A stretch of 43,341 bases of DNA from Leucoraja ocellata (Eukaryota): positions 124,001-167,341 of the forward strand of contig JAWMAR010002088.1 of NCBI GenBank assembly GCA_036785375.1. Reading direction: 5' to 3'. Positions within the stretch are counted from its first letter, which is position 1. Every line of letters starts with the position of its first letter. Shown here in pieces: positions 1-43,341 of the stretch. The translations under genes and the position numbers were made by a program. The notes beneath the pieces are model-generated. The model searched no databases and was not told the DNA's origin. It saw only the letters and a program-made list of their open reading frames with translations.

Positions 1-59
1 TCCAGAAAACAGCCACTCACTTTGTTTCATTGATGCAATGTGGAAGATTACATCATGAA

Positions 60-245
60 AACCAAGTGCAGTAGATTTGAATGGAAGTGCAAGTGTTTCA
101 CGCTGTTTCTCTTTGAAGAACTACCTGGGTCTATGGACAGTGGGAAGGGAAGAGGTAAATGGATAGATGTTGCATGCACCAAGACAGGAAAGTAGAGGAA
201 AGTAGTGGGGATAGTAGACAGACCAGGGAGTGAAAAGGGAATGAC
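60..245 (-). mobile_element. Highly degenerate Penelope-like remnant
   Basis: Colinear similarity to 3835-4030 (cagtagat...gcaagtg...gaggtaaa.gga.ag.tgttgcat). Confidence 0.5.
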
Positions 246-448
246 TAGTTCAAAATATAGAATGGGGAGCAGAGCAGGAGGGGAGGGAGAAATGGATTGA
301 CTAATTTAATCAGATTTAAACTGGGATGAAGTACTCAATATGGAGGCTGGAGGAGTGGAAAAACGTATCCCTGCCCGGTCCAATGAGAATATATAGAACA
401 TAGACCAGTACAGCACAAGAACAGGACTTTCAGCCAGGTTAAACTAAG

Positions 449-735
449 GCAACACATTGGCACAGTGATAGAGTGGATGTCTAACAGCATTATAGACCCG
501 GGTACGATCCTGACTAGAGTGCTGTCTGGACGGAGTTTGTACGTTCTCTCTCTGTCACTCTGTGGGTTTTCTCTGGGGGCTCCGGTTTCCTCCCAAATAC
601 AAAAGACATGCAGGTTAATTGGCTTCTGTAAATTGTCCCTAGCTTGTAGGACGGAAATAGTGAATGGGCAATTGCTGGTCAGTGCAGACTCAGTGGCCCA
701 AAGGTCCTGTTTCCATACTCTATCTCTAAACTAAA
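449..735 (+). mobile_element. HE1-like V-SINE
   Basis: tRNA-like head, V-core cggagtttgtacgttctc...ctccggtttcctccc, CR1-like tail and (CTAAA)n. Flanked by AAACTAA repeats. Confidence 0.8.
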
Positions 736-1039
736 CCAAAACTAATCTCCACAGCCTGCATGTGGTCCATATCATTGTATTCGCTGCATATCCACAAGCC
801 TGTCCAAAACTTTCTTAAGCACCAGTATCATGTCCCTCTCTACCACCACTCCTGGTTGCACATTCTAAGTATCAAGCACACTATGCAAAAATACACTTGA
901 TGCGCACATCTCGTGTAAATGTTGCCCTTCGAAGCTTAACACAGTGCTCTATAGATCTGTGTGATAGACATGCAATCCCATTAGGGGCTGTCAACTGTGG
1001 TCAAGTAAATCCATGGTTAACTAATATGAAAGACATCAA

Positions 1040-1650
1040 TGACACTTTCTCCCTGTCAGACAGGGATGTAATGCTGAGGTGCCGGTCAAGCCACATTTGG
1101 AGCATTGTGAGCAATTGTGGGCACCATATCTGAGGAAGGATGTGCTGGCCCTGGAGAGGGTCCAGAGGAGGTGTACAAGAATGATCCCAGGAATGAGTGG
1201 GTTAACATATGATGAGCATTTGATGGTAGTGGACATGTACTCGCTGGAGTTTAGAAGAATAAGGGTGGACCTCATTGAATCATACCAAATGGTGAAAAGG
1301 TTTGGATAGAGTGGATGTGGAGAGGATGTTTCCAATGGTGGGAGAGTCTACGACTAGACGTCACAGTCTCAATATTAAAGGACAATCCTTGAGGAAGGAG
1401 TTAATGAGGAATTAATTTTGTTTGAGGGTGGTGAGTCTGTGGAATTATTTGCCACAGAAGGCTTTATAGTCTATCAATGGATATTTCTAAGGCATAGAAA
1501 GATTCTTGATTAGTATGCATGTCAGGGGTTATGGGGAGAAGGCAAGAGAATGGGGTTAGGAGGGAGAGATAGATCAGCCACGATTGAATGGCGAAGTAGA
1601 CTTGATGGGCCGAATGTTCTAATACTGCACCCATCACTAGTGACCTTATG
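1040..1650 (+). mobile_element. Degenerate CR1 3' end
   Basis: Encodes VKPHLEHCEQLWAPYLRKDVLALERVQRR, followed by a CR1 3' UTR (ggccgaatg..ctaat..tgc). Confidence 0.85.
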
Positions 1651-1961
1651 ACTCAGTTGGCTTCCTCCATGTGCTCCAGTTTCATCCCATATACCAAAGA
1701 CGTGCCAGTGAATTAGTTGGACATTGCAAATTATCCGTAGTGGAGCTGAATGAAAGGAGAATCCGAGGGAGCAGAGTTCAAGGTGTGAGAGAGAGCTGTG
1801 GAGCAGTTTGTCGACATTTCATTGAAAATGAGCATCGACTCAATGGGCCGAATTACCTTTCATTCTGTCATGATTGGGTCAGAGATAATATTACTCATTG
1901 CCTCAGAGTGATATCTTACTCATTGCTTACCATCGCAAAACAACACTTTTTCAGAACTCAC

Positions 1962-2237
1962 CTTTTCTGGTCAGGTATGTCTTTCCAATTGCATAGTATG
2001 TACGCCAATAATCCACACAGTCATGTTCTAACAAGCTCTTGAAATAACGGTTCATTTTTTCATTCTTGTCCCATTTCTCTTTGAAGGGTTCAGCTATTGG
2101 ATCATGCACCGTCCACTTTAGTTTGTCCTTGTCGAAACTAAATGCATATCTTCCGTCAAAAGCCAACTTCAATATCCCTAAATTGGGACTGTGATCGTTC
2201 ACCTGACAACCAAACTGACCTTGAGTATAGTGATATT
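1962..2237 (-). CDS. MHC class I-like gene, exon 3 (alpha2 domain)
   Basis: Acceptor gtttttctttcag| and donor |GTGAGT, 276 nt, phase 1/1. Translation: YHYTQGQFGCQVNDHSPNLGILKLAFDGRYAFSFDKDKLKWTVHDPIAEPFKEKWDKNEKMNRYFKSLLEHDCVDYWRTYYAIGKTYLTRK, with the C101-C164 pair, FDG, W133 and KW146-147 equivalents. Confidence 0.95.
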
Positions 2238-2389
2238 CTGAAAGAAAAACAAAATCATTATTTGATTTATTGTTAAGACTGGGTAATTTCTGATCTCCAG
2301 GGTCCAAGTCATTTCTATATGTCACAAGTAGCAAGGGTCACAGCACAGGTCCCTGCAGAACTCTACTTGTCACTGAACTACAGCCTGAA

Positions 2390-2893
2390 TATTTGACCTT
2401 CCGTGCAACTGTAGATACCATATTATTGTACGGGTGTGAGGCATGGACTCTCACTCCAGCACTGTCCAAGTCTCTCGATGGTACCTACACCCGAATGCTC
2501 AGAAAAACTCAAATTGACAGTTGCAGGCACGGCAAGGCAAGGCAAGTTTATTTGTATAGCACCTTTCAACAAGGTAATTCAAAGTGCTTTACATAAAACA
2601 TTAAAACCACATCATCAACTCTATGGCGAGACTCCACCTCTGACCGAGAAGATCACGTTGAGAAGGATGATGTGGTTCCGCCACCTTGAAATGGCAGTAA
2701 AAAAGGTTGTGCTGTGGGAACCCACCCATGGAAGACTTGACCCAGGACGGCCAATCAAGATGATGCTTGATGGAAGACGCATGTGTATAGTAGATAAGAG
2801 GAGCTTGCCAGCTGCATGGAGGACAGAGGAGGGATGTGACCTTCACCATGCCGGTTGTAATCCAGCACCACTGCCTCACTAATGTTTTCAACA

Positions 2894-2924
<31 letters not shown>
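2390..2924 (+). mobile_element. RTE-clade LINE 3' fragment with (TAT)n tail
   Basis: Encodes FRATVDTILLYGCEAWTL...LDGTYTRMLRK and VVLWEPTHG, with (TAT)n at ~2895-2924. Confidence 0.7.
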
Positions 2925-2925
<1 letters not shown>

Positions 2926-3054
2926 CTACTACATCCCTCCGTCCTGGGATTTATCCACCTTAATGCTCATCAAGTGACCCATCATTTCCTTCTTATTTAC
3001 CTTCAAAGAGCCCCTGCATGTTCGTATTCTCCACACTGATCTTTCTATTCTCCA

Positions 3055-3330
3055 AGGAGTAAGACATTTAGAACGGAGACGAGGAAGCACTTTTTCTCAC
3101 AGAGAGTGGTGTCTGTGGTATTATCCGCCTCAGGAAGGGCAGTGAGGGCCAGTTCTCTGGATACTTTCAAGAGAGAGCTAGATAGGGCTTGTAAAGATAG
3201 TGGAGTCAGGGGATATGCAGAGAAGGCAGGAACGGGGTACTGATTGTGGATGATCAGCCATGATCACATTGAATGGCGGTGCTGGCTCGAAGGGCCAAAT
3301 GACCTACTCCTGCACCTATTGTCTATTCTC
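3055..3330 (+). mobile_element. CR1 family A 3' end
   Basis: gatgatcagccatgatcacattgaatggcggtgctggctcgaagggcc...cctattgtctatt. Confidence 0.85.
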
Positions 3331-3334
3331 TTGG

Positions 3335-4135
3335 TTAAAACCGAAGGTAGACACAAAATGCTGCAGGACAAGCAGCATCTCTGGAGAGAAGGAATGTGCG
3401 ACGTTTCTGGTCGAGACACTTTCTCAGATTGATGTCAAGGGAGAGACAAAGATAGAATATAGGCAGAGACAGTAAGACTGGTGGGAGAACTGGGAAGGGG
3501 AGGGGATGGAAAGAGAAAGCAAGGGCTATCGAATGATAGAGAAGTCAATGTTTATACTGCTGGAGGGTATACTAAATTGTTCATAACTATGGACTATAAA
3601 CTAAACCAAGTAAAATAAGAGGTGCTGTTCCTCCAATTTGCACTGGGCCTCACTCACACAATGGAGGAAGCCCAGGACAGAAAGTTCATATTGGGAATCG
3701 GAGGGGAAGTTGAAGTGCTGAGCCACCGGGAGATCAGGTAGGTTAAGACGGACTGAGCGGACGTGTTCAGTGAAATGATCGCCAAGCCTGCGCTTGGTCT
3801 CGCCGATGCAGAGAAGTTGACAACTGGAACAGTGGATACAGTAGATGAGGTTGGGGGAGGAGCAAGTGAACCTCTGCTTCACCTGGAAAGACTTTGGGGC
3901 CTTGGATGGAGTAGAGCGGGAAGGTGAAGGCGGAGGTAAAGGGACAGGCGTTGCATCTCCTGCAGTTGCAGGGGAAAGTACCCGGGATGGGGGTGGTTTG
4001 TGTGTGAAGGGATGAGTTGACCAGGGAGTTTTCCTTGGGAACGGTCTCTGCACAAAGCAGAAAGTGGTGAGATGGGAAGTGGCTAGTAATGGGATCCTGC
4101 TGGAGGTGGCGATAATGATGGAGGGTTATATGCTG
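3335..4135 (-). mobile_element. Penelope-like element 3' part (GIY-YIG endonuclease plus 3' UTR)
   Basis: ORF 3601-4053 reads FTCSSPNLIYCIHCSSCQLLCIGETKRRLGDHF...VAQHF. A degenerate hammerhead motif lies at ~3398-3430. Confidence 0.85.
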
Positions 4136-4659
4136 TACTTACTAATAATCTATCTATCTATCTATACATATGTACAACTCTCATCTTGTTATCTTCCGGT
4201 TTGGCGGTCTTTTTATTTGTGCAAAAATGGATTGCGATAGTGCAACGATATTTCACCAGTTCACTCACCGTTCTCCTGTGCTGCGAGTGCACCAAGTTTC
4301 GTTCCGATCGGATGAATGCCGTAAATGTTAGCGAGGTTTCAAAATCTTTAAAAACGCGCATGCGCAGATCGATCTCTTCTCCTGCCAGTCGGCGTCGCGC
4401 AGATTAGTCTCATCCCCATCACTCCCCGGAACGGTCTACCCCTTCCTGCGCCATCGCGTCTTTACAGGAGCTGAACGTGGCCGGCGTAGGTTTCCAACCA
4501 GTCTTTCGGAGAGATCCAACCCAGCCCAGCCCCTCCCCAAGCAGCAGCCCAGCGTCAGAGACCTGACCCAGCCCAGTCCAACGTGGGAGACCCAGCCCGG
4601 AGTCGGTGACCCAGCCCAGTCGGAGATGTCGCCGATGTCTCCACAAGCCCCTCCCCACC

Positions 4660-4760
4660 ACAAGCCCCCCTGCCCACACCCAGCCCCCCACGCACACCCA
4701 GCCCCCCACGCACACCCAGCCCCCCACGCACACCCAGCCCCCCACGCACAACCCCCACCC
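4660..4760. repeat. 18-bp minisatellite (CCCAGCCCCCCACGCACA)n
   Basis: About four near-perfect tandem copies from 4679, plus a degenerate leading copy. Confidence 0.9.
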
Positions 4761-4950
4761 CCCATTATCCCACACACACTAGGGGCAATTTACATTTATA
4801 CAAAGCCAATTAGCCGACAAACCTGTATGTCTTTGGAGTGTGGGAGGAAACCAAGATCTCTGAGAAAACTCAAGCGGTCACGGGGAAAACGTACAAACTC
4901 CATACAGACAGCAGTCTTGTACCTTGGTCTATGGCACTGTGAGGCAGCAA
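4760..4950 (-). mobile_element. HE1-like V-SINE fragment
   Basis: ctttggagtgtgggaggaaacc...cgtacaaactcc. Confidence 0.78.
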
Positions 4951-5127
4951 TATGTTTGGAGAAGTTGGAAGAATTCTGCCTTTGGCAGAAACATCACTAC
5001 AGAATGCCGACCTGATCCTATATTAACGATGGCTCTTCCTTTGAGCGGAATTAAGATGAAAGGAAAGAAACCCTGGATATATGCCCCAGGTGTGAAATAA
5101 GCTCATATTTGTTACAAGGACAATTAC

Positions 5128-5437
5128 TTTAGTTAGGTTAGAGATAAAGCATGAAAACAGGCCCTTCAGCCCACTGTGCCCTCATCGCCCAGCAATATCT
5201 GTACATCAGTACTATCCCACATACGAGGTACAATCTACAATTTTTACCGAAGCCAATTAACCTACAAACATGTGAGTCTTTGGATTGTTGGATGAAACTG
5301 GAACAATTAGAGAAAACCCTCACAGTCACGAGGTCAATGTACAAACTACGTACCGACAACACCCGGAGTCAGGATCGAACCCAGGTCTCTGTAGCTGTGA
5401 GGCAGCAACTCTACCGCTGTGCCACCATGCTACCCTG
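5128..5437 (-). mobile_element. HE1-like V-SINE
   Basis: Full head (caggatcgaaccc is the B box reverse complement), core and tail. Confidence 0.82.
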
Positions 5438-5805
5438 TGTCATTAGTATTGTGTGTTGAAATGTTTCCATCAGTGATTATAGCAACTCTCTCTCTAAACC
5501 TCTGTACTTTTTCAGTTGACCAAGCAGTTCCTCCTTCCACCTTATGAGGCTAAGTTATTGGATGGCTGAACTTTTTGGGGAAACTCCTCACTGCAAGCTT
5601 GGTTTAGCTTATTTTAGTTTAGAGATACAGTGCAGAAACAGGCCATTCGGCCCACCGGGTCCACACCAAGCAGTGATCCCCACACATTAACACTATTTTA
5701 CACGCACTAGGCGCATTTATACCGAGCCAATTAACCTACAAACCTGTACGTCTTTGGAGTGTGAATGGAAACCGAAGATAATGGAGAAAACCCACACAGG
5801 TCACG

Positions 5806-6996
5806 GTGGTTGCCTGCCTAAATGACTACCGCCCTGTTGCCCTGACCCCAATAATAATGAAGTGTTTTGAACGCCTGGTGAAACCCCACATTACTGCCAG
5901 CCTCCCCTCATCGTTAGACCCCCTACAGTTTGCCCATCGCCCCAACCGCTCTACAGAGGATGCCATCTCCACCACGCTGCACACAGTAATCGCGCATCTG
6001 GAACACAAGAACACATACGCCAGAATCCTGTACATTGACTTCAGCTCAGCGTTTAATACCATCATCCCACAGAGACTTGTGGAGAAACTAACCCTGCTGG
6101 GCCTCAACACCACCCTGTGTCACTGGATCTTGGACTTTCTGACAGAGAGACCGCAGTCAGTCCGTGTTGGCAAGAACACTTCAGGCTCGATCACGCTGAG
6201 CACCGGCTCCCCTCAAGGCTGTGTGCTCAGCCCGCTGTTGTTCACACTGCTCACACATGACTGTGCTGCCAGATTCAGGGACAATAAAATCATAAAGTTC
6301 GCGGACGACACTACAGTGGTGGGACTCATCAGTGGAGATGACGAAACAAGGTACAGGGAGGAAGTAGAACAACTGGTGGACTGGTGCGGCAAAAATAACC
6401 TAGAATTGAATGTCGAAAAAACTAAGGAGATGGTTGTCGACTTCAGGAGGGCGCAGCCTGAGCATACACCGCTCAACATTAGTGGCACTGCAGTGGAGAG
6501 AGTGGAGAGCATAAAGTTCCTCGGTGTGCAGATAACGGACAACCTCACCTGGTCCAGGAACACCACTGGGACCGTCAAACGGGCCCATCAGCGACTGCAC
6601 TTCCTGAGGAAACTAAAACAGGCCTCACTCCCCACCAACATCCTCAGGACTTTCTACAGGGGCACGGTGGAGTCTGTACTCACGTACTGCATCAATACGT
6701 GGTACTGCACCTGCAACTGCTCGGACAGGAAGGCTCTGCAGAGGGTAGTGAGGGGAGCAGAGAGGATTATTGGCGTCTCCCTACCCTCGGTACAAGAACT
6801 GTTCCAGAGCCGCTGTCTGAAGAAAGCACAGAGAATTGCCAAGGACAAACTGCACCCCCTCCACACACACCTGGATCTCTTGCCATCAGGCAAGAGATAT
6901 CGAAGCATCAAAGCCCGGACTACGAGGCTGCTAAACAGCTTCCTACCACAGGCGGTGAGGCTGCTAAACAGTCACTCTGCACTCACAGTCACTTGA
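5806..6996 (+). CDS. Reverse transcriptase ORF (uninterrupted, N-terminally truncated) of the Rex1 element
   Basis: 396-aa open frame containing the RT core motifs. It has no genuine start because the 5' end is the insertion junction. Confidence 0.85.
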
Positions 6997-7294
6997 CTTG
7001 ACTCTGCGGCTGCGACACTTTAATAACTGGCACTGGCCACTTAAATCAGCGGCCCCGGACATTTTTTTATGATTGGTTTACTGTATTTTAACATTGTGTT
7101 TCTTACCTGATTTTAACTATTTATTCTGTTCCATCAGGGACTGGATTGTTTTTTTAGTGTTATTATGTGAGAAGTGTTTTAAATTTCATGTGCGAGGCTC
7201 CGCTATTCACTGGGAAACGTCTTTTCATTTTGCACTGTACTTGTTGCTTGCAAGATGACAATAAAGGTTGATTGATTGATTGATTGATTGATTG
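5807..7294 (+). mobile_element. Rex1/Babar-clade LINE, 5'-truncated, young
   Basis: RT motifs [47 protein letters not shown] and KFADD. The 3' end has AATAAA and a (GATT)n tail at ~7268-7293. It splits a V-SINE (ggtcacgg|...|gagaacgtac). Confidence 0.9.
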
Positions 7295-7704
7295 TGAGAA
7301 CGTACAAACTCTGTACAGACACCACTCGTAGTCAGGATCAAACCCACGTCTCTGGCGCTGCAAGTGCTGTAAGGCAGCAACTCTACCACCGTGCCACTGT
7401 GCCGCATGATCTATTGGCTTTGCTGATAATTATGATCATTTTTTATCTTATATTGTGTTCTCTTTGCTTATTGCATATAAACAAATATAAAGCTGCAAAG
7501 GTTGGATCCTTTCGAGACCCGAGCTGACCCTTCTTTCACCACAAAAGTGCTTCCTATGGTTAGAGAAATATATATATAAGGCTCACCCCTCATGGCCATT
7601 GAAGGATTTCTCTAAACTATGGAGATCATGAAGCTGTTCCCTGCCAAGTTTAATTTTACTAGTGGCCATGACCCGAGTGTACTCGGGGGTGGCATTGAAC
7701 AGGT

Positions 7705-8210
7705 TAAACATAGAAACATAGAACATAGGTGCAGGAGTAGGCCATTCGGCCCTTCGAGCCTGCACCGCCATTCAATATGATCATGGCTGATCATCCAACT
7801 CAGTATCCTGTACCTGCCTTCTCTCCATACCCCCTGATCCCTTTAGCCACAAGGACCACATCCAACTCCCTTTTAAATATAGTCAATGAACTGGCTCAAC
7901 TACCCTCTGCGGGAGAGAATTCCAGAGATTCACCACTCTGTGTGAAAAATGTTTTCCTCATTTCAGTCCATCTCTATCCACATCAATACTGAACCCGCCA
8001 ATACCGTGTGCTTTAAGTTTGTATACTAACCTCTTATGTGGGACCTTGTCGAAAGCCTTCTGAAAGTCCAGATATAACACATCCACTGGTTCTGCCTTAT
8101 CCACTCTACTAGTTACATCCTCGAAAAATTCTATAAGATTCGTCAGGCATGATTTACCTTTCGTAAATCCATGCTGACTTTGTCCAATGATTTCACCACT
8201 TTCCAAATGT
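7705..8210 (-). mobile_element. CR1 family A 3' UTR joined to an internal RT fragment
   Basis: (CATAGAAA)n tail and ORF 7958-8206 with QHGFTKGKSCLTNL...LDFQKAFDKVPH. Confidence 0.85.
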
Positions 8211-8529
8211 TTAAGATGTTAAAGATATCCAGTGATGTGTGACTGCTCTACCTTTCCTTGGTATTCTTAGGTGATTCATTCTCTCTGGCATAAAAAAAGC
8301 TTATGCCAACCAGTAGCAATAAGGAAGGGACAAAACTTGGATGATGTTTTAATTCCAATAAGAAACATCACAAACATTGATAGCTGAATAATAAGTAATG
8401 ATGTTGTCTAGGTAACGGGTCTTCATTTCAAGTTGCTTGCTGCAGTCATTTATTTGTGTTCTGCAGGTCTTTCAGTGTCTCTCATCTTTTTCTTTTCAAG
8501 AAACACCACAAATAGCCGACTATATACTA

Positions 8530-8705
8530 ATTATAGAAACTTGGAAATATAGGTGCAGGAGTAGGCCATTCGGCCCTTCGAGCCAGCACCACCAATCAAT
8601 ATGATCATGGCTGATCATCTAAAATCAGTATCCTGGTCCTGCCTTCTCCCCATATCCCTTGATTCCTTTAGCCTTAAGAGCTAAATCTAAATCACTCTTG
8701 AAAGT
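8530..8705 (-). mobile_element. CR1 family A 3' UTR fragment
   Basis: taggtgcaggagtaggccattcggcccttcgagcc. Confidence 0.8.
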
Positions 8706-9145
8706 ACATTGTTTAGATAAGAGCCTTCTTCTCACGCTTCTTTCTGCAGTCTTTTAGTTGAATTTTACAGGTGCTTTAGTTTGTCTCGTCTTCTCTCTGC
8801 TAAATATGTAACAACTACAAGCTATGAATAACAAACATCCTTGAAAACTAACACTGGACTGAGTGTGAGTACAATGCATGTTCTAACGTGACATGACTTC
8901 AGTCTGAAATCGGATCCCCACCCGAAATGTCACTGATCCATGTCTCCAGACGCTGCTTGACCCGCTGATTTCCTCCCGCACTTTGAGTTTTTTGTATAAA
9001 CCAGCATCTGCACTTCCTTTAATCTAGAATTTTTAAATAGTTCAATCTAGCCAATTAGTTCAATTTTACAGTTGACTAAAATAAGAAGGCAATTCAAGGG
9101 TAAATAACTGCCTATGATTCCGTGTGACAGAGAAAGAGGCCTTTC

Positions 9146-10090
9146 CATATAACCATATAACAACCATATAACAATTACAGCTCGGAAACAGGCCATCTCG
9201 ACCCTTCTAGTCCGTGCCGAACACATAATCTCCCCTAGTCCCATATACCTGCGCTCAGACCATAACCCTCCATTCCCTTCCCATCCATATAACTATCCAA
9301 TTTATTTTTAAATGATAAAAACGAACCTGCCTCCACCACCTTCACTGGAAGCTCATTCCACACAGCTACCACTCTCTGAGTAAAGAAGTTCCCCCTCATG
9401 TTACCCCTAAACTTCAGTCCCTTAATTCTCAAGTCATGTCCCCTTCTTTGAATCTTCCCTACTCTCAGTGGGAAAAGCTTTTCCACGTCAACTCTGTCTA
9501 TCCCTCTCATCATTTTAAAAACCTCTATCAAGTCCCCCCTTAACCTTCTGCGCTCCAAAGAATAAAGCCCTAACTTGTTCAACCTTTCTCTGTAACTTAG
9601 TTGCTGAAACCCAGGCAACATTCTAGTAAATCTCCTCTGTACTCTCTCTATTTTGTTAACATCCTTCCTATAATTAGGCGACCAAAATTGTACACCATAC
9701 TCCAGAATTGGCCTCACCAATGCCTTGTACAATTTTAACATTACATCCCAACTTCTATACTCAATGCTCTGATTTATAAAGGCCAGCACACCAAAAGCTT
9801 TCTTTACCACCCTATCTACATGAGATTCCACTTTCAGGGAACTGTGCACAGTTATTCCCAGATCCCTCTGGTCACCTACATTCTTCAATTCCCTACCATT
9901 TACCATGTACGTCCTATTTTGATTTGTCCTGCCAAGATGTAGCACCTCACACGTATCAGCATTAAACTCCATCTGCCATCTTTCAGCCCACTCTTCCAAC
10001 TGGCATAAATCTCTCTGTAGACTTTGAAACTCTACTTCATTACCCGCAACCCCACCTATCTTAGTATCATTTGCATACTTACTAATCCAA
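9146..10090 (-). mobile_element. CR1 family B, 5'-truncated just before the YADD motif
   Basis: (CCATATAA)n tail and an open RT C-terminal frame at 9235-10090. Confidence 0.92.
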
Positions 10091-11265
10091 GCCTCATGAG
10101 CCCACTCTAGCCCAGAGAACAAAATTATTCCATCACTAATTTTCCCCAAAACAGATCTTCCTCATTTCTATCAATGCCACAAATCCACCTTTACAAGAGA
10201 CATATGCAGTAGTCGATTAATCTACTAAATCAGCACATTTTTGGTATGTGGGAGAAAACTGGAGAACAAACATTGTCACAGGGAGAATGCTTATACCTCC
10301 TGCAGACTGCACTGGAGATTAGGATTGAACCCAGATCACTGGAGCTGTGAGCCAGCAGCACTCGTTGCTCTAAAGCAGTCATAGAGAGAGTTGCACAGCA
10401 TGGATACAAGCCCTTTGGCTCAACTTGTTCATGCTAATCTAGATACCCCAGGGCTGCCAACATTGGGTGAGAGTTTGGGAGTGAGAGATTGCGAGAGACC
10501 AAGCCCGAGGGAGCATAGCGACCGGGGGGATGGGGGGGGGGGGGGGAGGGGGTGGGAGGGGGGAAGTGGGGTGGGAGGGATGAGAGGGTGGGAGGGGGGA
10601 GTGGGGTGGGAGGGGTGAGGGGGTCCCCCTCCCATTGGTATGGAACATTTTTATTTTTCAGCTTGAAATTGTGCAATATGGTGCATACTGTAGCGAGTCT
10701 TTTAACTTACACTTGAATGCAATGTATATGCTTTAAATTGTATTGGAGCATTTTTGAAAGGGGGGAGGCTGTGCAATCACTGATCACTGGCCTTGGGGGT
10801 ACCCAGTGAGGGAGTGGAGCAACTGAGTGGGGAGAGGGTGTGGAAGAAAGGTGTCCCCCCTTCCAGGGTAGGAACTTTTTTAAATTTGATGTATTATAAT
10901 CATGTTTTAGCGCACTGTAGAAGTATGATTTCTATGTTTTTTGTATGAGGTATTTTTAAGAGGTAACTTTTTAAGGGGTAACTTTATCCACACAAAGGGT
11001 CCACACGTTCAATTGGCCTGCACTGCCTTGTGGCAGAGAATTCCGCAGATTCACAACTCTCTGCGTGAAGAAAGTTTGTTCTCATCTCAGTCCTATTCTT
11101 ATTCTTTAACTGTGACCCATGGTTCTGAATGCCCACAACATCGGGAACATATTTCCTGCAGTTACAGTAAGTGAAAATCTAGCAGGCAAGCAGGATGCTT
11201 TCACCAACCACCCCAATTTGAAGTCCACTATCTTCCACCGTATCTACCCAGTGTTTGGTACTTAC

Positions 11266-11420
11266 TTCCAGCAGCCACTGGTTGTCCTCCAGGATACACC
11301 GAGCCCCAGCCTGATCCATGCTGGTCACCTGGGTGAATTCGGCACAGAGACTCTCACGGCAGCGGCACAACGCTTCGCCGCCTCCGACGGCCCGGGACTC
11401 TTGCACTGAGGCTGCTCCAT
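11266..11420 (-). pseudogene. TDP2: Captured TDP2-like exon 1 (N-terminal UBA-like domain) inside the TIR element
   Basis: GCCATGG Kozak start at 11420 gives MEQPQCKSPGPSEAA. After a 1-nt shift it reads ALCRCRESLCAEFTQVTSMDQAGARCILEDNQWLLE, followed directly by GTAAGT. This matches the recalled vertebrate TDP2 pattern RRLLCVEFASVASCDAAVAQCFLAENDWEME. Confidence 0.75.
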
Positions 11421-11663
11421 GGCCGGAGCTGCAATGAGCAACTCGCCAGCCGGCAAACACTCGGCAGTCCCGCTCCCCGTCCGCATCTGTCCCCGCCGCT
11501 GCTTCTGCTTTCAACACCTGCGACCCATGCAGTTGATATGAGTTTTGACATTTTCTTTGATCACAGAATTTCTCACAACAGAGCGAGATAAATTTGTGAT
11601 CACCGTGAGAATTTGGTGAAATGCGGGATTCTCACGCTCAATGCATGGGAGTTGGCAGCCCTG

Positions 11664-12350
11664 CCTCTCTATCTCCCTCTCCCTCTTCCCCTTCTCTCTC
11701 CCCCTCTCTCTCGCCCCTCCCCCTCCCCTCTCTCCCCCGTCTCACCCCTCTCCCCTTCCCTCTCTATTCTCTCTCCCCCCTCTCTCTCTCCCTCTCTCTC
11801 TCTCCTCTCTTCCCCCTCTCTTGCCCTCCCCCTCCCTTCTCTTTCCCCCAACTCTCTCTCCCCTCTCTTTCCCCCAAGTCTCTCTTCCCCTCTCTCCCCC
11901 TCCTCCCACCTCACTCTCCCCCTCTCTCTCGTCCCCTCTCCCCCCTCTTTCCCCTAACTCTTCTCTCTCTCGCCTCTCTCTCTTTCTCCCTCCCTCTCTA
12001 TCTCTCCCTCTCTACACAATCTCCCCTCTCTCTCTGTCTCTCCTCTCACCTCTCTCTTCCCCCTCTCTCTCATCTCTCTCTCTCTCCCCCATTTCTCCCT
12101 CCCACCTCACTCTCCCCCTGGCTCTTTCTCCTCTTTCTCTTTGCCCCCATCTCTCTCTTTCCCCCTCTCTCTCATTCTCTCCTACCCTCTCCTCCCTCTC
12201 CCACCTCACCCCCCCCCCCTCTCTCCCCCCTCTCCCTCACCATTCATGCCCCCTCTGTCTCTCCACTCTCACTCTCCTCTCACTCCCCTTTCACCCCCCC
12301 CCCCCCACCCCGTCTCCCTGTCTCATTACCCCCTCTCTCTCTCCACCACC
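11664..12350. repeat. ~690-bp C/T-rich low-complexity (polypyrimidine) tract
   Basis: Almost exclusively C and T on the + strand. It lies between the two right-hand ends of the TIR element. Confidence 0.95.
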
Positions 12351-12800
12351 CTTTGGGAGCTTCCGGCGGCCCGCAACTTGCACTGTCCTGAGTGCTCCAT
12401 GGCCAGAGCTGCAGCGAGCGACTTGTCAGCACCGCAAGCACTCGACAGTCCCAGCTCCCCGCATCTGTTCCCGCCACTGGTTCTGCTCCCATCCCTCCCG
12501 CAGCCCCGGCTCTCCAACACCCGCGGACCCTGCAGTTTATCCGAGTTTTAAAATTTTCGTTGATCACAAAATTTCTCACCGCTGAGTGTGAGAAATGTCT
12601 GATCAGTGTGAGGGCGTGAGAGTTTGCTTGAGGGTGTGAGTCTCACGCTCAAAGCGTGAGAGTTGGCAGCCCTGGATACCCCATCTAAGCTAGTCCCATT
12701 TACCCTGCAATGGGTAGAAACTGTATCACTGAAACCTTTCCCATGCAGTGTCTTTTAAATATTGTTATTGTACCTGCCCAACTCCATTATCTGGAAGTTT

Positions 12801-13527
12801 AAGAGGGAACTGCAGATGCTGGAGAATCGAAGGTTACACAAAAAAGCTGGAGAAACTCAGCAGGTGCAGCAGCATCTATGGAGCGAAGTAGATAGGCAAC
12901 GTTTCGGGCCGAAACCCTTCTTCAGACTGATCGGGGGTGGGGGTGGGTGGGGACAAGAAAGGGAAAAGGAGGAGTAGCCAGAAGGCTGGGGGATGGGAGG
13001 AGACAGCAGGGGGGCTGAGGAAGGGGAGGAGACAGCAAGGACTAACAAAATTGGGAGAATTCGATGTTCATGCCCCCAGGGGTGCAGACTCCCCAAACGG
13101 AATATGAGGTGCTGTTCCTCCAATTTCCGGTGCTGCTCGCTGTGGCCATGGAGGAGACCCAGGACAGAGAGGTCGGAGGCGGAGTGGGAGGGGGAGTTGA
13201 AGTGCTGAGCCACCGGGAGGTCAGCTTGGTTATTGCGGACCGAGCGGAGGTGTTCGGCGAAACGATCGCCCAACCTCCGCTTGGTCTCACCGATATAGAT
13301 CTGCTGACATCTAGAGCAGCGGACGCAATAGATGAGGTTGGAAGAGATGCAGGTAAACCTCTGTCGCACCTGGAACGATTGCTTGGGTCCTTGAACGGAG
13401 TCGAGGGGGGAGGTAAAGGGACAAGTGTTGCATCTCTTGCGGTTGCAAGGGAAAGTGCCCGGGGAGGGGGTGGACCGAGAGGGAAGGGAAGAATTGACAA
13501 GGGAGTTATGGAGGGAGCGGTCTTTGC
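12801..13527 (-). mobile_element. Penelope-like element 3' part (GIY-YIG endonuclease plus 3' UTR with hammerhead motif)
   Basis: Encodes FTCISSNLIYCVRCSRCQQIYIGETKRRLGDRFAEH...VAQHFN...GMNIEF, the CCHH-flanked GIY-YIG domain of PLEs. Confidence 0.9.
12891..12932 (-). ncRNA. Minimal type I hammerhead ribozyme motif
   Basis: GAUCAGU-CUGAAGA-A-GGGU(UUCG)GCCC-GAAA-CG-UU^GCCUAUC. It has the full core, a 4-bp stem II with a UUCG loop, palindromic ACGU in place of stem III, and stem I with a 2x2 internal loop. Confidence 0.75.
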
Positions 13528-13528
13528 T

Positions 13529-14228
13529 CCTCTATCAAGTCCCCCCTTAACCTTCTGCGCTCCAAAGAATAAAGCCCTAACTTGTTCAACCTTTCTCTGT
13601 AACTTAGTTGCTGAAACCCAGGCAACATTCTAGTAAATCTCCTCTGTACTCTCTCTATTTTGTTGACATCCTTCCTATAATTAGGCGACCAAAATTGTAC
13701 ACCATACTCCAGAATTGGCCTCACCAATGCCTTGTACAATTTTAACATTACATCCCAACTTCTATACTCAATGCTCTGATTTATAAAGGCCAGCACACCA
13801 AAAGCTTTCTTTACCACCCTATCTACATGAGATTCCACTTTCAGGGAACTGTGCACAGTTATTCCCAGATCCCTCTGTTCACCTACATTCTTCAATTCCC
13901 TACCATTTACCATGTACGTCCTATTTTGATTTGTCCTGCCAAGATGTAGCACCTCACACATTAAACTCCATCTGCCATCTTTCAGCCCACTCTTCCAACT
14001 GGCATAAATCTCTCTGTAGACTTTGAAACTCTACTTCATTACCCGCAACCCCACCTATCTTAGTATCATCTGCATACTTACTAATCCAAGCCTCCTGAGC
14101 CCACTCTAGCCCAGAGAACAAAATTATTCCATCACTAATTTTCCCCAAAACAGATCTTCCTCATTTCTATCAATGCCACAAATCCACCTTTACAAGAGAC
14201 ATATGCAGTAGTCGATTAATCTACTAAA
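13529..14228 (-). repeat. Local duplicate of 9522-10229 (CR1 fragment plus its 5' flank)
   Basis: Near-identical sequence including 139 bp of flank beyond the LINE truncation point. It differs by an 8-nt deletion and a few substitutions. Confidence 0.92.
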
Positions 14229-14838
14229 CTCACCAGTCCCTGCCTCTGCCCGTTGCCCTTCCTAACTGTGACCCAGTTTTCTGTCTCCCGTGGTCTTGGA
14301 GTGACCACCTCCCTGTAACTCCTTTCTATGACCTCCTCGCTCTCCCTGAGCAGACAGAGGTCATCGAGTTGCTGTTCCAGGTTCCTGACACGGTCCCTTA
14401 GGAGCTCCATCTCGACGCACCTTGCGCAGATGTGGACGTCTGGAGGGCACTCCGACTCCATGACCTCCCACATCCAGAACAGTAAACTGCCCCGGCCTTC
14501 ATTGCCCCCCTTATCCAAATACAATTACAATACAAATACAATACAAGCCAATCAGCCAATCAGCTGCTTCTGCTGGTCCTCTTCCACCAATCAGAGGCTT
14601 CCACCAGAATCAGAATCTTTCTCTGGAAGTGAGATGGAACGTTGGTGATTTGGGCAACTCACAGCTCCAGGTAAGTCCTCCTCTCACCAACGGCTCCCCG
14701 GGCCTCTGTAGAAAGCAAGCCCCGCGCTGTTTTTATACTCACAGCTCCAGGTAAATCCTCCTCGCACCAACGGCTCCCCGGGCCTCTGTAGAAAGCAAGC
14801 CCCGCGCTGTTTTTATACTCACAGCTCCAGGTAAGTCC
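14229..14838 (-). mobile_element. CR1 family B 5' UTR and ORF1 N-terminus, with 80-bp tandem monomers
   Basis: Matches 20227-20660. The 80-bp units start at 14658, 14738 and 14818 (partial). Confidence 0.88.
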
Positions 14839-14849
14839 ACCCTTAGTAT

Positions 14850-15477
14850 GACCACATATTCATGATTCATAATTAATTACTTTTTAAAACATTGCTTTTT
14901 GTTACCTCTTTGGTTACACATTAAACAAATTATATTTAATCTTTAACCCTGGGACAGGTTAAGGTATAAAAACTGGTACACCCTTAGTATTACCCTTAGT
15001 AATATGATCACCCTTAGCCTCCTGTGCTCCATGGAATAAAGCCCTGGCTTGCCCTATCTCTCCCTCTTGTTCACACCCTGGAGCCCCAGCAATATGCTCA
15101 TAAATCTCATAAACATAACAATGTTGCAGATAATATGAGCACCATGATTAATGCAAATAAAAAAATCTTATTTTTGACGGCAATATGATTCGATAAACAT
15201 GGTTCAATGAATCTGACGATAATCCCATCAATGTCATTCACGTTAATTCACATGTAATTTGAAAATAATAATAACTATTGCAAGAAAATATAATAATAAA
15301 TATTGCATGGAAAATTGATAGAAATTATGCCCAGCGCATAATATTTTGAGGTATTGTACACACCTTAACCTGTCCCAGGGTTAAAGATTAAATATAATTT
15401 GTTTAATGTGTAACCAAAGAGGTAACAAAAAGCAATGTTTTAAAAAGTAATTAATCATGAATCATGAATATGTGGTC
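14850..15477. repeat. Fold-back structure: 116-bp near-perfect inverted repeats around a ~396-bp spacer
   Basis: 14850-14965 is the reverse complement of 15362-15477, with one mismatch seen. Confidence 0.85.
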
Positions 15478-15494
15478 CTAATGAATACCCAAGG

Positions 15495-16650
15495 TATGAC
15501 AATAGACAATAGGTGCAGGAGTAGGCCATTCGGCCCTTCGAGCCAGCACCGCCATTCAATGTGATCATGGCTGATCGTCCCCAATCAGTACCCCGTTCCT
15601 GCCTTCTCCCCATATCCCCGACTCTGCTATTTTTAAGAGCCCTGGCCAGCTCTCTCTTCAAAGCATCCAGAGAACCTGCCTCCACTGCCCTCTGAGCAAG
15701 AGAATTCCACAGACTCACCACTTTCTGTGAGAAAAAGTGTTTCCTTGTTTCCCTTCTAAACGGCTTACTCCTTATTCTTAAACTGTGGCCCCTGGTTTTG
15801 GACTCCCCCAACATCGGGATCATGTTTCCTGTCTCAAGCATGTCTAAACCCTTAACAACCTTATATGTTTCAATGAGATGCCCTCTCATCCTTCTAAACT
15901 CCAGAGTGCACAAGCCCAGCTGCTCCATTCCCTCAGCATATGACAGTCCCGCCATCCCAGGAAATAACCTTGTAAACCTACGCTGCACTCCCTCAATAGC
16001 AAGAATGTCCTTCCTCAAATTAGGAGACCAAAACTGCACACAATACTCCAGGTGTGGTCTCACTAGGGATCTGTGCAACTGCAGAGGACCTCTTTGCTCC
16101 TATTATCGACTCCTCTTGTTAGAATGGCCATTCACTTTCTTCACTGCCTGCTGTAACTGCATGCTTACTTTCATAGACTGATGTACAAGAACCCCCAGAT
16201 CCCGTTGTACTTCCCCTTTTCCCATCTTGACGCCATTTAGATAATAAACTGCCTTCCTATTTTTGCTACCAAAGTGCATAACCTCACATTTATCCGCATT
16301 AAACTTCATATGCCATGCATCTGCCCACTCCCCTAACCTGTCCAAGTCACCCTGCATTCTCATAGCATCCTCCTCACAGTACACATTGCCACCCAGATTT
16401 GTGTCATCTGCAACTTTGCTAATGTTACTTTGAATCCCTTCATCCAAATCATTGATGTATATTGTAAATAGCTGCGGTCCCAGCACCGAGCCTTGCTGTA
16501 CCCCACTAGTCACTGCCTGCCATTCTGAAAGGGACCCGTTAATCCATACTCTTTGTTTCCTGTCGGCCAACCGATTGCCTATCCATGTCAGCACTCTACC
16601 TCCAATACCATGTGCCCTAATTTTGCCCACTAATCTCCTATGTGGGACCA
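15495..16650 (-). mobile_element. CR1 LINE family A, 3' segment (piece 1 of 4 of one interrupted element)
   Basis: RT C-terminus (ORFs 16103-16669 and 15455-16078) and a (TATTGTC)n-type tail. The sequence resumes at 21521. Confidence 0.88.
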
Positions 16651-19600
16651 TATAATAACCATTTAACAATTACAGCACGGAAACAGGCCATCTCGACCCT
16701 TCTAGTCCGTGCCGAAAACAAATTCTCCCCTAGTCCCATACACCTACATTCAGACCATAACCCTCCATACCTTTCCCATCCATATAACTATCCAATTTAT
16801 TTTTAAATGATAAAAACGAAACTGCCTCCACCACCTTCACTGGAAGCTCATTCCACACCGCCACCACTCTCTGAGTAAAGAAGTTCCCCCTCATGTTACC
16901 CCTAAATTTCTGTCCCTTAATTCTCAAGTCATGTCCCCTTCTTTGAATCTTCCCTACTCTCAGTGGGAAAAGCTTATCCACGTCAACTCTGTCTATACCT
17001 CTCATCATTTTAAAGACCTCTATCAAGTTCCCCCTTAACCTTCTGCGCTCCAAAGAATAAAGCCCTAACTTGTTCAACCTTTGCCTTGTACAATTTTAAC
17101 ATTACATCCCAACTTCTATACTCAATGCTCTGATTTATAAAGGCCAGCACACCAAAAGCTTTCTTTACCACCCTATCTACATGAGATTCCACTTTCAGGG
17201 AACTGTGCACAGTTATTCCCAGATCCCTCTGTTCACCTGCATTCTTCAATTCCCTACCATTTACCATGTACGTCCTATTTTGATTTGTCCTGCCAAGATG
17301 TAGCACCTCACACTTATCAGCATTAAACTCCACCTGCCATCTTTCAGCCCACTCTTCCAACTGGCATAAATCTCTCTGTAGACTTTGAAAATCTACTTCA
17401 TTATCCACAACCCCACCTATCTTAGTATCATCTGCATACTTACTAATCCAATTTACCACACCATCATCCAGATCATTGATGTACATGACAAACAACAGTG
17501 GACCCAACACAGATCCCTGTGACACCCCACCAGTCACTGGCCTCCAACCTGACAAACAACCATCCACCATTACTCTCTGGCATCTCCCATTCAGCCACTG
17601 TTGAATCCATCTTGCTACTCCTCCATTAATCCCCAACCATTGAACCTTCTTAACCAACCTCCCGTGAGGAACCTTGTCAAAGGCCTTACTGAAGTCCATA
17701 TATACAACATCCACTGCTTTACCCTCATCAATTTCCTGAGTAACCTTTTAAAAAAAATTCAAGAAGATTAGCCAAACATGATCTTCCAGGCACAAATCCA
17801 TGTTGACTGTTCCTAATCAGACCCTGTTTATCCAGATGCTTATATATATTATCTCTAAGTATCCTTTCCATTAATTTGACCACCACTGACGTCAAACTAA
17901 CAGGTCTATAATTGCTAGGTTTACTCTTAGACCCCTTTTTAAACAATGGAACAACATGCGCAGTACGCCAATCCTCTGGCACTATTCCCGTTTCTAATGA
18001 CATTTGAAATATTTCTGTCATAGCCCCTGCTATTTCTATACTAACTTCCCACAATGTCCTAGGGAACATCCTGTCCGGACCTGGAGACTTATTCACTTTT
18101 ATATTTCTCAAAAGTGTCAGTACTTCCTCTTCTTTGATCCTCATAGTTTCCATAGCTACTCTACTTGTTTCCCTTACCTCACATAATTCAATATCCTTCT
18201 CCTTGGTGAATACCGAAGAAAAGAAACTGTTCAATATCTCCCCCATCTCTTTTGACTCTGCAGATAGTTGTCCACTCTGACTCTCTGATGGACCAATTTT
18301 ATCCCTCGTTTTGTCCTTTTTATCCCTCGTTTTATCCTTTTGCTATTAATATAGCGGTAGAAACCCTTCGGATTTACTTTTACCTTACTTGCCAAAGCAA
18401 CCTCATATCTTCTTTTAGATTTTCTAATATCTTTCTTAAGATTCTTTTTACATTCTTTATACTCCTCAAGCACCTCATTTACTCCATGCTGCCTATAATT
18501 ATTGTAGAGCTCCCTCTTTTTCCGAACCAAGTGTCCAATTTCCCTTGAAAACCATGGCTCTTTACAATTTTTACGATTTCCTTTCAACCGAACAGGGACA
18601 TAAAGATTCTGTACTCTTAAAATTTCACCTTTAAATGTATTCCATTTCTCTTCCACATCTTTCCCATAAAACAAACTGTCCCAATTTACTCCTTTTAAAT
18701 CCTTTCGCATCTCCTCAAAGTTAGCCTTTCTCCAATCAAAAATCTCAACCCTAGGTCCAGTTTTGTCCCTCTCCATAATTATATTGAAACTAATGGTATT
18801 GTGATCACTGGACCCGAACTGTTCCCCAACGCATACCTCTGCCACCTGACCCATCTCATTTTCTAACAGGAGGTCCAGTACCGCCCCTTCTCTAGTAGGT
18901 ACTTCTATGTATTGCTGCAAAAAACTATCCTGCACACATTTTACAAACTCCAACCCATCCAGCCCATTTACAGAATGTGTTTCCCAGTCTATGTGTGGAA
19001 AATTGAAATCTCCCACAATCACTACCTTGTGCTTACTACTAATATCTGCAATCTCCTTACATATTTGCTCTTCCAATTCTCACTCCCCATTTGGCGGTCT
19101 ATAATACACCCCTATAAGTGTTGCTACCCCTTTCCCATTTCTCAGTTCCACCCAAATAGCCTCCCTAGACGAACCCTCCAATCTATCCTGCCAAAGCACT
19201 GCTGTAATATCTTCCCTGATAAGCAATGCAACACCTCCACCTCTTGCCCCCCCAATTCTATCACACCTGAAGCAACAAAATCCTGGAATATTTAGTTTCC
19301 AATCGCAGCCCTCCTGCAACCATGTTTCACTGATCGCCACAACATCATACTTCCAGGTGTCAATCCAGGCTCTAAGTTCATTCACCTTTCTTACAATGCT
19401 CCTAGCATTAAAATATACACATTTAAGAAACGCACCATCTCTTATTCTCTGTTTATTTTCTTTTTCTGATCTCTCCCCTACATTTTGGGTCAGAGTGCTA
19501 CCATTCTCTGCCTCCTGCCTTACACACTGACTGCTAGCTTTCCCAATTTGAGTCCCTCCCCCCAACCATACTAGTTTAAAGTCTCCACAGTAGCCTTTGC

Positions 19601-20660
19601 AAATCTCCCCACCAGGATATTGGTCCCTCTCGAGTTCAAGTGCAACCTGTCTTTTCTGTACAGGTCGCACCTTCCCCAAAAGAGGTCCCAATGATCCAGA
19701 AACTTAAATCCATACCCACTGCACCAGTCCCTCATCCACGCATTTATTCTCCACCTCGCTCCATTCCTACTCTCACTGTCGCGTGGCACAGGCAGTAATC
19801 CTGAGATTGTTACCTTTGCAGTCCTTCTCCTTAACTCTCTACCTAACTTCCTAAATTCTTCTTTCAGGACCTCTTCTCTTTTTTTACCTATGTTGTTGGT
19901 ACCTATATGTACCACAACCTCAGGCTCCTCTCCCTCCCATTTCAGGATTTCTTGGACACGTTCAGACACATCCCTGACCCTGGCACCAGGGAGGCAAACT
20001 ACCATCCGGGTCTTCTGTCTACGCCCACAGAATCGCCTATCCGACCCCCTAACTATAGAGTCCCCTATTACAATTGCCCTCCTCTTCTTTTCCTTACCCT
20101 TCTGAGCAACAGGACCGGTCTTTGTGCCAGAGGCCTGGCCGCTGTCGCTGCCCCCAGGTAGGCTGTCTCCCCCACCCTTACTCAAACATGAGTACTTATT
20201 TTCAAGGTGTCCAGCCACCGGGGTACTCACCAGTTCCTGCCTCTGCCCATTGCCCTTCCTAACTGTGACCCAGTTTTCTGTCTCCCGTGGTCTTGGAGTG
20301 ACCACCTCCCTGTAACTCCTATCTATGACCTCCTCGCTCTCCCTGAGCAGACAGAGGTCATCGAGTTGCTGTTCCAGGTTCCTGACACGGTCCCTTAGGA
20401 GCCCCATCTCGACGCACCTTGCGCAGATGTGGACGTCTGGAGGGCACTCCGACTCCATGACCTCCCACATCTGACATCCAGAACAGTAAACTGCCCCGGC
20501 CCTCATTCTCCCCCTTATCCAAATACAATAAAGCCTTACCCGGGATACAAGCCAATCAGCTGCTTCCTCTGGTCCGTTCGACCAATCAGAGGCTTCCACC
20601 AGAATCCTTCTCTGGAAGTGAGATGGAACGTTGCAGATTTGGGTAACTCACAGCTCCAGG
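16651..20660 (-). mobile_element. Near full-length CR1-clade LINE (family B, (GTTATATG)n-type tail), ORF2 disrupted
   Basis: ORF1 at 19571-20506. APE endonuclease motifs (YFNARS, AISETW, GVYYRPP, VGDFNFP, SDHN) and RT motifs (MDFSKAFD, QGSVLGP, YADD). There is a nonsense codon at 19080, frameshifts near 17725 and 18240-18300, and an internal deletion near 17080. Confidence 0.93.
19571..20506 (-). CDS. CR1 ORF1p: zinc-finger (CxxC...CxxC), coiled coil and SGNH/GDSL esterase domain
   Basis: CSGC...CARC, then LLRDRVRNLEQQLDDL, then esterase blocks IVIGDSIVRG, CLPGA, VVHIGTNN and DRLHLN. The frame is intact. Confidence 0.88.
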   Translation of the reverse strand: MRAGAVYCSGCQMWEVMESECPPDVHICARCVEMGLLRDRVRNLEQQLDDLCLLRESEEVIDRSYREVVTPRPRETENWVTVRKGNGQRQELVSTPVAGHLENKYSCLSKGGGDSLPGGSDSGQASGTKTGPVAQKGKEKKRRAIVIGDSIVRGSDRRFCGRRQKTRMVVCLPGARVRDVSERVQEILKWEGEEPEVVVHIGTNNIGKKREEVLKEEFRKLGRELRRRTAKVTISGLLPVPRDSESRNGARWRINAWMRDWCSGYGFKFLDHWDLFWGRCDLYRKDRLHLNSRGTNILVGRFAKATVETLN

Positions 20661-21513
20661 TAGGTATGTTACAAAACCTACCTGAATCGCCATTGGGAAT
20701 CTGCCCTCAGCCAGGCCCGCGATTTTGGCGCTGTTTGGAGGGGGCGGGTTTAAAACGCGATTTTTACTAGGCTGTACTAATCGCACATGTTCAGCCTAGT
20801 AAATCATTAACGAAAAATCGCTGCAAGACCCGGTCGCAAAAGGTATTATTAGTTTTATAGGCCTCGATAATATAGTTCTAATAGATTTAAAATTACTGTT
20901 TCATCTCGCAACCCCAGGGTTTTATAGAGCAAACAATTAAAGGTATGTACCTTATTTTTACATTAAATGGGGCATATATATAACCCTATATATCAAATTA
21001 TCTATAACGAATAGCTCATTTTGGGCTTTTTATATCCCGCAGTATTTTTCTCGGCACTTGAGGGCACTGATCCAGCGCTATGTCAACGTTCTAAACCGGC
21101 GCGTTCCACATGAACCCACTAGAAAGCCGATTTAAATGGGCATTTATTTACAGCAATTGAACACTAAATTCCTTCCATTTGGCCTATAAATTAATGTAAA
21201 TTAGATATAAAAATCATGTTATATTGTGAATTATTTGTGAATAATCTTTGGACACTTAGGCTATTTAAAAATGTTAATCTTTCCTTAAGAAATGGGCTTT
21301 TGACTATCCAAGATCACAGCTTTTTTGTAATGTCCATTGAAAATCAATAGGGAACAAGATGCTAATTTCCGAGTATGAAAATGGTCATAACTGTTTTAAT
21401 ACTTGAGATATGAAAGTGAATTTGGTGTCAAATTAAACTTATTGTTATGCTTTATCTGATGGGATAAATTGCAGACTTGATTTTTTAAATCTCAAAATTT
21501 TGTAACATTGCTA
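20661..21513. mobile_element. Non-autonomous TIR DNA transposon, 853 bp
   Basis: Imperfect 16-bp TIR TAGGTATGTTACAAAA / TTTTGTAACATTGCTA. TSD CTCCAGG at 20654-20660 and 21514-21520. No transposase ORF. Confidence 0.85.
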
Positions 21514-21520
21514 CTCCAGG

Positions 21521-22045
21521 TACCTTATCAAATGCTTTCTGAAAGTCCAGGTACACTACATCCACTAGCTCTCCCTTGTCCATTTTCTTAGTTACATCTT
21601 CAAAAAATTCCCAAAGATTAATCAAGCATGATTTCCCCTTTGTAAATTCATGCTGACTCGGACCGATCCTGTTACTGCTATCCAAATGTGCGGCTATCTC
21701 ATCTTTTATAATTGACTCTTCCCCACCACGGACGTCAGGCTAACGGGTCTATAATTCCCTGTTTTCTCTCGCCCGCCTTTCATAAAAAGTGGGATAACAT
21801 TAGCTACCCTCCAATCCACAGGAACTGATCCCGAGTCAAAAATTATCAACAATGCATCCATGATTTCTAGAGCCACTTCCTTAAGTATCCTGGGATGCAG
21901 ACCATTAGCCCCTGGGGATTTATCAGCCTTCAGTCCCATCAGTCCATCCAACACCATTTCCTGCGCAATGTGGATTTCCTTCAGTTCCTCTGTCACCCCA
22001 GATCCTCTGGCCACTACTATATCAGGAATATTCTTTGTGTCCTCC
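21521..22045 (-). mobile_element. CR1 family A, piece 2
   Basis: Encodes YLDFQKAFDKV and NYRPVSLTS. It continues gtgggacc(16649)|ttatcaaa. Confidence 0.85.
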
Positions 22046-23580
22046 TGACACTTTTGAGAAATATAAAAGTGGATAAGTCCCCAGGTCCGGACAGGATATT
22101 CCCTAGGACATTGAGGGAAGTTAGTGTAGAAATAGCAGGGGCTATGGCAGAAATCTTTCAAGCGTCATTAGAAACGGGAATAGTGCCGGGGGATTGGCAT
22201 ACTGCGCATGTTGTTCCATTGTTTAAAAAGGGGTCTAAGAGTAAACCTAGCAATTATAGACCTGTTAGTTTGACGTCAGTGGTGGGCAAATTAATGGAAA
22301 TAATACTTAGAGATAATATATATAAGCATCTGGATAAACAGGGTCTGATTAGGAACAGTCAACATGGATTTGTGCCTGGAAGGTCATGTTTGACTAATCT
22401 TCTTGAATTTTTTGAAGATGTTACTTGGGAAATTGATGAGGGTAAAGCAGTGGATGTTGTGTATATGGACTTCAGTAAGCCCTTGTCAAGGTTCCTCATG
22501 GAAGGTTGGTTAAGAAGGTTCAATGGTTGGGTATTAATGGTGGAGTAGCAAGGTGGATTCAACAGTGGCTGAATGGGAGATGCCAGAGAGTAATGGTGGA
22601 TGGTTGTTTGTCAGGTTGGAGGCCAGTGACGAGTGGGGTGTCACAGGGATCTGTGTTGGGTCCACTGTTGTTTGTCATGTACATCAATGATCTGGATGAT
22701 GGTGTGGTAAATTGGATTAGTAAGTATGCAGATGATACTAAGATAGGTGGGGTTGCGGGTAATGAAGTAGAGTTTCAAAGTCTACAGAGAGATTTATGCC
22801 AGTTGGAAGAGTGGGCTGAAAGATGGCAGATGGAGTTTAATGCTTATAAGTGTGAGGTGCTCATCTTGGCAGGACAAATCAAAATAGGACGTACATGGTA
22901 AATGGAATCTCATGTAGATAGGGTGGTAAAGAAAGCTTTTGGTTTGCTGGCCTTTATAAATCAGAGCATTGAGTATAGATGTTGGGATGTGATGTTAAAA
23001 TTGTACAAGGCATTGGTGAGACCAATTCTGGAGTATGGTGTACAATTTTGGTCGCCTAATTATAGGAAGGATGTCAACAAAATAGAGAGAGTGCAGAGGA
23101 GATTTACTAGAATGTTGCCTGGGTTTCAGCAACTAAGTTACAGAGAAAGGTTGAACAAGTTACGGGTTTTATTCTTTGGAGCGCAGAAGGTTAAGGGGGG
23201 ACTTGATAGAGGTTTTTAAAATGATGAGAGGGATAGACAGAGTTGACGTGGAAAAGCTTTTCCCACTGAGAGTAGGGAAGATTCAAACAAGGGGACATGA
23301 CTTGAGAATTAAGGGACTGAAGTTTAGGGGTAACATGAGGAGGAACTTCTTTACTCAGAGAGTGGTGGCTGTGTGGAATGAGCTTCCAGTGAAGGTGGTG
23401 GAGGCAGGTTCGTTTTTATCATTTAAAAATAAATTGGATAGTTATATGGACGGGAAGGGAATGGAAGGTTATGGTCTGAGCGCAGGTATATGGGACTAGG
23501 GGAGAATATGTGTTCGGCACGGACTAGAAGGGTCGAGATGGCATGTTTCCGTGCTGTAATTGTTATATGGTTATATGGTT
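22046..23580 (+). mobile_element. CR1 family B, 5'-truncated, inserted in the family A element
   Basis: RT ORF pieces at 21895-23499 and a tail GTTATATGGTTATATGG at ~23562-23580. Confidence 0.9.
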
Positions 23581-24441
23581 AGTGAAGGCAGATCTAAAGT
23601 ACCTGTTCAACTCATCTGTCATTTCCTTGTTCCCCATAATAAATTCACCTTTTTCGGTCTTCAAGGGTCCAACTTTGGTCTTCATCGTTTTAGTTTTTAT
23701 AATGTCCCTTAATCCCTTGTGAGTCATGGTCGTTCCTTCCTCTCCTTGGAATCTTTCTTCCTCCTAGGAATGAACTGATCCTGCACCTTCTGTATTATTC
23801 CTGGAAACACCTGCCATTTTTGTTCCACTGGCATCTCTGCTAGTGTATCTTTCTAGTCAACTTTGGCCAGCTTCTCCCTCATGGCCCAATAGTCCCCTTT
23901 ACTCAACTGCAACACTGACACCTCCAATCTACTCTTCTCCCTCTCCAATTGTAGATTAAACCTGACCATGTTATGGTCCCTGCCTCCTAATGGCTTGATT
24001 AATTAACCTCAAGGTCCTTTATCAAATCCGGTTCATTACATACCACTAAATCCAGAATTGCCTTCTCCCTGGTAGGGTCCAATACAAGCTGCTCTATGAA
24101 TCCATCACAAAGGCACTCTACAAAATCCTTTTCTTGGGGTCCTATACCAACCTGATTTTCCCAGTCTACCTGCATGTTGAAATCTCCCATAACAACCACA
24201 GCATTACTTTTACTACATGCCAATTGTAATTCCTGATTCAACTTGCACCCTATTTCCAGGCTACTGTTTGGGGGCATGTAGATTAGTCCCATTAGGGTCT
24301 TTTCACACTTACAGTTCCTTAGTTCTATCCATACTGACTCCACGCCTCCTGTTTCAATGTCACCCCTTGCAAGGAACTGAATTTAATTCCTCACCAACAG
24401 GGCAACCCCACCCCCTCTGCCCACCTGTCTGTCTTTTCAAT
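23581..24441 (-). mobile_element. CR1 family A, piece 3 (endonuclease region)
   Basis: ORF 23999-24343 contains ESVWIEL, MGDFN and AILDLV. It continues tgtgtcctcct(22046)|agtgaag. Confidence 0.82.
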
Positions 24442-25389
24442 AACCATATAACCATATAACAATTACAGCACGGAAACAGGCCATCTCGGCCTTACAAGTC
24501 CGTGCCGAACAACCTTTTTTCCCTTAGTCCCACCTGCCTGCACTCATACCATAACCCTCCATTCCCTTCTCATCTATATGCCTATCCAATTTATTTTTAA
24601 ATGATACCAACGAACCTGCCTCCACCACTTCCACTGGAAGCTCATTCCACACCGCTACCACTCTCTGAGTAAAGAAGTTCCCCCTCATATTACCCCTAAA
24701 CTTCTGTCCCTTAATTCTGAAGTCATGTCCTCTTGTTTGAATCTTCCCTATTCTCAAAGGGAAAAGCTTGTCCACATCAACTCTGTCTATCCCTCTCATC
24801 ATTTTAAAGACCTCTATCAAGTCCCCCCTTAACCTTCTGCGCTCCAGAGAATAAAGACCTAACTTATTCAACCTTTCTCTGTAACTAGTTGTTGAAACCC
24901 ACGCAACATTCTAGTAAATCTCCTCTGTACTCTCTCTATTTTGTTGACATCCTTCCTATAATTGGGCGACCAAAATTGTACACCATACTCCAGATTTGGT
25001 CTCACCAATGCCTTGTACAATTTTAACATTACATCCCAGCTTCTATACTCAATGCTCTGATTTATAAAGGCTAGCATACCAAAAGCTTTCTTTACCACCC
25101 TATCTATATGAGATTCCACCTTCAAGGAACTATGCATGGTTATACCCATATCCCTCTGTTCAACTGTATTCTTCAATTCCCTACCATTTACCATGTATGT
25201 CCTATTTTGATTTGTCCTGCCAAGGTGTCGCACCTCACATTTATCAGCATTAAACTCCATCTGCCATCTTTCAGCCCATTCTTCCAAATGGCCAAAATAA
25301 CTCTGTAGACTTTGGAAATCCTCTTCATTATCCACAACACCCCCTATCTTGGTATCATCTGCATACTTACTAATCCAATTTACCACACC
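24442..25389 (-). mobile_element. CR1 family B, 5'-truncated
   Basis: (ACCATATA)n tail on the + strand and RT C-terminal ORFs at 24524-25386. Confidence 0.9.
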
Positions 25390-25555
25390 AATAGGAGGTA
25401 TATCCTTGAATATTCAGTTCCCAGCTCTGGCCCTCATGCAGCCATGACTCAGTAATTCCCACAACATCATACTTGGCAGTTTCTAACTGAGCCTCAAGCT
25501 CATCCACTTTATTCCTTATACGTCGCGCATTCATATACAGTACTTTGACTCTGCA
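25390..25555 (-). mobile_element. CR1 family A, piece 4 (endonuclease N-terminus)
   Basis: Encodes KVLYMNARRIRNKVDELEAQLETAKYDVVGITESWL. Confidence 0.82.
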
Positions 25556-25834
25556 AAGAATCTTCACATAAAGGGCACCAACAAAGTTATAAAGTATCAC
25601 ACACACCAGTTGCTCCTTTGATCTTCCACCTCCCGCCACCCCCTCCCCCATCCGCCCCCACACTATCTATCCCCCTCCACCACCTCCCCTTCCCTCACAC
25701 CACACCCCCTCCCCTCCTCCACTGACATTTTGTTTTTTATTTCACATTTCCAGCATTTGCAGTTATTAATTAGGTTGGACACAGCATGGAAACGGTCCAT
25801 GCCGACCATCGATCATCAATTCATAATTCTGAAG

Positions 25835-26010
25835 TCACTCAGTGGAACAGGCAGCATCTCTGGATAGAAGGTATGGGTGATGTCTGAGGAAGGGTCTCGA
25901 CCCAAAACTATACCTTCTATCCAGAGATGCTGCCTGTCCCGCTGAGTTACTCCAGCATTTTGTGTCTATCTTTGCTGTAAACCAGCATCTGCAGTTCATT
26001 CCTACACATC
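25835..26010. mobile_element. Palindromic Penelope-UTR-derived element
   Basis: ctcagtggaacaggcagcatctctggatagaaggta / taccttctatccagagatgctgcctgtcccgctgag flank tctgaggaagggtctcgaccc. Confidence 0.75.
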
Positions 26011-26277
26011 TACAGTATGTTATCCACATTCTCACCGAAGCTCCGCACTACAACGAGAGTAATTTACAGAGCCCAATTAACCTACAAACCTGCACGTTTA
26101 CAAGATATAGGACAAAACTGGAGCACCTGGAGGAAATATGTGTGGTCACAGGGAGAATGTGTAAACTTGCTCGAGATCAGGATCAAACCTGGATCTCTGC
26201 TACAGCGAGGTATTTCTTTGAGATTTGTTTTATTTACATTGATCACTATCCAAATTTATTGAAATGCATGAACTAAC

Positions 26278-26537
26278 TTGCTGTTTCGTTGTGCCTCCGC
26301 ATCCATTCATCCACTTGCCCTTTGATGATTCCATGGAAACCAGTTTCGGTGAACGTATCTGTTACCCAGTACTTCCGGTCAAATGCAGCCGCCATCCATT
26401 TCTGTCTTGGGACTGCAATGTCCATGTTGTTGCATAATACTGTATCTCACAACCGTCCAGAACACCCACAAAACTATATTCTTCTAGATGAGTACTCCTG
26501 TGGTTCAGGGTGTAGTAATAGATCAGTGTGTGAGGCC
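26278..26537 (-). CDS. MHC class I-like gene, exon 2 (alpha1 domain), frameshifted by a 1-nt deletion near 26432-26433
   Basis: Acceptor ttttatttgtgtctag| and donor |GTTAGT. Translation: GPHTLIYYYTLNHRSTHLEEYSFVGVLDGCEIQYY/(shift)/NNMDIAVPRQKWMAAAFDRKYWVTDTFTETGFHGIIKGQVDEWMRRHNETA. It shows the class I alpha1 hallmarks H3, Y7, VGxLD, PRxxWM, YW and the N86 glycosylation sequon (NET). Length is 260 nt, one short of 87 codons. Confidence 0.92.
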
Positions 26538-26892
26538 CTAGACACAAATAAAATACAATTATTGTCTAGTAATGGAAATATCTATGGATAGGAAAGGTTT
26601 GGAGGGAAATCGGCAAAACACCAATCAGATTTACATTGCACTAAACATGACACCCTTTACCCTCTATCTATCGATTGTGAACGGCTTCATTGCAATGTAG
26701 TCTTTTCACTGACTGGATAGCACACAAGAAATATTTTCACTGGAAAACAGTACGCGTCACATTAATAATAAATTAAATTAAGCTAAAATGTAGGTAGGTG
26801 GGTCAAGAATATTTGGGGCATCTTGGCCAGCATAGATAAGCTGGGCTGAAGGGCCTGTTTATATGTTGTATATGATTCTAAATGTCAAGCTT

Positions 26893-27200
26893 ACTTAGAT
26901 TATTTTAGTTTAGAGATACAGAGTGGAAACAGGCCCTTCGGCACAACGAGTCGGCACAAATCCAGCACATTAACACTATCCTACACACGAAGGACAATTT
27001 ACATTTATTTCAAGCCTATTAACCAACAAACCTGAACGTCGTTGGAGTGTGGGAGGAAACTGGACATCTTGGAGAAAACCCACACTGGTCATGGGGAGAA
27101 CGTACAAACTCCCTACAAACAGCACCCTTAGTCAGGATCGGACCCGGGGCTCTGGCACTTTAAGGCAGCAACTCTATCACTGCCCCATCGTGCCGCCCGC
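26893..27200 (-). mobile_element. HE1-like V-SINE
   Basis: tttagtttagagatacag...gtcaggatcggacccgg...ggcagcaactcta. Confidence 0.82.
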
Positions 27201-27654
27201 CCTAACCAATCAACATGTGGAAATAATATGATATTCAGATATTCCACCCACAAAGGTAAGTCATGGCAGTTATTTGGTTCACAGGCCACCATACATTACT
27301 CCGTGTGTCGTTAAAGAGTAACATTTAGGGGTAGGTATTGGAAATATCAGGAAGATAAAAAGAGATCAGGTACCAAAAGGGTTAGCATGGACTTGGTGGG
27401 TCAAAGGGCTTGTTTCTGTGCTGCACATTCAACTATTTGCATCACATCGTAACCTTCATAAGTCGTAACCTTCAGTTGATTAGTCTAACAAGGATTCATC
27501 CACTGGTGTGTCAGACAGTGTGTATTTCGCTGTTGGTTTCTGTCGTCGTCAAACATGTTGAGAGAACTGGTCGCCCGACGCGTCACAGAGTGCATCGTGT
27601 CGTCGGTTCCGGGGATCGCCACGAGGAGGCTTCTGTCATGATCCCTCCTATTTC

Positions 27655-28266
27655 AGTATAGGAGCAGGGAGGTTCTACTGCAGTTGTAAAGGGGGTTAGT
27701 GAGACCACACCTGGAGTATTGCGTACAGTTTTGGTCTCCTAATCTGAGGAAAGACGTTCTTGCCATAAAGGGAGTACAGAGAAGGTTCATCAGACTGATT
27801 CCTGGGATGTCAGGACTTTCATATGAAGAAAGACTGGACAGACGCGGCTTGTACTCGCTAGAATTTGGAAGATTGAGGGGTATCTTAAAGAAACTTACAA
27901 AATTCTTAAGGGGTTGGACAGGCTAGATGCAGGAAGATTGTTCCTGGTGTTGGGGAAGTCCAGAACAAGAGGTCACAGTTTAAGGATAAGGGGGAAATCT
28001 GTTAGGACCGAGATGAGAAAAACATTTTTCACACAGAGAGTGGTGAATCTCTGGAATTCTCTGGCACAGAGGTAGTTGAGGCCAGTTCATTGGCTACATC
28101 TAAGAGGGAGTTAGATGTGGCCCTTGTGGCTAAAGGGATCAGGGGGTATGGAGAGAAGGCAGGTACAGGATGTTGAGTTGGATGATCAGCCATGATCATA
28201 TTGAATGGCGGAGCAAGCTCGAAGGGCCGAATGGCCTACTCCTGAACCTATTTTCTATGTTTCTAA
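27655..28266 (+). mobile_element. CR1 family A 3' end
   Basis: Encodes RPHLEYCVQFWSPNLRKD, followed by a 3' UTR ending cctattttctatgtttcta. Confidence 0.87.
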
Positions 28267-28269
28267 ACA

Positions 28270-28550
28270 AGGGTGATAGTGGAACAGAGGTAGAGTTACT
28301 GCCTTAGAGTTCAAAAGACAGCCAGGTTCAATCCTGACCATGGGTGCTGTCTGCATGCAGTTTTTACATTCTACCTGTGGGTTTTCCCTGGGTGCTCCAG
28401 TTTCCTCCCACACTCCAAAGCCGAGTTTGTAGTTTAATAGGCTTTGGTAAAGATTGTAAATTGTTGCTGGTCTATAGGATATTGCTACTGTACAGGTATC
28501 GCTGTTCAGCATGGTGGGTTGAAGAGCCTGTTCCCATGCTATATCTCTAT
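28270..28550 (+). mobile_element. HE1-like V-SINE
   Basis: ggtagagttactgcc, ggttcaatcc (B box) and the V-core. Confidence 0.78.
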
Positions 28551-28878
28551 GTCATCTTGAGCTGCAATATACAGTAGGCTGTTGAAATCGGCTTGCACCA
28601 TGGCAGTACATCAAGAGCAGACTCTAAAAATATCAATGTAACATTTAACTTCTGTTTTGATATGACCTCCTGGTGACTTTCTGATAGTTCACCACATCAC
28701 CACATCCTCCTTTGTTCCCCTATCATCTCACTGGAGAGGCCCCACATTCACACTTCCTCAAATACCACAGATTTCCTGCTAGACTAGTTATTCAACTATT
28801 TACTCCCACAGTCTGCTCTGTGAACATGCAGAAATTAACATCACAAACAATCAGGATTGAACAGCTCATTATCAACCT

Positions 28879-29160
28879 TAGACACAAAGTGCTAAAGTAA
28901 CTCAGCGAGACCGGCAGCATCTCTGGAAAAAAAGGCTGGATGACACTTCGGGTCAAGACCCTACTTCAGTCTCAAGCAGGGTTAGTCTGAAGAAGTGTCC
29001 CAACCCGACACATCAGACTGAAGAAGGTTTCCAACCTGAAGCTTCACCCAGCATCACTTATCCTTTTTCTACAGAGATGCTGTTTGACCCGTTGAGTTAC
29101 TCCAGCATTTTGTGACTCTCTTTGGTACTAGCAGCATCTGCAATTTGTTGTTTCTACATC
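28879..29160. mobile_element. Palindromic Penelope-UTR-derived element with three degenerate hammerhead-like motifs
   Basis: Inverted arms gacacaaagtgct..agtaactcagcg / gttgagttactccagcattttgtg. CTGAAG motifs at ~28940-28970 (-), ~28987 and ~29018 (+). Confidence 0.72.
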
Positions 29161-29237
29161 ATTATCTATCTCTTTGAGAAAGCTTTCCCATAGAATTTGC
29201 CCCCTAACAAAATAAGATCACACAAAGTTACCAATAA

Positions 29238-29553
29238 GGGAGGCACGATGCACAGCGGTAGAGTTGCTGCCTCCCAGTGTTTGCAGTGCCAGAGTCCCAG
29301 TTTCAATCCTGACTATGGGTGCTCTCTGTACGGAGTTAGTACGTTCTCCCCGTGACCTGCGTGGATTTTCGCCGAGATCTTTAATTTACTCCTACACTCC
29401 AAAGACGTGCAGGAATGTAGGTTAATTCACTTGATGCATGTGTAAAATTGCCCCTCATGTGCATAGGACAGTGTTGGTGTGCGGGGTAGTCGCTGGTCAG
29501 TGCAGACTCGGTGGGCTGAAGGGCCTGTTTCCGTGCTGTATAGCTAAACTAAA
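29238..29553 (+). mobile_element. HE1-like V-SINE
   Basis: Head, core cggagttagtacgttctccccgtgacc, and tail gggcctgtttccgtgctgta..ctaaactaaa shared with the CR1 3' end. Confidence 0.85.
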
Positions 29554-30033
29554 ACAAATGAAAGAACCTATTTTACATATGTCACTTCCTTTGGTTCAGG
29601 CAGTGTTCTCTCTGGTGTAGACTGCCTGATAGTAATTTTCAGTGCTTATTCTGGTGAATAGAGATAGCAACATGAAAACCACAGAAATAATCTTAAAATA
29701 AACGGAATCATGCAGCATATGAACAGGCCCATTTGCCCAATCTTGTTTATGCTGACCGAGATGTTTATCTACAATTACATGAATTACGCCCTTATCCCTC
29801 CCTGACTTTCCTACCAAAAGTCCAAATGCTTTAAACATTGTGATTATCTCTGCCTCTATCATCTCCCCTGCAGCTCATTCCAGATAACTACTGTGGTGAG
29901 AAACATCTGCTCACATCCCCTTGACATTTCTCCCCCATCACCTTAAACCTCCAGTTCTAGTCTCCACTGTAATAGAAAGCTGAAAAAGAGAGGTGGGGCT
30001 GGGACAAAGCCTGGCAAGTGATACAGGTGATAA

Positions 30034-30472
30034 GACCATAAAATGCTGGAGTAACTCAGTGGGTCAGGCAGCATCTCTGGAGAGAAGGAATGGGTGCCTT
30101 TTCAGGTCGAGATTCTTCTTCAGACTACTTGAGGATAAGGGAAACAAGAGGTATAGACAATGATGTCGAGAGATAAAGAAGAATGAATGAAAGATATGCA
30201 AAAATGTAATGATAATAAGGGAAACAGGCCATTGTAAGCTATTTGTTGGGTGGAAGCAAGAAGCTGGTCCGACTTGAGAACAGATTTTGATAAGTAGATG
30301 GGTGGAGTAAGTGGCAACGGCAAGAGGTGAAAAGGTTACAAAGGGTCTGAAGAAGGGTCTCGACCAGAAACGTCCCATTCCTTCTATCCAGAGATACTGC
30401 CTGTCCCGCTGAGTTACTCCAGCTTTTTGTGTCTATCTTTGGTTTAAACCGCATCTGCAGTTCCTCCTTACA
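30034..30472. mobile_element. Palindromic non-autonomous Penelope-UTR-derived element with a hammerhead-like motif in each arm
   Basis: ~90-bp inverted arms at 30034-30125 and 30345-30433. CTGAAGAAGGGTCTCGACCAGAAACGTC at 30347-30374. Confidence 0.8.
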
Positions 30473-30474
30473 CA

Positions 30475-31025
30475 AGAGACAAATGGCGTCAGGTAAGGAG
30501 ATAAGAGGAGTGAAATCTAAAGCCAGATGAAGGGCCATAGGTGGAACGAGACAGTGGGGGGGGGGGGGGGGGGGGGGGAGGAGAAAGATTGGGGATAAAA
30601 GTGCAATGAGAGAATTGAGGAAGGTAGATGCATAAACAAAGGGGAAAGGAACTGAGTGATTGGGAGGGTGGGTGTTAGTGGGAGAAATAGGCGCACATCA
30701 GGGTGGACAGGAAATAATGGGTGTTGGGGGGGTGGGGGGGGGCGGGGCGGGGAGGAAGGGGAGGGTATTGCCTCAAGTTGAACAATTCAATGTCCATAAC
30801 ATTGGACTGTAAGCTATCCAAGTAGAACATGAAGTGCTGTTCCTCCAGATTGCATGTGTCCTCACTCTGGCAATGGAAGAAGCTAAAGACAGAAAGGTGG
30901 GTCTGGTACTGGGAAGGGGGTTGGGGGGGAGGGTTGAAAGGGTTAGAGCTGGGAGATCCAGCAGGTGTTGGCAGAAAGAATGCAAGTGCTTTTTAAAATG
31001 GTGGTCCAGTCTATGCCGATGCAAA
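30475..31025 (-). mobile_element. Degenerate Penelope-like 3' end
   Basis: 30773-31024 parallels 13050-13300 (gtgctgttcctcca..ttgc..., ctggcaatgga). Confidence 0.7.
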
Positions 31026-31696
31026 AGAGGCTACTTTGGGACACAGAAAGTGGTAGGTGCTTGGAACACACTCTCAGGAGAGGTGGATGCAGATACTACA
31101 GCACAATATATGTGGATATGCAGACACACACATGAACAGGCAGGAAATAGAGGGCTATAGACCACATGGTAACGTGGAATTAATTTAAATAGGCATCACG
31201 GTCAGCCTAGATCTCACGGACGGAAAATACTGTATGAAAAAGGGTCTCGACCAGAAACATCACCCATTCCTTCCCTCCAGAGAAGCTGCCTGTCCACCGA
31301 GTTACTCCAGCTTTATGTGTCTATCTACTGATTGAACCAGCTTCAGCAGTTCCTTCCTGTACATCCTGCCTGTGCAGCATTGTTCTGTGTTTACACATAG
31401 AGTGTAAATAAAACCTGCCATCCAGTGTGCCATTTAAATCAATTATGAGTGATGTATATTTTTATTCCATGTCATCCTACAAAATACCCCACAAATATAC
31501 CACTCAGTGGCAGCATTCAGTGGATGGTGGCCGAGGCAAGGCAGCTATCAACTAGTTCATAGATTACATTTGTTTTCTTTTGACATTGTCAAGTTACTGA
31601 ACGTTTTCCACAGGAAGTACTTTTTTATGGCCCATTCTAGTGAGAATATTGATGAATGAAAAACAAGAAAACTGTTCTTTTGGACAGCACTATTAT

Positions 31697-32018
31697 GGGG
31701 GTCACGGTGCAGTAGAGGTAGAGCTACTGCCTTACAGCGCCAGCAACCCGGGTTCGATCCTGACTACAGGTGCTGTCTGTACGGAGTTTGCACGTTCTCC
31801 CCGTGACCTGCATGGGTTTTCTCCAAGACCTTCGATTTCCTCCCACACTCCAAAGACGTACAGGTTTGTAGGTTAATGGGCTTTGTGTAAATATTAGATT
31901 GTGTGTCGTGTGTGTGCGTGCGCGCCTGCGTGTGGTAGCGATAGTGCGGTAATCGCTGGCCGGTGCGGACTCGGTGGGCTGAAGGGCCTGTTTCTGCTCT
32001 GTATCTCTGAACTAAACT
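31697..32018 (+). mobile_element. HE1-like V-SINE
   Basis: B box GGTTCGATCC at 31751-31760, V-core and CR1-like tail. Confidence 0.85.
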
Positions 32019-32129
32019 ATTAACGTCTGTACCAAAACACTGAGGAAAATAAAGTCATCGAACACAGAAACTTGTGTCTGTGCGAGTGGTCAAGCACTAA
32101 TCCCACACTAAACTGTTCCAAATGTTGCA

Positions 32130-32450
32130 GGAGTCCAGAACCAGGGGTCAGTTTAAAACTAAGGGGTAGGTTATTGAGAACTGAGATCAGGAAGAACTTT
32201 TTCAACCAGATAGTTGTGAATCTGTGGTATTCTCTGCCACAGAGGGCAGTGGAGACCAATTCATGGGATGTTTTCAAGACAGTTAGATTTAGCTCTTAGG
32301 GCTATTGGAATCAAATCATATGGGGGGGAAGCAGGAACGAGGTAATGATTTTGGATGATCAGCCATGATCATATTGCATAATATGATTCGAAGGGCCGAA
32401 TGGCCTCTTCCTGCACCTAAAGTATTTTCATTGTTTCTTTGTTTCTATGT
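32130..32450 (+). mobile_element. CR1 3' end, degenerate
   Basis: Encodes KNFFNQIVVNLWYSLP, followed by gaagggccgaatggcct. Confidence 0.78.
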
Positions 32451-33078
32451 AAATCTCACATTCCTATTAACTTCCCTCCCTTCTCAATTTTCCCACCACC
32501 CACATTCACTCAGGGAAGATGACCTTCCAGTCAAATAACCTGATCCTACCTCACAAATGTTTATAAACACTTTAAATGTAACCTTGTTAAATGTTTTCTG
32601 AACTGGTGATTAATCTATATCTCCCATTTCCCCTCCCTTCTCATAAATGTACTGTACACTGCACAATGACAATAAAGATCTGATGTACTGTACATACTTC
32701 AGCCGGCATAACTTCACTTTTACACACTCTTCTCTCTGATACATGCACAGCAGGTGAAGAGCACAATTGCTCGAGCCGTGAGGAATGTATTGCTGGAGTC
32801 GACTATCAATATTAATCAGCAAAAGACCCATGTTCTAGGGTATGATTACATTACAAAAACTACCAAATAACCTTTCCGTTTTCAGTAGAAAATAGGATAA
32901 AATAATGGCGTGGTGCTATAAACTTGACACAGAAATAAGACGATGGAAATAATCCAACAGCGTCTGTGGAGATAAATAGAGTTGCAACATTTTAGATTCC
33001 AAATTAAATGATGAAGGTCCAGAATGTGAATTCAGATTTCCTCTCCTTAAGCTTAACATTTTCCAAGGTTTCTGGGTA

Positions 33079-33600
33079 TTTAGTTTGATTTAGAGATACA
33101 GTGCAGAAACAGCCCGCCATTTTCTTGCCGACCAGCGATCCCCGCAAACTATCACATTTCTATGCACACACTTGAGACAATTTAGAATTTTACTAACGCA
33201 ATTGGTATGTCATTGGCGTGTGGGAGGAAACCGGAGTGCCCGGAGGAAACCTGCACCTGTCATGGGATGGGAAGTACGTACATAGAAACATAGAAACATA
33301 GAAATTAGGTGCAGGAGTAGGCCATTCAGCCCTTCGAGCCTGCACCGCCATTCAATATGATCATGGCTGATCATCCAACTCAGTATCCCGTACCTGCCTT
33401 CTCTCCATACCCCCTGATCCCCTTATGCACAAGGGCCACATCTAACTCCCTCTTAAATATAGCCATACGCCATACAGTACAAAAACGTATGGCGTTTGTA
33501 CATATAGTACAAACGCCATACAGACAAAAACCGTAGTCAGGATTGAACCCGGGCCCCTTGCGCTGTAAAGCAGCAACTCTACCGCTGCACCACAGTGCCA
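33079..33600 (-). mobile_element. HE1-like V-SINE (interrupted by CR1 3' end)
   Basis: Tail half at 33079-33270 and head half at 33500-33600. Confidence 0.75.
33280..33463 (-). mobile_element. CR1 family A 3' UTR inserted in a V-SINE
   Basis: (CATAGAAA)3 tail. Nearly identical to 7709-7885. Confidence 0.82.
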
Positions 33601-33639
33601 AACCATGTTTTTAGCATTTCCTGCCGAATCCTAAACTCT

Positions 33640-35066
33640 AAGGTGTATTATAGACCGCTAAATGGGGATCGAGAATTGGAAGAGCAAATATGTAAGGAGA
33701 TAGCAGATATTAGTAGTAATCACAAGGTAGTGATTGTGGGAGATTTCAACTTTCCACACATAGACTGGGAAACACATTCTGTAAATGGGCTGGATGGTTT
33801 GGAGTTTGTAAAATGTGTGCAGGATAGTTTTTTGCAGCAATACATAGAGGTACCTACTAGAGGAGGGGCAGTGCTGGACCTCCTGTTAGGAAATGAGACG
33901 GGCCAGGTGGCGGAGGTATGCGTTGGGGAGCACTTCGGGTCCAGTAATCACAATACCATTAGTTTCAATATAATTATGGAGAGGGTCAGAACTGGACCTA
34001 GGGTTGAGATTTTTGATTGGAGAAAGGCTAACTTTGATGCGATGCGAAATGATTTAAAAGGAGTGAACTGGGACATTTTGTTTTATGGGAAGGATGTGGA
34101 AGAGAAATGGAGGACATTTAAAGGGGAAATTTTAAGAGTACAGAATCTTTATGTTCCTGTTCGGTTGAAAGGAAACAGTAAAAATTGGAAAGAGCCCTGG
34201 TTTTCAAGGGAAATTGGACACCTTGTTCATAAAAAGAGGGAGATCTACAATAATTATAGGCAGCATGAAGTAAATGAGGTGCTTGAGGAGTATAAAGAAA
34301 GTAAAAAGAATCTTAAGAAAGAAATTAGAAAAGCTAAAAGACACGAGGTTGCTTTGGCAAGTAAGGTGAAAGTAAATCCAAAGGGTTTCTACAGCTATAT
34401 TAATAGCAAAAGGATAAAATTGGTCCATTGGAGAGACATCTGGATAAACAGGGTCTGATTAGGAACAGTCAACATGGATTTGTGCCTGGAAGGTCATGTT
34501 TGACTAATTTTCGTGATTTTTTTGAAGATGTTACTAGGGAAATTGACGAGGGTAAAGCAGTGGATGTTGTCTATATGGACTTTAGTAAGGCCTTTGACAA
34601 GGTTCCTCGTGGAAGGTTGGTTAAGAAGGTTCAACTGTTGGGTATAAATGCAGGAGTAGCAAGATGGATTCAACAGTGGCTGAATGGGAGACGCCAGAGG
34701 GTAATGGTGGATGGCTGTTTGTCGGGTTGGAGGCAGGTGACTAGTGGGGTGCCTCAGGGATCTGTGTTGGGTCCTTTGTTGTTTGTCATGTACATCAATG
34801 ATCTGGATGAAGGTGTGGTAAATTGGATTAGTAAGTATGCAGATGATACCAAGATTGTGGATAATGAAGAGGATTTCCAAAGTCTACAGAGTGATTTAGG
34901 CCAATTGGATGAATGGGCTGAAAGATGGCAGATGGAGTTTAATGCTGATAAATGTGAGGTGCTACACCTTGGCAGGACAAATCAAAATAGGACGTACATG
35001 GTAAATGGTAGGGAATTGAAGAATGCAGTTGAACAGAGGGATCTGGGAATAACCGTGCATAGTTCC
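33640..35066 (+). mobile_element. CR1 family B internal fragment (EN fused to RT by internal deletion near 34430)
   Basis: ORFs 33595-34458 and 34428-35102 are homologous to 17010-19100. Confidence 0.9.
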
Positions 35067-35434
35067 TTTGTCCTGCCCCCCCCCCCCCCACCTCACTTCT
35101 AGCTCTATTTACCCTCACAATCAGTCTGAAGAATGGTCCCAGCCCGAATCATCACCATCCCACGTTCTCAAGTAATGCTGCCCGTCCCACTGAGTTATTC
35201 CAACACTGTTTTTTTTTGTTAACCAGCTTCTTAAGTTCCTCGTTTCTTCTTTCTCCTCCTTCCTGGTCCTGAAGGGTCACTGGCCTGAAGCATTAGCTCT
35301 GCTTTCCTTCCCACATATGACCCACTGCATATTGCCAGTGTTTTCTGTATTTTACTAATGTCAATTTTAACATTACTATTCCTGCATACATTATTGAACT
35401 GCTATCCTTTCCAACAATGTTCAACATAGCTGTG

Positions 35435-35710
35435 TTTACAGATACAGCACGGAAACAGGCCCTTTGGCCCACCGGGTCCGTGCCGACCAGTGATCCCCGC
35501 ACATTAACATCCACTAGCAATTATTTTTACATTTACCAAGCCAATTAACCTCTAAACCTACACGTCTTTAGAATGTGGGAGGAAACCGAAGATTTCGGAG
35601 AAAATCCACGCAGGTCACAGGGAGAATGTACGAACTCCGTACAGACATCGGGATCGAACCCGGGTCTCTGGCACTGCACTCACTGTCTCGTGCTGCACCA
35701 CCTTTGTGAC
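35435..35710 (-). mobile_element. HE1-like V-SINE
   Basis: gatacagcacggaaacaggccc...gggatcgaacccggg. Confidence 0.8.
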
Positions 35711-35976
35711 TGCCCTTTGTTCAAGGTACGAACATTTCAGCATGCAATTCTAATGCAAAAATATCACATAAAATACCAAACAACAGTGTTATTCAAACAA
35801 GTAGATTATATACAGACATGTTGGAATCTTCAGCAATGAAATACTGGAGGAACTCAGCGAGTCAGGCAGCATCTGTGGATGGATAGGACAGGTAACGTTT
35901 TCAGTCAGAACCTGTCTTTAGTAGTTTAAATAGTTTGAATCCAGCCACTTGCAATACATCAGTAATTTTATTGGTC

Positions 35977-36260
35977 TTTAGGTTAGTTTAGAGTTACAGC
36001 ATGGAAATGGGCCCTTTGGCCCACTGAGCCTATGCTGACCATTGATCTCCCATTCACTCTAGTTATTCCACTTTCTCGTCCACTCCTTCCACTCGGGGCA
36101 ATTTACATCGGCAAATTAACTCACAAACCTGCATGCCTTTGGGGTGTGGGATGAAACCGGAGCACCTGGAGGAAGCCCACGTGGTCACAGCGAAACGTGC
36201 AAACTCCGCATAGGCAGACCCGAGGTCAGGATTGAACCTGGGTCTCTGGCACTACGAGGC
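35977..36260 (-). mobile_element. HE1-like V-SINE
   Basis: ttagtttagag...gaaaccggagcacc...caggattgaacctggg. Confidence 0.78.
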
Positions 36261-36454
36261 CGTATTTCACAAAATCCATTAACCAGCTCAACACAGGTTA
36301 ATGGCATTGGCGGCCATGGGTGTCTGTGTTCTATGGAAAATAAAGTTGGGAGGAACAGAACTAATGAATGATGGAAAGAATGAATTGTCAATGAATTGAA
36401 TACTGTATTGTCACATGTACCTAGGGGACCTGGGCTTAGTGAAATGCTTTGTTT

Positions 36455-36650
36455 TCCATACAACCTCAGTCTATCCTTGACAGGACTTTGCTGGCTTCAC
36501 CTCACCCTAAACATTATTCCCTTATCATGTATCTCTACACTGTAAATGCATTGAATTTAACCATGTATTGTCTTTCTACTGACTGGTTAGCAAGCGACAA
36601 AAAGCTTTTCACTGTACCTCGGTACACGTGACAATAAACTAAACTGAACC
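36455..36650 (+). mobile_element. L2-type 3' tail fragment
   Basis: gcttttcactgtacctcggtacacgtgacaataaactaaact. The same tail recurs at ~38570-38610 (+), ~36380-36450 (-) and ~40980-41035 (-). Confidence 0.55.
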
Positions 36651-37019
36651 TAGGTAGTACAAAAGTGTTGCCATGTGTTGGCGCAGACAAAGCTACAAAA
36701 GTTATAAAAGTACCAAGCAGTCCTTTCCACTGCCTGTTGCCGCACATGGCAGCAGACCCCACCCCCACAGCTCCCCCTTTGTTCTCGTCCCCTCCAATGG
36801 GACAGCCTCCCTGTACTGAATGCTCTACGTCTACAATGTGCTAAGTATAAGATTAGATTAAGCAATGCTCACTGGTGGACTTTGTACCTGCAAACCTTTA
36901 TTACTTTGTTGTTCTCTTTGAATAAAACTTTATTGAGTGTTCTTGTCTGTACAAACTAAAATGTGTTGGTTTTTCCGTGACGTTTGAATTCGGGTATCAT
37001 GCTCACCAATCTTATTTAA

Positions 37020-37250
37020 CAGATGCAGCATGGAAACAGGCCTTTCTGCCCACTGAGTCTGTGCTCACCATCAATCACCCAAACACTAGTTTTATGGTTT
37101 CCCTGTTTCACATCCTACAAACTCAGGACAATTTACAGAGGCCAATAAACCTACAAACCCACACGTCTTTGGAATGTGGGAGGAAACCGGAACATCCACA
37201 AGAAACCCGAGCAGTCACAGGAAGATCGTACAAACTCCATACAAACAGAA
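37020..37250 (-). mobile_element. HE1-like V-SINE fragment
   Basis: cacgtctttggaatgtgggaggaaaccgg...cgtacaaactcc. Confidence 0.72.
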
Positions 37251-37872
37251 CCCATTGTTTGGATCCTTCCTGTATTTGTGTAGGAAGGAATTGCAGATGC
37301 TGGTTTACACCAAAGATAGAGACAAAATGCTGGAGTAACGCAGTGGAACAGGCAGCATCCCTGGATAGAAGGATTTAGCATTTTAAAGATCAATACTTTG
37401 AGGGCCCCCTTCACAATGATATGTGCACATATATAGTCACAGAGACACACAAACAGAACCTTCAGCCGACAGAGTCCATTCTGACCATGAAGTACTAATT
37501 CTTTACCATAACTTCCCACCATTGAATGGATCTACAGGAGGTGCTGCCTCAGAATGACAGCTAATATCATCAGAGACCCACACCACCCTGGCCATACTCT
37601 CAGGGCCGGCCACCCTGGACCAGGAATTCACCCGGAAGATCTGGCCCATCCATCATGGACGGAATTCTTGCTCGCTGTGGACCGAGGATGGAGGACCCAC
37701 CTGGAAGGCCCAGCTCGCCCGGCCAGAGTTGAAGGAGTCAGTTTGATGGCTTATAGGCAGTCTGGCTGCAGGAGGGAATGCACTGCCTCAACGGTGGAGT
37801 GGGAGCTGGAGGCCCAGCAGCAGCCGGGGGCTTGGCTGTTCCAGGCGCCGCTCCAAGAGGCCAGGCACATAT

Positions 37873-38281
37873 ATTCCACACCGCTACCACTCTCTGAGTA
37901 AAGAAGTTCCCCCTCATGTTACCCCTAAACTTCTGTTCCTTAATTCTCAAATCATGTCCTCTTGTTTGAATCTTCCCTACTGTCAATGGAAAAAGCTAAT
38001 CCACATCAATTCTGTCTATCCCTCTCATCATACTCCACGCTCCTGGCATTGTTGCTCCAAAAAAATAAAGACCTAACTTGTTCAACCTTTCTCTGTAACT
38101 TAGGTGCTGAAAATAAGGCAACATTCTAGTAAATCTAATATTAAATTATTTTGTCATTGATTGTTTTATATTTAATATGTGTATAAGAATGTCATTGTTC
38201 CATTGCCAGGACAGATGACAATTAAACTCTTGCTCTTGTCCAACCCATTCTTATTCTCTGTAAATTCCCATCATCTCTCTC
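37873..38281 (-). repeat. Local duplicate of 39009-39435 (CR1 fragment plus 145-bp flank)
   Basis: Same truncation junction ctagtaaatct|aatattaaatt and a near-identical flank. Confidence 0.9.
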
Positions 38282-38811
38282 CAGAGATATACCACATATA
38301 CCAGTTGAGCCCTGCAGCAGTAGAGGATACCACAGCTTCACATGGCCAGTCCAAACCTGCAACAATGCCAGGACAATGGGCCTCATGGTCAGGCCTAGAA
38401 CCCTTACTTACAACTTGAGGGCCGTGAAAATGGCACCAAAAACTGGCGACACTGTATACTGTCTCAGCGTACTACTGCTATACACTTGTACTGTATCTGA
38501 CATGCTTATCTAAGACGTATCTAAGGGCTTATATACAGTGATACCTTTACTACACTGTATACACAAATGAATTTCACTGTACCTCGGTACATGCCACAAA
38601 TAAAATACCATTAAAACAATGAACTACCTTTGAGGTTAGAAAGCCTGAGAACTGTTAGCTCCAGGTTGAAGAGCAGCTTTTTTCTCACGGGCAGCAGGCT
38701 TTAAACACTGCACAACACTAATCACAACCTTACCTCAACAACTCTGATCTATGATGGACTTTATTTTGGTTGCAGTTTTGTATTTCCACTGTTATGGTCT
38801 GGTTACGTAGT

Positions 38812-39290
38812 ATATAACCATATAACAATTACAGCACGGAAACAGGCCCTCTCAACCCTTCTAGTCCGCGCCGAACACGTATTCTCCCCTAGTCCCATCT
38901 ACCTGCACTCAGACCATAACCCTCCATTCCCTTCTCATCTATATGCCTATCCAATTTATTCTTAAATGATACCAACGAACCTGCCTCCACCATTACCACT
39001 GGGAGCTCATTCCACACCGCTACCACTCTCTGAGTAAAGAAGTTCCCCCTCATGTTACCCCCTAAACTTCTGTTCCTTAATTCTCAAATTCATGTCCTCT
39101 TGTTTGAATCTTCCCTACTGTCAATGGAAAAAGCTAATCCACATCAATTCTGTCTATCCCTCTCATCATTTTTAAAAGACCTCTATCAAGTACCCCTTAA
39201 CCTTCTGCGCTCCAAAAAAATCAAGACCTAACTTGTTCAACCTTTCTCTGTAACTTAGGTGCTGAAAATAAGGCAACATTCTAGTAAATC
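38812..39290 (-). mobile_element. CR1 family B 3' end
   Basis: ATAACCATATAAC tail and a 3' UTR with the same layout as 9146-9630. Confidence 0.88.
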
Positions 39291-39477
39291 TAATATTAAA
39301 TTATTTTGTCATTGATTGTTTATATTTAATATGTGTATAAGAATGTCATTGTTCCATTGCCAGGACAGATGACAATTAAACTCTTGCTCTTGTCCAACCC
39401 ATTCTTATTCTCTGTAAATTCCCATCATCTCTCTCAAGATTCTATCACTTACCTACAAATGACAGTCAACTTACATG

Positions 39478-39872
39478 GTAGAAACAAGGAACTACAAATG
39501 TTGGTTCACAAAGAAATAGACGCAAAATTCTGGAGCACCTTGGGTGGGTCAGGCAGCATCCCTGGAGAACGGATATGTGTCGATGGATAGATGTTTCGGG
39601 TCAAGACCCCTTCTTCACTCTGTGGAAGGGTGTTGACCCTAAATGTCATCTCTCCATGTTCTCCAGAGATGCTGCCTGACCAGCTGAGTTAATCCAGCAC
39701 TTAGAGTTAGACACAAAATGCTGGAGTAACTCAGTGGGACAGGCAGCACCTCTGGAGAGAAGGTCTCGAACTGAAATGCCACATATTCCCTTTCTCCAGA
39801 GTCGCTGTCTGACCCGCTGAATTACTCAAGCTTTTTGTGTCTATCTTTGGTTTAAACCAGCATCTGCAGTTG
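39478..39872. mobile_element. Two adjacent palindromic Penelope-UTR-derived elements
   Basis: Two sets of inverted arms (39478-39700 and 39708-39872) with decayed gggtc..gaccc hairpins. Confidence 0.7.
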
Positions 39873-41211
39873 TTGGGAGGAACCTATTCTTCAACCTGGA
39901 GGTCATGGTTTTCAACCACCTATACTTTCTTCCCCATGGTGGGAGGTATTAAAAGCGTGGCCACGGGGATGATGTTGGCTACCTTTTTGAGGCAGGGTGT
40001 CGTGTGGATCCCTTCGATGGTAGTGAGGTCAGTATAACATCCTGATTATTCACAAATCTAAGTACTTCATCTGAAGAGCAGGCCTAAGTTGTAGAATTGC
40101 TCTCTAAATATCCCTTCCTCTTATACTTCCTTTAAGATGCACCTTAACTGTTCATTTTGCTAATTGTCATGTAATGCCATTATACTGCTCGAGGTAAAAT
40201 GTTACAGAATAATATTCTTACGAATCTCATTGAAGCATTTTCCTACATTGAAACTGCTATAAATATGTTATTCATTATATCTATGCCTGTTTCCCCTTTC
40301 ACCAAACTAGATTATTCCCATCAAACGAGAATGTCATTGTTTTGTTTGGCTCTGGAGATGTGTGCTGGAATGTGATCATTAAAATCTTCCCGTATATTGA
40401 ACCCTGAACTAGGCTACACTCAACTATGAATAATCAACAAAATAAATACAAAGTGTTGGAGTAACTCAGCAGATCAGGCAGCGTCGCTGGTGAGAATGGA
40501 TAAGTAATGTGTTGAATCAGACCCTGTAGACCGATGGACTGTCTTTGGGTAAACTAAGCATTCGAGGTGTTTTTCCACAAATATTGGGATTATCAATTTA
40601 CTGAATTTTTAGCATGTTATCTATTTGTATTGTCTTACAGGTCTGCTAAGCTGCTGCACGAATGTCATTATTTGGTAGTCAGCACATATGACTATTGAAC
40701 ATTCTATACTCTTCTGGACTCTCTTGTGGAGTGAGAACAAACCTAACATAAGCAAAATGGTGCCATTCATCCTTTGTCCCCAATCTCTGATATTCTATAA
40801 GATCCTCTAGCAGACCACCATTTTTCCAAACTATCCCACAATTCCTTTTGTATCCAAGCATCTTCCTATCCGTGCCTCAAGCATCTGATTGACTGAATGC
40901 CCGCACCCTTCTTGGACAGAGAATTTGAAAGACTAATTACCCTCTGGGTGAAAAAGTTTCATCTCTTTACTGCACTGAATTCAATGATTCAATGATATTT
41001 TATTGTCACATGCACCTAGGTACAGTGAAATGCTCTGTTTCGCATACAACTCGGTAAAATCATATAGCAGACCTAACCGCGGCAATACACAAGTGTCACC
41101 ATGTTTTGGTGCCATAAGAATGTCTGAACCCTTATTTCTAAACTGTGAATTTTGGTTCCAGACACATCAGTCTGGGGAGAAATAAAAAGATCATCCCTCA
41201 TGACCTTTATA

Positions 41212-42751
41212 ACATATAACCATAGGTTATCCCTAAATTTCCGTACCTTCATTCTGAAGTCATGTCCTTTTGTTTGAATCTTCCGTATTCTCCAAGGGAA
41301 AAGCTTGTCCACATCAACTCTGTCTATCCCTCTCATCATTTTAAGACCGCTATCAAGTCCCCCCTTAACCTTCTGCGCTCCAGAGAATAAAGACCTAACT
41401 TATTCAACCTTTCTCTGTAACTTAGTTGTTGAAACCCAGGCAACATTCTAGTAAATCTCCTCTATACTCTCTCTATTTTGTTGACATCCTTCCTATAATT
41501 GGGCGGCCAAAATTGTACACCCTACTTCAGATTTGGTCTCACCAATGCCTTGTACAATTTTAACATTACATCCCAGCTTCTATACTCAATGCTCTGATTT
41601 ATAAAGGCTAGCATACCAAAAGCTTTCTTTACCACCCTATCTATATGAGATTCCACCTTCAAGGAACAACTATGCACGGTTATTCCCAGATCCCTCTGTT
41701 CAACTGCATTCTCCAATTTCCTACCATTTACCATGTACGTCCTATTTTGATTTGTCCTGCCAAGGTGTAGCACCTCACATTTATCAGCATTAAACTTCAT
41801 CTGCCATCTTTCAGCCCATTCCTCCAAATGGCCTAAATCACACTGTAGACTTTGGAAATCCTCTTCATTATCCCCAACACCCCCTATCTTGGTATCATCT
41901 GCATACTTACTAATCCAATTCACCACACCTTCATCCAGATCATTGATGTACATGACAAACAACAAAGGATCCAACACAGATCCCTGAGGCACCCTACTAG
42001 TCACCTGCCTCCAACCCGACAAACAGCCATCCACCATTACCCTCTGGCTTCTCCCATTCAGCCACTGTTGAATCCATCTTGCTATTCCTGCATTTATACC
42101 CAACAGTTGAACCTTCTTAACCAACCTTCCATTAGGAACCTTGTTAAAGGCCTTACTAATGTCCATATAGACAACATCCACTGCTTTACCCTCATCAATT
42201 TCCCTAGTAACCTCTTCAAAAAATTCAAGAAGATTAGTCAAACATGACCTTCCAGGCACAAATCCATGCTGACTGTTCCTAATCAGACCCTGTTTATCCA
42301 GATGCTTATATATAGTATATTTTCCATTAATTTGCCCACCACTGAAGTCAAACTAACAGGTCTATAATTGCTAGGTTTACTTTTAGTACCCTTTTTAAAC
42401 AATGGAACAACATGCACAGTACGCCAATCCTCGGGGACTATTCCCGTTTCTAATGACATTTGAAATATGTCTGTCATAGCCCAGGGACATAAAGATTATG
42501 TACTCTTAAAATTTCCCTTTTAAATGTCTTCCATTTCTCTTCTACATCTTTCCCATAAAACAAAATGTCCCAGTTCACTCCTTTTAAATCATTTCGCATC
42601 TCATCAAAGTTAGCCTTTCTCCAATCAAAAATCTCAACCCTAGGTCCAGTTCTGACCCTCTCCATAATTATATTGAAACTAATGGTATTGTGATTACTGG
42701 ACCCGGAGTGCTCCCCAACGCATACCTCCGCCACCTGTCCCGTCTCATTTC
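41212..42751 (-). mobile_element. CR1 family B fragment with internal deletions
   Basis: RT ORF 41522-42259, EN piece 42474-42750, and a tail remnant at 41212-41224. Confidence 0.9.
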
Positions 42752-42941
42752 CTGCAGTTCCTTCTCTCACAAAGGAAACGGTGCATGGTGCAAATCAAAG
42801 CAGAAATTCCAGTCTGTATTGTACCGAAACAGGGGAGATTGAACCGTTTTAACGTCTACATGAACCTCAGACTGAATGTGTATTGCGCGCGTTTTTAAAC
42901 TCAATAGAGATTTAAAGCCAAGCCAGTAACGAATACCTTAC

Positions 42942-42993
42942 CTGCAAGAGCCCCTTGTACGTGGAAGAAACTCAGCAAGATGAACAGAATCAT
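42942..42993 (-). CDS. MHC class I-like gene, exon 1 (signal peptide MILFILLSFFHVQGALA|G); optional in-frame upstream ATG at 43014 adds MREVVRA
   Basis: Reverse complement reads ATG ATT CTG TTC ATC TTG CTG AGT TTC TTC CAC GTA CAA GGG GCT CTT GCA G|GTAAGG. This is a hydrophobic leader ending A-L-A with a phase-1 donor, and it joins GG of the alpha1 exon to give Gly1. Confidence 0.85.
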
Positions 42994-43070
42994 TGCGCGT
43001 ACAACCTCTCGCATCAACAGCAGCAACTGAGCCAAACTTCACCAACACCAAAGCAGGATAATCTCATCAT

Positions 43071-43125
43071 ACAATCAGAATAAAAATACCACGGGTCGTC
43101 ACCAGTTGTCGAGCGGTGTCATTGG
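43071..43125 (-). promoter_or_regulatory. Putative MHC X1-X2-Y proximal promoter module plus upstream CCAAT
   Basis: Sense strand reads CCAAT (43125-43121), then CTCGACAACTGG-TGACG (X1-like plus X2/CRE half site, 43113-43097), an 18-bp spacer, then CTGATTGT (Y-box-like, 43078-43071). These lie 60-110 bp upstream of the upstream ATG. Confidence 0.5.
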
Positions 43126-43341
43126 ACCAGCAGGAAACCATTGACTGCAATGGAGACACGTGGAGGAACTGAGGTGTAACTCAGCAGTTCGGGTCGCAAG
43201 TCCGGAGAGCATAGATGGTGACAAAGCGCTGGAGTAACTCAACGGGTCGAGCAGCATCTTTGGAGAAAAAGGATAGATGACTATTGTCAATCTGAAATAG
43301 GGTCCCAATCTGAAATAGCGCCTATCAATGTCTTCCAGAGA

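What the first reader, a model, noticed from the sequence alone, without database searches (positions are those of the whole stretch)
11160..11663. A TIR DNA transposon appears to carry a captured first exon of the DNA-repair gene TDP2 (Pack-type gene capture in a vertebrate)
Seen: inside the element bounded by CAGGGCTGCCAAC TIRs and a GATACCC TSD, the minus strand has a GC-rich leader and a GCCATGG start at 11420. It encodes MEQPQCKSPGPSEAA, then after a 1-nt shift ALCRCRESLCAEFTQVTSMDQAGARCILEDNQWLLE, immediately followed by a perfect GTAAGT donor (11265-11260). Knowledge (recalled, not searched): the vertebrate TDP2 N-terminal UBA-like domain reads RRLLCVEFASVASCDAAVAQCFLAENDWEME. By eye 15 positions are identical without gaps (R,L,C,E,F,V,S,D,A,A,C,L,N,W,E). 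Inference: the retained donor and intron-like sequence imply capture at the DNA level rather than retrocopying, as in plant Pack-MULEs. I do not know of such a TDP2-carrying family in cartilaginous fish. An alternative is that the autonomous parent carries a fuller TDP2-like accessory gene. That would be notable because TDP2 resolves 5'-phosphotyrosyl protein-DNA adducts, but it is speculative.
Basis: partly seen in the sequence, partly recalled or inferred. Interest (0 to 1): 0.88.

Follow-up and report, generated by a model that had tools for sequence, protein, structure and literature searches.

The report
Transposon family carrying TDP2-like first exon
A decayed copy of a many-copy cut-and-paste transposon carries the promoter-like leader, first exon and splice donor of a gene resembling the DNA-repair gene TDP2; transposons that spread gene fragments are already known in animals, but rarely at many copies.

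Summary
On the minus strand a Kozak ATG (11420) opens an exon that ends at 11266 before GTAAGT. A 1-nt loss near 11377-11380 breaks its frame.

- **TDP2 likeness:** the 36-codon second part passes Pfam UBA_4. Its only solved-structure match is the human TDP2 UBA domain (15 of 32 identical, E 9e-5). Likeness stops at the donor.
- **The element:** it spans 10449-12674 (2,226 bp), with exact 13-nt TIRs, a perfect 7-bp TSD (GATACCC) and GTGAGA subterminal repeats. The TIR beside the exon (11651-11663) is a third, internal copy. The outer right end repeats TIR, leader and ATG at about 70-76% identity.
- **Copies elsewhere:** four independent unspliced genomic copies (P0001, P0002, P0004, P0005) have the frame intact. 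One is also preceded by the element's subterminal sequence. DNA runs of two organisms each show about 90 contig variants over the exon, so this is a multi-copy family.
- **Expression:** polyA RNA showed no exon-specific signal and no use of the donor in the rows shown.
- **Unresolved:** I could not reach the host TDP2 locus or an autonomous copy, so capture (Pack-TIR) versus the parent element's own first exon stays open.

Pack-TIRs in vertebrates are already published. The scan flagged a similar element elsewhere in this genome (s1-885073).

The parts
10442..10448 (.). Left target-site duplication, GATACCC
   Evidence: Read directly. It is identical to the 7 bases after the right end.
10449..10461 (+). 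Left terminal inverted repeat, CAGGGCTGCCAAC
   Evidence: Exact match.
10462..10519 (+). Left subterminal region with two tandem GTGAGAG-type 14-nt units
   Evidence: D1: 10467-10480 and 10481-10494; motif count.
10520..10625 (.). G-rich simple tract, missing in some other copies
   Evidence: Sequence. Contigs skipping 10475-10653 occur in X1 (4 contigs) and X3 (5 contigs) (table 5).
10626..11010 (-). AT-rich, CpG-poor internal segment of the family, with no coding signal
   Evidence: Summed word depth is 1.5e5-4e5 in X1, like the exon part (table 2). CpG o/e is 0.19. The ORFs scanned there gave no Pfam hit.
11011..11160 (-). Internal fragment of a LINE ORF2 C-terminal region, embedded in the element (filler or nested piece)
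   Evidence: blastn finds three other LINE copies in the window at 73.5-75.8% identity. Loose ends at 11029 show that the LINE continues in other copies (table 7).
11161..11265 (-). Intron-like sequence after the donor GTAAGT (11265-11260)
   Evidence: The same read-through peptide (VSTKHW...GESILLAC) appears in P0001, P0002 and P0005. CpG o/e is 0.20.
11266..11420 (-). First exon: ATG at 11420, N-terminal peptide, then about two thirds of a TDP2-type UBA domain. The frame is broken by a 1-nt loss near 11377-11380
   Evidence: Translations. Pfam UBA_4: E 2.1e-5, profile positions 2-30 of 43. PDB 6q00_B TDP2: E 8.7e-5. P0001 has the frame intact.
11421..11540 (-). GC-rich, CpG-rich leader (promoter or 5'UTR-like)
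   Evidence: GC 63%, CpG o/e 0.88. It aligns with the outer copy's leader.
11541..11663 (-). Inner right end: subterminal GTGAGA/TCTCAC repeats and a third exact TIR copy (11651-11663), with no TSD
11664..12345 (.). GA/CT-rich simple-sequence tract between the two right-end copies
   Evidence: It gives self-hits only, as a low-complexity repeat.
12346..12400 (-). Outer copy: ATG (12400) and about 45 nt of a diverged exon start (MEHSGQCKLRAAGSS...), then cut off by the simple tract
12401..12661 (-). Outer leader and subterminal region
   Evidence: 70.2% identical to the inner copy over 322 columns by blastn; MAFFT alignment of 11250-11663 against 12330-12674 has 76% mean column identity. CpG o/e of the outer leader is 0.75.
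12662..12674 (-). Right terminal inverted repeat, the one paired with the TSD
12675..12681 (.). Right target-site duplication, GATACCC
   Evidence: Reverse complement of the flank read.

Best explanation
Window 10449-12674 is one dead copy of a multi-copy, non-autonomous cut-and-paste (TIR) transposon family found in several related organisms.

Next to its right end the family carries a DNA-level copy of the 5' end of a TDP2-type gene. This is a CpG-rich leader, a Kozak ATG, and a roughly 52-codon first exon. The exon encodes an N-terminal peptide plus the first two thirds of the TDP2 UBA domain. A canonical GTAAGT donor and about 100 nt of intron follow.

The cassette does nothing for transposition. 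It is carried along when a transposase supplied in trans acts on the TIRs and the GTGAGA subterminal repeats, making 7-bp TSDs. The most likely origin is capture of host TDP2 5' sequence by an element end (Pack-TIR type: gap repair or template switching), followed by amplification.

In this copy the exon is frameshifted. A second, diverged and truncated right end sits outside the first, and the composite was the unit that transposed.

Shown: the element, the exon, its TDP2 likeness, the DNA-level multi-copy nature, and the decay. Inferred: capture from the host gene, and mobilisation in trans.
For: - Element: exact TIRs and TSD. GTGAGA/TCTCAC occurs 10 times in the 341 nt of the three ends against 0.25 expected (the motif was chosen after seeing it).
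- Exon: Pfam UBA_4 at 24.6 bits against a cutoff of 21.8, and 4 of 5 copies hit UBA_4.
- TDP2 likeness: TDP2 UBA is the only PDB hit at E<=10 for the window peptide. It is the top hit for P0001, at 26.9 bits against 15.0 for p47. It is also the top hit for the 5-copy profile, at 28.3 bits (E 1.7e-5), with a second TDP2-family chain (4f1i_A) at E 1.5.
- Exon boundary: likeness to TDP2 and to the UBA_4 profile (positions 2-31 of 43) stops exactly at the GT donor, as expected of an exon cut out of a multi-exon gene.
- DNA-level copies: P0001, P0002 and P0005 read from the leader through the exon into the same intron-like sequence. P0005 starts in the subterminal region. The window's two right ends align from the TIR to 45 nt past the ATG.
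- Copy number: 94 (X1), 93 (X3) and 17 (X16) contigs cover site 11296. Element-wide summed depth is 40-100 times that of 10200-10290.
- Composition: CpG o/e is 0.66-0.88 in leader and exon against 0.19-0.20 in the rest of the element, like a housekeeping-gene CpG island grafted into a CpG-poor element.
- Patchwork interior: a LINE ORF2 fragment is also embedded, which fits repair-mediated filling.
- No transposase or other domain: 0 of 7 element ORFs hit Pfam.
- Precedent: Pack-TIRs exist in vertebrates (PMC8277862).
Against: - No parental TDP2 locus and no cartilaginous-fish TDP2 sequence was seen, so 'captured from TDP2' rests on 15-16 of 32 identities to human TDP2.
- The PDB E-value (about 1e-5 to 1e-4) is per query. 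It is not corrected for the many frames a reader can pick in 43 kb.
- The search of 1.84 billion representatives found no TDP2 and no other long protein sharing this exon at E<=0.001. It found only another genomic copy and one unrelated bacterial protein. No near-identical host exon is therefore on record.
- The cassette starts right after the subterminal repeats and reads inward, which is also where an autonomous element's own gene would start.
- No related element with these ends but without the cassette was seen.
- The exon and the intron read-through diverge at similar rates between copies (P0001 against P0002: about 77-80% and about 71% identity at the peptide level, counted by eye). This shows neutral decay and says nothing about origin.
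- The coincidence of the donor with the TDP2 exon 1 boundary was not checked.
Confidence: 0.5

Rival explanations
1. Deletion derivative of an autonomous transposon. The leader, exon 1 and start of intron 1 are the 5' end of the parent element's own gene, either a transposase or accessory protein with a TDP2-like UBA domain at its N-terminus or a fuller TDP2-like accessory gene. The non-autonomous family kept them as ordinary internally deleted elements do.
For: - The ATG lies 244 nt from the terminus and reads inward, directly after the subterminal repeats.
- The junction between end and leader is shared by two subfamilies that differ by 24-30%, so it is old and family-wide.
- The exon encodes an incomplete domain that needs a next exon.
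- An unchecked note from this scan reports a TIR family with 7-bp TSDs and a roughly 1000-aa transposase elsewhere in this genome (s1-885066).
Against: - No protein with this N-terminus joined to anything else was found among 1.84 billion representatives. None was found among 5.8 billion clusters in the 62-196 aa range either.
- No transposase superfamily with a UBA_4 N-terminus is known to me (recalled, not searched).
- The CpG-island-like make-up is confined to leader and exon.
- The much closer match to TDP2 than to other UBA domains means that, even here, the exon probably came from TDP2 at some point.
Confidence: 0.28
2. The exon is real and element-borne, but it derives from another UBA_4-type gene (p47/UBXN/FAF/DCUN1D-like, or a lineage-specific gene) and not from TDP2. 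The top TDP2 hit would then reflect only which UBA domains have solved structures.
For: - The Pfam hit is to the generic UBA_4 family.
- The Atlas feature search gives generic UBA-like clusters at 0.87-0.89, below the tool's 0.9 line.
- The match to TDP2 is only 32 residues long.
Against: - PDB holds several UBA_4-type domains. Only p47 appears, 12 bits lower.
- A second TDP2-family chain enters the profile search's top five.
- The identities include both cysteines of the LC.EF and C.L motifs.
Confidence: 0.12
3. There is no exon at all. It is a chance open frame in a GC-rich transposon leader that happens to resemble a three-helix motif.
For: - The domain match is short and the E-values are not corrected for the choice of frame.
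- This copy is frameshifted.
- RNA depth over the exon (12.9 and 17.6) is no higher than over the intron-like part (18.1 and 14.9). No joint at the donor appears among the rows shown.
Against: - A Kozak ATG, an intact ATG-to-donor frame in 3 of 3 other copies that reach the donor, and in a fourth up to its contig end, and homology ending exactly at a consensus GTAAGT together make chance unlikely. The protein collection does favour copies with long open frames, though.
- The Pfam score is above the curated cutoff.
Confidence: 0.05

Closest known systems
Pack-TIR elements of animals (Tan et al. 2021, Nat Commun, PMC8277862), for example Pack-hAT-N8_XT, which carries 291 bp of the CAPSL 5'UTR in Xenopus tropicalis
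   Same: A non-autonomous TIR element with a TSD, holding a short piece of the 5' end of a host-type gene at the DNA level, and present at more than one site.
   Different: - The parental copy is not identified here.
- The cassette includes a coding first exon and its donor.
- Copy number is far higher: about 90 contig variants per run, against 3 copies for the frog case and only 4 multicopy cases among 370 (passages read).
I could not confirm the organism, because run labels are coded. The paper's main text does not contain the word 'shark'. I did not see its supplementary list.
Plant Pack-MULEs and Pack-CACTA
   Same: Gene fragments with retained intron sequence lie between TIRs and are amplified by transposition. 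Capture of GC-rich 5' ends is typical (recalled).
   Different: Different superfamily: a 7-bp TSD and 13-nt TIRs here, against 9-11 bp TSDs and long TIRs for MULEs (recalled). Here there is a single fragment adjacent to one end.
TDP2 (tyrosyl-DNA phosphodiesterase 2) N-terminal UBA domain, PDB 6Q00/6Q01
   Same: 15-16 of 32 residues are identical, ungapped. It is the best and almost the only solved relative.
   Different: Only the first roughly 30 of 43 UBA_4 positions are present. There is no catalytic EEP domain in the element, and this copy is frameshifted.
Internally deleted non-autonomous elements (Ds-type, or MITEs derived from an autonomous parent)
   Same: Both ends are kept, with part of a first exon and intron next to one end, no transposase, and many copies.
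   Different: No autonomous parent has been seen. The retained exon resembles a host repair gene and not a transposase.

Membership tests
Non-autonomous TIR DNA transposon (MITE-like family) | Terminal inverted repeats flanked by a target-site duplication | tested here: met
   Exact 13-nt TIRs at 10449-10461 and 12662-12674, with GATACCC on both outer sides.
Non-autonomous TIR DNA transposon (MITE-like family) | No transposase gene inside | tested here: met
   The only ORFs of 90 aa or more in 10449-12674 are the exon ORF and simple-sequence frames. 0 of 7 minus-strand ORFs hit Pfam at E<=1.
Non-autonomous TIR DNA transposon (MITE-like family) | Many copies at different sites | tested here: inconclusive
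   Many copies are shown: 94, 93 and 17 contigs over site 11296 in X1, X3 and X16, and 4 other copies as proteins.
Pack-TIR / Pack-type gene capture | The internal sequence comes from a host gene whose parental copy can be identified | not testable with these tools
   Only protein-level likeness to human TDP2 UBA is available. There was no access to the source genome or to a cartilaginous-fish TDP2. No TDP2 hit appeared.
Pack-TIR / Pack-type gene capture | The same TE family exists without the captured piece | not tested
   No other copy of these ends is in the window. Public DNA collections gave nothing.
Pack-TIR / Pack-type gene capture | Capture at the DNA level, with intron and donor kept | tested here: met
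   GTAAGT and the same intron-like read-through are present in the window copy and in P0001, P0002 and P0005.
TDP2 gene or orthologue | N-terminal UBA-like domain of TDP2 type | tested here: met
   6q00_B scores 25.6-28.3 bits, E 1.7e-5 to 8.7e-5. The domain is partial: UBA_4 positions 2-31 of 43.
TDP2 gene or orthologue | C-terminal Mg-dependent EEP phosphodiesterase domain | tested here: not met
   There are no further exons or domain hits in the element. The only Exo_endo_phos hit among the 7 large window ORFs scanned is a LINE endonuclease at 18234-19076. This is a gene fragment, not a TDP2 gene.
TDP2 gene or orthologue | The donor coincides with the TDP2 exon 1/intron 1 boundary | not testable with these tools
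   No annotated vertebrate gene record is on hand. The papers found give no boundary, and PMC5836098 is not held.
hAT superfamily | 8-bp target-site duplication | tested here: not met
   7 of 7 bases match directly at the ends. The 8-mers next to the ends (AGATACCC and GATACCCC) agree at 3 of 8 positions (read). An 8-bp reading works only if the left end lacks its first C. The superfamily is left unassigned. The CAG-start TIR resemblance to hAT is recalled, not tested.
Pfam UBA_4 (PF14555) | Score above the gathering cutoff | tested here: met
   24.6 bits (window) and 26.5 bits (P0001) against a cutoff of 21.8. 4 of 5 copies match.

The most novel reading that the evidence does not exclude
The family descends from an autonomous transposon of this genome (perhaps the 7-bp-TSD family with a roughly 1000-aa transposase noted elsewhere in the scan). 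That element's own gene would begin with a TDP2-derived UBA domain, or it would carry a fuller TDP2-like accessory gene. A DNA transposon would then have recruited part of a host DNA-protein-crosslink repair factor, for example to bind ubiquitin at its excision or integration sites. Its deletion derivatives would have spread a CpG-rich promoter, first exon and splice-donor cassette through the genome.
Probability: 0.12. Interest if true: 0.8.

Novelty: new member of a known kind. Interest (0 to 1): 0.45.

Why it matters
If the capture reading holds, this is a Pack-TIR amplified to many copies in several related species. The published animal survey found only 4 multicopy cases among 370, the one described having three copies.

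Each copy carries a CpG-rich leader, a start codon and a consensus splice donor. These are the parts needed to donate a new promoter and first exon to a host gene, so the family could be a source of chimeric transcripts and exon shuffling.

In practice, such copies can seed false 'UBA-like' or 'TDP2-like' first exons in gene models of these genomes.

If instead the exon belongs to the parent transposon's own gene, a transposon protein with a TDP2-type ubiquitin-binding head would be new.

Tried and rejected
- **Finding the parental gene or a full-length protein.** One search of 1.84 billion representatives with P0001 gave only another genomic copy (P0002) and an unrelated bacterial repeat protein (P0003). 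Two word-indexed searches gave 1 hit among 8 candidates and 3 hits among 2,490. All hits are unspliced genomic copies. That tool's length window (62-196 aa) cannot reach a TDP2 of about 360 aa. These blanks say little about longer kin.
- **Looking for copies in public DNA.** JGI metagenomes, GTDB genomes and IMG/VR gave nothing. This is expected, since these hold little animal DNA.
- **Paralogous empty site in the window, to confirm the TSD.** None was found. Flank hits are short and do not cross the junction.
- **Splicing evidence.** PolyA RNA reads of organism D (X23, about 6 in 100 of the run read) give a depth of 7-18 per strand on exon and intron-like sequence alike. There is no joint or loose end at 11266 among the 15 joints and 24 loose ends shown. 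A further 585 joints and 3,757 loose ends were not shown, so absence is not proven. That organism may not be the window's.
- **TDP2 exon 1 boundary from papers.** Not found, and PMC5836098 is not held.
- **Prior description.** Searches for 'TDP2' + 'transposon' + 'gene capture' gave 0 papers. 'TDP2' + 'transposase' + 'transposable element' gave 2 unrelated papers. The TIR as a word gave 1 unrelated paper. I did not see the supplementary list of 370 Pack-TIRs in PMC8277862 (supplements are closed and I did not ask). It could already list a TDP2 case or a cartilaginous-fish case.
- **Rejected: the real TDP2 locus.** The exon is frameshifted, multi-copy, and lies inside TIRs with a TSD. The nearby host exon is MHC class I-like.
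- **Rejected: a recent tandem duplication for the two right ends.** They are only 70-76% alike.
- **Rejected: filing under hAT.** The TSD is 7 bp.
- **Not done.** I did not fold the peptide, because a fold could not separate TDP2 from other UBA domains.
Full report
**What is in the sequence**

Read on the minus strand, 11663 down to 11160 holds the following, in order:
- an exact 13-nt terminal motif, CAGGGCTGCCAAC (11663-11651);
- about 110 nt rich in GTGAGA/TCTCAC repeats;
- a 120-nt GC-rich leader;
- gccATGg at 11420;
- an open frame that ends at 11266, directly before GTAAGT (11265-11260);
- about 100 nt of CpG-poor sequence.

The ATG frame gives MEQPQCKSPGPSEAA and then runs into a stop. 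The next frame gives ALCRCRESLCAEFTQVTSMDQAGARCILEDNQWLLE up to the donor. Three-frame translation and comparison with an intact copy place a 1-nt loss near 11377-11380.

**The element**

The 13-mer occurs exactly three times in the window: 10449 (+), 11651-11663 (-) and 12662-12674 (-). The outer pair is flanked on both sides by GATACCC, so the mobilised unit is 10449-12674, 2,226 bp, with a perfect 7-bp TSD. An 8-bp reading fails unless the left end lacks its first base.

GTGAGA or its complement occurs 10 times in the 341 nt of the three ends, against 0.25 expected from the rest of the window (the motif was chosen post hoc). This looks like transposase-binding subterminal repeats.

The TIR next to the exon is an internal third copy. 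Outside it lie 680 nt of GA/CT simple sequence. Then comes a second right end (12674 down to about 12346) that aligns with the inner one from the TIR through the leader to about 45 nt past its own gccATGg. Identity is only 70% by blastn and 76% by MAFFT. The two are old, diverged versions, not a fresh duplication.

The rest of the interior has three parts. There is a G-rich tract that some other copies lack (table 5). There is a CpG-poor AT-rich segment. There is also a 150-nt internal fragment of a LINE ORF2 (11011-11160), which has three LINE relatives elsewhere in the window. No transposase or other domain is present: 0 of 7 ORFs hit Pfam at E<=1.

**Is the exon TDP2-like?**

- The 36-residue part passes Pfam UBA_4 (24.6 bits against a cutoff of 21.8, E 2.1e-5, profile positions 2-30 of 43).
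- Against all PDB sequences, its only hit at E<=10 is the human TDP2 UBA domain (6q00_B, 25.6 bits, E 8.7e-5, 15 of 32 identical, ungapped).
- An intact paralogue (P0001) gives 26.9 bits for TDP2 against 15.0 bits (E 0.27) for p47, the next UBA domain.
- A profile of five copies gives 28.3 bits (E 1.7e-5). It also brings in a second TDP2-family chain, 4f1i_A, at E 1.5. I recall this as the nematode enzyme; the call does not say.
- 4 of 5 copies hit UBA_4.
- The Atlas feature search gives UBA_4 clusters at 0.87-0.89, below that tool's 0.9 line, so it is a lead only.

Similarity to TDP2 and to the Pfam profile stops exactly at the GT. The read-through residues share nothing with the TDP2 helix that follows. 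The domain is therefore cut at an exon boundary, and the piece comes from a multi-exon gene.

One caveat applies. The case rests on the combination of a Kozak ATG, homology ending at a consensus donor, and frame conservation in other copies.

**It is a repeated, DNA-level family**

Protein searches returned only unspliced genomic copies:
- P0001 (112 aa, Logan), found;
- P0002 (110 aa, ENA), found;
- P0004 (70 aa, ENA), found;
- P0005 (141 aa, Logan), found.

In all four the ATG is in frame with the UBA part. The three that reach the donor read on into the same intron-like peptide as the window. P0005's ORF begins with a translation of the element's subterminal region, the same as the ORF over the window's outer end. 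The exon is therefore tied to this element end in independent copies.

Contigs of four runs were laid on 10200-12900 at 80% likeness. Sites in the exon are covered by 94 (X1), 93 (X3) and 17 (X16) contigs, the counter being capped at 128. Summed word depth over 10655-11655 is 0.8e5-4e5 in X1 and 2.8e5-1e6 in X3 (the LINE fragment's two bins, 11019-11200, are higher), against 3.4e3-4.0e3 at 10200-10290. At many sites nearly all contigs carry a letter other than the window's, for example at 11296, 11334 and 11434, which marks private decay of this copy.

Twenty runs from organisms labelled A-G hold 6-40% of the stretch's sampled words. Labels are coded, so I cannot name the taxa or confirm 'cartilaginous fish'.

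**Expression**

The one polyA RNA run with raw reads is X23, from organism D, with about 6 in 100 of the run read. It gives a depth of 7-18 on each strand, over the intron-like part as much as over the exon. No joint or loose end at 11266 appears among the rows shown. Most rows were not shown, and the organism may differ from the window's. This is weak evidence against use of the exon.

**Origin: capture or own gene?**

I could not settle this.

For capture (Pack-TIR):
- The much closer match to TDP2 than to other UBA domains.
- A CpG-island-like make-up confined to leader and exon (GC 63%, CpG o/e 0.66-0.88), against 0.19-0.20 in the rest of the element.
- A patchwork interior that also holds a LINE fragment.
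- No protein on record that joins this exon to a transposase.

For the parent element's own first exon:
- The cassette sits where an autonomous element's gene starts.
- The end-leader junction is shared by diverged subfamilies.
- An unchecked note of this scan reports a TIR family with 7-bp TSDs and a roughly 1000-aa transposase in this genome (s1-885066). That family could be either the mobilising partner or the parent.

No host TDP2 sequence, no autonomous copy and no cassette-free relative could be reached. The calls that tried were 17, 45, 48, 63 and 64. I put capture at about 0.5, own gene at about 0.28, another UBA_4 gene at about 0.12, and chance at about 0.05.

**Comparison with what is known**

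Pack-type capture by TIR elements in animals is published. Tan et al. 2021 (PMC8277862; passages read through 'find') report 370 Pack-TIRs in 100 animal genomes, 81 of them vertebrate, mostly hAT and Tc/Mariner. Only 4 were multicopy, for example a 291-bp CAPSL 5'UTR piece in three copies in a frog. The kind is therefore known.

What would be new here is the degree of amplification, the coding first exon with its donor, the source gene and the host group. I found no paper linking TDP2 to a transposon. I did not see that paper's supplementary tables, which could already list such a case. The scan itself flagged a similar twin-exon element elsewhere in this genome (s1-885073; not checked by me).

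**Verdict**

I file it as a new member of a known kind, of moderate interest.

Noticed in passing
window 1954-2334 (-): An open frame with a clear MHC class I alpha-domain match (Pfam MHC_I, E 4.5e-13, profile positions 91-178 of 179). The window appears to lie in or near an MHC class I-like gene.
   Followed up: partly
window 12860-13369 (-) and 3604-4053 (-): Two related ORFs of Penelope-like-element type, sharing ...GETKRRLGD.F.EH.RSV...LPVAQHF.... The first has a weak GIY-YIG hit (E 9.4e-4, below cutoff). The second has no Pfam hit. The first lies about 185 nt beyond the transposon's right TSD.
   Followed up: partly
window 17010-20599 (-): A LINE with a GDSL-esterase/OSK-like ORF1 (19574-20599; Lipase_GDSL_2, E 2.9e-14), followed by an AP-endonuclease ORF (18234-19076). 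The RT-like ORFs at 17010-18246 were read by eye and not scanned. Related RT fragments recur through the window.
   Followed up: no
window 5806-6993 (+): A reverse-transcriptase ORF (RVT_1, E 1.4e-34) whose tail also hits Pfam ALKBH8_N (E 8.2e-15). This is an odd family name for a LINE RT tail, and probably reflects how the Pfam model was built.
   Followed up: no
window 10524-10579: In the polyA RNA run X23, thousands of reads lie only partly on the G-run, with poly-G loose ends (2,606 at 10524 and 1,594 at 10531). This is most likely a sequencing poly-G artefact and not expression.
   Followed up: no
window 11664-12345: A 680-nt GA/CT simple-sequence tract joins the two right-end copies and truncates the outer exon start about 45 nt after its ATG. 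How it arose (expansion, or filler at a repair junction) is unexplained.
   Followed up: no
window 11421-11540 and 12401-12530: The leaders of both decayed copies keep a high CpG o/e (0.88 and 0.75), while the rest of the element is at 0.19-0.20. This suggests either a very CpG-rich origin or protection from methylation.
   Followed up: partly
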